Below are positions 1 through 64,000 of a stretch of 64,000 nucleotides of DNA, piece after piece. Origin of the DNA: Candidatus Woesearchaeota archaeon CG1_02_57_44 (lineage in GTDB: Archaea; Nanobdellota; Nanobdellia; Woesearchaeales; CG1-02-57-44); the NCBI GenBank assembly GCA_001871415.1, contig MNWW01000058.1, positions 1 to 64,000 on the forward strand, written 5' to 3'. Under the pieces are notes generated by a model. It saw only the letters and a list, made by a program, of their open reading frames with translations. It had not been told where the DNA came from and made no database searches. Made by a program: the position numbers and the translations under genes. Position 1 is the first letter of the stretch, and every line of letters starts with the position of its first letter.

Positions 1-440
1 CCATAGTCACCGAACCAGAAGACCCCCAAGGGCACATTGACAAAGAGGACCATGCGCAGCGGCAGCACGGTGGTCAGCCAGGACAGGACCACAAAGACAG
101 GAACCTGCCATCGCATGAACCGCCGGACCCTCCTGCCGATCCAGTACCCCATGCTCGCCGCGAACGCGCCGATAAAGATGCCGATGACCGCGGGGTGCAC
201 GCCAAGCGCGACAGCGCCGCCCGCGGCAGCGGCCGCTCCCAGAGTGCACAGGGGGCAATGCGCCGCGGCGCGTGGCAGGGCGAGCAGGGACAGCAGCGAC
301 GCGAGCATGCCTGTGCCGACCATCGATGCGAGACCTCCGCGCGTCTTGCGCGCAGAGGTGGCGCGCGACGGCATCAGTGACGACGAGAGCTCGCGCGGTC
401 GCGCGCGGTCAGTGCATGTGTGCGGTGAGTGTCTGTCCAT
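1..440 (-). CDS. Membrane protein with signal-like segment followed by HCPLC motif (runs off window end)
   Basis: Not in the ORF track. Manual translation from ATG 440: ...SLLSLLALPRAAAHCPLCTLGAAAAAGGAVALGVHPAVIGIFIGAFAASMGYWIG...; open to position 1; starts 6 nt after the DUF411 stop. Confidence 0.75.
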   Translation of the reverse strand, partial: MDRHSPHTCTDRARPRELSSSLMPSRATSARKTRGGLASMVGTGMLASLLSLLALPRAAAHCPLCTLGAAAAAGGAVALGVHPAVIGIFIGAFAASMGYWIGRRVRRFMRWQVPVFVVLSWLTTVLPLRMVLFVNVPLGVFWFGDY

Positions 441-446
441 GCTGCA

Positions 447-899
447 TCATATCGTCATGAAGGTGCTCACGCGGCCATCCTTGCCCACGGCGCTTATTGC
501 CCATGGCCCGGTCTTGGGCCCTGGCATGCCGGGCGTGCCTGACGGCATGGCGGCAAGCCCGATGCCAGCTATATCGGGCTGCTCCTGCATCAGCTTGCTG
601 ATCGCTTCCACCGGGACGTGCCCTTCGACAAAATAATCGCCGACCCTGGTCGTATGGCAGCTATACAGCGTTGTGGGGACACCGTACTGCTGCTTATAGA
701 CATTCACGTCCGGCACATCGATGACATTCACTTTCCATCCCTTGCTCATCAGGTATGAACCATACGATCCACAGCATCCGCAGCTCGCGGACTTGTAGAT
801 GGTGAGCTCGCCAGCGGCAGCGACTGGCTCGGGCTTGAGCACGAGTGCCCCGACACTGGCGATGATCACGACAAGCAGTATCCAGACTATTGGTTTCAT
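447..899 (-). CDS. DUF411-family exported metal-binding protein (CopG-like)
   Basis: Signal peptide, YKSASCGCC, SCHT, VEGHVP, MPSGTPGM motifs. Confidence 0.9.
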   Translation of the reverse strand: MKPIVWILLVVIIASVGALVLKPEPVAAAGELTIYKSASCGCCGSYGSYLMSKGWKVNVIDVPDVNVYKQQYGVPTTLYSCHTTRVGDYFVEGHVPVEAISKLMQEQPDIAGIGLAAMPSGTPGMPGPKTGPWAISAVGKDGRVSTFMTI

Positions 900-1933
900 T
901 GTCTCACCTCTTGATTCTCGCGCCTCAGCGCGATGATGATGGATGCGACTAGGGCGACGAGCAGCAGCGCGCCTATCCCATGCAGAAACGTATCGTTCGC
1001 GAGCATCCAGCGTTGGATCCCGTAAAACTGGTCCTTGAGGCCGAACATGTTGAATCCGTTGGCCTTCCAGGTGCCTCCATAGAAGACGAAGACCAGCCCG
1101 ATCAGGATATAGATGGCGCCGGAGACCACGCTGAGCAGGGCGACGTCGCGGCCGCGCAGGCGCACTTGCCTTCGCACCCAGGATGCCCTGCTTACCCGTC
1201 CACGAAAGAGGATGGCCAGCAGGAACAGGGGGACGAATATCCCCATGCTATAGGACATCATCAGCAGCGCCGCCTTCCCGTAGTGGCCTATGACCGCCGC
1301 CATCAGCAGCACGCTGGAGAGCACCGGCCCGATGCACGCGGTCCAGCCGAGCGCGAACAGGGCGCCTGTCCCGAGCATGCCCCCTGCGCTCTGCCTTGCG
1401 CGGCCGGGGTCGCGGGAGGCAAAGGGGCTGGCAAAGCCGTGTCCTGACAAGGTCAATGAGCCAAGCGCGATGAACACGAGTCCTGCGAGCGGAACGAGCC
1501 ACCCTGCGCCGGAGAAGAGAGTCACCAGTGTGCGGCCAAGCGCGGCTGCTATCAATCCCATGCTGACAAATGTCCCTGCGAAGCCAAGGAAGAAGAAGAG
1601 TGTTGCCCGCACCAGGCGATGAGGGTCCTGAAACGTGCTGGCCAGATACGCGGGCAGGATTGGCAGGATGCAGGGCGAGAAGATGCTGGTCAGGCCTGCA
1701 AGGAACGCGATGAACAGGGACACGGTGGCGAGCGTCTGCACAGCCAGCTGCTGGTTGTAGTCCGTGATGGCCGCCAGCCCCGGGGGGAGCTCCGCCAGAG
1801 CCGGCAGCGCCAGCAGGAAGAACGCGCAGAGCATCGCCATGGCGCGAAGCGCTTGCGCACATCGTCGATACCCTGACGGGCATCGATCCGCCGCCCAGGA
1901 GCGCACTGCTGTGGCCTGTCGCTGGCGTCTCAC
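896..1933 (-). CDS. ccdA: CcdA/DsbD-type transmembrane electron transporter
   Basis: FSPCILPILP and GWTACIGPVL catalytic Cys motifs, multiple TM helices; start GTG 1933 (overlaps upstream stop, GGAGG before it) or ATG 1840. Confidence 0.88.
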   Translation of the reverse strand: MRRQRQATAVRSWAADRCPSGYRRCAQALRAMAMLCAFFLLALPALAELPPGLAAITDYNQQLAVQTLATVSLFIAFLAGLTSIFSPCILPILPAYLASTFQDPHRLVRATLFFFLGFAGTFVSMGLIAAALGRTLVTLFSGAGWLVPLAGLVFIALGSLTLSGHGFASPFASRDPGRARQSAGGMLGTGALFALGWTACIGPVLSSVLLMAAVIGHYGKAALLMMSYSMGIFVPLFLLAILFRGRVSRASWVRRQVRLRGRDVALLSVVSGAIYILIGLVFVFYGGTWKANGFNMFGLKDQFYGIQRWMLANDTFLHGIGALLLVALVASIIIALRRENQEVRQ

Positions 1934-3018
1934 GTCGCCGCCTCCGTGACGATGCTGCGCGTCCCGTTGGCAAGGTAGGTCGTGCCGACGCCCAGCCCGC
2001 TCATGTCCCGGAAGATGAACGATCCATCCGGCTCCTGCGTCCCGACCTGCTGCCAAACGGTAATCAGATTGGCATACATACCCATCTCGCTGCTCAAGAT
2101 CACCGTCGGCACATTGGTGATGCCATAGCGGGCGAGCATCGCCTTGCCTTCATCGCTCTGCGCGGAGAGCGACTGCTCCGTGCCGAAGCCAACGCCGAAA
2201 CGCGAGAGGATCCCCTTATGCACGCTCACATCGTAGCAGTCGGCGCAGGCAGGCGCGGTGATGAAGGTGATGTTGACGAGCCCTTGCACCTCGCCCGTCG
2301 TTGGATCCTCGAAGGGAGCGTCAGGCGTGAACAGGTACGATCCGTCCTGACGGGCCTGCGACGCAAGGTTCGGCGCGATGTCAGGATAGGCCGAAAGCGA
2401 TGCGTCGATGAGCAGCGCCGGCAACTTTGTCACATTCCATTGCCCTGCGGCAATGCCCGCGCGCGCGTCGGGGGCTGCGACATGCTGGATGTCAAGCGCC
2501 ACGCCGCTGCCGCGGAGCGCGTCCAGCGCGGATGAATAATTGAAGCATTGCACGCACGATGATTCCAGGACGACGGCGCGAACGACGCCCACGGTGGTGA
2601 GTGCATTCGCGTCCACAAAGGGTATCGCCTTAGTCTGCACCACAGGATCCTGGAGCTTGGCCTTCTCCAGTTCACCGACCATGACCATCGCCGGCAGGCG
2701 CGTGATGCCGTGCTGATCGATGAGCGCTCTGGCCTGCGCTATCGACTCCGCTGTCGATCCGGGACCGGACATCAGCAGCGTGGTTTCCTGGGTCACGTTC
2801 GCCTGCTGCTTGATGCGCGCGACATCTGGCAGAGTCGGGCAGTCCGCGCAGCCAGGGTCGATGAGTGTCAGCTGCAGCTGCGCGGGCCGGGAGCGCTCCT
2901 GTGTTGCGACGATAGCATCATCGACGGTGCGGGACATCGATATGCTGACCGTGGCATCATACACGATGAGCGCGAGCAGTAGCGCAGCCATCAGTGGCAA
3001 GATCCTCATGTGATTCAT
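1930..3018 (-). CDS. Membrane-anchored exported protein with three CxxC thioredoxin-like modules
   Basis: N-terminal TM; CADC, CVQC, CADC each followed later by a cis-Pro-like motif (GITRLP, NVTKLP, GITNVP). Confidence 0.7.
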   Translation of the reverse strand: MNHMRILPLMAALLLALIVYDATVSISMSRTVDDAIVATQERSRPAQLQLTLIDPGCADCPTLPDVARIKQQANVTQETTLLMSGPGSTAESIAQARALIDQHGITRLPAMVMVGELEKAKLQDPVVQTKAIPFVDANALTTVGVVRAVVLESSCVQCFNYSSALDALRGSGVALDIQHVAAPDARAGIAAGQWNVTKLPALLIDASLSAYPDIAPNLASQARQDGSYLFTPDAPFEDPTTGEVQGLVNITFITAPACADCYDVSVHKGILSRFGVGFGTEQSLSAQSDEGKAMLARYGITNVPTVILSSEMGMYANLITVWQQVGTQEPDGSFIFRDMSGLGVGTTYLANGTRSIVTEAAT

Positions 3019-3100
3019 CCTCCTTGTCGACCAGTACTATCTCCTGAACGGCACCATCGTTGAGCACCGGGTCTCTTCCTATGTCGTCACCCAGCTTCCC

Positions 3101-3478
3101 TCAGCAACCACCGACCATCTGCGGCAGGTTCTGGATGTTCTGCTGCAAGGTGCCGCCAGCAGCGCCGCCGGACGCGGCTCCGCCTGAGGGCGCCGACGAC
3201 CCCGAGAGCGGGTTCACTGATGCAGTTGCTCCATTGAGTGAGGCGCCCTGCAGCTTGGCTTTCACGCCAGCGAGCGTGAATGCCTGCACGGTCGCCATGA
3301 CCAGCAGCAGGCCCAGTATGACCCCGAGCACGATGCCGCGGGTGTTCCTTGGCGCTGGCGTCTGGGGCGGAAGGTGGTGGTATGCGGGTGGTGCAGGATG
3401 TGCTCCTGCTGCTTGCCCTGTCCCCCGCGTATGCGAGGCCGTATGCTCTTCGTGATGTGCGTCTTTGGTCTGTGCCAT
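3101..3478 (-). CDS. Single-TM protein with His-rich N-terminus, Gly/Ser/Ala linker and C-terminal LPQMVGGC
   Basis: ATG 3478 preceded by GAGGGA; TM GIVLGVILGLLLVMATVQA. Confidence 0.75.
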   Translation of the reverse strand: MAQTKDAHHEEHTASHTRGTGQAAGAHPAPPAYHHLPPQTPAPRNTRGIVLGVILGLLLVMATVQAFTLAGVKAKLQGASLNGATASVNPLSGSSAPSGGAASGGAAGGTLQQNIQNLPQMVGGC

Positions 3479-3505
3479 GCTGTATCCCTCGTCCCGAACT
3501 CTCAT

Positions 3506-3647
3506 TATATCTCACTATGCTGTGCCTGTACGGTGCTGTTCCTGCACGCCGCGCGTGTCATACAGATACCCGCCCTGCCGCGTCGCAATATATCTCACTA
3601 TGGTGTGCCTGTATGGTGCTGTTCCTGCACGATGCTGTGCTTGTACG
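3506..3647. repeat. Two 43-bp direct repeats (3506-3548, 3589-3631; 2 mismatches) 40 bp apart, plus a partial third copy
   Basis: TATATCTCACTATGSTGTGCCTGTAYGGTGCTGTTCCTGCACG read directly. Confidence 0.9.
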
Positions 3648-3711
3648 ACCTTCACGCCGTACAGCGCAGGTATCATTGTCCATCTTCCTTTATCCTCTGT
3701 CTCCCTTTTCT

Positions 3712-4413
3712 CTAGCACCCTCCGACCATGCCGGGCAAGGCCTTGATACTGGAAGGATCTGTGCCAGCTACCTGCATGCCAAGCCCCACCATGTCGCGTG
3801 GGAAGAACAAGGTCTTCCAGCGCATGACCTCGCGCACCACCTGCGCGTCCGAGTAGTCGGTGTTGTGCAGCAGCGAGAGCGTCACCGCGAGCAGCGCGGG
3901 GTTGTGCTGGCAGCCGCAGAGGCTCTCGCCATTGCTCGCAGCGGCGATGGGGCCCACGCCGCAGCAGTACTCGCAGGAGAGCCCATGCGGCTTTGCCGCG
4001 AGCTCAAGGTAGCGGTTCCATGCGTCAGGGTCGGTGCGCTTGACCTCGTCCTTGATGGTGGGGAACCACTGGGAAAGATACGTGAGGCTGTTGATGGGAT
4101 CGTCAAAATTCGCCCCGCCGATGTACTGGGTGTATTCAGGCGTTCCTGTAGGGAACAGCACGGTCATGACAGCCTGCTCGTCTGTTGCGCCCTGTAATTC
4201 AGGGAAGACTGCCGCGAGGTTCTGCGCTGTTCCCTGCAGGCCATCGAGGTCGATGCCTCCGAGTTCCCTGGCAGTGCCGGAGAGCGAGGCCCTCGTCGAT
4301 GGTCTCGTCAACTGGTCCGCGGCCGCGGACAAGGCGTTGACCTGCACCTGATTGAACAGGACCAAGACCGCGACCAGCGCGATCGCGATGTACACAGCTG
4401 GATGTTCTTCCAT
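3712..4413 (-). CDS. Exported Cys-rich protein (CEYCC, CGCQH) with C-terminal LPGMVGGC
   Basis: N-terminal TM/signal; motifs read from translation. Confidence 0.8.
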   Translation of the reverse strand: MEEHPAVYIAIALVAVLVLFNQVQVNALSAAADQLTRPSTRASLSGTARELGGIDLDGLQGTAQNLAAVFPELQGATDEQAVMTVLFPTGTPEYTQYIGGANFDDPINSLTYLSQWFPTIKDEVKRTDPDAWNRYLELAAKPHGLSCEYCCGVGPIAAASNGESLCGCQHNPALLAVTLSLLHNTDYSDAQVVREVMRWKTLFFPRDMVGLGMQVAGTDPSSIKALPGMVGGC

Positions 4414-4438
4414 GGTATCACGTCGTTGTGTTGTCTGT

Positions 4439-4573
4439 CTATGGATGGTATGGATGGTGATGATGATGATCGCGGCCTTGGATACGCATCGCGATGGTCG
4501 GTGCCCTGCAGGCCCCCATCAGCCGATATGGGCCCGTTGCTGTCGGTCGCACCTGCTCATCTTCGCTGATCAT
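4439..4573 (-). CDS. Putative 44-aa His-tailed leader peptide
   Basis: MISEDEQVRPTATGPYRLMGACRAPTIAMRIQGRDHHHHHPYHP*, between the operator/promoter and the first operon gene; below the ORF-track cutoff. Confidence 0.4.
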   Translation of the reverse strand: MISEDEQVRPTATGPYRLMGACRAPTIAMRIQGRDHHHHHPYHP

Positions 4574-4590
4574 TGCACGCTTTTCTAAGC

Positions 4591-4607
4591 TTTACATACC
4601 GTGTAAA
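4591..4607. promoter_or_regulatory. Palindromic operator TTTACA-N5-TGTAAA, candidate site for the adjacent BlaI/CopY repressor
   Basis: Inverted repeat in the AT-rich divergent promoter; TACA/TGTA half-sites are typical of BlaI/MecI/CopY. Confidence 0.65.
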
Positions 4608-4645
4608 AGTAAAAGTTAATAAAGGTTTCTGTGCTTCTATGTCCC

Positions 4646-5053
4646 ATGCGCAGCATGTCCCTGTCCAGCAAGGTCAGCCAGCCCGTGCTCAGCGACGTTG
4701 AGGCGAGCATACTGGACGTGCTCTGGGACAAGGGCGAAGCCCGGGTACGCGAGATCCATGACATTGTGAGCAAGAAGCACCAGGTCGCCCATACAACTAT
4801 AGCAGTCCTGCTGGATAGGATGCATACGAAACAACTGGTCACAAGGAAAGTAGAATCCTGTAAGGGCGGCTTTCGCTACATCTACCGCCCTGTGGAATCA
4901 AAGGACGAGTTCAAGAGGAGTGCGATGCAGCACGCTGTGGACAAGCTCATAGACACCTTCGGTGCCAGCGCGACGAGCTACTTCAATGAGCGCTTCGGCA
5001 CATCAGCCAAGGCATCAAAGACACGCGACAGCGCGGCTGAGGGAGGCAGATAA
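4646..5053 (+). CDS. BlaI/MecI/CopY-family transcriptional repressor
   Basis: LSDVEASILDVLW..GEARVREIH..VAHTTIAVLLDRMHTKQLVTR..YIYRP. Confidence 0.92.
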   Translation: MRSMSLSSKVSQPVLSDVEASILDVLWDKGEARVREIHDIVSKKHQVAHTTIAVLLDRMHTKQLVTRKVESCKGGFRYIYRPVESKDEFKRSAMQHAVDKLIDTFGASATSYFNERFGTSAKASKTRDSAAEGGR

Positions 5054-5054
5054 G

Positions 5055-5816
5055 ATGTGCCTCACATGCTTTCGCTCATTCATGGCGATCCCCTATAATT
5101 TCTGGCTCACCACCGGGAGCCTCACCGCCGCTGCCGTGATGATACTTCTCTTCTACACCTATCGGGACACGATGAGCAACAGGGTCAAGATAGCGCTCAT
5201 CTACGGGAGCATCGTGCTGACGGTGTTTCCCATATTCCACTATGTGTACGCCAAGACCTGCGGGTCGGTCATGATCTCCTGCGGCAAATGGCACGCGCTG
5301 CTCTACTCGCTGATGGGCAGTCTCGGCATCGCTCTGGTCGCGCTGCTATTGCTCACGCCCCTCCTGGTGAGATGGCGCAAGCAGCGCGTCCAGCCCGGGA
5401 CTGACCTTGACGCCCGCGTGCGTATGCTGGCCACCGCGGTCGGCGTGAAGGTGCCGAGGGTCTATGTCAAGGACAGCGCCCAGCCCGTAGCGTACACGGT
5501 CAGCCACATCTCGCCATTGATCATCATCAGCGTCGGCATGCTGGAGCTGCTCGACCAGGACGAGCTTGACGCCGTGCTGCTCCATGAGCTCGGTCACATA
5601 CGCCAACGCACCGGCCTCCTGAAGACCGCGCGAAGCATGCTGCGCCTGATGCTGCCAATCGCAGGGTTCAATGCGTTCGGCAAGGAGCTTGATGAGGAAG
5701 AATCGCGGGCGGATATGGTCGCGGCGCATGTGCAAGGAACCACCGAGCACCTGCTCTCGGCCAAGGAGCGCCTGTCCTTGTTCGCGGATGAGCAGGCGAT
5801 GCCATCTTCGCTATGA
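5055..5816 (+). CDS. M56/M48 (BlaR1/HtpX-like) membrane zinc metallopeptidase
   Basis: 3 TM helices, ELDAVLLHELGH zincin motif, EEESRAD; starts 1 nt after the repressor. Confidence 0.88.
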   Translation: MCLTCFRSFMAIPYNFWLTTGSLTAAAVMILLFYTYRDTMSNRVKIALIYGSIVLTVFPIFHYVYAKTCGSVMISCGKWHALLYSLMGSLGIALVALLLLTPLLVRWRKQRVQPGTDLDARVRMLATAVGVKVPRVYVKDSAQPVAYTVSHISPLIIISVGMLELLDQDELDAVLLHELGHIRQRTGLLKTARSMLRLMLPIAGFNAFGKELDEEESRADMVAAHVQGTTEHLLSAKERLSLFADEQAMPSSL

Positions 5817-5881
5817 GGTGTTGATGCCATCCTCGCTATGAGGTGTTGATGCCATCCTCGCTATGAAGTGTCGATGCCATC
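5798..5881. repeat. 25-bp tandem repeat x3.4 spanning the peptidase stop codon
   Basis: GATGCCATCCTCGCTATGAGGTGTT units. Confidence 0.92.
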
Positions 5882-6065
5882 ACTGCTCTGACCTATCCCT
5901 GATGCGCTCGTGCAGATGTATGCATGTGCAGAGAGAGCGCCCGTCCCTTAGCAGCATCCATCACTACGCATCGCTGATTCTTGCGTGAGCCATCTGCGCA
6001 TGCAGACCAATGTGATTGGGTCTCTGTTGTAGGACCTAGGAAAAAGAAACACTGAAAAGAAAAAC

Positions 6066-6149
6066 TGCGGGAGACAGGGTTCGAACCTGCGTATGCGCTA
6101 AGCAAATAGGCCCTGAACCTATCCCGTTTGACCACTCCGGCACTCCCGC
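6066..6149 (-). tRNA. tRNA-Leu(CAG)
   Basis: GCGGGAG acceptor, ATAGG-TTCAGGG-CCTAT anticodon arm, long variable arm, GGTTCGAACC. Confidence 0.95.
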
Positions 6150-6246
6150 GCAAAGAAGCAAAAAAGCCCGTCAGAATATAAAGGTAACGGTGCTGTATCC
6201 CTCTGTGCTATCCCTCAACGCAGGGACATTCGCCACGTCCAGTCAC

Positions 6247-8166
6247 TTATGCCTTTTTCCCATGATCATGCCCGTCAAAGAATGCTTTTATCGCCCGGCC
6301 AGGATGCAGGCTGGCGTCCATGCGCCAATCTGTAGGAAAGCAGGATTTGTACGCGCTCCATGAATAGCGCTCATCCAGGAACACGACGACGCCCTTGTCA
6401 TGCTCACGTCGGATGCATCTGCCGGCAGACTGTATCACTTTTGTCAGCGCAGGAAATGTATACCCATAGTCGAATCCCCTGCCATAGCGCTTGTCATAGT
6501 ACGCGATGAGCTGCTGCGTCTCCAGGTCCGGCTTCTGCAAGGGCAAGCCGACGACGATGACACCAGAGAGCACGCCCGGCAGGTCCAGGCCCTCAGAGAA
6601 GCTACCGGCCGCGACGCCCAGCAGCACCCCGTGCTTGGACCCCACAAGCTTGGCCAACAACGCATCTTTGTCCTCTTTCTCCATGCCCGCCTGCTCGCGC
6701 AGCAACGGCCGATGCTGGAGATGCACCGCGACCGCGTCCCGCAATGCGTATGATGGGAAGAACACCGCACAGTTGCCCGGAAGCGCCGCGACAACAGCGT
6801 CTATCTCTTTTGCGATGTCGGCGTACTGCCCCACGGACCGCTTCGCGAACCGCGTCGTGGTCTTGGGCACTATCAGCAGCAATCGGTTCTCATGGGGGAA
6901 CGGGCTGGGGAACGCGAGGCATGGTGTATCCTTGGGCAGTCCCAGCAGGTCGCGGTACATCTCGGTCGGCGTCAGCGTGCCGCTCATGACAATGGCGCCC
7001 TTGCATCCCTGCAGCACCTCGCCAGAGAACAGCGATGGATCAAGGCACCGATACAGCAGCGACTGCTTGCCCTGCTCTGTGCGCGCGATGCGGATGAACC
7101 CTGTCTCCGCGCCGTCCTGACCAGGTACCACTCTGCTGCCGTCAGCACCGAGCCACTTGTCCAGGAACTCGACAATGCCGTGCACGCTGCTGCGCTGCTG
7201 ACGCAGCCTGATGTCCTCTGCTGCGATGATCAATTCCTCGACCGCGTCCTCATCCAGCCAGACCTCATCACGTTGCACCAGGCGCTCTCCATCGCGCGGC
7301 TGCAGCGCGAGGAACTGGCGCTCGAGCTCGCGCAGCGCCTTGGCCGCGTCCCTCTTCCTGTGCGTCCTGCACTCCTTGATGGCGCGGGAGAGCATATAGG
7401 CGGTCAGACGCGCCGACGCCATCTCGCGAAGGCGTGATGGAAGATTGTGCGCTTCATCAACAATCACCACCGCGTCCTTGAGCGCGATGTTGCTGCGGGC
7501 AAGGAAGCTCTCGCGTATGCGCGGCTGGAACAGGTAGTTGTAGTCCGCGACAATGACCCGCGCTTTCTTGGCCAGCTCCATGGCAGTCTCATACGGGCAG
7601 ACACCGTGCCGTGCTGAACTTGTGGTCACCTGCGCGAACGACGAGGGGACGACCGACAGCTCGCCGACAGCTACCGTGCCGTCATGCCCGCGGGACGCCT
7701 TGTAGTACTTGCATCTGCCGGATTCGCGCATATTCTTGCAGTATTCAGGGAACTCAGAAGGGGGCATATTCGCGGCAGCGTCCTGCAGGCAGAAATGGCG
7801 CTTGCCGATGATGTCCGCCGCTGGCAATACAACACCATGGCGCTCCTGGATGAGTTGCAAGGTCTTGATGGCGATGGCATGCTGCGTGTGCCTGCTCGTC
7901 AGGAAGATGACCTTACCGGTCACGGGTAATGAGGGGGCAAGAGACGCCGCGGTCTTTCCCAGGCCCGTAGGGGCATTCGCGACAATGCTCCGGCCAGAGG
8001 CCAGCGCTCCTGCTATGGCATTGATGAGCGACTGCTGCGGCTTGCGCGGCTGCGCGAAGGGAAAGAGCATGGTAGGCTTGTGCACCTGATTCGGCTTGCC
8101 GGTATCGCCGCGGGTTGCAGCCGTTTCAGCAGCACCTTTCATCGTGACAGTCCCCTCGCGTTTCAT
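6247..8166 (-). CDS. xpd: XPD/Rad3-family Fe-S DNA helicase
   Basis: APTGLGKT, Fe-S Cys, DEAH, SGT, QSAGRCIR; TATA-like element about 25 nt before ATG 8166. Confidence 0.9.
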   Translation of the reverse strand: MKREGTVTMKGAAETAATRGDTGKPNQVHKPTMLFPFAQPRKPQQSLINAIAGALASGRSIVANAPTGLGKTAASLAPSLPVTGKVIFLTSRHTQHAIAIKTLQLIQERHGVVLPAADIIGKRHFCLQDAAANMPPSEFPEYCKNMRESGRCKYYKASRGHDGTVAVGELSVVPSSFAQVTTSSARHGVCPYETAMELAKKARVIVADYNYLFQPRIRESFLARSNIALKDAVVIVDEAHNLPSRLREMASARLTAYMLSRAIKECRTHRKRDAAKALRELERQFLALQPRDGERLVQRDEVWLDEDAVEELIIAAEDIRLRQQRSSVHGIVEFLDKWLGADGSRVVPGQDGAETGFIRIARTEQGKQSLLYRCLDPSLFSGEVLQGCKGAIVMSGTLTPTEMYRDLLGLPKDTPCLAFPSPFPHENRLLLIVPKTTTRFAKRSVGQYADIAKEIDAVVAALPGNCAVFFPSYALRDAVAVHLQHRPLLREQAGMEKEDKDALLAKLVGSKHGVLLGVAAGSFSEGLDLPGVLSGVIVVGLPLQKPDLETQQLIAYYDKRYGRGFDYGYTFPALTKVIQSAGRCIRREHDKGVVVFLDERYSWSAYKSCFPTDWRMDASLHPGRAIKAFFDGHDHGKKA

Positions 8167-8299
8167 GGTGCATGCGTTGCCAGCAGCTGCAATAAAAGGT
8201 TTTGTGTCAGGAATCCGGAAAAGTCGCATACTTTGCGCTCAAGCCGCGTGGAAAGAACTCTGGCGCGAAATGCCAGCAGACATCTCGCTCGTATGGTCC

Positions 8300-9337
8300 T
8301 TATCCGAACAGCTTCTTCCAGCTGGACAGGTAGTCGATGATCACCTGTCTGCGCACTATCCACAGATGCAGTCCGATGAGCACCAGCGCGATGCCATAGG
8401 TGGCGGTCTGCAGGATGGCCATGCTGAGCGCGGGTTCAGCAGCTACGCCAAAGAGCGATAACCCTAGGACGGCCGCGGCCTCAAAAGCACCGGCGATGCC
8501 GACCACATGCCCGGCACTTGCGGCAAGCCCGCTGAGCAGGTCGACGAACAGGAACGGCAACAGTCCGATGTTGATGCCAAATGCCAGCCCGGAAACCCAT
8601 GCAGCAAGGATGGAGAACACGCGCATGAGCACAGAGAGCAGAAAGATCGCCAGGAACTGGCCCTTGCCAATCTTTTGACCCTCGAAGAAACCCTGCACGC
8701 CGTTCTTCAGCTTTTCCAGTGCGCTGGCGGGCATGACATAGGAGAGGGCCCGAAACACAATACGCTCCATGGTCTGCTGTCGGCTGCGCAGCAGGGAAAG
8801 CAAGAGTCCCAGCGCGAGCAGCACCACCGTCAGAACAATGATGCCGATAAGGTAGGGGCCCTGGCGCGCCTGCGGAAAGAGCCAGATGGCAATACCCATC
8901 AATAGGACAAGGAACACACCGTCAAGCACTTTTTCCAGCACGATGTTGCCATAGACGCTGCTGAGTGCGATGTCTGCTCGTTGTGAAAGATAATGCCCCC
9001 GGATGAACTCACCGATATTGATGGGCAAGAGCAGGTTCATCACATGCCCGATGACGGTCGCGTGATAGAGTTCGCTGTACGCGCAGGGTTTGATGCCCAT
9101 GAGCAGGTAGCGCCATCGCAGGGCCTTGACCGCGAGCATGAGCAAGATGAGCAGCACGATGACAGGGACCAGACGCCAGTCGGCATGAGTGAGTACGGTG
9201 GTGAATGACTGAAGCGATATCTGGCTAAACAAGTAGTAGACAATAAGGCCCGTACCAAAAAAGAATATGGGGATGCGGTACCGAAACAAAAGGTCGCGCA
9301 ACAGCGCGCCCGTCTCACGCAGCAGTCGCTTGGCCAT
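8300..9337 (-). CDS. Flippase-like lysylphosphatidylglycerol synthase TM-domain protein
   Basis: ALRWRYLL, NLLLP.NIGEFIR, EKVLD, GAFEAA; polytopic. Confidence 0.85.
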   Translation of the reverse strand: MAKRLLRETGALLRDLLFRYRIPIFFFGTGLIVYYLFSQISLQSFTTVLTHADWRLVPVIVLLILLMLAVKALRWRYLLMGIKPCAYSELYHATVIGHVMNLLLPINIGEFIRGHYLSQRADIALSSVYGNIVLEKVLDGVFLVLLMGIAIWLFPQARQGPYLIGIIVLTVVLLALGLLLSLLRSRQQTMERIVFRALSYVMPASALEKLKNGVQGFFEGQKIGKGQFLAIFLLSVLMRVFSILAAWVSGLAFGINIGLLPFLFVDLLSGLAASAGHVVGIAGAFEAAAVLGLSLFGVAAEPALSMAILQTATYGIALVLIGLHLWIVRRQVIIDYLSSWKKLFG

Positions 9338-9453
9338 GTGATCTAGGGGGAAAACATTGTTTATAACACCTTCTGTCGTTCAGATCGCATCATCGCACCA
9401 ATCCAGCGCAGTGGCGAGCTTAGCAACAGGAAATGCTGAGCGGCGCGCGAAGA

Positions 9454-10227
9454 CTACGCAGAGCCCTTGGTCGTGTCAGCGTTGCCTCCCAGCCAATCAT
9501 AGCCTTCCTGCTCTATCTTGAGCGCCAGACTCGCGTCACCGCTCTTGACTATCCTTCCCTGCACCATGACATGCACCTTGTCAGGCTTGACATGGTCCAG
9601 GATGCGCTGGTAGTGCGTGATGAGCAAGAATCCCATACCCTTCTTGCGCTGCTCATTGATGACCGCGGCAACAGCCCTGACACCGTCGACATCAAGGCCG
9701 GAATCAGGCTCGTCCAGGATGGCGATGGTCGGCTGAAGCAAGGCGAGCTGCAGCATCTCCGAACGTTTCTTTTCGCCGCCCGAAAATCCCTGGTTGAGCT
9801 GACGCTCCGCCATGGCCGGGCTCATGCGAAGGGAGCCTAGCGCCGTATCAAGCTCATGGGAAAAAGCATTGCCTTCAACAGCACTTGCATCAGACGTCCC
9901 TTCCTTTCCAAGCGCATTCTTCGCCGCCTTCACGAACGAGATGATATTGACCCCCGGAATCGCGGGCGGATGCTGGAACAGCAGAAACAACCCCGTTCTG
10001 GCCCGTTCGTCAGCTTCGGTGTTCGTGATATCCTTGCCGTCCATAAGAACACTGCCTGAATCAATGGTGTACATCGGACTTCCCATCACCGCGCTGGCAA
10101 GTGTGCTCTTGCCGCTGCCATTAAGCCCCATGATGGCGACGACTTCGCCAGGCTTCACTGACAAGCTGACCCCTTTGACTATTTCCTTGTCTTTGATGCT
10201 GACGTGCAAATCTTTTATTTCAAGCAT
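9454..10227 (-). CDS. sufC: Fe-S cluster assembly ATPase SufC
   Basis: GLNGSGKST, FSGGEKKR, LDEPDSGLD, ITHYQRIL. Confidence 0.95.
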   Translation of the reverse strand: MLEIKDLHVSIKDKEIVKGVSLSVKPGEVVAIMGLNGSGKSTLASAVMGSPMYTIDSGSVLMDGKDITNTEADERARTGLFLLFQHPPAIPGVNIISFVKAAKNALGKEGTSDASAVEGNAFSHELDTALGSLRMSPAMAERQLNQGFSGGEKKRSEMLQLALLQPTIAILDEPDSGLDVDGVRAVAAVINEQRKKGMGFLLITHYQRILDHVKPDKVHVMVQGRIVKSGDASLALKIEQEGYDWLGGNADTTKGSA

Positions 10228-10855
10228 GGTTGTTCCCTCCTGATGATGCGATGAGCGTGGATGCTGGAGATTTCTGCCCGGAATCACCGGCAGCAGCATT
10301 TGCCTCAATCGCCTCAAGATATTCCAGTTGTGCCTTCATCACCGCTTTCTTGTACGCCTGCAGCGCGAGCGTGGCGCACTTGAGGCGCATGGGCACGACA
10401 GGGATGCCGAGGATGCCGAGCATGCCCTCAGGCGTCAGGCCCATGAGCGCTGACAATGGTCTGCCTTTCATCGCTTCGCTGAGCTTTGACGCGGCGGCCA
10501 TGCTGATGCAGCACCCCCTGCCCTTGAAGCTGATGTCCTCGATGATTGCGTTGCCTATCTCATCAACAGCAGCGCGTGTCGGGCGAGTCCCGGAATCAGC
10601 AGCAGTTTCACTTCGTACCCTGATATAGACCGCTATCTCATCGCCGCAGTGAGGATTGTGGTCATGATAGCACCATGCTCCCGCCACCTCCCTGAAGTTG
10701 CAGGGATGCTTGCAATGATGCATGATGTCATCGCGATACATGGCATCGGCCGACGAGGAGCGTCCATCATCGCGACTAACAGGAGTGCCGCGTACTGATT
10801 CATCATGCGCCTCCCCCGCGCGCCCGCTACCCGTCAGGTCTGCGCTCTCATTCAT
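10220..10855 (-). CDS. sufU: SufU/IscU-like scaffold or sulfur-transfer protein
   Basis: NPHCGD, GCCISMA, RLKCATL. Confidence 0.9.
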   Translation of the reverse strand: MNESADLTGSGRAGEAHDESVRGTPVSRDDGRSSSADAMYRDDIMHHCKHPCNFREVAGAWCYHDHNPHCGDEIAVYIRVRSETAADSGTRPTRAAVDEIGNAIIEDISFKGRGCCISMAAASKLSEAMKGRPLSALMGLTPEGMLGILGIPVVPMRLKCATLALQAYKKAVMKAQLEYLEAIEANAAAGDSGQKSPASTLIASSGGNNHA

Positions 10856-12134
10856 GCTGCCACCTCGCGGCAATCCCTGCGACGGCATCGGTAAACAAGC
10901 GCACCTCAGCAATATCATTGTATACGTAAAAACTCGCGCGGGTCGTGCCATTGACGCCAAGCGCGGCCATCAGCGGCATGGCGCAGTGGTGCCCACCGCG
11001 CACAGCGATGCCCTGCGCGTCCAGCAAGGTACTCATGTCATGCGGATGCGCAGGTGCGGTGAAGCTTGCGATGCCCGATGCGTTGGCGTTGCGTCCATCA
11101 GCAGTGATACCAGCGTCGCCAAGAACCCGCACGCCATCAATCACCGACAGCGCCTCGCGTGCCTTCCTGCCGAGCAATCCGACGTGTTCATGCACCTGCT
11201 CCATGCCAAGCGAAGAAAGATAATCAACAGCCGCTCCCAAGCCGACAGCTTCGGCTATAGGCGGCGTCCCCGCTTCAAAGCGATGTGGCAATTCCGCGAA
11301 CTCGGTATCCTCCTTGCCCACCTTGCGTATCATATCGCCTCCCATGATAAAGGGTGATAGCTCTGACAACGCATCTTCAGTTCCCCACAACACGCCGATG
11401 CCGGTCGGCCCCAGCATCTTATGGCCGGAGAACGCGAGGAAATCCGCGCCTATCTTCCTGACATCCGTTGGTTGATGAGGGATGCATTGCGCGCCATCAG
11501 CAACCAGAAGCGCGCCAGCGTCATGCGCGATGTCCGCGAGCTCCCTGATATTCTGATTGGTGCCCAATGCGTTGCTGGTCTGCGTGACAGCCAGCACGCG
11601 AAGTTTAGGCGCCGTGGTAGTGCCGTTTGCTGGACCGCGCGTCGTCCTCCGCAGTCCAGCCACCAGCTCTTTGACCTGTTCAATATCAACCATGCCGTCC
11701 TGCTGGCGGGCGATGAGAAAGCGTGCGCCTGTGCGGATGCATTGCTGCTGCCAGGGAACGAAGTTCGCGTGGTGCTCGAGCTCGGTCACCATGACCGCGT
11801 CGTCGCGGCCAAGTCCCAGCCCATAGGCAGGGATGTTGAGCGCTTCGGTCGCGTTCTTCGTGAATATGATGTCCTGCGACCGCGCTCCTATGAATCGCGC
11901 GACCTTCTCCCGGGCACCCTCATACGCGTCGGTCGCCTCTCCGGCGAGGGTGTGCACACCCCGATGGATGTTCGCGTTATGCCGGACATAGTACTGTTCC
12001 ATCGCGTCAAGCACCTGTCGGGGCTTCTGCGTGGTCGCCGCGTTGTCTAGATACGCTAATGGCTCGCCATGAACACGGCGCGAGAGCAGGGGAAAATCAT
12101 CCCTGATACCCGCAATATTTTTTGACTCTGCCAT
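10848..12134 (-). CDS. sufS: Cysteine desulfurase SufS
   Basis: YLDNAATTQKP, FSGHKMLGPTG, RGGHHCA. Confidence 0.97.
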   Translation of the reverse strand: MAESKNIAGIRDDFPLLSRRVHGEPLAYLDNAATTQKPRQVLDAMEQYYVRHNANIHRGVHTLAGEATDAYEGAREKVARFIGARSQDIIFTKNATEALNIPAYGLGLGRDDAVMVTELEHHANFVPWQQQCIRTGARFLIARQQDGMVDIEQVKELVAGLRRTTRGPANGTTTAPKLRVLAVTQTSNALGTNQNIRELADIAHDAGALLVADGAQCIPHQPTDVRKIGADFLAFSGHKMLGPTGIGVLWGTEDALSELSPFIMGGDMIRKVGKEDTEFAELPHRFEAGTPPIAEAVGLGAAVDYLSSLGMEQVHEHVGLLGRKAREALSVIDGVRVLGDAGITADGRNANASGIASFTAPAHPHDMSTLLDAQGIAVRGGHHCAMPLMAALGVNGTTRASFYVYNDIAEVRLFTDAVAGIAARWQHE

Positions 12135-12141
12135 GATATAA

Positions 12142-13350
12142 TCACCGTGAGGGATCTATAGACCTTTGGTGGGATTCCACCAGGGTCGCGAGCATGCCAT
12201 GCAAGTGCGCGCTGGCGAGTGTGTGCTCCTGCTCAGTAAGTCCGTGCATCACCTGAGAAAAAAAACCATGTACCAGCAGCGAGCGCGCCTGCGCCGCGCT
12301 GATGCCTCGGCTTCGCACGTAAAACATCGTCTCTTCGTCAAGTCGCGATATGGTCGCGCCGTGCGCGCAGCTGACTTTATTGTTGTCCGTGACCAGGTTG
12401 GGAATAGCATTGGCCTGCGCGTCAGGTGAGAGCAGCAGGAAATCCGCCTTCTGTTGACCATCGGCGTCGCTGGCGTCGCGCGCTATTCTGACGAGTCCTT
12501 CGAAACGCGCAATGCCCTTGCCTGTGACCGCGCTTTTTGCCAGCAGATCGCTGCGGGTGTTACGGCCGACATGATGCGCGTCTGTCGCCAGTTCAGCAGT
12601 GCCGCCCGTAACGATGAACCCCTGCCTGACCTGCGCAGACACATTGTCTTCGAGCACGGTCTCAATGCGCGACCAGGTGGACTGCTGAGATCCGATGATA
12701 TCTGAGAGCTGCAGCATGCATCCGTCTTCGCACCTGACGCCCATGCTCAGGAGCCGCGGCTCTGATGTCGATGAGAGCAATAGCAACCTTGGCCTGCTGC
12801 CCTGCTTACAGACGACGTCGATGCGCGATAGGCGTACCCTGCCCTGTGCTCGAAGGACGACGGTCGCGCTGCTGCGCTCGCCGAACACGATGACGGTGCG
12901 GCTGATGCCCGCGGGCTCATTAATGATGCATGGTGTTGCCCAGTCGGCGCCATCAGGAACCGCAAGCACCGTGCCCGCGGACCACCAGGCCTGTATGGCC
13001 GAATTGGCCTCAAGCACCTGCCCGGCCTTTCGCGGCTCAAGCAGGGTGTTGTGCGTCGTGATATCCTGCTCAAGCACTGCGCGGATATCCTTCAGCAGAG
13101 ATGACCTTGCATTGTCCGTGGCGTTGTCTGCGACAACCGCTTCCTGCAGACTGAGCGCAGGAGCCGGAAGCGCTGGCGCCTGGGTGCCTTGCAGCAGAGT
13201 ATCAAAGTTATTGCCGAGACGTGAGCGCAGGAAGACTAATCGCCCACGGGCCGATAGCGATGCTACGGCTCGCTCACGCGTCGCCGCGAGCCACGATGGC
13301 TCATTTCGGCCAAGCTGCGCGGAGAGCCTCGGGTTCAAGGAGAGATTCAT
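12142..13350 (-). CDS. sufD: Fe-S cluster assembly protein SufD
   Basis: C-terminal VSCAHGAT..FYVRSRGI; lies between sufB and sufS. Confidence 0.88.
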   Translation of the reverse strand: MNLSLNPRLSAQLGRNEPSWLAATRERAVASLSARGRLVFLRSRLGNNFDTLLQGTQAPALPAPALSLQEAVVADNATDNARSSLLKDIRAVLEQDITTHNTLLEPRKAGQVLEANSAIQAWWSAGTVLAVPDGADWATPCIINEPAGISRTVIVFGERSSATVVLRAQGRVRLSRIDVVCKQGSRPRLLLLSSTSEPRLLSMGVRCEDGCMLQLSDIIGSQQSTWSRIETVLEDNVSAQVRQGFIVTGGTAELATDAHHVGRNTRSDLLAKSAVTGKGIARFEGLVRIARDASDADGQQKADFLLLSPDAQANAIPNLVTDNNKVSCAHGATISRLDEETMFYVRSRGISAAQARSLLVHGFFSQVMHGLTEQEHTLASAHLHGMLATLVESHQRSIDPSR

Positions 13351-14822
13351 CCGATGCTCCCCTCCATCTCCAGCTCGATGAGCCGGTTGAGCTCGACGGC
13401 GTATTCCATGGGCAGCGCCCGTAGGATAGGCTCCATAAATCCGGAGACGATCATGCGCACCGCCTCTTCCTGCGAGAGCCCCCGGGTCATGAGATAGAAG
13501 ACCTGCTCTTCGCTGATGCGACCGACCGTCGCCTCGTGTGCGATATCGGCCGTCTCCTCGGAGACCTGGATGACTGGAATGGTGCCGCTCCTGCTCTGCG
13601 GGTCCATCATGAGCGCGTCGCAGTTCGTGCTGTTCTTGGCGTTGCTCGCGCCTTTCGCGATGCGCAGCAGGCCGCGATACATGGTGATGCCACCGCCGGA
13701 GCTGATGCTCTTGGACGTGATGGTGCTGCTCGTGTCCTTGCCCAGATGGATGACCTTGCTACCGGTATCCTGGTTCTGGCCGGGTCCCGCGAACGCGACA
13801 CCCAGGAAATCCGCCCGGCTGCGGTCGCCCTTCAGGACGCTGCACGGATAGAGCATCGTGACATTGCTGCCAAGGTTGCCGTTGACCCATTCGACGACGC
13901 CGGCTTCCTCGACAATGGCGCGCTTGGTGTTGAGATTGAAGGTATTCTTGCTCCAGTTCTCGACGCTGCTGTAGCGCGCGGTCGCGTGCTCATACACGAA
14001 GATCTCCACGCATCCCGCGTGCAGGTTGTTGACGCTGTATTGCGGCGCGCTGCACCCTTCGATGTAATGCACTGACGCGCTTTTGTCAACGATGATGAGC
14101 GTGTGCTCGAACTGCCCCATGCCCGGGCTGTTCATGCGAAAGTACGCCTGCATGGGAACGAGCATCGATACTCCGGGCGGAACGTAGATGAAGGTCCCTC
14201 CGCTCCAGACCGCGGCGTGCAGCGCCGCGAACTTGTGGTCGGTGATGGGGACACATCGGGTCATGAAATGCTTTTTGACCAGCTCAGGATATTTGCGCAG
14301 CGCGACATCCATGTTCTCGAAGATGACACCCTTTCGTGACCATTCTTCCTTGAGATGGTGATACACGACTTCGCTCTCGTACTGCGCGCCCGCGCCAGCA
14401 AGCGCTTTCTGTTCCGCCTCAGGGATGCCCAATTTCTGGAAGGTGCGCTTGATGTCATCAGGGACATTGTCCCACTTGTGCTCATTGGTCTGCTCCACTG
14501 CGCGAAGGTAGTAGGTGATCTTGTCAAGGTCCAGTTGCAGGTGCGGCCCCCACTCAGGCAGGGGCATTGCCTTGAACGCCTTCAGACCGGCAAGCCGCTT
14601 CTGCAACATCCAGTCTGGCTCGTTCTTCTCCTTGGATATCATGCGCACGACGTCTTCCGTGATGCCAGGAGGCGCACGCTTGGTGAACAGGACAGGATTC
14701 TTATGGTCGAACATCTCGCGCGCGATGCTCAGCTGCATTGCATGCTGCGCTGAGGCCTGGCTGACCTTGGCGCCATGCGCGCCGCCAGGCGTCCCTTCCT
14801 GCTGTAGGATGGGCAGGCTCAT
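13347..14822 (-). CDS. sufB: Fe-S cluster assembly protein SufB
   Basis: AQYESE, GQFEHTLII, HYIEGCSAP, HEATVG, LPMEYAVELNRLI. Confidence 0.97.
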   Translation of the reverse strand: MSLPILQQEGTPGGAHGAKVSQASAQHAMQLSIAREMFDHKNPVLFTKRAPPGITEDVVRMISKEKNEPDWMLQKRLAGLKAFKAMPLPEWGPHLQLDLDKITYYLRAVEQTNEHKWDNVPDDIKRTFQKLGIPEAEQKALAGAGAQYESEVVYHHLKEEWSRKGVIFENMDVALRKYPELVKKHFMTRCVPITDHKFAALHAAVWSGGTFIYVPPGVSMLVPMQAYFRMNSPGMGQFEHTLIIVDKSASVHYIEGCSAPQYSVNNLHAGCVEIFVYEHATARYSSVENWSKNTFNLNTKRAIVEEAGVVEWVNGNLGSNVTMLYPCSVLKGDRSRADFLGVAFAGPGQNQDTGSKVIHLGKDTSSTITSKSISSGGGITMYRGLLRIAKGASNAKNSTNCDALMMDPQSRSGTIPVIQVSEETADIAHEATVGRISEEQVFYLMTRGLSQEEAVRMIVSGFMEPILRALPMEYAVELNRLIELEMEGSIG

Positions 14823-15382
14823 GGCGAACGCCTCCGCGACGACTTCGTGCTTGAGGAAGGCAGGTCGACCTGGCGCTTGCCTGCCGCAGCCTCCTGCAGC
14901 CTGCTGCAGACCGGGCAGTTGGAATGGATGTGCTCATCGAGCACATAAAAGAGGCCTGACGACGCGCCAGCGATGGTCGCGCTCTTGCCGCCGCCTCTCG
15001 CAAAGAGCGCATGGGCAGGCGCCGCGACCCAGCTGCGCTCATTGAGCGAATAGAGGATGCGCTTGCCTGCGCGCTCGGTCGTGACGATGCTGCACGCCCG
15101 CAGCTTGGCGAGCGCGTGGCTGACCTTGGTGCGCTCTGCGCTGACAGCGCGGGCGATCCCAGAGACACTTAGAGGACCATCGCGCAGCAGCTCGACTATC
15201 TGCAGGCGAAGGTCATTGCTGAGCGTCTCCATGCAGAGATGATACGGATGGGCGAAGCTGCAGCCATCGGGGAGGGTTTTGCCAGCAGCAGAGCTGGATG
15301 CGGCAGAGCCTGATGCAGCATCTCCTGCTGATCCTGCAGGATATGTCCCCGGGGCCGCAGCCTTTGGTGAAGTGCTTTTCAC
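14819..15382 (-). CDS. ArsR-family regulator heading the suf operon, with Cys/His residues
   Basis: TLSNDLRLQIVELL..VSHALAKLR..GKRILYSL; C-terminal EHIHSNCPVC; start uncertain. Confidence 0.85.
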   Translation of the reverse strand: MKSTSPKAAAPGTYPAGSAGDAASGSAASSSAAGKTLPDGCSFAHPYHLCMETLSNDLRLQIVELLRDGPLSVSGIARAVSAERTKVSHALAKLRACSIVTTERAGKRILYSLNERSWVAAPAHALFARGGGKSATIAGASSGLFYVLDEHIHSNCPVCSRLQEAAAGKRQVDLPSSSTKSSRRRSP

Positions 15383-15389
15383 GTGAAAA
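15376..15389. promoter_or_regulatory. Perfect 14-bp palindrome TTTTCACGTGAAAA over the ArsR start; candidate operator
   Basis: Seen directly; minus-strand TTTATATATAA TATA box at about 15402-15412. Confidence 0.6.
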
Positions 15390-15518
15390 ATAATTCACCC
15401 GTTATATATAAATGTTTAGAATCCGAAGGCCTAGCGTCTTGTACTACATACAGGAGATTCCATCAGATCGCCACATCCAGCGACAATGCTTTTATACACA
15501 ACACCCTTCCGCCTCACC

Positions 15519-16793
15519 ATGCTCGATATAGCGTATGTGCGCGAGAACCAGGATGCAGTACGAAAGAACCTGGAGCGCCGACAGGACCCGGAGAAGCTGC
15601 AGCTGCTGGACAACGCTCTTGCATTGGATGTCGAATGGCGCAAGATGAAGACAATACTCGACCTGCTGCGCCAAAAGCGCAACCAATCCAGCAAGAGCAT
15701 CAATGAAGCGAGAAAGAAAGGCGATGACATCGCGCCGTTGCTGGCTGAAGCAAAAACACTGCCTGATCAGATCCGCAAGGCCGAGGAAGACGAGCAGCAG
15801 CTGCAGGAGCGCCTGCGCACGCTCATGATGCGCATACCGAATCTTCTGCATGATTCCGTGCCGTATGGCGAGGACGAGTCAGGCAACGTGGTTGTCAAGA
15901 CCTGGGGCGAGCCGCGAAAGGACGCTCCGGCGCTGCCGCACGGCGAGCTGCTGGTGTCGCTTGGATTGGCTGATTTTGACAAGGCCGCAGAAGTAGCAGG
16001 CCAGGGTTTCAACTATCTCTTCGGCGACATGGCGCTGCTGAACTTGTCGCTGCAACGATTCGCGCTGGACAAGCTGCAGGCCAAGGGATTCTGCCCGGTC
16101 ATGCCGCCGTACATGCTCAGAAGAAAGCCCTACGAGGGCGTCACTGACCTCGCGGATTTCGAGACCATGATGTACAAGATAGACGGCGAGGACCTGCACC
16201 TCATCGCGACGAGCGAGCATCCCATCGCGGCGCTGCTCATGGGCGAGGTGCTCGAGGACAAAGCGCTGCCTGTCCTGTACGCAGGCGTGAGCCCGTGTTT
16301 TCGCAAGGAACTGGGAAGCCATGGCGTGGACGAGAAAGGCATCTTCCGCGTGCACATATTCCAGAAGATAGAGCAGTTCGTGTTCTGCAGGCCCGAAGAG
16401 TCCTGGGAGTGGCATGAGAAGATACTCGCCAATGCCGAGGAGCTCTTCCGGGAGCTGGAGCTGCCGTATCGCGTCGTCAATATCTGCACCGGCGATATAG
16501 GCATCGTGGCCGCCAAGAAGTATGATCTGGAGGTCTGGATGCCAAGGGAGCAGCAGTACAAGGAAGCGGTCTCCTGCAGCAACTGCACAGGGTATCAGGC
16601 AGTACGGCTCAATATCAAGTATCACGCGAAAGAGGAGCGAAAGCACGTGCACACGCTCAACAGCACAGCCATCGCGGTGCAGCGCGCCATGCGCGCCATC
16701 GTCGAGAACCACGCGCAGCCTGACGGGACCATCCGTGTGCCACAGGCGCTTGTTCCCTATATGGGAAAGGATGTCATCGGCAAGCGCTCGTGA
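15519..16793 (+). CDS. serS: Serine--tRNA ligase
   Basis: MLDI start, coiled coil, LIATSE, FRKE, GIFRVH, SCSNC, HTLN. Confidence 0.97.
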   Translation: MLDIAYVRENQDAVRKNLERRQDPEKLQLLDNALALDVEWRKMKTILDLLRQKRNQSSKSINEARKKGDDIAPLLAEAKTLPDQIRKAEEDEQQLQERLRTLMMRIPNLLHDSVPYGEDESGNVVVKTWGEPRKDAPALPHGELLVSLGLADFDKAAEVAGQGFNYLFGDMALLNLSLQRFALDKLQAKGFCPVMPPYMLRRKPYEGVTDLADFETMMYKIDGEDLHLIATSEHPIAALLMGEVLEDKALPVLYAGVSPCFRKELGSHGVDEKGIFRVHIFQKIEQFVFCRPEESWEWHEKILANAEELFRELELPYRVVNICTGDIGIVAAKKYDLEVWMPREQQYKEAVSCSNCTGYQAVRLNIKYHAKEERKHVHTLNSTAIAVQRAMRAIVENHAQPDGTIRVPQALVPYMGKDVIGKRS

Positions 16794-16853
16794 AAGCGAC
16801 AGGAGCTACTGAGAGCGTCCCTTCAGCTGAGTCTGCCCTACAGAACAACGGCC

Positions 16854-17243
16854 TTAGCTGCCATCCCTGCACGCGATCAGTATCCCTGCCAAGCCGGTCA
16901 GCAGGTCCTGTTCTTCTATCAGCGGCTCATCCTGCACCAAGAGCAGGTAGCTCATGCCATCAGCACCCGGTTCAAGGTAGTGCGCGTGGAGCAGATATCC
17001 GGGCGCGGTCATGATGACAGGCGGGATCTCCTCATCCCGCATGCCATGGCCGGCCTCCCATCGCTCTTCCACGTCGAGCCTGCCACCGCACTCTCCGAGC
17101 AGATAGCGCTCCATCGCATCCATGGTATCACTGAACAGATGATAGGGCAGCTCGCCCCGATAGGACAGGACGATCTCCTCAGGCAGGAGCAGGATGTGCT
17201 GATACGCGAGGATGCTCTCTCGTTCATGGGGCAGGACGCTCAT
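16854..17243 (-). CDS. Hypothetical acidic protein
   Basis: Fills intergenic space; no recognised motif. Confidence 0.55.
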   Translation of the reverse strand: MSVLPHERESILAYQHILLLPEEIVLSYRGELPYHLFSDTMDAMERYLLGECGGRLDVEERWEAGHGMRDEEIPPVIMTAPGYLLHAHYLEPGADGMSYLLLVQDEPLIEEQDLLTGLAGILIACRDGS

Positions 17244-17397
17244 GACTCAGGGGATTAAGCAGAGATTCAAAAACCATTCCCCGCATGATGGCAAGATTTG
17301 CGGTAGATTCAGTGAATGCCTTCAGCGCACAGCCCCACTGGTCATCCTGCCGAATCACATATAAAGCCCCGCCTCCTCCGTCATTGCCGACAGCCGC

Positions 17398-18573
17398 ATG
17401 ACCAATTACTCACACTCGCGCATCAGCACCTTTGAGCAGTGCCGCTACAAGTATAAGCTCCAGTACATCGACCGCGTCAAGGTCGATATACCCAATACTG
17501 TAGAGGCATTCATGGGCGGCATTGTCCACGAGGCCCTGGCACGGCTCTATCAGGACCTGCTTGACGGCCATCTCATGGACAAGCGCGCGCTGCTCGTCTA
17601 CTACCAGGACCGATGGGCGAAGCAATGGAGCGACGACATCCTCATCGCGCGTGAGGAGATGACCGCAGGAGACTATATCCAGAAGGGCGCGCAGTTCCTG
17701 GCAGACTACTACGATGCCAATGCACCATTCAAGGGTCGAAGGGTGTTGGGCCTGGAGACGCAGGATTACCTGCGCCTCAGCGCGCGGGATGGTTATCACG
17801 TGCGCATCGACCGTCTGGAATGCGATGATGCGGGCAACTACTTTGTCTGCGACTACAAGACCTCAGGACGGTTGGCGACCAAGGATGACGTGGACCACGA
17901 CAGGCAATTGGCCATGTACAGCATCTGGGTGCGCGAGCAGTTCCCGGATTGCAAGGATGTCAAGCTGGTATGGCACTATCTTGCGTTCAGCAAGACGCTG
18001 ATGAGTACGCGCACCCCCGCGCAGCTGGCTGCCCTGAAAGCGCAGGTGCTGCGGACCATCAGCACGATAGAGTCATGCAAGGACCCCAAGGAGTTTCCCA
18101 CCAATCCATCGCGCCTGTGCGACTGGTGCGTCTACAAGTCTCTCTGCCCCGCGTTCGCGCACGAGCGCAAACTTGAGCAGCTGCCTGCGGAGGACATCAG
18201 GACAGAAGACGGCGTGCAACTGGTGGACCGCTACACCCTGCTGCAGGATGAGAAGCGCGGCATCGAGCAGGAGCTGGATGGCCTGCGGCAAAAGCTCATC
18301 GCCTATGCCGAGCACGAAGGCATCGATACGGTCTATGGGCGCAGCATGAAGGTGACGGTCAAAGGCCAGCAAACCTTGCGCTTCCCGCCAAAGGAAGAAC
18401 GCGGAGCATTGGTCGCGATGCTCAGGGAAGCAGGACTGTTCGAGCAGGTCGCGGATATCGACACGACCAAGCTCAGGAAGCTACTGCCTGACCTGCCGCC
18501 GAATGTGCGCGAGCAGCTTGGCGCCTTCTTGCAGAAAGTGCTGGAGTATCGCGTGACGAGCGCGAAACGATGA
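17398..18573 (+). CDS. PD-(D/E)XK RecB/Cas4-like nuclease with 4-Cys Fe-S ligands and C-terminal extension
   Basis: YSHSRISTFEQC, VHEAL, RIDRL, DYKT, QLAMY, CDWC..C. Confidence 0.9.
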   Translation: MTNYSHSRISTFEQCRYKYKLQYIDRVKVDIPNTVEAFMGGIVHEALARLYQDLLDGHLMDKRALLVYYQDRWAKQWSDDILIAREEMTAGDYIQKGAQFLADYYDANAPFKGRRVLGLETQDYLRLSARDGYHVRIDRLECDDAGNYFVCDYKTSGRLATKDDVDHDRQLAMYSIWVREQFPDCKDVKLVWHYLAFSKTLMSTRTPAQLAALKAQVLRTISTIESCKDPKEFPTNPSRLCDWCVYKSLCPAFAHERKLEQLPAEDIRTEDGVQLVDRYTLLQDEKRGIEQELDGLRQKLIAYAEHEGIDTVYGRSMKVTVKGQQTLRFPPKEERGALVAMLREAGLFEQVADIDTTKLRKLLPDLPPNVREQLGAFLQKVLEYRVTSAKR

Positions 18574-18648
18574 ATTCTTGCAGGTACTATTACGAAAGCT
18601 GCCCAACTGTCGGATGCCCCGCTGCCCCGGATGCCTCTTCGCCGGCAG

Positions 18649-18716
18649 GATGCCCCCTGAGGTCTGATGCCCCCTGAGGTCTGATGCCCGCTGAGGTCTG
18701 ATGCCCCCTGAGGTCT
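18649..18716. repeat. 17-bp tandem repeat x4
   Basis: GATGCCCCCTGAGGTCT units without spacers. Confidence 0.92.
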
Positions 18717-18789
18717 GAAGCCCGCATCGCCGCGCAAATCCCTGCCACTACCATCAAAGCTTATAAAGTCAGGAACCCCACCACGTTGC

Positions 18790-19536
18790 ATGTCAGTGGG
18801 CACATGGCTTTTGCTGCCGCTTCTGACATTGCCCTTATTGGCGAGCTGCGCGGCGAGCACAACAGCGCAACCAGAGCATCCCTGCTTTCGCTATGAGGCA
18901 GTCCTGACGCGCATAGACCATTCTGCCCTTGATTTCTGGGATAGGGACCAGTTCAGGCAGGCTGCCAATGACGCTGCGAAGCTGTGCCTCAACCGAGCGG
19001 CCGCATTAGGTGATCCTGCTGACTGCGAGACCTTCCCGACCCTGGAATGGAGCTGCCGTGATGCCAAGGGCGTGGAAGAGAAGTACACGCATCCAGAGCA
19101 GGCGGGCAAGGACATCGTTGCAAAAGCGGCGTTGCTCCACCAGCAGGAGCTCTGCAAAGACGATTATGATCCTCCTCAATGCCGCATCGTCGTGGGGATG
19201 TACAATACGGACGCGAGTGTCTGCATACACTATGACGATGAGGTGGTGCGTGCATCATGCACCGGCATCATCGATCCTGACGCCCCGGGGGCGAAGCTGT
19301 CCACAGACACGATGCTGCGCAGCCGCATGGAGGAGTGCCAGCATGATGTGCTCTCGTATCAGCAGTGCATGACCGCGCACGCGCTCGAAGAGCGCGATCC
19401 CCTGTACTGCGGCAAGATTCCTGGTGACACACAGGTGCATTGCTTCGCCAAGCTCGCTTCACTCCTTGATGATGCCGGCATCTGCGACCAATCGATGGAC
19501 AGCGCCGCGTGCAGGGGTGCCATGGATGCGTCCTGA
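18790..19536 (+). CDS. Cys-rich putative surface lipoprotein
   Basis: Lipobox-like LLASC; repeated C...A....D...C units. Confidence 0.7.
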   Translation: MSVGTWLLLPLLTLPLLASCAASTTAQPEHPCFRYEAVLTRIDHSALDFWDRDQFRQAANDAAKLCLNRAAALGDPADCETFPTLEWSCRDAKGVEEKYTHPEQAGKDIVAKAALLHQQELCKDDYDPPQCRIVVGMYNTDASVCIHYDDEVVRASCTGIIDPDAPGAKLSTDTMLRSRMEECQHDVLSYQQCMTAHALEERDPLYCGKIPGDTQVHCFAKLASLLDDAGICDQSMDSAACRGAMDAS

Positions 19537-20677
19537 TTACTCGCGTTCCATCGTGAACATCATGGCGTCCATCTCCCGCGCCTTGGGCAGGAAGCATCCG
19601 TATGCGTCCTTGCCTGAGCTGGAGCAGGCGCTGCGTCGAGGACGTCCGTGGAAGACCAAGGGGCCCCGGGCACAGGGTCAGAGGCGCAAACGCAACATCG
19701 TGCTCGTGGTACTGGATGGGATGGGCTACGAGTTCCTCTGCCAGCACAGGAACAGCTACCTCTATCAGCATTGCATCGGCAAGGTCACCTCCGTGTTTCC
19801 CTCGACGACAGGCGCGTGCATACCGACCTTCGCGACCGGGCTGCCTCCCCAGCAGCACGGCCTGACCGGATGGTTCATGCATGAGAAGACGATGGGAGGC
19901 GTCATCACGACACTGCCCTTCACCTACCGCAGCGGCGAGCCATTGCCGTTCATCATCAACGATGCTTATGGCCTCAGGGCATTTGCCAAGGGACTGCGTG
20001 CTGAAGCGGTCCAGCCCGCGTCCATCGCTCATACAGCGTTTAGCATGGCATGCTATCCCCATCGTCGGGCCTACACGACGCTGGAGGGATTCGTGCGGCA
20101 GACCGCGGCTGCTTCGCGCCGCGCGCGATACACCTACGCGTACTGGCCGTATCTGGATACAATAGGGCACGCGAGAGGTATCGGCAGCAGGGATGCGCTG
20201 ACACACTTCAGCATGCTTGACGCGGCCATGCAGGAGCTGGCCCGCAGGACGCAGGCAACCATCATCATCACGGCAGACCACGGGATGCTCGACACCCCTC
20301 CCGGGCACCGTATCGCGCTCAAGGATCACCCCTCGCTGGAATCCTGCCTCACCTTGCCCCTGTGCGCGGAAGCGCGCGCGGCCTTCTGCTATGTCCGGCC
20401 CGCGAAGGTCGCGGCGTTCAAGGCGTATGTGCGAAAACGGCTGGCGCATGCGTGCACCATGCGCAGCGGCGAGTCCCTGATTGCGCAGGGATATTTCGGC
20501 CGCGGCAGGCCCCATCCGAGACTGCGGGACCATGTGGGGGATTTTGTGCTGCTGATGAAGGAGGATTATATCCTGCGCGACGCGCTCCTCGGGCAGGAAC
20601 CCGCGGTGCTCATCGGCAATCATGGCGGTGTGAGCCCTGCTGAGATGCTGGTGCCAGTGATCGTGGCCAATGGGTGA
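19526..20677 (+). CDS. Alkaline phosphatase superfamily (type I phosphodiesterase/NPP-like)
   Basis: VVLDGMG, SVFPSTT, DTIGH, TADHG, GNHGG. Confidence 0.9.
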   Translation: MRPDYSRSIVNIMASISRALGRKHPYASLPELEQALRRGRPWKTKGPRAQGQRRKRNIVLVVLDGMGYEFLCQHRNSYLYQHCIGKVTSVFPSTTGACIPTFATGLPPQQHGLTGWFMHEKTMGGVITTLPFTYRSGEPLPFIINDAYGLRAFAKGLRAEAVQPASIAHTAFSMACYPHRRAYTTLEGFVRQTAAASRRARYTYAYWPYLDTIGHARGIGSRDALTHFSMLDAAMQELARRTQATIIITADHGMLDTPPGHRIALKDHPSLESCLTLPLCAEARAAFCYVRPAKVAAFKAYVRKRLAHACTMRSGESLIAQGYFGRGRPHPRLRDHVGDFVLLMKEDYILRDALLGQEPAVLIGNHGGVSPAEMLVPVIVANG

Positions 20678-20776
20678 GCGATTCCCCTGCTGGCAAGGTC
20701 GTGCAGGTTGTCGACGGTCGTGACACCTTCAGGGCTGCGGTATTCGGCGGCAGTCATCGTGACGTGCACGCGTGCC

Positions 20777-21208
20777 TCAGGACAGTCCCCGGAGCAGGAG
20801 GGCTGCTATCGCGACATTGATAATGTAGATTGCGCCGCACACCAGGCAGAAGTTCTTCAACCTGAAGGATGAGATATAGGCAAGATACAGTGTAGGTATC
20901 AGTCCCACGCCTGCCAGGGCGAGCAGCGGCGTACCCAGACCCAGATGCGCAAGCCCCAAGACCGCGAGGTAGTATGCCACGCCCACAGCGCAGTTCGGGA
21001 TCCCGAAGATGCTGGCATGAGGGCTTGTAAACGCTCGACTGCAACTGACGTTTGCGGCGAGGTCGCAGGATGGACGGTACGCCTTGCCCATGGATGCGGC
21101 GAAAGCCATGCGCCGGGTGACCAGGCAGGCATAGCCGCTGAGCGATACTCCTGACAGCGCCAGCAGCTCCAGGTAGGGGGCCATGGTCATGGGGCGTATG
21201 CTGCTCAT
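20777..21208 (-). CDS. Vitamin K epoxide reductase (VKOR) family protein
   Basis: SCDLAANVSC loop, FGIPN, CLVC in the last TM. Confidence 0.88.
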   Translation of the reverse strand: MSSIRPMTMAPYLELLALSGVSLSGYACLVTRRMAFAASMGKAYRPSCDLAANVSCSRAFTSPHASIFGIPNCAVGVAYYLAVLGLAHLGLGTPLLALAGVGLIPTLYLAYISSFRLKNFCLVCGAIYIINVAIAALLLRGLS

Positions 21209-21329
21209 AAGAACCTGTCGCTTTGGGCCAAGGCCATGAGGCTGCCACAGCAGCGAATCATTGGATGGTCCGGAATATCTCCGGGATTCCAGGAACACAT
21301 TTTATTAAGGTGGGCATGGTCACTTCTCC

Positions 21330-22787
21330 ATGGCCGTTGGCGCTCCCTCTCTTTCTGCTGCACGCATGGGGCTGCGCTTTCTCAGCACCAACAAGGACCT
21401 GCCAGGAGGATATACGGACGCGGTCAGCTTCCGGCAGGCGTTGTCCATGGGTCTGGCGCCTGATGCAGGATTGTTCATGCCTGAGCGCATCCCGGTCTTC
21501 ACGACCAGCCAACTGGAGGGGCTGCGGCAGGCGCCTTATGCCACGGTCGCAGCGGCTGTGCTGGACCTGTTCCTCGGTGATGAGCTTGGACCTTCGGTCA
21601 TCAGCAGCATCTGCCAGGATGCCTACAACTTCCCTGTGCCGCTGGAGCCATGCACCCCGGATGCTCCTCTCACCGGGCAGGCATCACGCGCACAGCCGGG
21701 CGCAGGCAACAGCACGTTCATCCTGCGCCTTGACCAGGGGCCCACTGCCTCCTTCAAGGACTTCGCGGCCCGGTTCATGGCGAGGGCCATGGAACGTCTA
21801 TGCGAGAGGGACCTTACGGTCCTCGTCGCCACCAGCGGTGATACGGGCAGCGCGGTGGGCGCGGCATTCGCCGGAATGAAAGGCGCGCGTGTCTATATCC
21901 TGTATCCTGCGCATGGTGTCAGCGACGTGCAGCGCCAGCAGCTGGACCGCTGCGGGGACAATGTGACAGCGCTAGCCATCGACGGGACCTTCGATGATTG
22001 CCAGGCGCTGGCAAAGCAGGCGTTCGCGCTTTCCCATGACGATACCTTATCGCCATTGGCCCGCATCGGCCTGACGAGCGCGAATTCCATCAATATCGGC
22101 AGGGTCCTGCCGCAGGTGGCCTACCATGTCTACGCGTGGCTCCAGACAGGCGCCCCGGTCATGCTCATTCCCTCGGGCAATTTCGGCAATGCCCTCGGCG
22201 CGGAGATAGCGCGGCGCATGGGCCTCCCGTTCCAGCGCATCATCGTGGCCGTCAACAGCAATGATGCGTTCCCTGCCTACCTGCAATCCGGCATCTACCG
22301 GAAGGTGTCCCCGTCAAAGGAGTGCATCTCGAATGCCATGAATGTCGGACATCCGAGCAACCTCGCACGGTTCATCCATCTCTATGGCGGCATCATGGAC
22401 AAGGAAGGCCTCATCCATCAGATGCCAGACCTTGCAGGCATGCGCCGCGACCTCTGGTCCGTATCCATCAGCGACGAAGAGACCATCGCGGCCATGCGCC
22501 GGGCGTGGCAGGGTACGATGCCGGGGCTCCCGAAAGGGACGCTGCTCGAGCCGCATGGCGCAGTAGGCATCGCTGCCCTGGAACAGTATCGCGAGCTCTA
22601 TGGACCCTGCAACGCAGTGGTGCTGGAGACGGCTCATCCAGCCAAATTCCCTGAAGCCATGGAGAAGGCGCTCGGTCATGCTCCACGGCCGCCCGAAGCA
22701 TTGGAACGGATGATGCGCAGGCCAGCAAGGGTGAGACGCATGGCGAATGATATTGAAAGCCTCATCGCGGAGTTGACGCGCCCATGA
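21330..22787 (+). CDS. thrC: Threonine synthase (bacterial type)
   Basis: GLAPDAGLFMP, GPTASFKDF, ATSGDTG, NSINIGR, PSGNFGN, TAHPAKF. Confidence 0.95.
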   Translation: MAVGAPSLSAARMGLRFLSTNKDLPGGYTDAVSFRQALSMGLAPDAGLFMPERIPVFTTSQLEGLRQAPYATVAAAVLDLFLGDELGPSVISSICQDAYNFPVPLEPCTPDAPLTGQASRAQPGAGNSTFILRLDQGPTASFKDFAARFMARAMERLCERDLTVLVATSGDTGSAVGAAFAGMKGARVYILYPAHGVSDVQRQQLDRCGDNVTALAIDGTFDDCQALAKQAFALSHDDTLSPLARIGLTSANSINIGRVLPQVAYHVYAWLQTGAPVMLIPSGNFGNALGAEIARRMGLPFQRIIVAVNSNDAFPAYLQSGIYRKVSPSKECISNAMNVGHPSNLARFIHLYGGIMDKEGLIHQMPDLAGMRRDLWSVSISDEETIAAMRRAWQGTMPGLPKGTLLEPHGAVGIAALEQYRELYGPCNAVVLETAHPAKFPEAMEKALGHAPRPPEALERMMRRPARVRRMANDIESLIAELTRP

Positions 22788-23866
22788 GCGACCGGAGCCG
22801 GCATCATGGATCGGGGACTGTCGCGGTTGCTGCAATCGCGGAGCACCACGCTGCGAAGTACCACACTACGGAGCACCATGCTGCGGACCACCATGCTGCG
22901 GAGCACGACACCGCGGAGCCAGCGGCCTGCGCAGGCAGCAGCATCCGCGTCTACTCGCCAGCTACCATCGGCAACATCGGACCCGGATTCGACGTGCTGG
23001 GCCTCGCGGTGACAGGGCTTGGCGACATCGTGGAAGCGCGGCGCATACCCCACGGGGTCATCATAGAGTCCTTGGAGTCACCTATGCCCCTGCCGCAGGA
23101 TGCTGACAAGAACACGGCAGGCATCGCCGCCAGGGAGGTGCTCTCCCTGCTCGGTGATCCGGGGGGCATCGCGCTCACGCTGAAAAAAGGCCTGCCCTCC
23201 GGCTCGGGCCTGGGCTCAAGCGCAGCGTCGGCGGCAGCAGGCGCTTTTGCTGCCAATGCGCTCTATGGGAAACTGTCCAAGGAAGAGCTTATCCTCCCCG
23301 CAACAAAGGCGGAATCCGTGGTCTCCGGAGGATTCTTCGCCGACAACACCGCGCCGTCATTGCTCGGCGGCGCGACCCTGACCCGCTCGACCCTGCCGCT
23401 GGATGTCACGCGCATCGGCAGCATCGCGGACCTGCGCGTCATCCTCGTCACGCCCGACATCATCGTGCTCACCAAGGAGGCGAGAGCGATACTGCCAAAG
23501 CATGTGTCGCTGCATAACTTCGTGCGCAACATGGCCAACACCGCGCTCATAACCGCTGCGTTCGCCAAGGATGACTATGCCCTGTTCGCGCGCTCGCTGC
23601 ACGACTATGTGATAGAGCCAGTGCGGGCCACGCTGATACGCGGCTATGATGACGTGCGCAAGGCAGCTCTCGCCGCAGGAGCTGACGGCATGGCCATCTC
23701 CGGCTCAGGGCCGACGGTCTTTGCCATCACTGATTGCGAGAAGAAGGCGACGACGATTGCCGGAGCCATGGTTGCCGCGTTCGCGAGCAATGGTGTCAGG
23801 AGTACATCGCATATAGCGACCGTGGACAGTGAAGGCACGCGCCTGCTGCGGTCCGGGTCTGCATGA
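22784..23866 (+). CDS. thrB: Homoserine kinase with His-repeat N-terminal extension
   Basis: PATIGNIGPGFD, GSGLGSSAAS, DNTAP, ISGSGPT. Confidence 0.95.
   Translation: MSDRSRHHGSGTVAVAAIAEHHAAKYHTTEHHAADHHAAEHDTAEPAACAGSSIRVYSPATIGNIGPGFDVLGLAVTGLGDIVEARRIPHGVIIESLESPMPLPQDADKNTAGIAAREVLSLLGDPGGIALTLKKGLPSGSGLGSSAASAAAGAFAANALYGKLSKEELILPATKAESVVSGGFFADNTAPSLLGGATLTRSTLPLDVTRIGSIADLRVILVTPDIIVLTKEARAILPKHVSLHNFVRNMANTALITAAFAKDDYALFARSLHDYVIEPVRATLIRGYDDVRKAALAAGADGMAISGSGPTVFAITDCEKKATTIAGAMVAAFASNGVRSTSHIATVDSEGTRLLRSGSA
22841..22915 (+). repeat. In-frame 15-bp repeat x5 encoding EHHAA-like units
   Basis: GAGCACCAYGCTGCG variants. Confidence 0.85.
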
Positions 23867-23956
23867 TTGGTCCGTGGGATGAATCAGCATGAGTAAGGCC
23901 ATTGCTGCCTGTCCATCAATCTACAGGCACACAGCTACGTCATCGGGGACCATTAG

Positions 23957-24478
23957 CTAATGCATCATCGTGCGTTCTGGGATGCATGCCGCCTCGGCTG
24001 CCAGCACATCGTAGGCTTCCTTGACCGCGTGCATGAGCTCACCGACCGTGACCGGGTCATAGGGTTGGCCCGTCCCTGAGAGATCGACACGCAGGAGCGG
24101 CACATGGTTGACTTGCATGCTCTGCAGGCCCTGCTCGCGCAAATACGGTATGATGGCGACGGCATGCTCGAGACCAAGCGCAGCTGATACAGGTGACGAA
24201 TCGCCCCGCTGCTCCTCCGGGACCCAGACCCCTGAGTCCAACTGATAAGAAACGCGGGCAACATATCTCTCAGGAGCGGTCTGGTTGAGGGCATACTGGA
24301 CACGGGTGAGCGGGTGCATACGATGTTCGATGTGTGTATCGCCTGCATACTGGAACGCGTCCTCAATAGTGTGCGAAGGATCAACAGCCTGCGAAAACCA
24401 CTCCTGGACCTTAGCGACAAAGAGAGGAAAGCCGGGTACAGGGATCTTGACGTCAGAGGATGCTTGCGGTGGTGTCAT
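23957..24478 (-). CDS. Hypothetical protein
   Basis: ATG 24478 with TTTTTATA about 25 nt upstream. Confidence 0.6.
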   Translation of the reverse strand: MTPPQASSDVKIPVPGFPLFVAKVQEWFSQAVDPSHTIEDAFQYAGDTHIEHRMHPLTRVQYALNQTAPERYVARVSYQLDSGVWVPEEQRGDSSPVSAALGLEHAVAIIPYLREQGLQSMQVNHVPLLRVDLSGTGQPYDPVTVGELMHAVKEAYDVLAAEAACIPERTMMH

Positions 24479-24583
24479 TTTACGAGCACTATTTGAGAGT
24501 AGTATAAAAATATTCCGCGCGATCCCCTGCTCGCAGGCATCAACCGCAAGCGCCATATACCCCTGCATGCTTCCATCCCTGCA

Positions 24584-25351
24584 ATGGCAAAGGACTACAC
24601 GCGAGGAGCGCCTCCTCGACGGCTCTACAGGACCAGCAAGCTCGTGCTCGCTGTGCAGCCAGAGGCAGAGGCGTTCCTCTTGCGCATGACGAGCAACAAC
24701 GCGGGCGCGCCACGTACGGCGTTCCTTGACCGCTTCGGAAGGATAGTGGCCACCGCCGACCATACGCTCGTCCCCGCAGCCGGCCGCAGGGGCAATGAAG
24801 CCGACGCTGCCTACCTTGTCATCGAGCGCACGGCCTTCCAGCCATTGATGCTGCATCTCAGGCCATACCTGAAGCTGTGCAGGACGCGCATCTTGCCGAC
24901 GGGCCTGCGATGCTATTGGATGCTGGGCGAGAAAGCAGCGCAAGGTGACGCGGCAACACAGGAGACGGGCGCCAGAACGAGCATCTCATCTGGCGATATC
25001 ACCATCCCGCAGCGCGAGGGCGCGTTGCTCATCACACAGCGCGACCTCGACCAGCGGGCGATAGTCACTGACGAGGAATTCTTGCGCTTTCGGCTGGACA
25101 ACAGCATACCGCTGCATCTTATCGACTACACCGACGAGATGCTCCTGAATATCACAGACGACCCGGAAGAATTCTACGACGCGAAGAAAGGATGCTTCCC
25201 CGGCCAGGAGATCCTCGCGAGGGTCACCAATCTCGCCAAGCCCCCGAGACGCCTTCAGGTCGCAGTGCTCGCAGGTTTGCCGGCAGGATCGCAGGCGAAG
25301 GCAACATCCACGCTCGACGGCAGAGGATTCGTGCTCCTGCCGAATGCGTGA
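24584..25351 (+). CDS. ygfZ: YgfZ/Iba57-like folate-binding Fe-S maturation protein
   Basis: KGCFPGQEILAR signature (KGCYxGQE); AEAFL..MTSN, FLDRFGRI. Confidence 0.8.
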   Translation: MAKDYTRGAPPRRLYRTSKLVLAVQPEAEAFLLRMTSNNAGAPRTAFLDRFGRIVATADHTLVPAAGRRGNEADAAYLVIERTAFQPLMLHLRPYLKLCRTRILPTGLRCYWMLGEKAAQGDAATQETGARTSISSGDITIPQREGALLITQRDLDQRAIVTDEEFLRFRLDNSIPLHLIDYTDEMLLNITDDPEEFYDAKKGCFPGQEILARVTNLAKPPRRLQVAVLAGLPAGSQAKATSTLDGRGFVLLPNA

Positions 25352-25458
25352 GCAGCAGGCAAAGCGGGTCCATGACCTCCTGCAAGGATGACAGAGGATT
25401 TGTGTTCCTACCTAATAGGTGAGCGGCGAGCAGCGGACCATACGCCCAGCGCCGCTAT

Positions 25459-26100
25459 TCAGCCGAAGCTGTTGCCGCACCCGCAGCTCTTGTTGGCGTT
25501 GGGGTTGGTTATCTTGAATCCGGCCCCATTGAGCGTATTCAGGAAGTCTATCTTCGCTCCTTCCAGCATGCTCATGCTCGCCTTGTTGACCACGAACCTG
25601 ACACCGTCCTGCTCGAATTCCAGGTCATCCTCTTCACGAGTGTCCGTGAACTCGAGCGCGTACTGGAACCCTGCGCAGCCGCCCGGCAAGACCTCGACAC
25701 GAAGCCCGTAGGGCGTGCTGTCCTGCTGCGATGCGAACTCCTTGACCTTGGCCGCTGCCGCGCTCGTGATGGTCAGTCCTGTCCGAGGATGACCCTCGTC
25801 AGCGTCGCCGGACGCTATGGCCGCCGCATTGAGTTTAGCCACTGCCGTGTCTATCTCCTCAGGCGTCTTGCCATGCACGGCAAGCCCCTGCTCGAGCGTC
25901 TCCCATGCGCTGGCCCCGCACCCGATGCAATGCACGCCTTCGGCGAGCAATGTCTCGATGACCTCCGGATGCTCGGCGACAATGTCGCCGATGAGCATGT
26001 CCTTGGTGATGGCAGGTGTTTCCCTGCCGGTAGATGCATCCGCAGATGCATCAGGCGCTGTATCCATTGCTGCATCATCGGATGGCAGGTTACTTTGCAT
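25459..26100 (-). CDS. DUF1858 (CxxC) domain fused to an A-type Fe-S carrier (IscA/ErpA/HesB)
   Basis: ITKDMLIGDIV..GVHCIGC..ETLEQG; GGCAGFQY, NPN..SCGCGNSF; start may be GTG 26142. Confidence 0.9.
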   Translation of the reverse strand: MQSNLPSDDAAMDTAPDASADASTGRETPAITKDMLIGDIVAEHPEVIETLLAEGVHCIGCGASAWETLEQGLAVHGKTPEEIDTAVAKLNAAAIASGDADEGHPRTGLTITSAAAAKVKEFASQQDSTPYGLRVEVLPGGCAGFQYALEFTDTREEDDLEFEQDGVRFVVNKASMSMLEGAKIDFLNTLNGAGFKITNPNANKSCGCGNSFG

Positions 26101-26134
26101 CGTGGTCGGCTCCGCGCCCTGCTCAGGTGCGGCC

Positions 26135-26641
26135 TTATCCACTCTTGCCACCCCCTCGCGCGCCAAGCTCCTTGTCGAGCAGGTAGAGCGCGGTGCCCTT
26201 GTCGCCGACAAGCTCTATCTTCTCGATGATGGCCTGCGCCGTGGATTCTTCTTCGACCTGTTCATTGACGTACCATTGCAGGAACGACTCCGTCGCCAGG
26301 TCCTTTTCCTCGCGGGCCAGCGCGACCAGACGATGGATCATGCCGGTCACCTTCTTCTCGTGCTCGAGCGCTGCCTTGAACGCTCCTATGGGGCCGCCAA
26401 AATCCGCAGGGGGGGCATCAAGGGACTTGAGCGTCACCTTGCTGTCTCGGGTATTGATATAGTCATAGATGCGCATGGCATGGGCTAGCTCCTCCTGCGC
26501 CTGCGTCTTCATCCAGGCAGCCATACCCGTGAGGTTCTGCGCTTCAAAATCAGCGGCCATGGCCAGGTACAGATGAGCTGCGTGCAATTCCGCAGTGACC
26601 TGGTCATTGAGCGCGCCGTGCATTCGTTCTGTCAGTTCCAT
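26135..26641 (-). CDS. ftnA: Non-heme ferritin
   Basis: LNDQVTAE, QAQEELAHA, HEKKVT, LQWYVNEQVEEE. Confidence 0.95.
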   Translation of the reverse strand: MELTERMHGALNDQVTAELHAAHLYLAMAADFEAQNLTGMAAWMKTQAQEELAHAMRIYDYINTRDSKVTLKSLDAPPADFGGPIGAFKAALEHEKKVTGMIHRLVALAREEKDLATESFLQWYVNEQVEEESTAQAIIEKIELVGDKGTALYLLDKELGARGGGKSG

Positions 26642-26811
26642 GATGTTCACCTTTTTTGCTCGCTAATCCTTTCCTGTGACTGTGTCATCCATGGCAGCCC
26701 CATGGCCTGCCTGTACCTGTTGGATCCTAAGGAATCCCTGAGGGTTTTAAACCTTCTCATACGACGGGGTCGATGCCGAGGACGATGCTCTGCTCCTGCC
26801 TCGGACGCTCA

Positions 26812-27408
26812 TCAACCAAGGTTCCTGCTCGCCTGCTCCCAGTCGATGATGGAGAAGAACGCGTCGATGTAGTCGTTTCGCTTATTCTGGTACTTGAGAT
26901 AGTACGCGTGCTCCCAGACGTCCAGCCCGATGATGGGCGCGAGCCCTTGGCTGAGCGGCGAGTCCTGGTTGGCGGTGCTCATGACGACCAGCTTGCCTTG
27001 CTTGTCCTTGACCAGCCACGCCCAGCCGCTGCCAAAGCGCGTCATGGCGGCTGCCGCGAACTGCTTCCTGAACTCCTCGACACTGCCGAAGGAGGCCTTG
27101 ATGGCATCAGCTATCCTGCCCGTTGGCATGCCGCCATCCTTCTTCAGCAATGACCAGAAGAAGCTGTGGTTCGCGTGCCCGCCGCCATTGTTGCGCACCG
27201 CGGTGCGGATGGCCTCAGGCACCTGGTCGAGCACCTGGAGCAGGTCGTGGACACTTTTCTTCTGCAGGTCAGCATGCCCTTCCAGCGCTGCGTTCAGCTT
27301 GTCCACATAGCCCTGATGATGCTTCGTATGGTGTATCCTCATCGTGGTCTCGTCGATGAAAGGCTCCAGCGCGTTGTAGCTGTATCCCAGTTCAGGCAAT
27401 GTATGCAT
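26812..27408 (-). CDS. sod: Fe/Mn superoxide dismutase
   Basis: [34 protein letters not shown]. Confidence 0.97.
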
Positions 27409-27442
27409 CTCGTTCACCTCGTGTTGATTATCTGATGGTATC

Positions 27443-28015
27443 CTATATCTTCCCTACCAGGTCGATGCCGGGCGTGAGCGTCTTTCCCCCTGGCTTCCAG
27501 CTGGCAGGGCAGACCTGCCCTTTGTGCTCAGCGACGAACTTCGCCGCCTGCACCTTTCGCACCAGCTCTGTCGCGCTGCGTCCGATGTTGTTGCTATTGA
27601 CCTCCATGGCCTGCAGGACACCGTCAGGGTCGATGATGAAGGTGCCTCGCAGCGCCAGCCCCTCCTCCGCAATGTACACATTGTAGCTCTTGGCCACCTC
27701 ACGTTTCGGGTCAGCGAGCATGGGGAATTGTATCTTCTTGATGGCAGGACTGTGGTCATGCCACGCTTTGTGCACGAACTCCGTGTCCGTGCTGATGCTC
27801 AGCACTTCTGCGCCGAGCTTCTGCAATTCCGCGTAGTTGTCCGCGAGCTCAGAGAGCTCTGTCGGGCACACGAACGTGAAGTCGGCTGGATAGAAGAACA
27901 GGATGACCCACTTGCCCCGGTAATCATCAAGACTCACGTCCATGAACTTGTCGTCGTGGTATGCCTTCACGGCGAAGACTGGCGCTGGTTTTCCGATTGT
28001 TGCTGTTTCACACAT
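27443..28015 (-). CDS. ahpC: 2-Cys peroxiredoxin
   Basis: [21 protein letters not shown]. Confidence 0.96.
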
Positions 28016-28128
28016 TTGATATCACCTTTTTGCTAATTGCTACTTGCTCAACGCTACTCTTGATGGTAAAGCGGATGCGATGCTGATAGTGTCCCCTCTC
28101 TTCGATGCCAGGCGGTTATGTGCGCCGT

Positions 28129-28785
28129 TCATGGCCACGTCGCCTCCAACGCGTCGCTGAATGCGCCCGCCTGTGCGATGATAGAAATTGGCCTGCGCTG
28201 GCTAGGTTTCTCGAACTCCTGCAGCGGTGCTGGCAGCGATGCGGTATCGCCAGGCAGCCCGATAGCAATCATGCAATGCACATCATGGCCATCGGGAACC
28301 TGCAGGTTCTTGCGGGCCAATGCAGCGTCAAAGCCACCCATGGCGTGTGTGATCAGGCCCATGGCAGTCGCCTGCAGCATAAGGTTCTGTCTCGCCGCGC
28401 CCGTGTCATAGGCATGACCAGGAAAATCTTTTTCATTGTGCGTGTAGACCTTCCTGCTCAGCACGCAGATGAGCGCGCCGGCATTGGCGACCCATGACTT
28501 GTTGGCATCCATGAGCGTGTCAAAGAACAATGGCCAGTCTGAAGTTTCCGCACGCGCATACAAGAATCTCCAGGGCTGCGCGTTGAAACTGCTTGGCGCC
28601 CAGCGTGCGGCCTCGAAGAGCGTATGCAACTGCTCTACGTTGACGCCTGGCTTCATCGCTCGCGGCGACCAGCGTTGCGCGAACAGAGGAAGCACTCCAG
28701 AGGATAGCGGACGCACGCTGAGCGTTGCGTCAGCAGACGCCGGGATAGCCTTATTGCCGGGTTCACCAATGGGAGCAGCGCTCAT
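28129..28785 (-). CDS. Nitroreductase family protein
   Basis: RWSPR, APSSFNAQPWRF, HAMGGFD. Confidence 0.92.
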   Translation of the reverse strand: MSAAPIGEPGNKAIPASADATLSVRPLSSGVLPLFAQRWSPRAMKPGVNVEQLHTLFEAARWAPSSFNAQPWRFLYARAETSDWPLFFDTLMDANKSWVANAGALICVLSRKVYTHNEKDFPGHAYDTGAARQNLMLQATAMGLITHAMGGFDAALARKNLQVPDGHDVHCMIAIGLPGDTASLPAPLQEFEKPSQRRPISIIAQAGAFSDALEATWP

Positions 28786-29285
28786 GCGCTCACCTCCCCA
28801 AGATAGGAAAGCACATCCTGTGCATGCCCCTGCGCCTTGACATCATCATAGCGCTTGAGCAGGCGCTTGTCCTTGTCCAGCAGGAACGTGGTGCGATGGA
28901 TACCATCGAACGTGCGGCCCATGAATTGTTTGGGACCGTATACACCCCATCGCCTGCAGACGCTGAACCCCGGATCGCTGAGCAGCGGGAACGTGAGCCC
29001 GTGCTTCTCGCAGAAGCTCGCCTTGCTCTTCTCATCGCCGCCCCCGATGCCAATGATACTCGCCCCAAGCTGCGTGAGCGCGGGCAACGTCCTCTGGAAC
29101 TCCTGCGCCTCGATGGTGCAGCCGGGGGTGTTATCCTTTGGATAGAAATAGACGATCGCATAGGGGGTCGTGATGGCGCTCAGCGCATACAGCCTGCCGT
29201 CCCTGTCGGGCAGGGAGAAATCCGGAGCCACGCCTCCTTTGTCCAGTCTCGTCGAGCGTGTTGTGTGATTATTCGTGTGTCCCAT
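28782..29285 (-). CDS. bcp: Peroxiredoxin Bcp/PrxQ
   Basis: YFYPKDNTPGCTIEA, RTTF. Confidence 0.93.
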   Translation of the reverse strand: MGHTNNHTTRSTRLDKGGVAPDFSLPDRDGRLYALSAITTPYAIVYFYPKDNTPGCTIEAQEFQRTLPALTQLGASIIGIGGGDEKSKASFCEKHGLTFPLLSDPGFSVCRRWGVYGPKQFMGRTFDGIHRTTFLLDKDKRLLKRYDDVKAQGHAQDVLSYLGEVSA

Positions 29286-29375
29286 GTCTCTTCACTTCTT
29301 CATCCATCAACCTGAATCAACCCTTGACCAATGTCTGCGCAATGCCCGGTCGCACTACGTCTGCGCAATGCACGA

Positions 29376-29624
29376 TCACAGCCTGATGCTCACCGTACCT
29401 TCCTGCAGGATGCATTGGCAGCAGAGCCGTTCGTCGTCAGCAAGTCCCATCTGCAGCTCCATCTCGTTCTTGGGGCCGAGATGCTGCATGCCTGACTCTA
29501 CCGTCACTCTGCAGGTCCCGCACATACCGCTGCGACAGCCGAAGGGGATCCCCAGCTCTTCGCACGCGTCCTTGATGGGGCCGTCGACAGCCATGCTGAT
29601 GCCATTCACCTGCAATGTAGCCAT
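29376..29624 (-). CDS. [2Fe-2S] ferredoxin
   Basis: CRSGMCGTC...RLCCQ. Confidence 0.92.
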   Translation of the reverse strand: MATLQVNGISMAVDGPIKDACEELGIPFGCRSGMCGTCRVTVESGMQHLGPKNEMELQMGLADDERLCCQCILQEGTVSIRL

Positions 29625-29628
29625 GCGA

Positions 29629-30072
29629 TCACGCCTTGACCTGCTTGCCGCAGTCCTTGCACGTGCCTTCTATGGTGACCGACACGCGCTTTGCGGAAAA
29701 TCCACAGGGCAACTTGCGAAGCGCACGATCACGGACAGCGCCGTGAACCTGAGTTTGCTGAGCGTCCAGTATCTTCCCACAGCGTGTGCAGAGCAGATGC
29801 CCATGCTCCCCCACCTGCCCATCAAACCGATATTCGCCATGTAGTGAGATCCTGCGTATCTGGCCTGATTCGGCCATGCGATTGAGATTGCGATAGATGG
29901 TGGCGAGCGATACTTGCGGAAGTGTCTTGCTCACCTCACGATAGACTTCTTCTGCCGTAGGATGTGACTGCACGCTCATCAGGTAGTCCATGATCTTTTG
30001 GCGCTGGACCGTATTGCGGCAGCCGGCGTCAGGTGCGCAATCAGGAAGCTCTGCGCTCTTATTGATAACCAT
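29629..30072 (-). CDS. Fur-family regulator, PerR-like
   Basis: TVQR, HPTAEE, SLATIYRNL, RFD...HGHLLCTRC, CKDC. Confidence 0.92.
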   Translation of the reverse strand: MVINKSAELPDCAPDAGCRNTVQRQKIMDYLMSVQSHPTAEEVYREVSKTLPQVSLATIYRNLNRMAESGQIRRISLHGEYRFDGQVGEHGHLLCTRCGKILDAQQTQVHGAVRDRALRKLPCGFSAKRVSVTIEGTCKDCGKQVKA

Positions 30073-30079
30073 TATTATT

Positions 30080-30094
30080 TGGGAATGTCTCCTA
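30080..30094. promoter_or_regulatory. Imperfect 7-1-7 inverted repeat between TATA box and Fur/PerR start
   Basis: TGGGAAT-G-TCTCCTA; TATA at about 30096-30104 (minus). Confidence 0.3.
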
Positions 30095-30205
30095 TTATAT
30101 AAAACTTGTGAAGGACGGTAGCGCACGCAAGGATGGAGGCAGGACCCAAACAGGAAGCCTTTGCATCCACAAAGCATATTAATACCCAAAGTGAAGCGAG
30201 ACTCC

Positions 30206-30787
30206 ATGGCAAGACTCAAAGGCGCCCCTTTAGCGATATCCGGCGCCATTATCGCGGCATTTGGCTACTTTGTCCAGCTCAAGACCGGCACCATGAAACT
30301 GATAATCTTTGAATTGATAGGCGTAGTCATGCTGCTCGTCGGACTGTTTCGCCTGCGCGGCGAGCGCGCGGCGGCAAGCCAGCAGAAGCAGGCGCGTGAG
30401 CATGCGCGTGCGCAGCAATTGCAGGCAGAGAGAGCAAGGCATCAGGCGCAGCAGCATCCGCTTGTGTCATCCCACCCACAGCAGGCGCCACAGCAGGCGA
30501 GACAGGCACCTGCGCAGCAGCACAACACGCAACAGACGCCTGCCACAGCGCAAGCGCATCTATCGCAAAGCGTCCATCAGGCGACCCAACACCCTCTTCC
30601 AGTCCATCAGTCGGCGCAGCGCCCAGCGCAGAGAAATGCGGCGCAACCTGATCAAAGACAACCTGCACCAGGCCATGCCCGCGTGCGCACCGGTCATTGT
30701 CCCATCTGCCATGGTATCCTGTATCCAGGCGCGACCAGGTGCGGCTCCTGCGGTGTCACGTTCCATCAGCCCTATAAGGGGATATGA
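30206..30787 (+). CDS. 2-TM protein with Gln-rich linker and C-terminal zinc ribbon
   Basis: CPIC...CGSC at the C-terminus. Confidence 0.75.
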   Translation: MARLKGAPLAISGAIIAAFGYFVQLKTGTMKLIIFELIGVVMLLVGLFRLRGERAAASQQKQAREHARAQQLQAERARHQAQQHPLVSSHPQQAPQQARQAPAQQHNTQQTPATAQAHLSQSVHQATQHPLPVHQSAQRPAQRNAAQPDQRQPAPGHARVRTGHCPICHGILYPGATRCGSCGVTFHQPYKGI

Positions 30788-30851
30788 ACACAGCAGAAAT
30801 GACTGGGCGTACCGCACAAATTATTTAATCATTGACTGGTTCTTTGGACGG

Positions 30852-31136
30852 ATGCAAAGCACACAGCAAGCATCGCAGTTGGAACACTATGATGCGCTGG
30901 CAGAACACATAGTACTCCAAGGCATGGACGCCAGTCAGCTTGAGCAGGTCGCTTCCTACAGGCCGGGTATGACCTTCCAGGATGTGGCAGGTGCTGTGCA
31001 GGCAGCTGGGCCTGCTGCTGCTGCAAGAGGGTTTGAAGCAGCAATCGCCGCGATGGCGACGAACCTGGCCCAAGTCGTTGAGATAGATGCCACGGTATCT
31101 CTGCCAGAGTATGTCATTCTACTCAGAGAGCTATAG
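30852..31136 (+). CDS. Hypothetical protein
   Basis: ATG about 25 nt after TTATTTAA; protein-like composition. Confidence 0.55.
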   Translation: MQSTQQASQLEHYDALAEHIVLQGMDASQLEQVASYRPGMTFQDVAGAVQAAGPAAAARGFEAAIAAMATNLAQVVEIDATVSLPEYVILLREL

Positions 31137-31206
31137 CGATTTCTGACAAGGGAGCGCGCCGCGAGAGATAGCAAACGAGCGGCAGGTATCGATGACCACA
31201 GCAGCG

Positions 31207-32289
31207 CTACGGCTTTCTTGACAGCTGCCGCTTGAGATTCTTCAGGGCTTCCTTGACAGAGGCATACGGGCCCCATCCCTTGGCATCGGCCTGGACTTTG
31301 CCCTTCTTGCCGGTGAGCGTCGCTTGGGTGCGCGTCAGACGCTTCTCCTTGACATGCTCCTTGAAGAAACTGAGCTTCACGCGCAGCCTGCCTTCACCTT
31401 CCCTGCGGCCCATGTCATCGGAGAAGCTGGCGAGCTCGCCCTGCACACGGGAGCGCTCGAACGGATCAAGATCCTGCAATCCTTGCGCTTCCACTTCCAG
31501 GCCGCTTGTCGTATCCTTTGCCTCAGCAAGGGGCCTGAGCAAATCGTGCTTCGTGATGATGCCTGCGAGCAGGTCACCGTCAACAACAGGAATGGCTGTG
31601 ATGCTCTTATCCACCATGATGCCGATGACTTTTTGCACTGTATCATCAGGCGTGCAGGTGATGGGCTGCCTGGTCATGATGTCCTTGACCCTGACCTTGG
31701 CCATCTTGACTTTTTCGCCAGCGAGATCGCCCTTGCGCATCTTATGCTGCGGTCCGTACTTGGTGACCATATCGTGCAGCGTGATGATGCCCTCAAGCTT
31801 CTTGTCCAAGACGACAGGCGCGCGCGAGATGTTCTTGTGTCTAAAGAGCGCGAGCACGGATCCAATGCTCTGATCAGGAGTGACGATGGCGGGCTTGGCG
31901 GTCATGAAGTGCTTGACCTTGCGCTTGCCAAAGTCTTCCTTTGCCATGCAGGAGAGCACATGATCGTCAGTGACGACACCAAGCGGCTTGTTGCGGTCAG
32001 CGATGGCAACAGATTTCTTCTGGCTGCCAAGAAAAACAGCCGCCGCGTCAGCGACCGTGGCTTTGGGCGAGAGCACCGGTGTATGTGTGAGGATATCGCT
32101 GGCCGTGCCCTGTTCCAGACGGCTCCTGACGATATCGCGCTCCGTGAGCGTGCCAGTAGGCTTGCCATCCTCAATGACAATGAGCGCGGGCTGCTGCTTG
32201 ACTTTTTCCAGCGCGACAGCAATGGGCGTTGATCCAGGAATCGCTTCAGCAGCCAGTAGCCCGCAGTCAGCCAGGGAGATATCGTTCAT
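31207..32289 (-). CDS. Four-CBS-domain protein with C-terminal HPF/RaiA-like domain
   Basis: GTLTERDI, GVVTDDHV, GIITLHDM, GIITKHDL; tail ADAKGWGPYASVKEALKNLKRQL. Confidence 0.8.
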   Translation of the reverse strand: MNDISLADCGLLAAEAIPGSTPIAVALEKVKQQPALIVIEDGKPTGTLTERDIVRSRLEQGTASDILTHTPVLSPKATVADAAAVFLGSQKKSVAIADRNKPLGVVTDDHVLSCMAKEDFGKRKVKHFMTAKPAIVTPDQSIGSVLALFRHKNISRAPVVLDKKLEGIITLHDMVTKYGPQHKMRKGDLAGEKVKMAKVRVKDIMTRQPITCTPDDTVQKVIGIMVDKSITAIPVVDGDLLAGIITKHDLLRPLAEAKDTTSGLEVEAQGLQDLDPFERSRVQGELASFSDDMGRREGEGRLRVKLSFFKEHVKEKRLTRTQATLTGKKGKVQADAKGWGPYASVKEALKNLKRQLSRKP

Positions 32290-32415
32290 AGAAAGACGCA
32301 AGTGACAGTGATTAATAACATTTGTTGTTGGCATTGCTCGGATTCGGATAGCCGCCAATGACCAACAAGGTACAATAAGCCGTGCGTATGATGAGCAGTG
32401 GCAGCTCAGCGCGTT

Positions 32416-32982
32416 TCAGCACTGTTTCCTATCCAGGACTGCTGCGGCATCCTTGAGCAGCTGCTGCGTCTCAGGAAACACTACCAGCGCAAGCGCATCC
32501 TGCAGACCGACCCACCTGAAAGCAGTATGTTCGGGAGATAGGCAGACGTCGCAGTCCGCTTTCGCGAGAAAGTAAGCCACGGTCTTTGGATGCCTTCCTG
32601 CAGCGTCTTCATAGGTATACGTTATCTCTGTGTAGAAATCCTCAAGACCTGATGCCATTGCGGTCTCGCCGATGCCCGTCTCTTCCTGTAATTCACGAAG
32701 CGCTGCTATCCTGTCTAGCTGACTGTCAACATGCCCCTTTGGAAGGTCCCAATGCCCTTTGGCGCTCTTGATGAGCAAGAATTCGGGCGCGCACTGCGCC
32801 TGTGCATCAGGTCTATGCCCGCCAGAAGCATTATGGCAGTGCCGGTAGATAATCACTCCAGCAGAGCGCTCATGGTCTATGCGTGCAGAATTTGCAGGAT
32901 GTGGTGCTTGAGCGCCTGCGCACTCGGGACCATGCCCCTCACTGGCGTGCGAATCAGCGCATCCTTTTTTAGGCATAACCAT
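32416..32982 (-). CDS. NUDIX hydrolase (Ap4A hydrolase-like)
   Basis: SAGVII, HWDLPKGH..AALRELQEETG, LSPEH. Confidence 0.9.
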   Translation of the reverse strand: MVMPKKGCADSHASEGHGPECAGAQAPHPANSARIDHERSAGVIIYRHCHNASGGHRPDAQAQCAPEFLLIKSAKGHWDLPKGHVDSQLDRIAALRELQEETGIGETAMASGLEDFYTEITYTYEDAAGRHPKTVAYFLAKADCDVCLSPEHTAFRWVGLQDALALVVFPETQQLLKDAAAVLDRKQC

Positions 32983-33127
32983 GCTCTTTAAAAGGATGCA
33001 GAACTGGTTTAAATAGCCATTGCGAAATTATTAAATAGGGGTGTGCCCAAAATGAGAATGGGGGGTTTCAGAAAGCACCGTTAAGACAAACTTCATCATC
33101 ATAGCTTTTGCTATGGGGGGTGTTTCG

Positions 33128-33640
33128 ATGAAGCAACAGACGGTGCGGCTCACAAAGAGCCGCGTTGTTAAGACTGTGTCAGAGGCAGTTGGACCTGATG
33201 TAGTTCCTGTAGTCGAGTCCCTGTGGGGAAAACAGGATCTCTCAGAGTTCATCATAGCGCAGAAACTGAAGATGGAGATACATCAAGTACGTAACCTCCT
33301 CTACAGGCTCTACGCACAGCATCTGGCGACATACTTTAAGAAAAAGGACCGCGAGAAGGGATGGTATGTTGGCTATTGGACCTTCAACAAGCCAAGAGTG
33401 CACGAGATAGTCGAGTCGCTCAAGGCGCAGAAGCTTGACAAGCTCAAGACCAGATTACGCCGCGAGGTGGCTCAGCGGGATAATTTTTATCTCTGCCCGC
33501 ATGGTTGTGTCAGAGCCACATTTGACAATGCAGCTGATCTGCAGTTCAAATGCCCGGAGTGCAGCAGCATCCTGTCCGTGCAGGAGAATGGCAGGACCAT
33601 CGAGAACCTCAAGGCCCAGATACAGCAGCTTGAGGCATGA
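33128..33640 (+). CDS. tfe: Transcription factor E
   Basis: wHTH VRNLLYRL, GWYVGYW, zinc ribbon CPHGC..FKCPEC. Confidence 0.92.
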   Translation: MKQQTVRLTKSRVVKTVSEAVGPDVVPVVESLWGKQDLSEFIIAQKLKMEIHQVRNLLYRLYAQHLATYFKKKDREKGWYVGYWTFNKPRVHEIVESLKAQKLDKLKTRLRREVAQRDNFYLCPHGCVRATFDNAADLQFKCPECSSILSVQENGRTIENLKAQIQQLEA

Positions 33641-33792
33641 GGTAAGACCATATGCGCGGGAAGCAGTTCCCGGCGATTTTTTCTTTTTTGGTTCCAATGC
33701 TTTCTTGAGTAGAAACGATTCTATGACCGATAGCCATCGCCTTTATCGATCCTGTCAAAAAATATATATAGCAACCGCGGCTCGTTGCCGCT

Positions 33793-34863
33793 ATGGGTCA
33801 TTTTGACAGTATGCTCGGCGCAGATGAATCCCTGTTTCGCATGGCCGCCGCGCTGGACTATGACCACCAGCCAAAGATGGTGCCGTATCGCGAGAACGAG
33901 CAGCAGCAGATAGCGCTGTGCATCAAACCACTGCTCGCCGGGAGAAACGGACGCAACGCCATCCTCTACGGCAGGCCAGGCGTAGGCAAGACCGTCGCCA
34001 TCAAGCACATTCTCGCAGAGCTGGAAGAAGAGACAGATGATGTCAGCGCAATCTACATCAACTGCTGGCAGAAGACTTCCAGCTATAAGGCAATGCTGGA
34101 CATCTGCGAGGCCATCGGCTTTAAGTTCACGCAGAACAAGCGCACTGACGAGCTCTTCCAGATTGTAGCGAAGATTGTCAACAAGGGCGCGGGCGTCTTT
34201 GTCCTGGACGAGGTGGACAAGCTCGAGGACCTTGACCTGCTCTACTGGATCCTGGAAGGCGTGTACAAGAAGAGCATCATCCTGATAACGAATTTCGAGA
34301 ATTGGGTAGCGAATCTTGACTCGCGCATCAAGAGCCGCCTCGTGCCTGAATCGATACAGTTCAAGCCCTACAACGCTGTCGAGACCAAAGGCATCCTGGA
34401 GCAGCGAAAGGATATCGCGTTCGTGCCAGGCGTCTGGAAGCCTGACGCCTTCGACCTGGTCGTTGCGAAAGCCCACACCTTGCAGGACATCAGGACCGGG
34501 CTCTATCTGATGCGCGAATCAGGACAGACCGCCGAGGACGCCTCATCAAAGACCATCACGGATACCCATGTCAACACGGCCATCGCGAAGCTGCCGGATT
34601 TCACGAGCAAAGACCCGGAAGGTCTCAACGATGACAATCAGTTCATCCTGCAGCTGGTTAGCGAGCTGGGCGAAGTCAAGATAGGCGATCTTTTCCGCGA
34701 GTACGAGAAGCGTGGTGGCAAGAGCGCATACAAGACCTTCCAGCGCCGCGTCGCGACCCTGGAGAAGGGATCTTTTGTCGCGACCAAGAAGCTGACCGGC
34801 GGCGCTGAAGGAACGACTACGCTTGTGCGTAAGGCCAACAAGGGTCTTGATGAGTTCGCGTAG
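33793..34863 (+). CDS. cdc6: Orc1/Cdc6 replication initiator
   Basis: YGRPGVGKT, YINC, VLDEVD, SRIKSR, FKPY, C-terminal wHTH. Confidence 0.92.
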   Translation: MGHFDSMLGADESLFRMAAALDYDHQPKMVPYRENEQQQIALCIKPLLAGRNGRNAILYGRPGVGKTVAIKHILAELEEETDDVSAIYINCWQKTSSYKAMLDICEAIGFKFTQNKRTDELFQIVAKIVNKGAGVFVLDEVDKLEDLDLLYWILEGVYKKSIILITNFENWVANLDSRIKSRLVPESIQFKPYNAVETKGILEQRKDIAFVPGVWKPDAFDLVVAKAHTLQDIRTGLYLMRESGQTAEDASSKTITDTHVNTAIAKLPDFTSKDPEGLNDDNQFILQLVSELGEVKIGDLFREYEKRGGKSAYKTFQRRVATLEKGSFVATKKLTGGAEGTTTLVRKANKGLDEFA

Positions 34864-34945
34864 TGGCAGATAGCGAAAGCAAGTCCGTCACCACCGCAAC
34901 ATTCTCAGGCAAGCGTCGCTTCGTGTCCGAATGTCCAGGACACGA

Positions 34946-35842
34946 CTATCGCCCTTGAACTTCAGGGCAGTACGCAGTGACGCCACAGATGCCTGGTGTG
35001 CGGTGCGCATGAATCGGCAACTCAGGGATGAACAACACACCATTCCCGAACGCGGAATTCAGCGTCGAAAACAGATCAGATTGAGCCTGTGTCTTGAACG
35101 CCAACTCCATAGCATGATACCTGCTGGAGGTGAACGACTGACCCTCGGGATCCAATCCCTCACGCAGGCTCTCGAGCAATGGAAACCCTCTGCCCACGCT
35201 ATACGCGAACTGCCCGCAATCAGGATGCGAATGCACGTAGACCCGAAGGTGCTTGGCTTCAGAGGCTCGCTGGACGATGGCGTAGAGGACCGTATTGGCG
35301 AGAGACGCAGGAGCCGCGGTCGGGTCGCCGAAAGCGAAGCCACCGCCTTGCAGGTATTGCGTCCCGAGGAAGTCCGCATGCTCAGGGAAGCTATGCGCGA
35401 GCCGACGTGCCGGATCAGCGCGCTTGGGTTTAAGGAACGCATAGCTATCGCCAGGGATGCCCATGACGAGCGCGGGCTGGTTATTCCCGTCTGTACCTGC
35501 GGCGAGCTGCAACACACCGTCCGAAAGAGCATCATGCACATCCCCTGCCCTTATGCGCTCGAAGAGCCCGTCGCCCGCATGGCGCACCAGCAGCTGCTGC
35601 CAGCCGGAGGGAGCCACCTGGACATGCTCGGGTGTGTAGCTGACGTCGACATCGACTGTCTTGTATCTGCCACGGATATGATCGAGCTCAAGCGTCGGGA
35701 AAGAGACCTGCGCAGGATAGCAAGGATCGACACAGCTGATGTGTAGCTGATCAAATACCAATGGGAGACCTGCCTCATCGAGCAGATGGATGATGGAATC
35801 ACCAGCCCTGGCGAGGGATTGTTCGGTCAGTGGTTCATGCAT
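34946..35842 (-). CDS. Hypothetical protein, possibly a divergent beta-carbonic-anhydrase fold
   Basis: ISCVD (C37/D39) and HSHPDCG (H206/C209). Confidence 0.55.
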   Translation of the reverse strand: MHEPLTEQSLARAGDSIIHLLDEAGLPLVFDQLHISCVDPCYPAQVSFPTLELDHIRGRYKTVDVDVSYTPEHVQVAPSGWQQLLVRHAGDGLFERIRAGDVHDALSDGVLQLAAGTDGNNQPALVMGIPGDSYAFLKPKRADPARRLAHSFPEHADFLGTQYLQGGGFAFGDPTAAPASLANTVLYAIVQRASEAKHLRVYVHSHPDCGQFAYSVGRGFPLLESLREGLDPEGQSFTSSRYHAMELAFKTQAQSDLFSTLNSAFGNGVLFIPELPIHAHRTPGICGVTAYCPEVQGR

Positions 35843-36063
35843 GATATTTACCTGTCAATCTCGGCAGCCCTACGCGACGCATAACAGCGTTTCTGCGACG
35901 CGAAATCGTGTGCCGATAGGCTCCGCAATCCCCATCCCGTTTATAAACATTACCCGAACCCGCCACAAGATACACTACCCAGACACGACACTATGCGTCT
36001 ACATACCAGTAGCGTCGACAACCAACAAACTTTTTATAGACAACACAGTTTGCGGCTTTCGGA

Positions 36064-36636
36064 ATGATTACGCTGAACCCGGATGAATTTCGAGACCGTC
36101 AACATCTACTTATTGAGGAAATACGCAAAGGCGCTGTGTTTATCCATCCTACCGATACTATCTATGGCATCGGCGCGAACGCGCAGGACAAGTACGCGGT
36201 GCAGAAGGTACGCGACATCAAGCAGCGGCCCGAACAGCCGTTCTCTGTCATGGCGCCCAGCATCGACTGGATACGCGAGAACTGCCGCATCCCGAAAGAG
36301 GCCGAGGAGTGGCTCCAGAAGCTGCCAGGACCTTACACCTTCGTCTTCAAGCTCAAGAACAAAAAAGCCATAGCACCGGAGACCAACAATGGTGTGGATA
36401 CCATCGGCGTGCGCATCCCGGACCATTGGTTCGCCAAAGTGGTTGCGGAGGCGGGCGTGCCCTTTGTCACCACGTCAGCGAATATCAGCGGCATGGATTT
36501 CATGACCAGCATGGAGACCCTGCACGACGATCTCAACAAAAAGTCAGACTTCATCGTCTACGAGGGCGAGAAAGACGGTCATCCGTCGACCATCGTAAAT
36601 TTTGCTGAGAAGGAGCCGATTGTCGTCGAACGCTGA
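36064..36636 (+). CDS. tsaC: L-threonylcarbamoyladenylate synthase (single-domain TsaC/YrdC)
   Basis: PTDTIYGIG, KQR, PGPYT, GVRIP, TTSANISG, STIV. Confidence 0.93.
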   Translation: MITLNPDEFRDRQHLLIEEIRKGAVFIHPTDTIYGIGANAQDKYAVQKVRDIKQRPEQPFSVMAPSIDWIRENCRIPKEAEEWLQKLPGPYTFVFKLKNKKAIAPETNNGVDTIGVRIPDHWFAKVVAEAGVPFVTTSANISGMDFMTSMETLHDDLNKKSDFIVYEGEKDGHPSTIVNFAEKEPIVVER

Positions 36637-36714
36637 TACAGCAATTGACGCATACCATTTTTGCAGTCGAGCCATGCTCTTGTAATCAATTCTTTCTGTT
36701 AGGGGCAATAAGAC

Positions 36715-37383
36715 CTATTTCCTTCCAAATACCACGCTTTCCAACGCCGCGATGCTCTCCACAATGCAATCAGGCTTGCAAAGCGACAGCTCTGCCTTGC
36801 TATGATGCCCGGTGGCGATGGCGATTGCCATGACGCCAGCGTCCCTGGCGGCGGCGATATCCTTTGGATGATCACCGACGAACGCCATCTGCTCGGGCAG
36901 CAGCCCATACAGGCCAAGCGCTTCCAGCAGTGAAAAGCCCTTGCCTGTTCCAGGTGGCCTGTCTTCATAGCCTCGGATAAAAGGGATGGTGATCCCTGAA
37001 GCCTTCACCGCAGGCAGAACTGCCTTGCGTGTATTGCTGGTGATGATGCCAAGCATGATGCCCGCAGCTGCTAGACGCGCCAGTGCCTGGCGTTCGCGAA
37101 GCTGGCATGGCTGGTAGTGGCGCATCAGCGAATCATCGACCTCTTGCTGCAGCGTATACCTGCCGAGTTCAGGCTGCTGACGCAGGAACTCATCGACAAT
37201 CTCCTTTGGCGTCATGCCCCAGGCCTCCTGAGCACCTAGGTGCTGAAGGGTCACCCCGTGCAGCGCCTCCAGTTCCGCGATAGCCGCGTTGCCAAGGTGC
37301 AGACTGTCCGCCAGAGTCAGATCAAAATCAAAGAGTATTGCCTTAAGCACCGTGTTTGTCACCCCATCTGTGAGAACGGTCAT
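36715..37383 (-). CDS. HAD-superfamily hydrolase
   Basis: FDFDLTLADS, ITSN, FVGDHPKD. Confidence 0.9.
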   Translation of the reverse strand: MTVLTDGVTNTVLKAILFDFDLTLADSLHLGNAAIAELEALHGVTLQHLGAQEAWGMTPKEIVDEFLRQQPELGRYTLQQEVDDSLMRHYQPCQLRERQALARLAAAGIMLGIITSNTRKAVLPAVKASGITIPFIRGYEDRPPGTGKGFSLLEALGLYGLLPEQMAFVGDHPKDIAAARDAGVMAIAIATGHHSKAELSLCKPDCIVESIAALESVVFGRK

Positions 37384-37405
37384 AGCACACGTCCAGCAGT
37401 GCCTC

Positions 37406-39451
37406 CTATTTATGCGCTTTGCTTTTCTTGACAGAATGGGACGGAGCAGGAGGATCAGCAGGGTCAATATGCTGTAAGACTGCACCCGAAGCAGTAGCAT
37501 CTGCTACAGGCACAGTCAATTCCTTGACTATCTTCGCGATGAGCTTTCCGTCCGCCTTGCCTCGCAGCTCCTTCATGACCATGCCCATGAGCGCGTTGGG
37601 AGGAGCGTCTCCTGCCTCAGCAGCGATGGCAGCGACTCGCTTTCGCACCTCACCTTCAGCGAGCTGCCCATAGGAAGCGATAGCATCCGCCGCGCCAGTG
37701 CCCTGGATGATGGCGCAGAAAACTTCGGCAGCGGCTTCTTTCGCGATGCTGCCAGCATCAAGCGCAGCGACCACAGCGTCAAAATCCTTCTGCTTGACCT
37801 TTTCCGGGTCAAGCCCCAGACGCTTCTTGATGTCCTTGGGTATAGTCAACAGCAACTGCGCGATGAATCCTGGTTCCAGCGATGTGCTCTTGCAATAATG
37901 GTCAAAGAGCTCATGCTTGTCTTTCGCGAGTGTGCGCGCCAGGTCAGCAGGAACGCCAGCAGAGACATAGCGCGCTTCACGCTCTTCAATGAGTTCAGGG
38001 ATCTCGACAGCTGACAGGTCAGGAACCACTGGCCCTAAATCAGTCTCAGGGTACATGCGTGCGCTGCCAGGCATCCAGCGCATGAAGCTCGTGGTGCCGT
38101 CAGCATTCGCGCGTCTGACTTCCTCGACATTGCCAACAACAGCAAGCTGCGCCCGGCACAGCGCCGCTGCCAGTGCCCGCTTTGCCTGCGCCTCAGGGGC
38201 AGCGACTATGATGAACGCGTCAGCGGCGTGGTTGCATGACGCATCGTCCTTATGATTGTGCGCCGCGATGCCAAGCGCCTTGCGCACGGCAGCAACCTCG
38301 CTATCGCTCACACCGTAATTGGGAAGCTCATCAGAATGAAACAGCCCTTTGACACCAGCAGCGACTTTCGCGTGATCCGAAAGCTCGCTGCCCAGGCGAC
38401 GGCCACCAGTACCAGGGATCAACTCGCGGCCGAGTAGCCCCACAAACCTCGGCAATCGGACTGCCCACGCAGAACCGGACGCATGTATGACCTTGCACTC
38501 GGTTCCCGCAAAGCAGGAGGTGACCTCCATCAGCGTCGGGAGCTCCCCCTGCATTCCAGCTTTCTTCTCATCCTTCTTTGTATCTCTCTGTTCTTCCCCG
38601 TTCACTCCGGTCGCATCAACGCCGAGCGCGCCGCGCTTAGCCAGCTCCTTCGCAATTATGGAGAGCGAATGCTGCCGCGCCATCTCGTTGGTAATCAGCG
38701 TCGGTATGGCCTTGAGCTCTTGCGCGCCCTTTATCTCGACGCGCTTGCCGTCAGGGATGCTGACATTGACATCCTGCCTTATGCTGCCGATGCCGCGTTT
38801 GGCCTTGCCGGTGCTGCGGATGAGCAAACCAAGCTTCTCTGCGACCTCGCGCGCGTGCTCCGGGCTCTTGATATCTGGCGCAGTGCCTATCTCTATCAAA
38901 GGCGTACCCAGCCGGTCCAGCCCATAGCGCACCACATCGCTCTTCTGCTCGATGATCCTCGCGGCTTCTTCCTCAAGGCAGATACTGTCGATGCGCACCG
39001 CGCCCTCGCTGGTCTCCAGCACGCCACCCATAGCGACGAGCGCCGTGCGTTGGAATCCAGACGTATTACTTCCGTCCACCACGGTCTTGCGCATGACAAA
39101 AATCTCGTCCACGACCCTTGCCTTGAGCATGGCCGCGACCTGCAGGACAACCTGCAAAGCAGCTGCATTCATCGGCGCCGGCGGCTCCTCGTCAAGCTCT
39201 ATCTCGCAGCACGTGGCAGGTGTCCCTTCATACTGGAAGGTCCTGTCCCTGCCTGTCTCCATGGCAGCAGCTGTATCGACTTTGCCGGTCTCGCCCGCCA
39301 CACCGCGAAGCTTGCGCCGCACGATGATGCTCGCCGTATCGAAGCTCTCGCCTGAGCAGCGGCAGAAAAGCTTGCCCGTATCCAGTTGCTGGTGTATCTC
39401 CAGGCCGCACTTGAGAGTGACTGGTGCAGGAGAATCCTTCTTAGCTACCAT
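37406..39451 (-). CDS. gatE: Glu-tRNA(Gln) amidotransferase subunit E
   Basis: CGLEIHQQL, RKTVVDGSNTSGFQRT, RQDVNVSI, FHSDELP, RMYPETD. Confidence 0.96.
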   Translation of the reverse strand: MVAKKDSPAPVTLKCGLEIHQQLDTGKLFCRCSGESFDTASIIVRRKLRGVAGETGKVDTAAAMETGRDRTFQYEGTPATCCEIELDEEPPAPMNAAALQVVLQVAAMLKARVVDEIFVMRKTVVDGSNTSGFQRTALVAMGGVLETSEGAVRIDSICLEEEAARIIEQKSDVVRYGLDRLGTPLIEIGTAPDIKSPEHAREVAEKLGLLIRSTGKAKRGIGSIRQDVNVSIPDGKRVEIKGAQELKAIPTLITNEMARQHSLSIIAKELAKRGALGVDATGVNGEEQRDTKKDEKKAGMQGELPTLMEVTSCFAGTECKVIHASGSAWAVRLPRFVGLLGRELIPGTGGRRLGSELSDHAKVAAGVKGLFHSDELPNYGVSDSEVAAVRKALGIAAHNHKDDASCNHAADAFIIVAAPEAQAKRALAAALCRAQLAVVGNVEEVRRANADGTTSFMRWMPGSARMYPETDLGPVVPDLSAVEIPELIEEREARYVSAGVPADLARTLAKDKHELFDHYCKSTSLEPGFIAQLLLTIPKDIKKRLGLDPEKVKQKDFDAVVAALDAGSIAKEAAAEVFCAIIQGTGAADAIASYGQLAEGEVRKRVAAIAAEAGDAPPNALMGMVMKELRGKADGKLIAKIVKELTVPVADATASGAVLQHIDPADPPAPSHSVKKSKAHK

Positions 39452-39574
39452 GATACCTCAGCAAGAGACTGCCGGTCATTATAAGGTTTGCGGGAAGCAG
39501 AACGTTCGCAAGGACGTTGGCATCGTAATGAATGTCATTTCCCCTCTACTGACTCTCCCCTGTTGACTCCTACC

Positions 39575-40456
39575 CTACTGGTGCACTAGAAAGCTGACCA
39601 CACCATGGAACATGGTCGCGTTGCGCCACAGCGCATCCCCGCTCTGTCCCGAGAACAACGCATTCAGTGGCCGGGTCGTTATGGTCACCGGGCATTTGCC
39701 GCTGCCGCTGCGATGGCTACCAATGGATGCGATGTAGCTTGCTACATCATCACAGAATCCGCCGTCGTGGTCAAGCACCAGGGTGACGCCCTTGTACAGC
39801 TGCACATATGTCGCATCGCCATAGCTCATCTCGCGCGATCCCCCTTGACCATAAGCCACGTTACCACCATCTCCATTGCCATCAGCCATCGTATCAGTAT
39901 CACTGTTGCATACAACTTCCTTGGAATCCGCCCTCGTACGGTCGGCTAATGTTTTCAACAGCTTCCGCAGCGCGTCGACAGTTGCGGTGAACTGCTCTGG
40001 CTCAACGAACAGCAAATACCCTGCGGGGTTCGCCAGCGACGGCCCTTGCGCGAATTCCAGCGTAAGATACTCAAGTATCTCCTGCAGAGTCGCGTACCTC
40101 ACTGCCGAGCGCGCGAGCTCAGCGTAGGCAATGTCTTCTGCGTCCATGCGCTCGCGCCATACCTCGCAAAAGAAGCTGCGACAGATGAGCGGCCGATGTT
40201 CCGGCACCAGGCAACGACCTCCACGCCTGGTCCATGCTCTGCGATAGAAAAAAGGCTCGTCAGTATCCTTGTGATTCTTGAACGCGCCATGTCGCGTGAG
40301 CAACCCCTCGCGGTCGAGGCGTTCACGCAGTACCTCATCCTGCGCCATGCCGCGCTTCACGAGACCAGGATCGCAGGCGCCAGGTGTGCAGCACGTGCCG
40401 GTGCGTAGCCGCTCGCCGAGCGCCGCGGCTGGATTGCCAGGATAGGTATTGGTCAT
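39575..40456 (-). CDS. Cys-cluster protein (YkgJ/CxxCxxCC-like N-terminal domain)
   Basis: TCC..., C..PEHRPLICRSFFC. Confidence 0.55.
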   Translation of the reverse strand: MTNTYPGNPAAALGERLRTGTCCTPGACDPGLVKRGMAQDEVLRERLDREGLLTRHGAFKNHKDTDEPFFYRRAWTRRGGRCLVPEHRPLICRSFFCEVWRERMDAEDIAYAELARSAVRYATLQEILEYLTLEFAQGPSLANPAGYLLFVEPEQFTATVDALRKLLKTLADRTRADSKEVVCNSDTDTMADGNGDGGNVAYGQGGSREMSYGDATYVQLYKGVTLVLDHDGGFCDDVASYIASIGSHRSGSGKCPVTITTRPLNALFSGQSGDALWRNATMFHGVVSFLVHQ

Positions 40457-40627
40457 GGGATCCTCAGGGCATCAGTGGACACGCACTAAATCTACTTCGC
40501 ACGTCCCATGATTAAGTAGTTTGTGGTACTGGAACTGAAGCGCAGATATTGAATAATGCCCTTATCAGACGTCAGGAGTTAGTGGTGCTCCTTCACGGTC
40601 TCTTGGAGCAGGGGTGGCAAGGTTCTG

Positions 40628-42079
40628 CTATTGCCTCTGGTAGTTGGGCGACTCCTTGGTTATCGTGACGCTGTGAGGGTGCGACTCTGCCATGCTGCCC
40701 GGGCTAATTTGGATGAGCGTGCTTCGGGTCTTCATATCTTCAATTGTCCTGCAGCCGGAATCACACATGCCCTTCTGCAGTCCACCGACGAGCTGATGCA
40801 GGTAGTGCCCTAGTGGTCCCTTGTATGGCACAATGCCTTCGATGCCTTCGGGCACCAGGTCATTGTCGTGTACGCCTGCTTGCAGATAGCGATCCTTGCT
40901 GCCTTTTTTCATGGCTTCGATGCTGCCCATGCCGCGGTATTCCTTGTAGGATCTGCCATTGATGATGACTGTCTCGCCTGGCGATTCGTCGGTTCCGGCA
41001 AAGAGATTGCCGATCATGACGCAGTCCGCACCGGCCGCGATGGCTTTCGGGATGTCGCCCGCGTATTTGATGCCGCCATCCGCTATCACCGGCACGTCGC
41101 GTATTCCTGCGGTGACATCCATGATGGCTGATATCTGTGGAACGCCGATGCCGGTGACCACCCTGGTCGTGCAGATGCTGCCGGGGCCGATGCCCACCTT
41201 GATGCCATCAGCACCTGCCTCGATGAGATGACGCGCCGTGTCAGCGGTGGCTACATTGCCTGCGACAATGTCGACATCATAAGCGGATTTGAGCTTGGCG
41301 AGCGCGTCGATGACAAACTGGCTGTTGCCATGGGCGGTATCAAGGACAATGACATCGACGCCTGCCTCGACCAGCGCTCCTGCGCGCTCGAGCATCTCGC
41401 CGCTAGGGCCCACCGCTGCTCCCACTATCAGGCGTCCTTCAGGATCAGTCACGGTCCGGGGGAAGGTCATGTCCCGGCGCACGTCCTTGATGGTGAAGAG
41501 CCCTGCCACCTTGCCGAAATCATCGACCAAGGGCAGCTTCTCGATGCGATGCTTGTAGAGTATCTCCTTTGCCTCATCAAGCGTGGTCCCCGGCCTTGCG
41601 GTGATGACCTTCTCGGTCATTATCTCGCGCAGCTTCTTTCCCGGGTCATTCTGGAACCAGAGGTCCCTGCTGGTGACGATGCCTGCCAGCTTGTCGTCCT
41701 CGACCAGCAGGATGCCTGACATGCCATTCTCCTGCTCCATCCTGCGGGCGTCAGCGACGGTGTGGTTCGGCGTGAGCGTGTAGGGCTGCGGTATCAGGCC
41801 ACCACGGAAGCGCTTGACTTTCCTGACCTCCTCTGCCTGCTGCTCGATGGTGAGATTGCGATGGATGATGCCGATGCCGCCCTGCAGGGCCATGGCGATA
41901 GCGAGCCGATGTTCGGTCACGGTGTCCATGGCGGCGCTCGCAAGGGGGATGTTCAGGCGGATATTGCGGCTGAATCGGGTCGCAAGCTCGGTCTCTTCTG
42001 GAAGAAAATCGCTGTGCTTTGGTTTGAGCAGAACGTCGTCAAAAGTCAGATAGGGAGTCTCTTCGATGTGGCGTGCCAT
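40628..42079 (-). CDS. guaB: IMP dehydrogenase
   Basis: [20 protein letters not shown] pair, [18 protein letters not shown]. Confidence 0.97.
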
Positions 42080-42190
42080 TGGAGGGGTATGTTCGTGGGA
42101 GTTTATAAAAGTTATCGGAAGTGTTATTATGTTGGTCTCATACCTCGTCTCTTATGCGTCTGTTGCATCGCTGGTGCAGGGTGATTCTCC

Positions 42191-42712
42191 ATGGCACTGA
42201 AGCTTGACGTGGGATCTGCAATGACTCTGATTGAGCGTAGTCTATTTCATTATCCGCGCGCTCCCCTACAGGGTCTTCTGGACCTGCTTGAGCAATCGCC
42301 CGTGGTCTGCGCCACAACGCATCTTAATGGGCCCTTGCGGATCGGAGACCGAGAATACAACGGAGGCATTGCTGTCTATCCTTTCAGCATGGGACACTTC
42401 CCGATGGAGGCGGTCTCATCTCAGGTCGATCCCCTCTTCATGACCGTGGTCAGGACAGAAGGGGACACTGCTTATCATGAGCTGTTGTATCCGGCGCCGA
42501 TCGCTCGGCCACGTCTGGCCGACCCGGAAGGGCAGATAGTCGCGTTGCATCGGTCGGTCGCGCAGTATCTCTCTGAGCATGGGGCAGAGCTCACCTCTCC
42601 GAGGACTGAACAGGGAGGGACTCATTTCGGCCCTGTCCGCTACAAGCAGTACGATGTCGTGTCGTGCCGATCACCGCTCGATGTCGCCTTCCTGCGCGAT
42701 AGACCTGCTTGA
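42191..42712 (+). CDS. Hypothetical protein
   Basis: GGGTGA before the ATG; fills the gap. Confidence 0.55.
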   Translation: MALKLDVGSAMTLIERSLFHYPRAPLQGLLDLLEQSPVVCATTHLNGPLRIGDREYNGGIAVYPFSMGHFPMEAVSSQVDPLFMTVVRTEGDTAYHELLYPAPIARPRLADPEGQIVALHRSVAQYLSEHGAELTSPRTEQGGTHFGPVRYKQYDVVSCRSPLDVAFLRDRPA

Positions 42713-42741
42713 GAATCGCTGTCATCGGGCGGGTGTTGGCT

Positions 42742-44259
42742 TTATTGTATCGGCTGCTGCCCCTTCTCGCCGACCTGCTCCTTGAGCGACCTTGCCACTG
42801 CTGGATTGAGCAGGGCCGCGAGCTGCCCGAGCGACGCGCGCCGGACATCCCCGACAGAGCGGATGTTCGCGTTCCAGAGCATCCTGGCTCGCACGCGACC
42901 GATATCACGGAACTTCAGGAGCGCCAGGAGCTCTTCTCTCGCTCCATGCTTCATGCGGACGCGAAGCATCGCGGAGTAGGTCGCTGCCTTGGCCTGACCG
43001 GTGATGCGGCAGAGCTCATTGGCGCAGTACAGCAGCCAGTCAGCCTGCAGCCGATGGCTATAGATCTCGCCTGGCCTAATGCTGTATTTGTCCAGGATAC
43101 TCTCTTCGTCCTGCTCGTCTATCCAGTCCAGGAACATGGCTGCCAGCTTCGCCGCTCCCATGAATGCCGTGTAATCAGGGCTGTACAGGGGGGGTTCAAG
43201 CGCCAACAGGTCTGATCCCAGGATGAGGGCATCAAGCATCTCCATCTCCTTGGCGCGAGGCCTTGGCTGGAAGAATTCACTCGATGAGGTCAGGAGGTGG
43301 AGCACACCGAATGGCGAGAGGATGGTCGCGCGGGCAAAGCCGTCCAGGATGTGTCGGGCTGCCAGGGGATCCAAGTAGAGCTCTGCGACGCGGCGGCCAA
43401 GCGGTGTGGGTCTGATGCGGGCAGTATCGGGTTTGTCCAGATCAGCTGCGCTGATGAAGCCAATGTCTTTGGCTCTGGATGATGATGTATTTGAGGATTC
43501 CTCGGACTGCACAAAGCCCCATTCCTCCAGCTGTTCGGTCGCTGCCGCGACGCGTTGCCCGATGCGGCCTAAATCCTTGAACTGGCTCGCGTAGAAAGTC
43601 TTGCTGAAGATGTCCATGAGTGATGCATGGCTATTGGCGAAGCCTGTCGCGATGAGGGAGAGCACATAGGTCCGCAGGGTCTTCTCATTAGCCAGCTTGC
43701 TGATTATCTCTTCAGGCAGGCCGTTGAAGTAGGTATCTATGATGTCCTGCTTCTCTGCTTCGGATCCCGCTATGCAGATGGCTTCGCCATAGTCTTCTTT
43801 GCCAGGCCTTCCTGCGCGCCCGAACATCTGCTGCACCTCCAGCACGGGCAGGGGCACCATGCCTCCCTGTCCGAAGCGGCGCAAATCGCGGACAATGCAG
43901 CGGAAGGCTGGCAAGTCCATACCGAACGCCAAGGTGGGGGTGGCGCTGATGATGCGTATGGTCCCGGCGCGAAAGGCGTCCTCGATGAGTTCGCGCTGCT
44001 TATGCACTAACCCTGCATGGTGGTACGCGACGCCCTTTCGCAGACAGAGCGCCAGCCTGGCGCATTGCTTGGTCGGGCGGCTGAGGGCTTTGAGCGCTTG
44101 GGCCGCGAGCAGCTCCCATTCGGGTTGCGTGTCTTTTATCTGCTTCGCGATGTCTTCAGCCACTTTTTCCGCGCTGCGCTTCGAATTGACAAAAATGAGC
44201 GCTTGCTTGCGCATGTTGATAGTGTCAAGGGCTATTTCGACTGCAGGAGGGATTGGCAT
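42742..44259 (-). CDS. Hel308/Ski2-like helicase lacking the N-terminal RecA1 domain
   Basis: ALIFVNSKR, YHHAGL, ATPTLAFGMDLP, QMFGRAGRP, IGRVRAR HhH; no Walker A or DExH. Confidence 0.85.
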   Translation of the reverse strand: MPIPPAVEIALDTINMRKQALIFVNSKRSAEKVAEDIAKQIKDTQPEWELLAAQALKALSRPTKQCARLALCLRKGVAYHHAGLVHKQRELIEDAFRAGTIRIISATPTLAFGMDLPAFRCIVRDLRRFGQGGMVPLPVLEVQQMFGRAGRPGKEDYGEAICIAGSEAEKQDIIDTYFNGLPEEIISKLANEKTLRTYVLSLIATGFANSHASLMDIFSKTFYASQFKDLGRIGQRVAAATEQLEEWGFVQSEESSNTSSSRAKDIGFISAADLDKPDTARIRPTPLGRRVAELYLDPLAARHILDGFARATILSPFGVLHLLTSSSEFFQPRPRAKEMEMLDALILGSDLLALEPPLYSPDYTAFMGAAKLAAMFLDWIDEQDEESILDKYSIRPGEIYSHRLQADWLLYCANELCRITGQAKAATYSAMLRVRMKHGAREELLALLKFRDIGRVRARMLWNANIRSVGDVRRASLGQLAALLNPAVARSLKEQVGEKGQQPIQ

Positions 44260-44300
44260 TACCTGATGGCGAAGGTGTGGGGTGCTTTATGGTTTGCGGA

Positions 44301-44738
44301 TTACTCCTGCAGAAATGTTCTGAAATAAACTCCCTGATTGTTCTGGTACTCCAGGGCTTGCAGCCATTTTTCCGTATCTGGCTGCTTGCGTGGAACAAAA
44401 TAGATGCTTGCTGGCATGGACAAGGTATGGCTCAAAAGGATTGCTGCCTCATGCACCATGCTCATCGCTTTGGTTCCGTACCCCTGCCTTTGTACTGATG
44501 CCTTGCGGTGCGCGTTTCTCAGGACAAGGCCCTCAAGCCAGTCATGATTTGGTTCGTAATGGAACGCAAGTTGCACATTGGGCTGATTGTCATGGTCTGC
44601 CCAGGAGAACTGGATGAACGCACACCTGATGCCGTAGACTACGCGTCCCAATGCCCAGGGTTGTTCACGGGTTTGTGCTTCTGGTGATGTGCAGACTGTC
44701 TGCAGGATTTCCGAAAGCTCTGCGATTTCTTGTGCCAT
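44301..44738 (-). CDS. GNAT-like hypothetical protein
   Basis: VQRQGYGTKAM acetyl-CoA motif A; lower GC. Confidence 0.55.
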   Translation of the reverse strand: MAQEIAELSEILQTVCTSPEAQTREQPWALGRVVYGIRCAFIQFSWADHDNQPNVQLAFHYEPNHDWLEGLVLRNAHRKASVQRQGYGTKAMSMVHEAAILLSHTLSMPASIYFVPRKQPDTEKWLQALEYQNNQGVYFRTFLQE

Positions 44739-44842
44739 GCGCTCCTGCGGAAAATTGTACTGATTCAAGTTATTAATTATTTTCAATAATGAAACTAATT
44801 GTGGGGGATTGATTTATTTACCTGGGGCTATTCTACTGGTGC

Positions 44843-45418
44843 ATGCGCTTAAAGAATGCCTGGTCGCTTTGTGGTCTGCTGCTGTGCTTGGTGACGTTTG
44901 GTGTATCGCTAGCGTCAGTCGGTGGCAGCAGTGCTTTCTACCTTTCTCATGGCGGACAGAATGTTAGTGTGTATAAAGGCTTCGTTCTATATAATATAGG
45001 GATTGCTGACGCATTGCCTGTGGAGCTGCCTTCGGATGAGGCAGAGCATATGGTTGATGTGCGCCGTGTAGTGGAGCGCATTGGTATGCTGGCTCTCTTA
45101 TCGCTGCTTGGGGTCGTGCTCTTGTGGAAAGGGTTGGATGAATGGGGCCGTAAGCTGTCCTTGATCGTTGCGGGGGTCCTTGGCCTTGCCACTTCAGTAT
45201 TCTTGCTGCTCGCGGCGTATATGAGTTTCAACGTGTTTTTTACTGTCTTCCATGAGCTCTTTTTCTCAGCTGGCAGCTGGCAGTTCGGCCCTGACAGCGT
45301 GCTGCTTGCCTTGTATCCTCAGCAGTATTGGATAGCGTTCTTTCTCGGGATTCTTGGGCGGTGGGTTGTTCTGTCGATTCTTATGCTGCTTATTGGGTCT
45401 ACTGGGAGAGATCCTTGA
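44843..45418 (+). CDS. DUF1461/TIGR01906 (Lit-like) membrane protein
   Basis: EAEHMVDVRR, FTVFHELFF..GSWQF...LLALYP. Confidence 0.8.
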   Translation: MRLKNAWSLCGLLLCLVTFGVSLASVGGSSAFYLSHGGQNVSVYKGFVLYNIGIADALPVELPSDEAEHMVDVRRVVERIGMLALLSLLGVVLLWKGLDEWGRKLSLIVAGVLGLATSVFLLLAAYMSFNVFFTVFHELFFSAGSWQFGPDSVLLALYPQQYWIAFFLGILGRWVVLSILMLLIGSTGRDP

Positions 45419-45452
45419 CTCACTGACGCTGCTTGGTAGAGAAAGAACCACA

Positions 45453-45526
45453 CGCCCTCGCGAGGATTTGAACCCCGGTTTCAGGGTCCGGAACCCTGCG
45501 TCCTATCCAGGCTAGACTACGAGGGC
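45453..45526 (-). tRNA. tRNA-Arg(CCG)
   Basis: CAGGG-TTCCGGA-CCCTG anticodon arm, GGTTCAAATCC. Confidence 0.95.
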
Positions 45527-45614
45527 ATCGCACAGGAAGTGAAGGTCGCTGTGTTGCTTTGGCAGTCTCTTGCTGCCATTTGGTCATTTGCTACTATTTC
45601 TTGCTGTCATTATA

Positions 45615-45688
45615 TGCCCACGCGAGGATTTGAACCCCGGTTTCAAGGTCCGCAACCTTGCGTCCTATCCAGGCTAGACTACGCGGGC
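45615..45688 (-). tRNA. tRNA-Arg(GCG)
   Basis: CAAGG-TTGCGGA-CCTTG anticodon arm, GGTTCAAATCC. Confidence 0.95.
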
Positions 45689-45716
45689 GTACTTCCCAGC
45701 ATTTACGAGGCCATTA

Positions 45717-46277
45717 TTAACCCTTTTCCTTCTGCCAGATTATCTTGTTGTCTCCAAGCATGCCCATGTCGAGCATATTCCTGAAATTTTCCTTAGTCAT
45801 TGGTGTTGGAACAATGGTAAATCCTTGCTCGTGGCGTATCTCAGCAATAATTCGCTTGACTTGTTCAATTTCCAGGGTTCCAACAATATTTCCCACAATG
45901 ATGATGAATGCCCTAGTCTTGGTTGGTTCTCCCTGTAGCACTACTTGTTCAACCTGGCGCAGGGAGCTTATCTGTTTGAGGAAGATGCCCAGGGGATCTA
46001 CTTCTTCCTTGAATATCCCTCCTAAAATCTTTGCTTCCTTGCCCGTACCCATTCTATACAGTCTGGTTCTTCCTGCTTTGCTTTCATCTAAGACTTTCTT
46101 ATCGGCAAATCCGAGCAGTATCCGGTGCGCTGAAGCCATAGGGATCTCCAGCTGGTCTGCTGCTTCTTTGAGATACCATAGCTTTTCAGGATTCGCTGCG
46201 AACATCTTGAGCAGTTCTACTGTTCTTTGCTCCATTATCAGGGATAAGGCACGCACCAAATCCCGCTGCTCATCCAT
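45717..46277 (-). CDS. wHTH regulator fused to a degenerate minimal-nucleotidyltransferase-like domain
   Basis: LKEAADQLEIPMASAHRIL..GRTRLY; VVLQGE..AFIIIVG lacks catalytic Asp residues. Confidence 0.65.
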   Translation of the reverse strand: MDEQRDLVRALSLIMEQRTVELLKMFAANPEKLWYLKEAADQLEIPMASAHRILLGFADKKVLDESKAGRTRLYRMGTGKEAKILGGIFKEEVDPLGIFLKQISSLRQVEQVVLQGEPTKTRAFIIIVGNIVGTLEIEQVKRIIAEIRHEQGFTIVPTPMTKENFRNMLDMGMLGDNKIIWQKEKG

Positions 46278-46458
46278 GTCAAATGTCCTGGCAGTTCTCC
46301 AATATATAGTTTTCTATTATGAAATTGTATTCCAAAATATGAATCCAATACCATTTCTTGTTTAAACTCTATTATTACCATTTTCGCTTGGTTTGTGTAA
46401 TGGTTGTTTTATAATATGTTGTTTTTAGTATATAAATAAAGGGCAAAAAAACGAAATG

Positions 46459-46466
46459 TTTAAATA
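46459..46466 (+). promoter_or_regulatory. TATA box of ftsZ with purine-rich BRE upstream
   Basis: AAAAAAACGAAATG-TTTAAATA. Confidence 0.55.
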
Positions 46467-46576
46467 GTAGTATTGCCAGAATGAAAACCCTGGTTAGGGA
46501 GTGCGTAGAAGGGGTTTAGGGGCATTGGCCTAGCCAATAGAGGTCAAAAAAACAAAAGACAAGGGGGAGCGAGAGC

Positions 46577-47647
46577 ATGGATTTCATCATACAGAACGCC
46601 CTAAAGGACACCGAAAATAAGTTCGAAGGAGTGAACATAGGCCAGGCCAATATCAAGGTTATTGGCTGTGGCGGCGCTGGAAATAACATGGTCGATTGGC
46701 TCTATAAGAAAGGAGTCAAGGGAGCAGAAATTCTCGCGTGCAACACTGATCAACAGCATCTCATGATGACTGAAGCGGACAAGAAATTTCTTATGGGCCG
46801 CGAACTCACCAAAGGCCTTGGTTGCGGAGGCTTTCCGGAGCGCGGCGCTGAAGCCGCAAAGGAGAGCATCCAGGAGATTAAGGATACACTCAAGTCCTCA
46901 GACATGGTCTTTGTCTGCGGTGGCATGGGCGGCGGAACCGGAACCGGCAGTTGTCCTGTCGTAGCGCAGGTCGCAAAGGACGCAGGCGCCATCGTCATCG
47001 GTACGGTCACCATGCCGTTCAAGATTGAGCGTGCTCGCGTTGATAAGGCTGAATTCGGCCTGCAGCAATTGCGCAAGGTCTCTGACACCGTCATTGTCAT
47101 CGACAACAACAGGCTTGTGCAGATAGCGGGCAACCTGCCCATCAAGCAGGCGTTCGCGGTCGCAAACGAGCTCGTCGCCACCATGATCAAAGGCATTGTC
47201 GAGACTATCGCGATTCCGTCCCTGGTCAACCTGGACTTCGCAGACGTGAAGGCCATCATGACTGACGGCGGCGTAGCGGCTATCGGCGTTGGCGCATCAG
47301 ATACCAACAACAGGGTCGAAGAGGCGGTGAAAGGCGCACTCACCAATCCGCTGCTTGATATCAGCTATCAGGGCGCAACCGGAGCTATCCTGCATGTGCA
47401 CGGTGGCCCGGACATGACCCTTGATGACATCAACCGGATAGGCGACCTTGTAACTGAAGCCATGGATGATGACGCAAACGTCATCTGGGGAGCCCGCGTC
47501 ACTGATGACATGAAAGGTAAGGTGACGGTGATGACCATCATTACTGGCGTCAAGAGCCCCTGGATCCTGGGCAAGCCCAACTACAGGCAACCGACGCCGC
47601 AGCAGGCACACCTGAGCGATGAGCTCGGGATAGAGATCCTGCGCTGA
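46577..47647 (+). CDS. ftsZ: Cell division protein FtsZ
   Basis: GCGGAGNN, NTD, GMGGGTGTG, NLDFADV. Confidence 0.98.
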   Translation: MDFIIQNALKDTENKFEGVNIGQANIKVIGCGGAGNNMVDWLYKKGVKGAEILACNTDQQHLMMTEADKKFLMGRELTKGLGCGGFPERGAEAAKESIQEIKDTLKSSDMVFVCGGMGGGTGTGSCPVVAQVAKDAGAIVIGTVTMPFKIERARVDKAEFGLQQLRKVSDTVIVIDNNRLVQIAGNLPIKQAFAVANELVATMIKGIVETIAIPSLVNLDFADVKAIMTDGGVAAIGVGASDTNNRVEEAVKGALTNPLLDISYQGATGAILHVHGGPDMTLDDINRIGDLVTEAMDDDANVIWGARVTDDMKGKVTVMTIITGVKSPWILGKPNYRQPTPQQAHLSDELGIEILR

Positions 47648-47670
47648 CGATAAAAACCCCTTTAGTCAGT

Positions 47671-47749
47671 GCGGCCTTCCTGCCTTCATCTCACCCCCCG
47701 AGATGCTGGCAACGCCAACCTCTTTCTTTGAAGGCCGCCATTTTTTTTT
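47671..47749 (+). terminator. Nested hairpin plus T9 run after ftsZ
   Basis: GCGGCCTTC/GAAGGCCGC outer stem; TGCC/GGCA and CATCTC/GAGATG inner stems; T-run 47741-47749. Confidence 0.65.
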
Positions 47750-47786
47750 CACAAACAACAAATAGCGGGTGCTATTTTCCTGCCTT

Positions 47787-48488
47787 ATGGTCTCAACTCC
47801 TTGGATTGTTGTTGCTGACGGCTCGCGATGGAACTACGGGCAGCTAGGCTTTGCAGGCGCCTGGGAACATCTGCAGGAAGTGCATGAGGCACTTCAGGGC
47901 GTATTGGATACGGTCCTGTCTGACAAGGAGCTTCCCGAGCAGGTCATATGCCGGGCGCTGTGGGATACAATTGAAAACAATGCTGCTGATGGTCAGGATC
48001 CCTCCTTCAGGGGAACCAATTTCCATGGCATCACGTATCTATTGCAGTCCCTTCGGGAGCGCGGAAACTGGTACCAGAGCGATGGGGATGAGCGCTGGAC
48101 AGCTGACTCGTACGCGCCAGAGGGATATCGCTGGCAGGATATCACGCTTGGTCAGCTCTGCATGGTCCCGGCTGTCACTCCTGTGAACTGGATGGAACCA
48201 TGGCTTGGCAGGAACGTGGGGGTTGTACTGCTTGATGCCGCATCCTATGAGCACCTCTCGTGCGGTCCTGGCATCACAGATCCTTTTGAGTTCGGCCAGC
48301 GCGATCCAGAGGTGCGACGCAGGGCATTGATAGGCGGGGTACTCTTTGACATGCAAGCAGCGCAGAAGCAACGCCCGACACTTGAGCTATGCCTGCATGA
48401 CCCACGGGCTGGCTGCATCATCAGTGGGGAAGGATATCTTCAAGGTCGATATACGCTGCACTATGGGTCCTGTTCAATCAGATCCTGA
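47787..48488 (+). CDS. Hypothetical protein
   Basis: Fills the gap; no motif recognised. Confidence 0.55.
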   Translation: MVSTPWIVVADGSRWNYGQLGFAGAWEHLQEVHEALQGVLDTVLSDKELPEQVICRALWDTIENNAADGQDPSFRGTNFHGITYLLQSLRERGNWYQSDGDERWTADSYAPEGYRWQDITLGQLCMVPAVTPVNWMEPWLGRNVGVVLLDAASYEHLSCGPGITDPFEFGQRDPEVRRRALIGGVLFDMQAAQKQRPTLELCLHDPRAGCIISGEGYLQGRYTLHYGSCSIRS

Positions 48489-48499
48489 CTGGCCGGACA

Positions 48500-49165
48500 T
48501 TACTCCTTCTCCTCTTCTTTCTTCATCTTATCTATCTTGTGTCGGATGTTGCCGGCGGTCCTGCTCAGGGACTTCTGCAGCCAGTTGCCGAAATAACCCT
48601 GCACAATATCAAGATCCCGGATGCGGTTGCCGAACACTTCCATGGAGCTCACATGCTCTATGGTGAATTGCGTCGGCTTTGGCGGCTTCTCGTCAGCGTA
48701 GCCCAGGGTCACAACGCCCATAGGTGTCGCGTAATCCGGGATGGAGAGCACTCTGCGCAGTTGGGTATCGTCAAACGCGCTCACCCAGCAGGAACCGATG
48801 CCCAGCGACGTCGCCGCGATGAGCATGTTCTCCATGGCAGCTGAGGCGTTCTGGATGCTATACAGGCGCTCTCCTCTGATGCCATAGTACTGCTGCGCGC
48901 GTTTCCAGATGACGGTGGTGCAGATGTGCACAGGCGCGGTCGCCATCCAGTACTGCTGGGCGCATGCCTCGGCAATGTCCTTTCGCAGCTCAGCGTCTGT
49001 CACCAATATGAACTTCCAGTTCTGCAGGTTGCCGCTGCTTGGCGCGGTCTTGGCCGCCTCCACAATCTTCGCTACCATGTCCCACTCCAGCATGATGTCC
49101 TTATAGGCACGGATGCTTCGCCTCTGGGCTATCGCATCAAGGGCATTGAGCGGTGGCTTGTCCAT
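48500..49165 (-). CDS. Nitroreductase family protein
   Basis: RRSIRAY, APSSGNLQNWKF, LGIGSCWV. Confidence 0.92.
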   Translation of the reverse strand: MDKPPLNALDAIAQRRSIRAYKDIMLEWDMVAKIVEAAKTAPSSGNLQNWKFILVTDAELRKDIAEACAQQYWMATAPVHICTTVIWKRAQQYYGIRGERLYSIQNASAAMENMLIAATSLGIGSCWVSAFDDTQLRRVLSIPDYATPMGVVTLGYADEKPPKPTQFTIEHVSSMEVFGNRIRDLDIVQGYFGNWLQKSLSRTAGNIRHKIDKMKKEEEKE

Positions 49166-49274
49166 TGCATGATTTCTGGGGGTGGATGTATTTAAAGGTT
49201 GTCTGGGATGGCTATGTCACTTCCATGTAGTATCCTTGGGTATGTTTTTATATGTTGGCGGTTTCCCTGCCACT

Positions 49275-50051
49275 ATGTCTGATACTTCCAGCCATGTCCC
49301 CGGGGAAGCGGTCTCGCTTCCTGACGCGGTCTATGTGCAGCTTGGCGGTGTACCAACTGTTGTCGTTGACCAGCATCATCATGCATATCCCCACCTGCAT
49401 TTCCTTGAGCGAAAACCTGCACTCCTCCTGCACATCGACCACCATGATGATATGACCGCACCGCTCACACCGACCATCGAGCAGCTGGCGTCAGAGGCGC
49501 ATCCACATGATCTGATGACGTATACCGCCACCTCACTAGGCATGGGGAGCTTTCTTTGCCCGGCATTCCATTACGGCCTGGTCGGCGGTCTCTATCACTG
49601 GGATCCTCGTGAAGAATCTGTCACGTGCTATGGCAGGCCAGCTGCGGCGCTATTTGTCGGCGCGCCGCAGACGACTGATCAGGGAGGTCGTCTGCGCTGG
49701 CAGGGTGATGATGGCACTCCGGGCTACCGCCCGCCATCAGTCGAAACCGGCCTGGTCGCTACGGTGGCAGAGCTTGCTGCCTACCGCGGCCCGCTGGTCG
49801 TGGATATTGACCTGGACGCTTTCGTTGATGCCACGGATCCTGACTATGATCCGAGTTTCCCAGGCGTGCCTGACGCGGCAACCTATCGCCTGCAAGTATG
49901 CACCGAGCTATTGCAGCATGCACCAAGACCAGACCTGATCACCATCGCCGAGAGCAGCGTGCATGAGGGAGTGCTTACGCCACCTCAGCTGGTCAAACCC
50001 CTCCTGAACGAGCTTCTTGTGAAATTAGATGGTGTCTACGCAAACCATTAA
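49275..50051 (+). CDS. UPF0489-like (arginase/deacetylase fold) protein
   Basis: VVDQHHHA, LHIDHHDD, DIDLDAF, ITIAES. Confidence 0.75.
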   Translation: MSDTSSHVPGEAVSLPDAVYVQLGGVPTVVVDQHHHAYPHLHFLERKPALLLHIDHHDDMTAPLTPTIEQLASEAHPHDLMTYTATSLGMGSFLCPAFHYGLVGGLYHWDPREESVTCYGRPAAALFVGAPQTTDQGGRLRWQGDDGTPGYRPPSVETGLVATVAELAAYRGPLVVDIDLDAFVDATDPDYDPSFPGVPDAATYRLQVCTELLQHAPRPDLITIAESSVHEGVLTPPQLVKPLLNELLVKLDGVYANH

Positions 50052-50079
50052 GTATCAGCCGCGTCTCATGTCCTCCTGC

Positions 50080-50165
50080 GCGAGGGTGGCAGAGCCTGGT
50101 CAAATGCGCAGGACTTAAGATCCTGTCCCCCAGCGGGTCCGTGGGTTCGAATCCCTCCCCTCGCA
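50080..50165 (+). tRNA. tRNA-Leu(TAA)
   Basis: GCGAGGG acceptor, CAGGA-CTTAAGA-TCCTG, long variable arm, GGTTCGAATCC. Confidence 0.95.
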
Positions 50166-50335
50166 GTTTTTTTCTATTCCTTTTTCATATCGGGCAACCG
50201 AGCGAAGTGAGTGTTGACCTTGTTTTGNNNNNNNNNNNNNNNNNNNNNNNNNNNNNNNNNNNNNNNNNNNNNNNNNNNNNNNNNGCGAAGTGAGTGTTGA
50301 CCTTGTTTTGGATCGACCCTTTTGTTAAAAGGGTC

Positions 50336-50358
50336 GTTCGGGTCCTTCCCCTCGCAGT
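50336..50358 (+). repeat. Degenerate copy of the tRNA-Leu 3' end (att-like)
   Basis: GTTCGGGTCCTTCCCCTCGCAGT vs GTTCGAATCCCTCCCCTCGCAGT (20/23). Confidence 0.7.
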
Positions 50359-50471
50359 CTTTCTCTTCTCCTCGGCGAATCCATCGGCTATCCTGCGGCG
50401 ATGGCAAAATGGCGTATCGCCCACGAACATATTTATACCCGTTCAGAGACCATGCGACGGGGGTGATACGC

Positions 50472-50612
50472 ATGCCCATGAGCAAGAAATATCTAGAAAA
50501 GAAAAAACAAGGATACAAAGCTGAAATCGCAGTGCTTGAAGCCAAATGCGCAGGCGGCAGCGGGACCAAAGCGGACTACGAAGCGCTGGCGAAACTCAAG
50601 AAACGTCTGTGA
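50472..50612 (+). CDS. Small basic hypothetical protein (46 aa)
   Basis: GGGGTGA RBS-like motif, TTTATA upstream; MPMSKKYLEKKKQGY... Confidence 0.55.
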   Translation: MPMSKKYLEKKKQGYKAEIAVLEAKCAGGSGTKADYEALAKLKKRL

Positions 50613-50690
50613 TGAGTCAGGTTCAGGCTGAACAAATCATCTTGTATCATTGCTCTTTACAACAACGGACGTGCTGCTCCAAGGGGGCAT

Positions 50691-51158
50691 TCACTTGCCG
50701 CGTATCCTTCCCAGCCGCTCGTACTTATCGTCTTCCTCACGGAGGCGGAACTTCTCGGCCATGATATCGATGAGCGCGGGCTCTATCTTGAGGATGTCCT
50801 TGGCGGTTATCATGCCGTAGAGCTTTCCATCCTCGGCCACGGGCAAGTGCCGGATGACATGCTTTGCCATGAGCGCTATCGCTTCTGAGATGTCGGTATC
50901 ACGCGGTATAGTCACGAGCCTATCGTCCATGATGTCCTTGGCGGGCGTGGTCGCAGGGTTCTGGCCCTGCGCCATGAGCTTTCGCACCAGGTCCTGCTCG
51001 GTGATGATGCCTATCGGCCTGTTCCCTTTCAGGACCAGCACGGAGCCGACGCGCTTGGCGGCCATTATCTTCGCGCAATCCTCAGCGCTCTGCTCCGGAG
51101 TGACGGTGATGACCTGCGTGGTCATGGCATCCATGACTGAAATTCCTGTCACAGCCAT
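50691..51158 (-). CDS. CBS-pair protein
   Basis: VMDAMT, GIITEQDL, RHLPV, GMITAKDI. Confidence 0.93.
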   Translation of the reverse strand: MAVTGISVMDAMTTQVITVTPEQSAEDCAKIMAAKRVGSVLVLKGNRPIGIITEQDLVRKLMAQGQNPATTPAKDIMDDRLVTIPRDTDISEAIALMAKHVIRHLPVAEDGKLYGMITAKDILKIEPALIDIMAEKFRLREEDDKYERLGRIRGK

Positions 51159-53059
51159 ATCTCCACCTCCGGGCCGAATATCTTCTTGAGCTGCTCGAAC
51201 ATGGATTCCTTGATGAATGTCCTTGGAGGGATCTTTGCCGTTGCCAGCGCCTGCTCCAACTCGTCAAGCGTCGCGGTCTTTGGCTCGCCCAGCGTGTCGT
51301 CCTTCACGCTTGCTTTGCTTATCTGGTCTTTTGCCGCCAGGTCATGAATGATGAACGCTGTCTCGCCAAGAAGCAGCACCTCGCCATAGCGGTCGCCATG
51401 GCGCACTTTTATCTTAGCGCGCTCAAGTTCACCTGCCCGCTTGCGCTGCAGATACTCCACCACACCCTTCTCCAGCTGCGCCGCCTGCTTCTTCGCCTTC
51501 TCCAAATCAGGCTTAGTGAGCTTTCCGGACTCGTAGTCAGCGACGGCCTTCTGCACATCGCGCAGCGCGCGGGCCTGCTTTGGCTGCATCTTGCCCTTGT
51601 GCACAAACGCCTCCTCGAACAGCTGCACAATGGCATCGTCGGGCACATGGTCTATTCCCTCGCTGTGCAAGGCATCGCGCACCATGCTGGCGAGATGGTC
51701 GTAGGATCTGGCCACGCTCTCCTTCTCACGCTGCTCCTCTATCTGCGAGAAGAGCTTGCCGACGCGTTCCAGGTAATTGGTCGCGTCGGTCACCATCTGG
51801 TCTATCTCCTTTCCGCTCGTCGCCTTCTTGGTGCCATGCTCGATGTCCTTGCGGACCTTTATCTGGTCCCGCAGGATCTTGACCCACTTCTCCTCGAGCA
51901 TCTTCTCCTTCTTGACAAAGATGTCCTGCATGAGGATAGGCGTCTCCCGGGGCGAAGGAGGTGGGATATCCTTCATCATCAGCGCGGCCTGGCTCGGCGT
52001 GAGGATGGCATAGTAGATATCCTCCATGGCCAGCGTGTTCAGGGTCGCCTTGACGCGATTGAGCATCTGGTTGCCCGTGCTCATGAACATATCGATGGCC
52101 TCAGGGCTCGGCTTTATCTTGCCCATGCGAAGGAGCTGCTTCCAGGGCATGAAGATACCTCTGTCATAGAACGGGATGCCGTCGCGCAGGAACGTGAACA
52201 TGACAGGGTTCGCCTCGCGGATGCCGTCCCAGAACTCGGTCAGGATGTAGACCTGGATGTTGAGCTTGTTGCGGATGCCCGTCATCTCACCCGCCTCCAT
52301 GCCCATGCCGATGATGATGGCGCGCAGCTTGTCCTTGAGCTCAGTGCGCGTCATCTTCTTGACATCGGTGTCGTCGATGACCACAAAGACGTCGATGTCG
52401 CTGGACTTGGTGGCCTCACCCTTGACGAGCGAGCCAGCGAACACGTAGCTGACGATATATTTCTCGAACTTGCGCAGGACCATGGTCTTATGGATCTCTG
52501 CTATCTTGAGCGCGCTGAGCATACCGGTGTCATAGAACGGACCAGAAGACGCGATGAGCGCGAGCAGGTCGTACTTGGCGTCAAAGCAAGAGCCCCACAC
52601 CTCAGAGAGCAATATGACCTGCGGCTTGAGGTGCTCGTCCACCTGCTTGGCTATCTCCAGGATGATGGCCTCCAGCTTCCCCTTCAGGTCCTGCTTAGCC
52701 ATCTTCTGGCTGTCAGAATCGTCGACGAGGATGAGCACGCCGACATCATCGTCTGACGGAGGCTGCGTCGCTGCCTGAGGAGGCACGTTGGGTTGAGGCG
52801 CGCTGCCTGCAGGGGGCATCGCTTGCATTGCCTGACCTTGCGGCATCGCACCAGGTGCCGGCTTTGGCATCTTTGGGAGAATGGATATGGCCATGATGTA
52901 CTGGTCGAACTTCTCGAGCACCTTGCCCTGGAATGTCTTGAGCTTGGCGCGCAGCTCGCGCAGCTTCTCGCGCGCTTCAGGAGGCAATCGCGCTTCTATC
53001 GCCTTGAACTGCTCGTCTTCAGGAGAATCTTTGGTCTCTTGCTTTTTTTTCTTTGCCAT
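51149..53059 (-). CDS. Pol-beta-type nucleotidyltransferase protein (degenerate plus intact NTase domains, HEPN-like helical region)
   Basis: FAGSLVKGEATKSSDIDVFVVIDD; an earlier paralogous module VGVLILVDDSD..FYDTG. Confidence 0.8.
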   Translation of the reverse strand: MAKKKKQETKDSPEDEQFKAIEARLPPEAREKLRELRAKLKTFQGKVLEKFDQYIMAISILPKMPKPAPGAMPQGQAMQAMPPAGSAPQPNVPPQAATQPPSDDDVGVLILVDDSDSQKMAKQDLKGKLEAIILEIAKQVDEHLKPQVILLSEVWGSCFDAKYDLLALIASSGPFYDTGMLSALKIAEIHKTMVLRKFEKYIVSYVFAGSLVKGEATKSSDIDVFVVIDDTDVKKMTRTELKDKLRAIIIGMGMEAGEMTGIRNKLNIQVYILTEFWDGIREANPVMFTFLRDGIPFYDRGIFMPWKQLLRMGKIKPSPEAIDMFMSTGNQMLNRVKATLNTLAMEDIYYAILTPSQAALMMKDIPPPSPRETPILMQDIFVKKEKMLEEKWVKILRDQIKVRKDIEHGTKKATSGKEIDQMVTDATNYLERVGKLFSQIEEQREKESVARSYDHLASMVRDALHSEGIDHVPDDAIVQLFEEAFVHKGKMQPKQARALRDVQKAVADYESGKLTKPDLEKAKKQAAQLEKGVVEYLQRKRAGELERAKIKVRHGDRYGEVLLLGETAFIIHDLAAKDQISKASVKDDTLGEPKTATLDELEQALATAKIPPRTFIKESMFEQLKKIFGPEVEIWL

Positions 53060-53079
53060 GAACGTACCCCGTTGTCTGT

Positions 53080-53121
53080 TGAAATGGAGCGCAGTATAAA
53101 TGAAATGGAGCGCAGTATAAA
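53080..53121. repeat. 21-bp tandem duplication containing the minus-strand TATA box
   Basis: TGAAATGGAGCGCAGTATAAA x2. Confidence 0.9.
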
Positions 53122-53130
53122 TGTCTTTTG

Positions 53131-53868
53131 TCACCGTTCTGGTACGGTATGCGAGGCCAGCGCGTCCTTTTCCGCGAAATGCAGGTTTCCCGGAATGACG
53201 AGGCATTGCGGATACGGGCCACTACGTTGCACACTATCCGCGTGGCCTACCCAGATGCGCGCGTCGCTCGTGCCAAGGCCTGCACATACAACGACTTGTG
53301 TGTCCTTTTGCAGCAGTCCTTTGCCTGTTTGCTGCTCTTCCTGCAGCAGGGCTTCCACTGCCTCAGCAGCGTCCATATAGCGATCACCATCGAGATCCAA
53401 TAGCAGCAAGGTGTGCAATCCGATGGACAGGTTCTTCTCCAGCACCTCGTAGGCCGTGCTGTTGGAGCGGGGAGGGAAGACAACGCTTCCCACCTTGCCG
53501 AACTTGTATGCCTGCAATCCTGTCTCAGCTACCGCGGTCAGGATGGACGCGCCGTGGATGATGCGACAGGGGATGCCCTGTCTTCGCGCTTCCATGGCCA
53601 ATTCGATATGCGTCGTCGCAGCAAGCGGGTCGCCGCCGACGAGGATCGCTACATCATCCTCTCTTGCCTTCTCGAGCAGGATGTGAGCGTTCTCTTCGAG
53701 CGCGCTCCTGCTCGCTATGATGGGTTTTCTTCCCAGCACTTCTGCCACGGCCTCAAGATCAATGCGCGAGGTGTAGATGTCGCAATAGCACTCACAGGAT
53801 TGCGCCATCTCTAATCCTTCCAATGATATTCCCTTGTCACCAAGGCCCAGTCCGATCAGATAGAGCAT
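53131..53868 (-). CDS. dph5: Diphthine synthase
   Basis: MLYLIGLGL, GDPLAATTH, GLQAYKFG, GLHTLLLLD. Confidence 0.95.
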   Translation of the reverse strand: MLYLIGLGLGDKGISLEGLEMAQSCECYCDIYTSRIDLEAVAEVLGRKPIIASRSALEENAHILLEKAREDDVAILVGGDPLAATTHIELAMEARRQGIPCRIIHGASILTAVAETGLQAYKFGKVGSVVFPPRSNSTAYEVLEKNLSIGLHTLLLLDLDGDRYMDAAEAVEALLQEEQQTGKGLLQKDTQVVVCAGLGTSDARIWVGHADSVQRSGPYPQCLVIPGNLHFAEKDALASHTVPER

Positions 53869-53899
53869 GTTGTTGGCACCTTCATTGGCTGTTGTCTTG

Positions 53900-55792
53900 T
53901 CATGTCAACCCTCTCCTGTATTGCTGCTCATAGGCGATACGCACCTCGTCGAGCGACGCTGCATCGTCGGCGGCACGATCCTCCCTGAGCCTGATCATCC
54001 GTGGGAAGCGCAGGGCATAGCCGCTCGCGTAAGACGGGCTCTTCTGTATCTCCTCGAACGCCACTTCCACGACGAGCTCAGGGCGCAGCCATACGGCGCG
54101 CCCCTCCTGGCGCTCGATGAGCGGGCGCAATGCCTCTGTTATCGCGGCGAACGTGAGCGTCTCCTCGTCGCTGTCATCAAGCTTCTCCTTCAGGCCGGTG
54201 CCTACCTTGCCTATGGCGAGGCAGGTGCCCTGATGCTGGCATGCCAGCGTGAAACTGGTCAGCCACGTGGCGCGCTTTCCTTCACCCCATTCAGCCTCGA
54301 CGATGACCAGATCAAGACCGTCCATGACGGGCTTCACCTTCACCATGCTTCCCACGCGTGAGCCCGGACGATACGGCGCGTCAAAGGCCTTGAGCATGAT
54401 GCCCTCGTTATGGGCTGCAAGGGCCTTCTCATAGAATGCGACAGCGTCCTTCTCCTCTGCTATGGTCGTCGCTGTAGCGGCCTGCAGCGGGCCGTTGATG
54501 GGAACGAGTTCTTGTACGGCTTTCCGGCGTTCCTGGAATGGCCTGCTGAGCATGCTGCCTTGCCTGTAGAGCACATCAAACACGTGCACCTGCACCCGTA
54601 GTCTCCTGACGCTGTCCGCTATCCTGTGCTTTCGCCTGATGCGCTGCGAGATGCTCTGGAACGGAAGAAACGATCCGTCCTGGTCAATGCCCACTGCTTC
54701 AGCGTCGAGGATCAACGGTCCCGGCAGGTCTTTTACCATGCTGACGATATCAGGAAACTGTCGCGTCACATTCTCGAGCCGTCGGGTGAAGATGCTCACT
54801 TCCTGATGAGGGTCTATATGTATCTGCACGCGGAAGCCATCGTACTTGTATTCTGCCTGGCATGGCAGGCCGACGGAAGCCAGCCCTTTCTCCATGGACT
54901 CTGCCTTCTGCGCCAGCATGACCTTCAAGGGTTTGCCGGGCGTGATGTCCATGGCCTGCAGTCCACCGATGCCCCGGGTCCTGGCGACCAATGCAACAGC
55001 GGCGAAATCATTGCTCACATCAAGGGCGTGCTGGACTGTGCTGATGATGAGATTGTATGCCTGACGCGCAGCACTCTCGTCGGGCAGGATGAGCAGGGCT
55101 TGCGGGTTGTCCCTTGCGATGATGAGCGCATCATCGGCAGTATCGCAGGTGAACACGGTCCTGTTGCCGGAGGTTGGTGTCTTGTTGCCTGATGAATTGT
55201 CCTTCGCGTCATCGCAATGCTCGTTACTGTCAAAGAGCCCTTTTGGCATGGGCAGGAACGCCCAGCAGATGGCGTCGCGGATGATGCCTTCGCCGACGCC
55301 CATGCGCAGCTGACCTAGCACGAGCCGGACGATATAGCGCGCTTCAGCAGGATCAGCATGGCTGAGCAGTTCTGTTATCAGCCTGACCTTATGGTCGATC
55401 GCGCCAGCGCCTTCATGGACAGCAAGCTTGGTCAATGTGGTGTGCACGCGCTGCAGGTCAAGGGTCTCTGCGACCAGCCGTACCTGGGCCTGTGCTTTCG
55501 CGAGCTCTTCCGCCACTAACCCAAGGTCGCCGTGCTTTCGCCAACGGGTCTCTATGGCGGCAGGGCTGATGCCATAGGCGGTCTGCAGGGCCTTGATCAT
55601 GGTGCGATCGCTGACACCTGGCTCCCGGGGGTCAATGAGGCGATAGATGCGGCCCTGCAGCAGCAAGAGGAGCGGCTCGAGCAGGTCAAGGTCGCACTGC
55701 CGTATCAGGGCGCTTACCCTGCTAGTCTTCTCCAGGCGTTTTGATGTGGCCTCAAGCGCTAAAAAGCAGGATGCCAACTGGCTGAATCGCAT
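53900..55792 (-). CDS. lig: ATP-dependent DNA ligase
   Basis: EYKYDGFR, EGIMLK, KVK, DLVIV, LRFPR. Confidence 0.96.
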   Translation of the reverse strand: MRFSQLASCFLALEATSKRLEKTSRVSALIRQCDLDLLEPLLLLLQGRIYRLIDPREPGVSDRTMIKALQTAYGISPAAIETRWRKHGDLGLVAEELAKAQAQVRLVAETLDLQRVHTTLTKLAVHEGAGAIDHKVRLITELLSHADPAEARYIVRLVLGQLRMGVGEGIIRDAICWAFLPMPKGLFDSNEHCDDAKDNSSGNKTPTSGNRTVFTCDTADDALIIARDNPQALLILPDESAARQAYNLIISTVQHALDVSNDFAAVALVARTRGIGGLQAMDITPGKPLKVMLAQKAESMEKGLASVGLPCQAEYKYDGFRVQIHIDPHQEVSIFTRRLENVTRQFPDIVSMVKDLPGPLILDAEAVGIDQDGSFLPFQSISQRIRRKHRIADSVRRLRVQVHVFDVLYRQGSMLSRPFQERRKAVQELVPINGPLQAATATTIAEEKDAVAFYEKALAAHNEGIMLKAFDAPYRPGSRVGSMVKVKPVMDGLDLVIVEAEWGEGKRATWLTSFTLACQHQGTCLAIGKVGTGLKEKLDDSDEETLTFAAITEALRPLIERQEGRAVWLRPELVVEVAFEEIQKSPSYASGYALRFPRMIRLREDRAADDAASLDEVRIAYEQQYRRGLT

Positions 55793-55929
55793 GGAGCAGG
55801 GGCTTATCTGGCCATTATTAACTTTATCCCTCTTACCCTGCGGGGTACTGACAGCAAAAGCTTTATAAACCGTTCCCGTTTTCCGCAACGCAGGTTTCGA
55901 GGACGATTCTGGGGCTCAGGTGAAAAATC

Positions 55930-56343
55930 ATGGCAGGTGTATACGACGCAGCTCCCCAGGAGCTGATTGCAAAGGCCAGCAAAGAACTGGCCAAGAATCC
56001 CGTGTGCAAGGCGCCTGAATGGGCGCAGTTCGCAAAGACCGGGGCGCACAAGGAGCGACAGCCAGACCGTCTGGACTGGTGGCATACGCGCCTCGCGGCA
56101 GTGCTTCGCACGGTCTACATGCGCGGTCCAGTCGGCGTCTCCAAGCTCAGCGTCAAATATGGCGGCGCCAAGAACAAAGGCGCGGCGCCCTCCAAGTTCG
56201 TGCGCGGCTCACGCAATGTGCTTCGCACCAGCCTGCAGCAGCTTGAGGCGGCAGGACTCGTCGCCCAGGCCAAGACCGGACGTAAGGGTCGCATCGTCAC
56301 TGCCAAGGGCAAGAGCTTCCTTGACAAGCTGACCAAGGAGTGA
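55930..56343 (+). CDS. rps19e: 30S ribosomal protein S19e
   Basis: PEWAQFAKTG, WWHTRLAAVLR, LQQLE. Confidence 0.96.
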   Translation: MAGVYDAAPQELIAKASKELAKNPVCKAPEWAQFAKTGAHKERQPDRLDWWHTRLAAVLRTVYMRGPVGVSKLSVKYGGAKNKGAAPSKFVRGSRNVLRTSLQQLEAAGLVAQAKTGRKGRIVTAKGKSFLDKLTKE

Positions 56344-56348
56344 TGCAC

Positions 56349-56522
56349 ATGGCACGAAACAAGCAGACTTCACGAAAAAAGCGCCTGGCCAAGGCAGGTA
56401 CGCAGACGCGCTGGGCTCCGTTCTGGACAGTCCCAAAGTGCTATGGTACCGGCAGGGCAGTGCATCCAGGACGCCACACGCACGTCAAGCGAAACTGGCG
56501 CAGAATCAAGACACAGGCATGA
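56349..56522 (+). CDS. rpl39e: 50S ribosomal protein L39e
   Basis: KKRLAK..APFW..RNWRR. Confidence 0.92.
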   Translation: MARNKQTSRKKRLAKAGTQTRWAPFWTVPKCYGTGRAVHPGRHTHVKRNWRRIKTQA

Positions 56523-56527
56523 TACCC

Positions 56528-56896
56528 ATGGAACGCGCATACAACATCCCTCTCCGGAAATCCTTTCGCAATGCTCCCAAGTACAAGCGCACCAACAAGG
56601 CAGTCGCGCAGGTCAAGAACTTCCTCTCCCAGCACATGAAGAGCGATGACATCAAGCTCGGCAAGGAGCTCAATGACAAGCTCTGGGAAAAGGGCATCCA
56701 GAACCCTCCGCATCATGTTAAGGTCGTCGTGACCAAGGATGATGAAGGTGTGGTCAAGGCGGAGCTTGAGGGCGTGAGAGCGGCAATCAAGAAAGATGCC
56801 AAGCCCACCAAAACAGCCGACAAGAAACCGGTAGCCCATGCGAAGGTCTCCAAGACCGAAATCAAGGACGTCCCTGCAGTCGAGAATCCTGCGTGA
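56528..56896 (+). CDS. rpl31e: 50S ribosomal protein L31e with Lys-rich tail
   Basis: ERAYNIPLR, KRTNKA, LNDKLWEKGIQNPP. Confidence 0.95.
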   Translation: MERAYNIPLRKSFRNAPKYKRTNKAVAQVKNFLSQHMKSDDIKLGKELNDKLWEKGIQNPPHHVKVVVTKDDEGVVKAELEGVRAAIKKDAKPTKTADKKPVAHAKVSKTEIKDVPAVENPA

Positions 56897-57059
56897 CACC
56901 TGTTCGCTCTTTTTTGAAATTTTTTTTGTAATCTTTCTTTGAGTCAAGTTTATCATGCAACGTGACTGCCAAATTGTGTAACCCGATTGCCTAATCGTGC
57001 ACCTTGACCGACGCCCTTTCTTAGTAAATCTTATATCCTTGCACGTACACTGCCCTGCG

Positions 57060-57479
57060 ATGCATTACGAAGCAACGGGCGGCGGGCATCTTGGTCGCGA
57101 CTGGCCTTTCTGCTGGCAGGCGACGTCACCATTCGCGCACCTGATCCTGACGGATGCTGCTGTGCAGGTCAAGGTATGGCCTTTTCACTCCGTGATTCCA
57201 CTGCGTTCGCTCGTTTCCTATTCCCGATTATCGTCCAGCATGGGGACAGGGTTTCAGCTGCATGCCCAACAGGGATTTCCGCGCATCGTATTCTGGAGTC
57301 ATGAGCCTGAGAAGACTGAGCAGGCCCTCCGGGCAGCAGGACTCAAGCGGACAGAACCTACTGGCGCGCTTCCCCGTGTGCTTCGGTTGCCACTGGGGCG
57401 CGTATTCCTCTGGTATCTGGTAATCCTGCTGGCCTTACTGATTGTATCTATCGTAGCGCAACTTCTTTTCCCTCTGTAG
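57060..57479 (+). CDS. Hypothetical protein with C-terminal TM
   Basis: CTTATAT upstream; hydrophobic tail. Confidence 0.55.
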   Translation: MHYEATGGGHLGRDWPFCWQATSPFAHLILTDAAVQVKVWPFHSVIPLRSLVSYSRLSSSMGTGFQLHAQQGFPRIVFWSHEPEKTEQALRAAGLKRTEPTGALPRVLRLPLGRVFLWYLVILLALLIVSIVAQLLFPL

Positions 57480-57501
57480 GGTACTGGTGCAGGGTGCTGG
57501 T

Positions 57502-58494
57502 CTATTGCTGCACAGGCCGCACCATCCTGATGGAGGTCCTCAGCAGGGCGAAGATGATGGGGCCCAGAAAGATGCCGATGGCACCGAAGACCTTGAGTCC
57601 ACCGAGCACACCGACCAGGACGATTGCCGGATGCAATGATGCCCTGTTGCCGATGATGAAGGGCTTGAGCACATTATCGATGGTGCTCAGCAAGGTGATG
57701 CCCACCACCAGCAGGCCAATACCACGGCCCCAGAGCGATGGTTGCGTGGTCGTTATTCCCTGCGCTATCATAATCACGCTGATGGGCGCCCAGATGATGG
57801 GCGTTCCCACATAGGGTATGAACGCGGCGATGATGGCAATCATGCCCCAAAGGAAAAACGCCTTGACCCCGAATATCCAGAAAAAGAACATGGTCAGCAG
57901 TCCCTGGATGAAAGAGACCAGGACATTGCCATAGACGACCGCGTACATGATGCTGGACATCTCCTTTCTCGCGAGGATGCGTTGCTTGTTGCTGAACGGC
58001 GCAAGCTTGAAGGTGTGTTCCAGCAGCCGCGGGCCATCGCGCAGGAAGTAGAAGAACAGGAAGACAAACAGGCCGAACTCCAGGAACCGGGATGGCAGGG
58101 AGAGGACAAACGAGCGGGTCAACTCGCCGATCGCCTGGGTCGCGCGTTGTGTGATGGTCTGCAGGTGGCCCTGCAGGCCAAAGCGTGCGAACATGTCCGT
58201 CACGCCCTGATTGCAGCCCTCGCAGAGCGCAGGCTGGGAAAAGAAACTGATCGCCTCAGCAGCGGCCTGATTCAGGGCAAAGGCGAGCGGGCCGATGATG
58301 ATTATCAGGGCAGCGATGACAATAATCCCTGCGGACAGGCCTGGTTTTATTTTCTTGCTTAATGAATGATGAATGGGAAAGCAGACATAAGCGAAGATCG
58401 CGGCGGTGAGGATGCCTGTCAGATAGGAGCGCACCAGCAGGAACGACAAGATGAGAAATATGGTGAGCAGGATGATAGAAAAGCTGTTGCTCAC
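57502..58494 (-). CDS. AI-2E family transporter
   Basis: FYFLRDG, AFIPYVG, DNVLKP, GGLKVFG.IGIFLGP; GTG start inferred. Confidence 0.9.
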   Translation of the reverse strand: MSNSFSIILLTIFLILSFLLVRSYLTGILTAAIFAYVCFPIHHSLSKKIKPGLSAGIIVIAALIIIIGPLAFALNQAAAEAISFFSQPALCEGCNQGVTDMFARFGLQGHLQTITQRATQAIGELTRSFVLSLPSRFLEFGLFVFLFFYFLRDGPRLLEHTFKLAPFSNKQRILARKEMSSIMYAVVYGNVLVSFIQGLLTMFFFWIFGVKAFFLWGMIAIIAAFIPYVGTPIIWAPISVIMIAQGITTTQPSLWGRGIGLLVVGITLLSTIDNVLKPFIIGNRASLHPAIVLVGVLGGLKVFGAIGIFLGPIIFALLRTSIRMVRPVQQ

Positions 58495-58511
58495 GGCTTT
58501 CCATTGCTTTG

Positions 58512-58961
58512 TCAGGTGTATCCCCCCTGATATTGCTGGATGAGCTGTCCTAGGTATTGGGCCACCTGCTCTGGCATCTGGATGCCGGTCATCCTCAGCT
58601 GTCCTGCCTGGATGGTCCCGGTCTTGGCCAGCCTGTCCGTGAACGTGCGTCTGATTGTCGGGGACTGGAGCTGCTGGTAAGGGTTCCACGCGCGCCCCGG
58701 CTCGATGATGATGCCCTGCGGGAAGAACTTATAGGTCATGGCCTTCTTTCTCACTGACGTCCTGACCTGCCATCCGACCAGGGCAATCAAGAGGATGAAC
58801 GTGACGATATAGACGGTGACGGGGACGGCAATCTGCGCCAGGCGCATGTTCAGGATGAACAGCGAGAAGAACGCGGCGACGAGCAAGGAGAGTTTCAGCC
58901 ATTCACCAAGGGCGATGCGCCTGGTACTGCTTGCTGTCTCCCACACCTGGCCTGGCTCCAT
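58512..58961 (-). CDS. 2-TM membrane protein with bPH-like tail
   Basis: Two TMs, then RRTFTDRLAKTGTI. Confidence 0.6.
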   Translation of the reverse strand: MEPGQVWETASSTRRIALGEWLKLSLLVAAFFSLFILNMRLAQIAVPVTVYIVTFILLIALVGWQVRTSVRKKAMTYKFFPQGIIIEPGRAWNPYQQLQSPTIRRTFTDRLAKTGTIQAGQLRMTGIQMPEQVAQYLGQLIQQYQGGYT

Positions 58962-59034
58962 GCACCTGTTGATGGTGCGAGGGTATTTAAACCTTGTGCG
59001 ATGGTTTTTATGGTGGACGGATATTGTCTTCTTC

Positions 59035-59694
59035 ATGTCGCATTGCTGTGAGCTGGGGGCGAAACTTGACGAAGGGCAGGTGCTGTATCAGACCGATAAT
59101 TGTTTTGTCGCTCCAGCCCTTGGGCCTATAGGTGTGCCGTATCTGCTGGTTATGACCAAAGACTGCGGGAGTCCTCTTGGCGGGAGAAATGGCATAGGCA
59201 GCATGGTTAACGGGCTCATGGACGAATTTGTTGCGGTTCATGGACTCACTCGTCGTGTCATGGAATCCTTCTATGGCACGCCTGTCATCGGATTTGAGCA
59301 TGGTCCTCACTGTGGGGATCTTCACGGTGGAGGCTGTCTGGATCACGCGCACCTGCACCTTGTCGCGACTGACGACATCGTCGATGAAATCGAGACATAC
59401 CTACTTGAGCACAAAAGTCCAGGCGATACCTTGGGTGTCTATATGCCTGAAACGCCAAGAGTGACCTACCATTGTCTACGCGACATTCTTCTGGAACCTG
59501 AGACCTCATCGCTATATGCTGAATCTTCGGATGGTCAACAGCATGTATATAGAGTGACGTTCAGCATCCCTTCGCAGTTCTGTCGGCAGCTCATCGCAAA
59601 GCAGCGAGGCTGTCCTGATGACTATGACTGGGCACTTTCTGAGGGGCGTGACAAGATGCAGCAGACGTATGACGAGCTGGTGGGTAGGTTCTGA
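59035..59694 (+). CDS. HIT-like (CwfJ-type) protein
   Basis: FEHG..GGCLDHAHLHLV; SQFCRQ...YDW. Confidence 0.7.
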   Translation: MSHCCELGAKLDEGQVLYQTDNCFVAPALGPIGVPYLLVMTKDCGSPLGGRNGIGSMVNGLMDEFVAVHGLTRRVMESFYGTPVIGFEHGPHCGDLHGGGCLDHAHLHLVATDDIVDEIETYLLEHKSPGDTLGVYMPETPRVTYHCLRDILLEPETSSLYAESSDGQQHVYRVTFSIPSQFCRQLIAKQRGCPDDYDWALSEGRDKMQQTYDELVGRF

Positions 59695-59831
59695 GTTCTC
59701 TTTATGATGCGTTGGATAAGCTATGGGGCTCTAGCGAAAGAGGTTATTCCTGACCCATCGCGATGGGTTTGCTGAGGTCTACTGCGCCGCATACCGTCCA
59801 GCATCGATGAAGAGAGTCTGTGGATCAGACA

Positions 59832-59912
59832 GCAGAAGGAAATAATAGGCCCGACCGGAATTGCTGGGGGATACTAATAATGGGCCCGACCGGAATGCCG
59901 GTGGACATCCAC
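59832..59912. repeat. Two degenerate copies of the tRNA-Val 3' end (att-like scars)
   Basis: 59832-59861 and 59876-59912 match 60037-60084 (AATAATGGGCCCGACCGGAAT core). Confidence 0.85.
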
Positions 59913-60050
59913 GTGAAGGGCCTTGCCCTTCACTCATCCCACGAGGGATTTCGGCTTTGCCTCATCCCGCGGCTTGCGGTGCTATCGCAGACGGTCTTTG
60001 TTGATGGAAGTTGGTTGTTGGATGCAGGGGCAATGCGCAGAAGGAAATAA

Positions 60051-60123
60051 TGGGCCCGACCGGAATCGAACCGGTGACCTCCACCTTGTCAAGGTGGCGT
60101 CATAGCCGCTAGACCACGGGCCC
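60051..60123 (-). tRNA. tRNA-Val(GAC)
   Basis: CCACC-TTGACAA-GGTGG anticodon arm, GGTTCGATTCC. Confidence 0.95.
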
Positions 60124-60125
60124 AC

Positions 60126-60198
60126 AGCCTCGGGGGAGATTTGCACTCCCGACCTTACGCTTACCAAGCGCACGCTCTACTGACTGAGCTACCGAGGC
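60126..60198 (-). tRNA. tRNA-Thr(GGT)
   Basis: TGCGC-TTGGTAA-GCGTA anticodon arm; atypical T-loop TGCAAAT. Confidence 0.9.
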
Positions 60199-60497
60199 AC
60201 CGGGGAAACGCAGTTCCCTGTTGGTTTAAATTATTTTCTAGTGGCGAAGCTCTGGCCTGCCTTTCCTGCTCTGTGGAGGGGGCAAGCAATGAAGCTCCTT
60301 CGCATGAGGACCTTGCCGATGCTTTGCGTTGCGCGTCCTGAGGGATTATGCGTTGCATTCCGCTGAGCACACAACCCTGATACTGCGCACATTATCAGTG
60401 CAGCTTGCAGACAGCCCTGCTGTCACCTATCCTCTGCTGACCTTGCCAATACCTTATCCAGTCTGGCTGTGGAAGCTTCTTGCATGATCAGCGCAGG

Positions 60498-60647
60498 TCA
60501 ATAGCGGCTCTCCTCGAAAACAACGCGGCACTTGGGGCAATGCCACTTGCCATCTGTCGCCTTCTTCATCCTGATGCGGCAACTGAAGCAGAACATCTCC
60601 TCTTCGAGCATAACTCCCTCTGCCTCTCCATGAGCGTCAAATGGCAT
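60498..60647 (-). CDS. Small zinc-ribbon protein
   Basis: CFSC...WHCPKC; TTTATATAA about 25 nt upstream. Confidence 0.65.
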   Translation of the reverse strand: MPFDAHGEAEGVMLEEEMFCFSCRIRMKKATDGKWHCPKCRVVFEESRY

Positions 60648-60799
60648 ACCAAGGGGTAAATAATATGCGGATTTTATATAAACATTGTGGAAGAATGTTG
60701 GTCGTTGCGGGCTATTGCGACGTATTTCGTAACCTGCTGAATTAGCGAAATGTTTATAAAGCACCGTGCCACCAAGGTGGTAAAAAGAGGTGGCAGTCT

Positions 60800-61384
60800 A
60801 TGCGCAAAGGTTCACTCAGCTTATCCATAAATGCTATCGTGGTTTTGATACTCGCTGTTGCCATGCTTGGGCTTGGCCTCGGTTTCACCAAGAGCATGTT
60901 CTCGAAGATAAGCGAAAGCATTAAGATACCTGCTCCCAATAATCCCGCTACTGAGCAGGACCCTATCGGTTTGTCAGTGAGCAGCGCGGAGTTCAGCAAG
61001 ACTGGCAATGCGCAGTTAGACTTCAATTTCTACAATGATGGGACGTATCCTGGCCCAACCGGCACAAACGCCGAGAAATTCATTGCAGGTATTGTCTGTT
61101 ATGATTCAGGTAACACCGCCATTGATCTGATTGGCAATTCCGGAGGCGCATTGAATGTTATCACATCCGCACAAGATGTACCTATTGCATCGTCTGTGAC
61201 CTTTTCTATATTGTTTCCCAAAGACATGATGAAACCTGCAGGACTCTTGAAGCCTGGAAGCTATGTGTGCAAAGTCGGTGTCTGCGCTCAAATGGGAGCG
61301 AATGCGCCAGCTGGTTGCGGTCGGGCAGGGTCTGGAGGAACAGCATTCTCCAAGAGCAAGCAGATGACAATCAAGGTGAGTTGA
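60800..61384 (+). CDS. Archaeal type IV pilin-like protein
   Basis: Class III signal RKG/SLSLSINAIVVLILAVAMLGLG. Confidence 0.85.
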   Translation: MRKGSLSLSINAIVVLILAVAMLGLGLGFTKSMFSKISESIKIPAPNNPATEQDPIGLSVSSAEFSKTGNAQLDFNFYNDGTYPGPTGTNAEKFIAGIVCYDSGNTAIDLIGNSGGALNVITSAQDVPIASSVTFSILFPKDMMKPAGLLKPGSYVCKVGVCAQMGANAPAGCGRAGSGGTAFSKSKQMTIKVS

Positions 61385-61385
61385 C

Positions 61386-61892
61386 ATGAAAAAAAAAGGA
61401 TCATTAAGTCTGTCCATCAATGCGATTGTCGTCTTGATACTGGCTGTCGCCATGCTTGGCCTCGGCTTGGGATTCACCAAGACCATGTTCTCCAAGTTTG
61501 GATCTCAGTTCAAGATAGATGCCCCCAGCAATCCGGCTACGCTGGAGGACCCAATATCACTTCCTGAGAATACCGTGACTATCAGTTCTGTTAAGGAGAC
61601 TCGTATGGATGTGAATTTCTATAGCAACAACGGGGGGAATATAGCGCCCACTATGTCATGTGCTTGTGTGAATTCAGCTGGAGCGGCTCCTACTAGTGGA
61701 ACTGCTTTGGCTGCGCTGGCTACGAATCCGACCTACTTTATTTCTGAAATCCTCAACCCTGGTGAGCAAAAAGGATTCACCATCATCATACCACCACAGA
61801 CTGGTGCTTCTGGCAGCAGTTGCCTTTGCACCGTCAGTTTTACAGACGGCTCTGCAAAGAAATCCAAACAGATAACCCTTAACATCCAATAA
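61386..61892 (+). CDS. Archaeal type IV pilin-like protein
   Basis: Class III signal KKG/SLSLSINAIVVLILAVAMLGLG. Confidence 0.85.
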   Translation: MKKKGSLSLSINAIVVLILAVAMLGLGLGFTKTMFSKFGSQFKIDAPSNPATLEDPISLPENTVTISSVKETRMDVNFYSNNGGNIAPTMSCACVNSAGAAPTSGTALAALATNPTYFISEILNPGEQKGFTIIIPPQTGASGSSCLCTVSFTDGSAKKSKQITLNIQ

Positions 61893-61906
61893 CGAGGTGG
61901 AGACTC

Positions 61907-62119
61907 ATGAAAAAGCGGCTGACACAAAGCGAAGAGTTCGAGATAATGAAGCTTGTCCTGGACAAGTTCCTGTGGCTGGGCTTTGCCATCATGGCCTTCG
62001 GGCTCTATCAGGCGTTCACCGCGTCGGTGCAGACCGGATTCGCGTGGATTGTCGCAGGCGCCGTGGTACTCATCCTGTTCATGGTGCTCATCGTGCGCGA
62101 GTATGAGATCATCGCGTAA
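61907..62119 (+). CDS. Small 2-TM protein
   Basis: GAGGTGG RBS; EEFEIMKLVLDKFLWLG. Confidence 0.8.
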   Translation: MKKRLTQSEEFEIMKLVLDKFLWLGFAIMAFGLYQAFTASVQTGFAWIVAGAVVLILFMVLIVREYEIIA

Positions 62120-62124
62120 GACCC

Positions 62125-62757
62125 ATGGCACTGGGCAAGCGGGGCATTGAGCTTTCTGTTAATTTTATTGTCATGCTCATCATAGCGATAGTCGTGTTCT
62201 CGCTTGGCCTGAGCGTCACCTTCAAGCTCATCGGCAAGGTGCAGAAAGTATCAGACGCCGTCGACGCGAGCACCAAAGCTGACATCGAACGGCTGCTCGT
62301 CAGGAGCAACCAGCGCACGGTGCTGCCGTTCAACAACAAGGCAGTGCGCATCGGCGAGGATGCAACATTCAATCTTGGCATCAGCTATAATGGAGGAGAG
62401 ACGACAGAGCGCTTTGGGATCAAGGTGGCGTGCAAGAGCTTTGTCGCATCGGGGGGTTCATCCGCTGCGTGTCCTGGCGCAACCACTGCGCCATCTGTGC
62501 AATTCATCCCTGAGACCTCCATCAAGAACAATGCCTTTGACGTCGTGAAGCTGTTGTTCGTCACCAAGGGAAGCGGCTTTCGTGCCAGTCCCGGGACCTA
62601 CTACTATGTCGTGCAGGTAGGACAGTGCAATCAGGATGGTACGGGCGTTACTAACTCCTGCGCACCATTCACATCCAGCACCAACATCCAGGGAACAGGG
62701 GTTCCTCCCTGGGGCGCCTACCCGCCATCGCATCAGATAACGCTGACCGTGAAGTGA
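62125..62757 (+). CDS. Archaeal type IV pilin-like protein
   Basis: KRG/IELSVNFIVMLIIAIVVF; Cys pairs. Confidence 0.85.
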   Translation: MALGKRGIELSVNFIVMLIIAIVVFSLGLSVTFKLIGKVQKVSDAVDASTKADIERLLVRSNQRTVLPFNNKAVRIGEDATFNLGISYNGGETTERFGIKVACKSFVASGGSSAACPGATTAPSVQFIPETSIKNNAFDVVKLLFVTKGSGFRASPGTYYYVVQVGQCNQDGTGVTNSCAPFTSSTNIQGTGVPPWGAYPPSHQITLTVK

Positions 62758-63226
62758 TGCGCTTCTGTTATCGGTGTGCGNNNNNNNNNNNNNGCGGTGC
62801 ATTCAATGCAGTGGGTCTTGGTCTGGTTGAACCTGCATACGGCGTTGTGTCCTGTTATACCATGCACAGGTCATTCTGGTTTCCCAAGGTTACGTCACGT
62901 TGGTGGCGCTGGTCGCGCTGGCATTCTGCTGTGGTCACTGGCTGAGGGTCAAGGTATGCGGCTCCTGAGCATGAGCGCCCCTGATCAGTGGCTTGACACT
63001 GTGCCCTGCGCAGCGGGAGCGCGTGGCTATGCGTCGGGTAGCATCAGCTTACGGCATGTCCAGCAGCTCCTTGGTTTAACCCTGTCCCACGCGCAGCAGC
63101 AGGACGCCCGAGCGTGCTGACCATTAGAGGTCCCTGCAGAAGGTGACGCCAGGAGCATTTGTCACGTGTCTTGACTGCACTGTTCCCCAGCAAGGTTTAT
63201 AAGTTCCATTGCCCCCAACAGTAAGC

Positions 63227-63766
63227 ATGCGCATGCCGTTCGGCTCTCCGGCCATGAGCTTTGGCAAGCTGGTCATGATACTCGTCGCCTTATTCCTGCT
63301 CTGGTATGTCACCTTCTTCTCCCTCAATCACGTGTCCGGCAAGATATTCCCCTCTGATGACCTGCGCGCGAAAGCAGTCTCCAATACGCTCTCGCTGCTG
63401 GGCAATGGGACGAGTGTCATCAACAATGACCTGGTCAGCATCTCTGCTGGGCAGAGCGCGTATCGGGTCTTTGCTGTGCATAATCTCATGGACAGCCCCA
63501 AGGAATTCCGACTCGTCGTCTGCTATCCACAGACCGGCGCGTGCATGCCGGGCGCAAGGTTCCCTGCTAAGCTCCCGGTTATCTCGTATGATGCTGACAC
63601 TCCGCTTGTCGTCGACAAGCAGGCATTTGTCATCGATATCAACGGCTCTAACACCTTCGGTCTCTTCACCTTTGAGGTCTATGCTGAATACGACGCTGAT
63701 GACGGACCAGAAAGGGACTGGCAGGTGTATTATCCCAAGCAGGTGCTGACAATCGGGGTGACGTAG
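63227..63766 (+). CDS. Membrane-anchored pilin-related protein
   Basis: N-terminal TM; C-terminus (WQVYYPKQVLTIGV) resembles that of 62125-62757 (WGAYPPSHQITLTV); TTTATAA upstream. Confidence 0.6.
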   Translation: MRMPFGSPAMSFGKLVMILVALFLLWYVTFFSLNHVSGKIFPSDDLRAKAVSNTLSLLGNGTSVINNDLVSISAGQSAYRVFAVHNLMDSPKEFRLVVCYPQTGACMPGARFPAKLPVISYDADTPLVVDKQAFVIDINGSNTFGLFTFEVYAEYDADDGPERDWQVYYPKQVLTIGVT

Positions 63767-64000
63767 GTAGTTCATTGAATACATGATTGAACAGAATCAG
63801 AGACAGTATTTTGGCGCCTGTTTGTTCTGCGCAGCATCGCGCTGAGGGGTAAGATGTGGATCTTTTATCGTACGCAGGCCGCCTGTGGCATGGGCGCAGA
63901 AAACAGCAGCTAGTGATGCGCTGCTCTCGCGTTCAGCAACCCGCAATCAGGTCATTCCTGTTGTTTCTCGTCGACGCTCGCTTCTTTCTTCACAGCGAAC

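Follow-up and report, generated by a model that had tools for sequence, protein, structure and literature searches.

Among the closest described systems is PetR/PetP of Synechocystis sp. PCC 6803, a copper-activated and experimentally tested pair, and the available excerpts of its description place two conserved Met residues, proposed as Cu ligands, in the TM2-TM3 loop of the protease PetP (10.1101/2020.07.31.226407). Repressors of the CopY/BlaI type are described in part of a further report as using, in Lactococcus, the site TTTACA-NN-TGTAAA (PMC7253601), and CopG, characterised by a tetranuclear Cu cluster, is covered in excerpts of a review (PMC7558416). An archaeal relay of the BlaR/BlaI type was not found in the literature searched. 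We analysed a 64,000-nt stretch of DNA (the window) from the 82%-complete genome of Candidatus Woesearchaeota archaeon CG1_02_57_44, in which a BlaR/BlaI-like relay had initially been proposed to control a surface thiol/metal pathway. On balance we lean towards a PetRP-like copper relay that induces a cassette for surface thiol repair and Cu(I) handling, for which we infer operator binding, repressor cleavage and the copper signal.

The divergent arrangement proposed for the locus was confirmed on the ORFs of the window, with blaI and the zincin gene on the plus strand and the cassette arm on the minus strand. The gene of the BlaI-family repressor (4646-5053) is followed after 1 nt by that of a three-helix membrane gluzincin without a beta-lactam sensor (5055-5816). 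On the minus strand, the core genes encode F (3712-4413), in which a membrane anchor is joined to an undescribed helical domain, E (3101-3478), consisting of one membrane helix and a low-complexity linker, D (1930-3018), which has one anchor and three thioredoxin-like repeats of the CxxC type, and CcdA, a transmembrane electron transporter (896 to about 1840, the start codon being approximate). Two further minus-strand genes encode a DUF411 protein homologous to CopG (447-899), with a CGCC motif and an N-terminal hydrophobic anchor, and an HCPLC membrane protein (1-323) cut by the contig end. Several overlapping stop and start codons had been claimed; the single true overlap is that of the CcdA and DUF411 genes (ATGA at 896-899), and the remaining gaps measure 82-233 nt. 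Position 1 of the window is the start of its contig, and the final 311 nt of another contig, C13, match window positions 1-311 at 310 of 311 nt. The operon runs on in C13, where the HCPLC gene is complete (167 aa) and five more genes follow; the Cu-ATPase sought beyond position 1 is not among them and sits on contig C76. A 49-nt direct repeat in two copies, 92% identical, lies between F and E (3500-3631); no second occurrence was found elsewhere in the genome, and the repeat is probably local and incidental. The ORF of a His-tailed 44-aa product (4439-4573, minus strand), listed initially as part of the cassette, is probably spurious, with a homologue in none of 80 loci, a best tblastn E value of 0.39 across 180 loci and a GC3 of 0.60 compared to 0.69-0.84 in the other eight genes. 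Its single Cys is unconserved; the conserved Cys motifs ascribed to every product were confirmed for F, E, D, CcdA, the DUF411 protein and the HCPLC protein.

The repressor was assigned to the BlaI family by its winged-helix domain (PF03965, E 1e-18; 68 bits with a cut-off of 22.6) and by profile matches to PDB entries 2g9w, 1sd4 and 2k4b. The alternative identity, CopY, was rejected because the C-terminal Cys-x-Cys is missing in the window protein and in 16 aligned repressors; the TIGR02698 score is 39.9 bits against a cut-off of 122. The cleavage-site Phe (F113), aligned with F102 of S. aureus BlaI, is invariant in 17/17 sequences. The last BlaI helix is absent and the DPANN homologues end few residues past F113, so that a cut there would take off only a short piece in most of them. 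The neighbouring protein is a membrane zincin as proposed, with the motif HELGH, a match to PF01435 (E 3e-11) and a weak match to PF05569 (3e-4); a homologue search with it as query returned three proteins. The gluzincin residues align with those of BlaR1, and among the homologues of the protease H177 and E178 are kept in 30/30 and H181 and E216 in 29/30. Hydropathy analysis suggested three membrane helices ahead of HExxH..E, and the protein ends at 253 aa, the beta-lactam sensor domain being absent. Two Cys residues of the predicted outer loop, C69 and C76, are present in all 30 homologues, and an N-terminal CxxC in only 14. Taken together, the retained catalytic and cleavage-site residues suggest that a proteolytic relay, in which the protease cuts the repressor, is likely to operate.

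The predicted operator of this pair is the palindrome TTTACA-N5-TGTAAA (4591-4607; core TTAC-N7-GTAA, 4592-4606) in the AT-rich divergent promoter, where TTACA-N5-TGTAA is matched at 10 of 10 positions, as nowhere else in the genome; its half-sites are those of CopY/BlaI. The core was found at 16/16 BlaI loci compared to 20/65 other loci, and its spacer of 7 appears specific: other spacers gave 0-4 at the same 16 loci, the CopY/BlaI-type TTAC-N4-GTAA (TACA-N2-TGTA) occurring at one, and blaI loci collected later gave 30 sites versus 0-4. In a held-out set of 16 blaI promoters (23 loci minus six duplicates of training loci and one without a recognised ORF; locus L096 comes from a genome already used in earlier linkage tests), 13 carry the core, which is missing from the other three and from locus L081. 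A forecast set beforehand, that a site before F without nearby blaI indicates blaI elsewhere in the genome, held in 2/2 cases, with 0/3 in genomes of the dCache type described below, and four further genomes with unlinked blaI have the palindrome at a distance of 13-169 nt ahead of F or of the F promoter. This BlaI was detected in 22 of 301 genomes of the phylum, all 22 among the 76 that carry F and none among the 225 F-negative ones, an association for which Fisher values overstate the significance as the genomes are related; a tree-based independent-pairs test, on a tree built by a quick method, yielded three pairs only, too few to reach significance. The repressor-protease pair might instead autoregulate only and neighbour the cassette by chance, in keeping with its presence at just 15/80 loci and with the three held-out promoters lacking the palindrome, but F is present in 22/22 BlaI genomes and the palindrome precedes F even where blaI is on another contig, which renders such a coincidence hardly credible. 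Regulation of the cassette through the predicted site TTAC-N7-GTAA is therefore considered very probable.

Gene-neighbourhood analysis, advised in the initial annotation, demonstrated that the cassette homologues co-occur near F in 80 loci (E in 68, D in 63 and CcdA-type genes in 54, the last count including a few DsbD_TM paralogues). Three mutually exclusive regulators were found near F, in 15, 21 and 19 of the 80 loci, of which the BlaI-protease pair accounts for 15 and the second is a dCache-DUF835-winged helix protein according to Pfam. Most loci use regulators other than the BlaI pair, and the relay is therefore no fixed part of the cassette. Among 80 distant loci, E accompanies F in 63, the F-E cassette is preceded in 15 by another kind of BlaI/M56 pair, whose loop contains CxC, a CsoR-family repressor occurs in seven, and some loci carry bacterial marker genes. 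Of the relay as first proposed, the BlaR/BlaI-like control is upheld by the shared palindrome, the strict co-occurrence and the retention of the residues for catalysis and cleavage; the idea that the repressor senses copper directly, as CopY does, and that of a fixed place in the cassette were abandoned.

Copper as the main signal is rather probable. The CopG homologue, the cupredoxins near F and the CsoR-family repressor of distant loci speak for it, as do further positions of the palindrome, which is also placed ahead of Cu-ATPase and cupredoxin operons, as far as 75 kb from the cassette or even on separate contigs; the thiol-redox character of the constant core and the presence of CopG at only 20/80 loci speak against it. 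It lies within 4 kb upstream of 9/20 Cu-ATPases in BlaI genomes (20 cases from 19 genomes), at -8, -18 and -18 in three, compared to 2/40 controls, which were taken from listed matches and not at random; the strict palindrome is missing at the other 11. The best match in the Cu-ATPase promoter of the present genome is 8-of-10, one of 126 such matches genome-wide. A Cu-ATPase was matched in 64/76 F genomes versus 127/225 others, and F is missing from 127/191 Cu-ATPase genomes. The two genes lie within 12 kb in 21/45 genomes, the 45 being those of the 64 with a listed ATPase position. No Cu-ATPase match was obtained in 12/76 F genomes, and one genome (G137) has BlaI and F with no such match. Copper could alternatively induce cupredoxins, with F, E, D and CcdA keeping the Cys ligands of surface cuproproteins reduced and loading them with copper, comparable to PetRP-plastocyanin and Sco/TlpA-CuA. 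The PetRP target is a cuproprotein and not resistance genes in the excerpts of that report (10.1101/2020.07.31.226407), CuA-type cupredoxins of DPANN archaea are mentioned in part of another (PMC10936187), and cupredoxin genes occur in 25/80 loci, several directly behind the palindrome. However, cupredoxins are missing at most loci, the sole cupredoxin match of this genome lies on contig C76 as part of a fusion with HMA-DsbD_2, and CopG together with a P1B-1-type exporter suggests copper excess, making cuproprotein maturation quite improbable as the purpose of the cassette.

The constant core of the cassette, CcdA and the thioredoxin-like D, is a thiol-redox module. D proved to be a triple-CxxC protein in the window translation, with a weak Thioredoxin_3 match below the Pfam cut-off; all three motifs, mostly with acidic dipeptides, are kept in 61/66 homologues, and their Cys residues in 65-66/66, 64/64 and 62/62. 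The identity of CcdA was verified by PF02683 (E 3e-12) and PDB 5vkv (E 4e-21), and both catalytic Cys are retained in 41/41 sequences. An electron path from CcdA to D is very likely. The DUF411 assignment was likewise correct (PF04214, E 4e-21; PDB 6wis, CopG, E 5e-19), with CxCC in 20/20 homologues, and the HCPLC membrane protein is present as described, with both Cys in 12/12 homologues and no Pfam match; occurring near F in 20/80 and 11/80 loci, respectively, both are accessory to the cassette.

F contains the CEYCC and CGCQH motifs, and F and E end directly before the stop codon in LPGMVGGC and LPQMVGGC, respectively, all as first noted. The motifs of F are C147-x2-C150-C151, C166-x-C168-x-H170 and the terminal C233, and the alignment of its homologues has invariant columns, with CxxCC in 120/120 and the GGC end in 119/120 close homologues; the terminal Cys of E is kept in 69/70, and its tail residues are invariant or nearly so among 63 aligned sequences. 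An outside location is predicted from charge bias for F and D (strongly) and for E (weakly). Both F and E fall outside any Pfam family, and none was listed for the best 120 of the 539 F homologues retrieved by sequence search. A DPANN affiliation is suggested by the names that homologues carry. A PDB sequence search with F gave no match, longer fused forms were absent from a search restricted to 591-2000 aa, which is weak evidence, and neither the tail nor CEYCCG was found among the literature matches listed, a weak test. The predicted model of F is all-helical (pLDDT 96, pTM 0.92). Foldseek gave nothing under E 1 for either F model, a separate structural search with full-length F was dominated by its membrane helix, and the closest fold was CcmH (2hl7), a weak match (Z 4.6, rmsd 3.5, 75 aligned residues, 17% identity). 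A role of F in cytochrome c maturation was rejected, as PF03918 and PF01578 have no match in this 82%-complete genome; the 25 families listed for 103 F homologues do not include PF03918, no heme lyase, CcmH or SoxY was found in the genome, and no ResB in 101 genomes. Read-through of GGC-U as a selenoprotein was also rejected, the stops being 58 TAA, 15 TAG and 9 TGA after F and 38, 20 and 11 after E.

With the same relay and operator, the signal could be general extracytoplasmic disulfide or oxidant stress, for which C69/C76 would form a redox switch, the cassette would be a repair chain of CcdA and thioredoxin, the GGC tails would supply resolving Cys, F would be a CcmH-like thiol oxidoreductase and the copper genes would be passengers. 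The core of CcdA and a triple-CxxC protein is consistent with this, as are the CxxC of F in a helical bundle similar to that of CcmH, the Cys residues of the protease loop where PetP has Met, and neighbouring peroxiredoxin (7/80 loci) and DoxX-family genes (8/80). However, the CcmH match is weak, the five clustered Cys and the His of F exceed the needs of a dithiol, and the palindrome also heads the remote Cu-ATPase and cupredoxin operons; we therefore regard oxidant sensing as unlikely. The tails also resemble the GGCGG arm of SoxY and might serve as sulfur-carrier arms in the handling of polysulfide or thiosulfate at the surface, with CcdA and thioredoxin acting like SoxV and SoxW. A rhodanese-fused structural look-alike in the Atlas (TM 0.52) and the mini-proteins ending in GGGCG(G) that some loci encode between F and E would fit, but SoxY and DoxA were not found in this genome, the F model is all-helical and sulfur-oxidation genes are absent from the recurrent neighbours, leaving a sulfur-carrier function very improbable. 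Membership of the tails in SoxY itself was rejected, since PF13501 has no match in the genome and the tails end at GGC.

For the favoured copper relay, we propose that a repressor dimer on TTAC-N7-GTAA, beside a TATA-like box, would repress blaI-zincin as well as F-E-D-ccdA-copG; roughly every second genome would have the Cu(I)-ATPase/cupredoxin operon as a further target. Copper binding to C69/C76, or copper-driven oxidation, may activate the cytoplasmic zincin to cut before F113. CcdA would then hand electrons of cytoplasmic thioredoxin to the three CxxC of D, which in turn would maintain the last Cys of both E and F, as well as the Cys/His cluster of F, in the reduced state. The tails are only tentatively assigned as tethered thiolate arms that capture Cu(I) or mixed disulfides for delivery to the F cluster. 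CopG and the ATPase would complete copper handling, and the induced proteins may repair and buffer surface thiols damaged by copper. A bolder and rather doubtful extension is that F is the first representative of a novel type of cell-surface protein with a Cu(I)-thiolate cluster, charged by the GGC-COOH arms of F and E and recharged by CcdA and the triple thioredoxin, which with the Cys-gated, copper-activated protease and the operator would constitute a full copper-defence regulon common to DPANN archaea and small-genome bacteria. The locus offers a concrete candidate regulon, with repressor, protease, sensor residues, operator and targets, for uncultured archaea with almost no known regulation, and an unannotated F family, present in a quarter of the sampled genomes of the phylum (76/301), that is tied to copper and thiol stress.

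Compared by features rather than by alignment, and as far as the excerpts of its report extend, PetR/PetP shares with this pair a BlaI-family gene followed by an M48/M56 membrane protease without beta-lactam sensor, a cytoplasmic HExxH, the cleavage-site Phe, the absence of the CopY copper site, a soft-ligand pair in the TM2-TM3 loop and a palindrome with an AC..GT core. Unlike PetR/PetP, the present pair is archaeal, has Cys in place of Met in the loop, three helices instead of four, a repressor truncated past the Phe and an AC-to-GT spacer of 7 instead of 5 (GAC-N5-GTC), and is predicted to act on a surface thiol cassette and a Cu exporter, whereas PetRP controls plastocyanin and cytochrome c6 (petE/petJ). 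With Cys here and Met there in the same loop, the two systems lend themselves to a natural comparison of the ways in which copper is detected by BlaR-type proteases that, like PetP, have no sensor domain. S. aureus BlaI/BlaR1, in the sections of its description available, is similar in repressor family, gluzincin HExxH..E, P1' Phe, divergon and TACA half-site; here, in contrast, there is no penicillin-binding sensor, fourth helix or beta-lactamase target, and the half-sites are 3 bp further apart (PMC9834060). CopY/CopR, likewise from part of the source, shares the fold family, the TTTACA half-site and the link to a Cu-ATPase gene, but differs by its C-terminal Cys-x-Cys, by having no protease partner and by a shorter spacer (PMC7253601). 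On the actinobacterial and Bacillaceae plasmids pBD2 and pMSPYR101, sensorless BlaI-M56 units, known from annotation only, adjoin genes related to copper or thiols (CopC, CopD, multicopper oxidase, TlpA and VKOR); their proteases are longer, with one Cys aligned to C76, and F/E genes are absent among the annotated neighbours shown. The CcdA-ResA/CcmG-CcmH and SoxV-SoxW-SoxY chains resemble the cassette in that both Cys of CcdA are present, CxxC proteins are exported, the F bundle is loosely similar to CcmH and a GGC arm is terminal; here, three CxxC reside in one protein and no heme lyase, CcmH or SoxY was found in the genome. P. aeruginosa CopG (6wis) matches the DUF411 protein in sequence and in the kept CxCC, unlike which the latter has an N-terminal hydrophobic segment and an accessory status. 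New among these systems is the control circuit of palindrome, repressor and protease around the cassette, the tested precedents so far being bacterial.

Position 1 of the window is also the start of contig C44 in an 82%-complete host genome of 1.53 Mb. The minus strand encodes F (3712-4413; anchor, CxxCC..CxCxH domain and LPGMVGGC end), E (3101-3478), the three-CxxC protein D (1930-3018), CcdA (896-~1840, start approximate), a DUF411 protein (447-899) and the HCPLC membrane protein (1-323). On the plus strand, the gene for a BlaI-family repressor (4646-5053) is followed by that for a membrane zincin (5055-5816). A His-tailed 44-aa ORF, counted as an operon member in the initial annotation, is probably not a gene, because it has no homologue and an atypical GC3. 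The initial annotation advised looking beyond position 1 for a Cu-ATPase or chaperone. The first 311 nt of the window are shared, with 310 identities, by contig C13 of the same genome, where the operon runs on through five further genes (locus L083:8728-11959) for a WCISKH..NCC helical protein, a WQVCHNVC membrane protein, an HSVDL..HH exported protein, a Met/His-rich exported protein and, finally, DUF302; the Cu-ATPase and HMA chaperone sit instead on contig C76, with a DUF7343 regulator. Four of the five continuation genes have relatives recurrently near F in other loci, and four gave no Pfam match above the cut-off. Tandem 25-nt repeats (5788-5887, three to four copies) span the zincin stop codon and are probably incidental, because the genome holds 108 such arrays; ordinary neighbours follow at 6066-12134 (tRNA-Leu, XPD-type helicase, LPG-synthase-like membrane protein, and SufC-, NifU- and cysteine-desulfurase-like genes).

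The suggested conserved, co-occurring cassette was borne out in 80 genome loci, taken via F's alignment and with partner genes sought by single-sequence searches. E, D and a CcdA-type gene stand near F in 68, 63 and 54 loci, the repressor-protease pair in 15, DUF411 in 20 and the HCPLC gene in 11, all lower bounds because many loci are short contigs. Named homologues belong mainly to Woesearchaeota and other DPANN lineages, which points to a DPANN host. CcdA retains both Cys, and the DUF411 protein matches PDB 6wis, named in a review (PMC7558416) as CopG, a thioredoxin-like protein with a four-copper cluster held through CxCC. Seven loci (L039:18363-18710 and 6 further) have a gene for a small exported protein in which eight or nine Cys are invariant (CC..PC.YC..CDC..CGEC), mostly right behind the CopG gene. 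Contig C65 (L085:337-1833) encodes a second D-like protein with multiple CxxC, in which the N-terminus is long and His-rich; this gene lacks the operator.

F has 539 homologues, among whose domain matches no Pfam family for F was found; of 150 distant representatives, 136 keep the CxxCC..CxCxH motif and 114 the GGC end. E is F's tail carried on a bare anchor. The soluble part of F, tail included, was modelled confidently (pLDDT 96, pTM 0.92), but the final residues of the full-length model, from a shallower alignment, score 50-68, so that docking of the tail on its domain may occur but is uncertain. The best fold match, CcmH (Z 4.6), is not strong enough to make F a member of that family; genes for cytochrome c maturation did not turn up in this 82%-complete genome, nor did ResB in 101 genomes. 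Positive charge is concentrated ahead of the anchor in F (2.4 residues before vs 0.2 after) and D (2.3 vs 0.9), suggesting from sequence that both are located outside the cell; E (1.7 vs 1.5) is ambiguous. Mini-proteins of 45-57 aa with a GGGC(G)(G) end, directly behind F in about ten loci (L019:10656-10829, L028:781-948, L030:10683-10847 and others), are a third tail-bearing partner, missing from the window. F is fused behind a membrane domain bearing GCP(S/T/V)CG in P0014, P0038, P0040 and P0122, and to FKBP in a Desulfobacterales cluster (P0256); a rhodanese-fused look-alike occurs in the Atlas. The libraries and papers searched, most subscription journals being outside reach, gave no description of F/E, which are possibly a new effector class.

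The predicted operator, the palindrome TTAC-N7-GTAA (4592-4606), lies upstream of blaI, mostly just before a TATA-like box. It is present in 16/16 BlaI loci vs 20/65 others, its positions in the latter being mostly scattered, and other spacers reach 0-4/16. Besides the window site, this genome has no perfect match. Among 301 sampled genomes of the phylum, 76 carry F and 22, all F-positive, the window-type repressor. Held-out blaI promoters, not used for motif discovery, have the site in 13 of 16 cases, mostly 46-50 nt before the start, and in four genomes with unlinked blaI it stands in front of F. Where the site precedes F without a neighbouring blaI (two loci), both genomes carry blaI elsewhere; three dCache-type genomes carry none. 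A tree-aware test gave only 3 usable pairs, none contrary.

Three membrane-linked regulators occur beside F in the 80 loci, namely BlaI with zincin, dCache-DUF835-winged helix (21) and TM-DUF7343 (19), and nearly exclude one another (2 overlaps vs 12.5 expected). On the tree of F these regulator types are clustered; the BlaI type requires 9 changes, of which 5 or more fall on branches with good support. The dCache type is a one-component regulator of about 570 aa, divergent before F and never with BlaI (L016, L019, L021 and 18 further). The DUF7343 type (L018:7812-8306; L084:3102-3641), a two-helix membrane protein that combines a winged helix with an outer loop of Cys-x-Cys type, also stands ahead of this genome's Cu-ATPase operon and is a candidate third Cu/thiol sensor. 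More distant relatives of F were examined in 80 metagenome loci, of which some contain bacterial marker genes. BlaI is present in 25: 10 are of window type, 8 of these with the window's site, and 15 form a distinct same-strand type that has a CxC loop and its own palindrome, TAC-N8-GTA in 13. In the latter loci (L191, L194, L200 and 12 further) a bacterial-type BlaI-M56 pair with a CxC outer loop heads the F-E cassette, a TACTAC-N5-GTAGTA-like palindrome covering the -10 region.

Copper is somewhat favoured as the main signal. Cu-ATPase genes are preceded by the strict site, at up to 4 kb, in 9/20 cases in BlaI genomes vs 2/40 controls, some in operons far from F; Cu-ATPases occur in 64/76 F genomes vs 127/225 others, and of 45 placeable cases, 21 lie no more than 12 kb from F. 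Recurrent genes near F include those for CopG, cupredoxins and a CsoR-family repressor. The invariant core of the cassette, however, is a thiol-redox chain, which counts against copper. More than half of the Cu-ATPases in BlaI genomes have no strict site, that of this genome has a degenerate one only, and no Cu-ATPase match was found in 12 of the 76 F genomes.

The initial annotation's observations were largely right, and its proposed BlaR/BlaI-like relay holds with corrections: the repressor has no Cys-x-Cys, and its CopY identity was rejected. The papers searched, most subscription journals being outside reach, include none on such a relay in archaea. The repressor keeps a Phe that aligns with F102 of S. 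aureus BlaI, where BlaR1 cleaves with this residue in the P1' position (PMC9834060), and ends shortly after it. The protease has three helices, HExxH..E and no sensor domain, and its TM2-TM3 loop carries a Cys pair in 30/30 distinct homologues. CopY/BlaI sites, TACA-N2-TGTA (PMC7253601), differ from the N7 spacer here. Synechocystis PetR/PetP, the nearest system with experimental tests, shares the gene pair and the absent sensor; its report (10.1101/2020.07.31.226407) demonstrated copper-dependent cleavage with extracts of E. coli and proposed as copper ligands two Met that are conserved in the corresponding loop of PetP. The window protease has a Cys pair in place of this Met pair, and the PetR/PetP site is GAC-N5-GTC rather than TTAC-N7-GTAA. 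By analogy, the regulator would be PetRP-like in its working, yet it is not a PetRP member by defining residues, site or targets.
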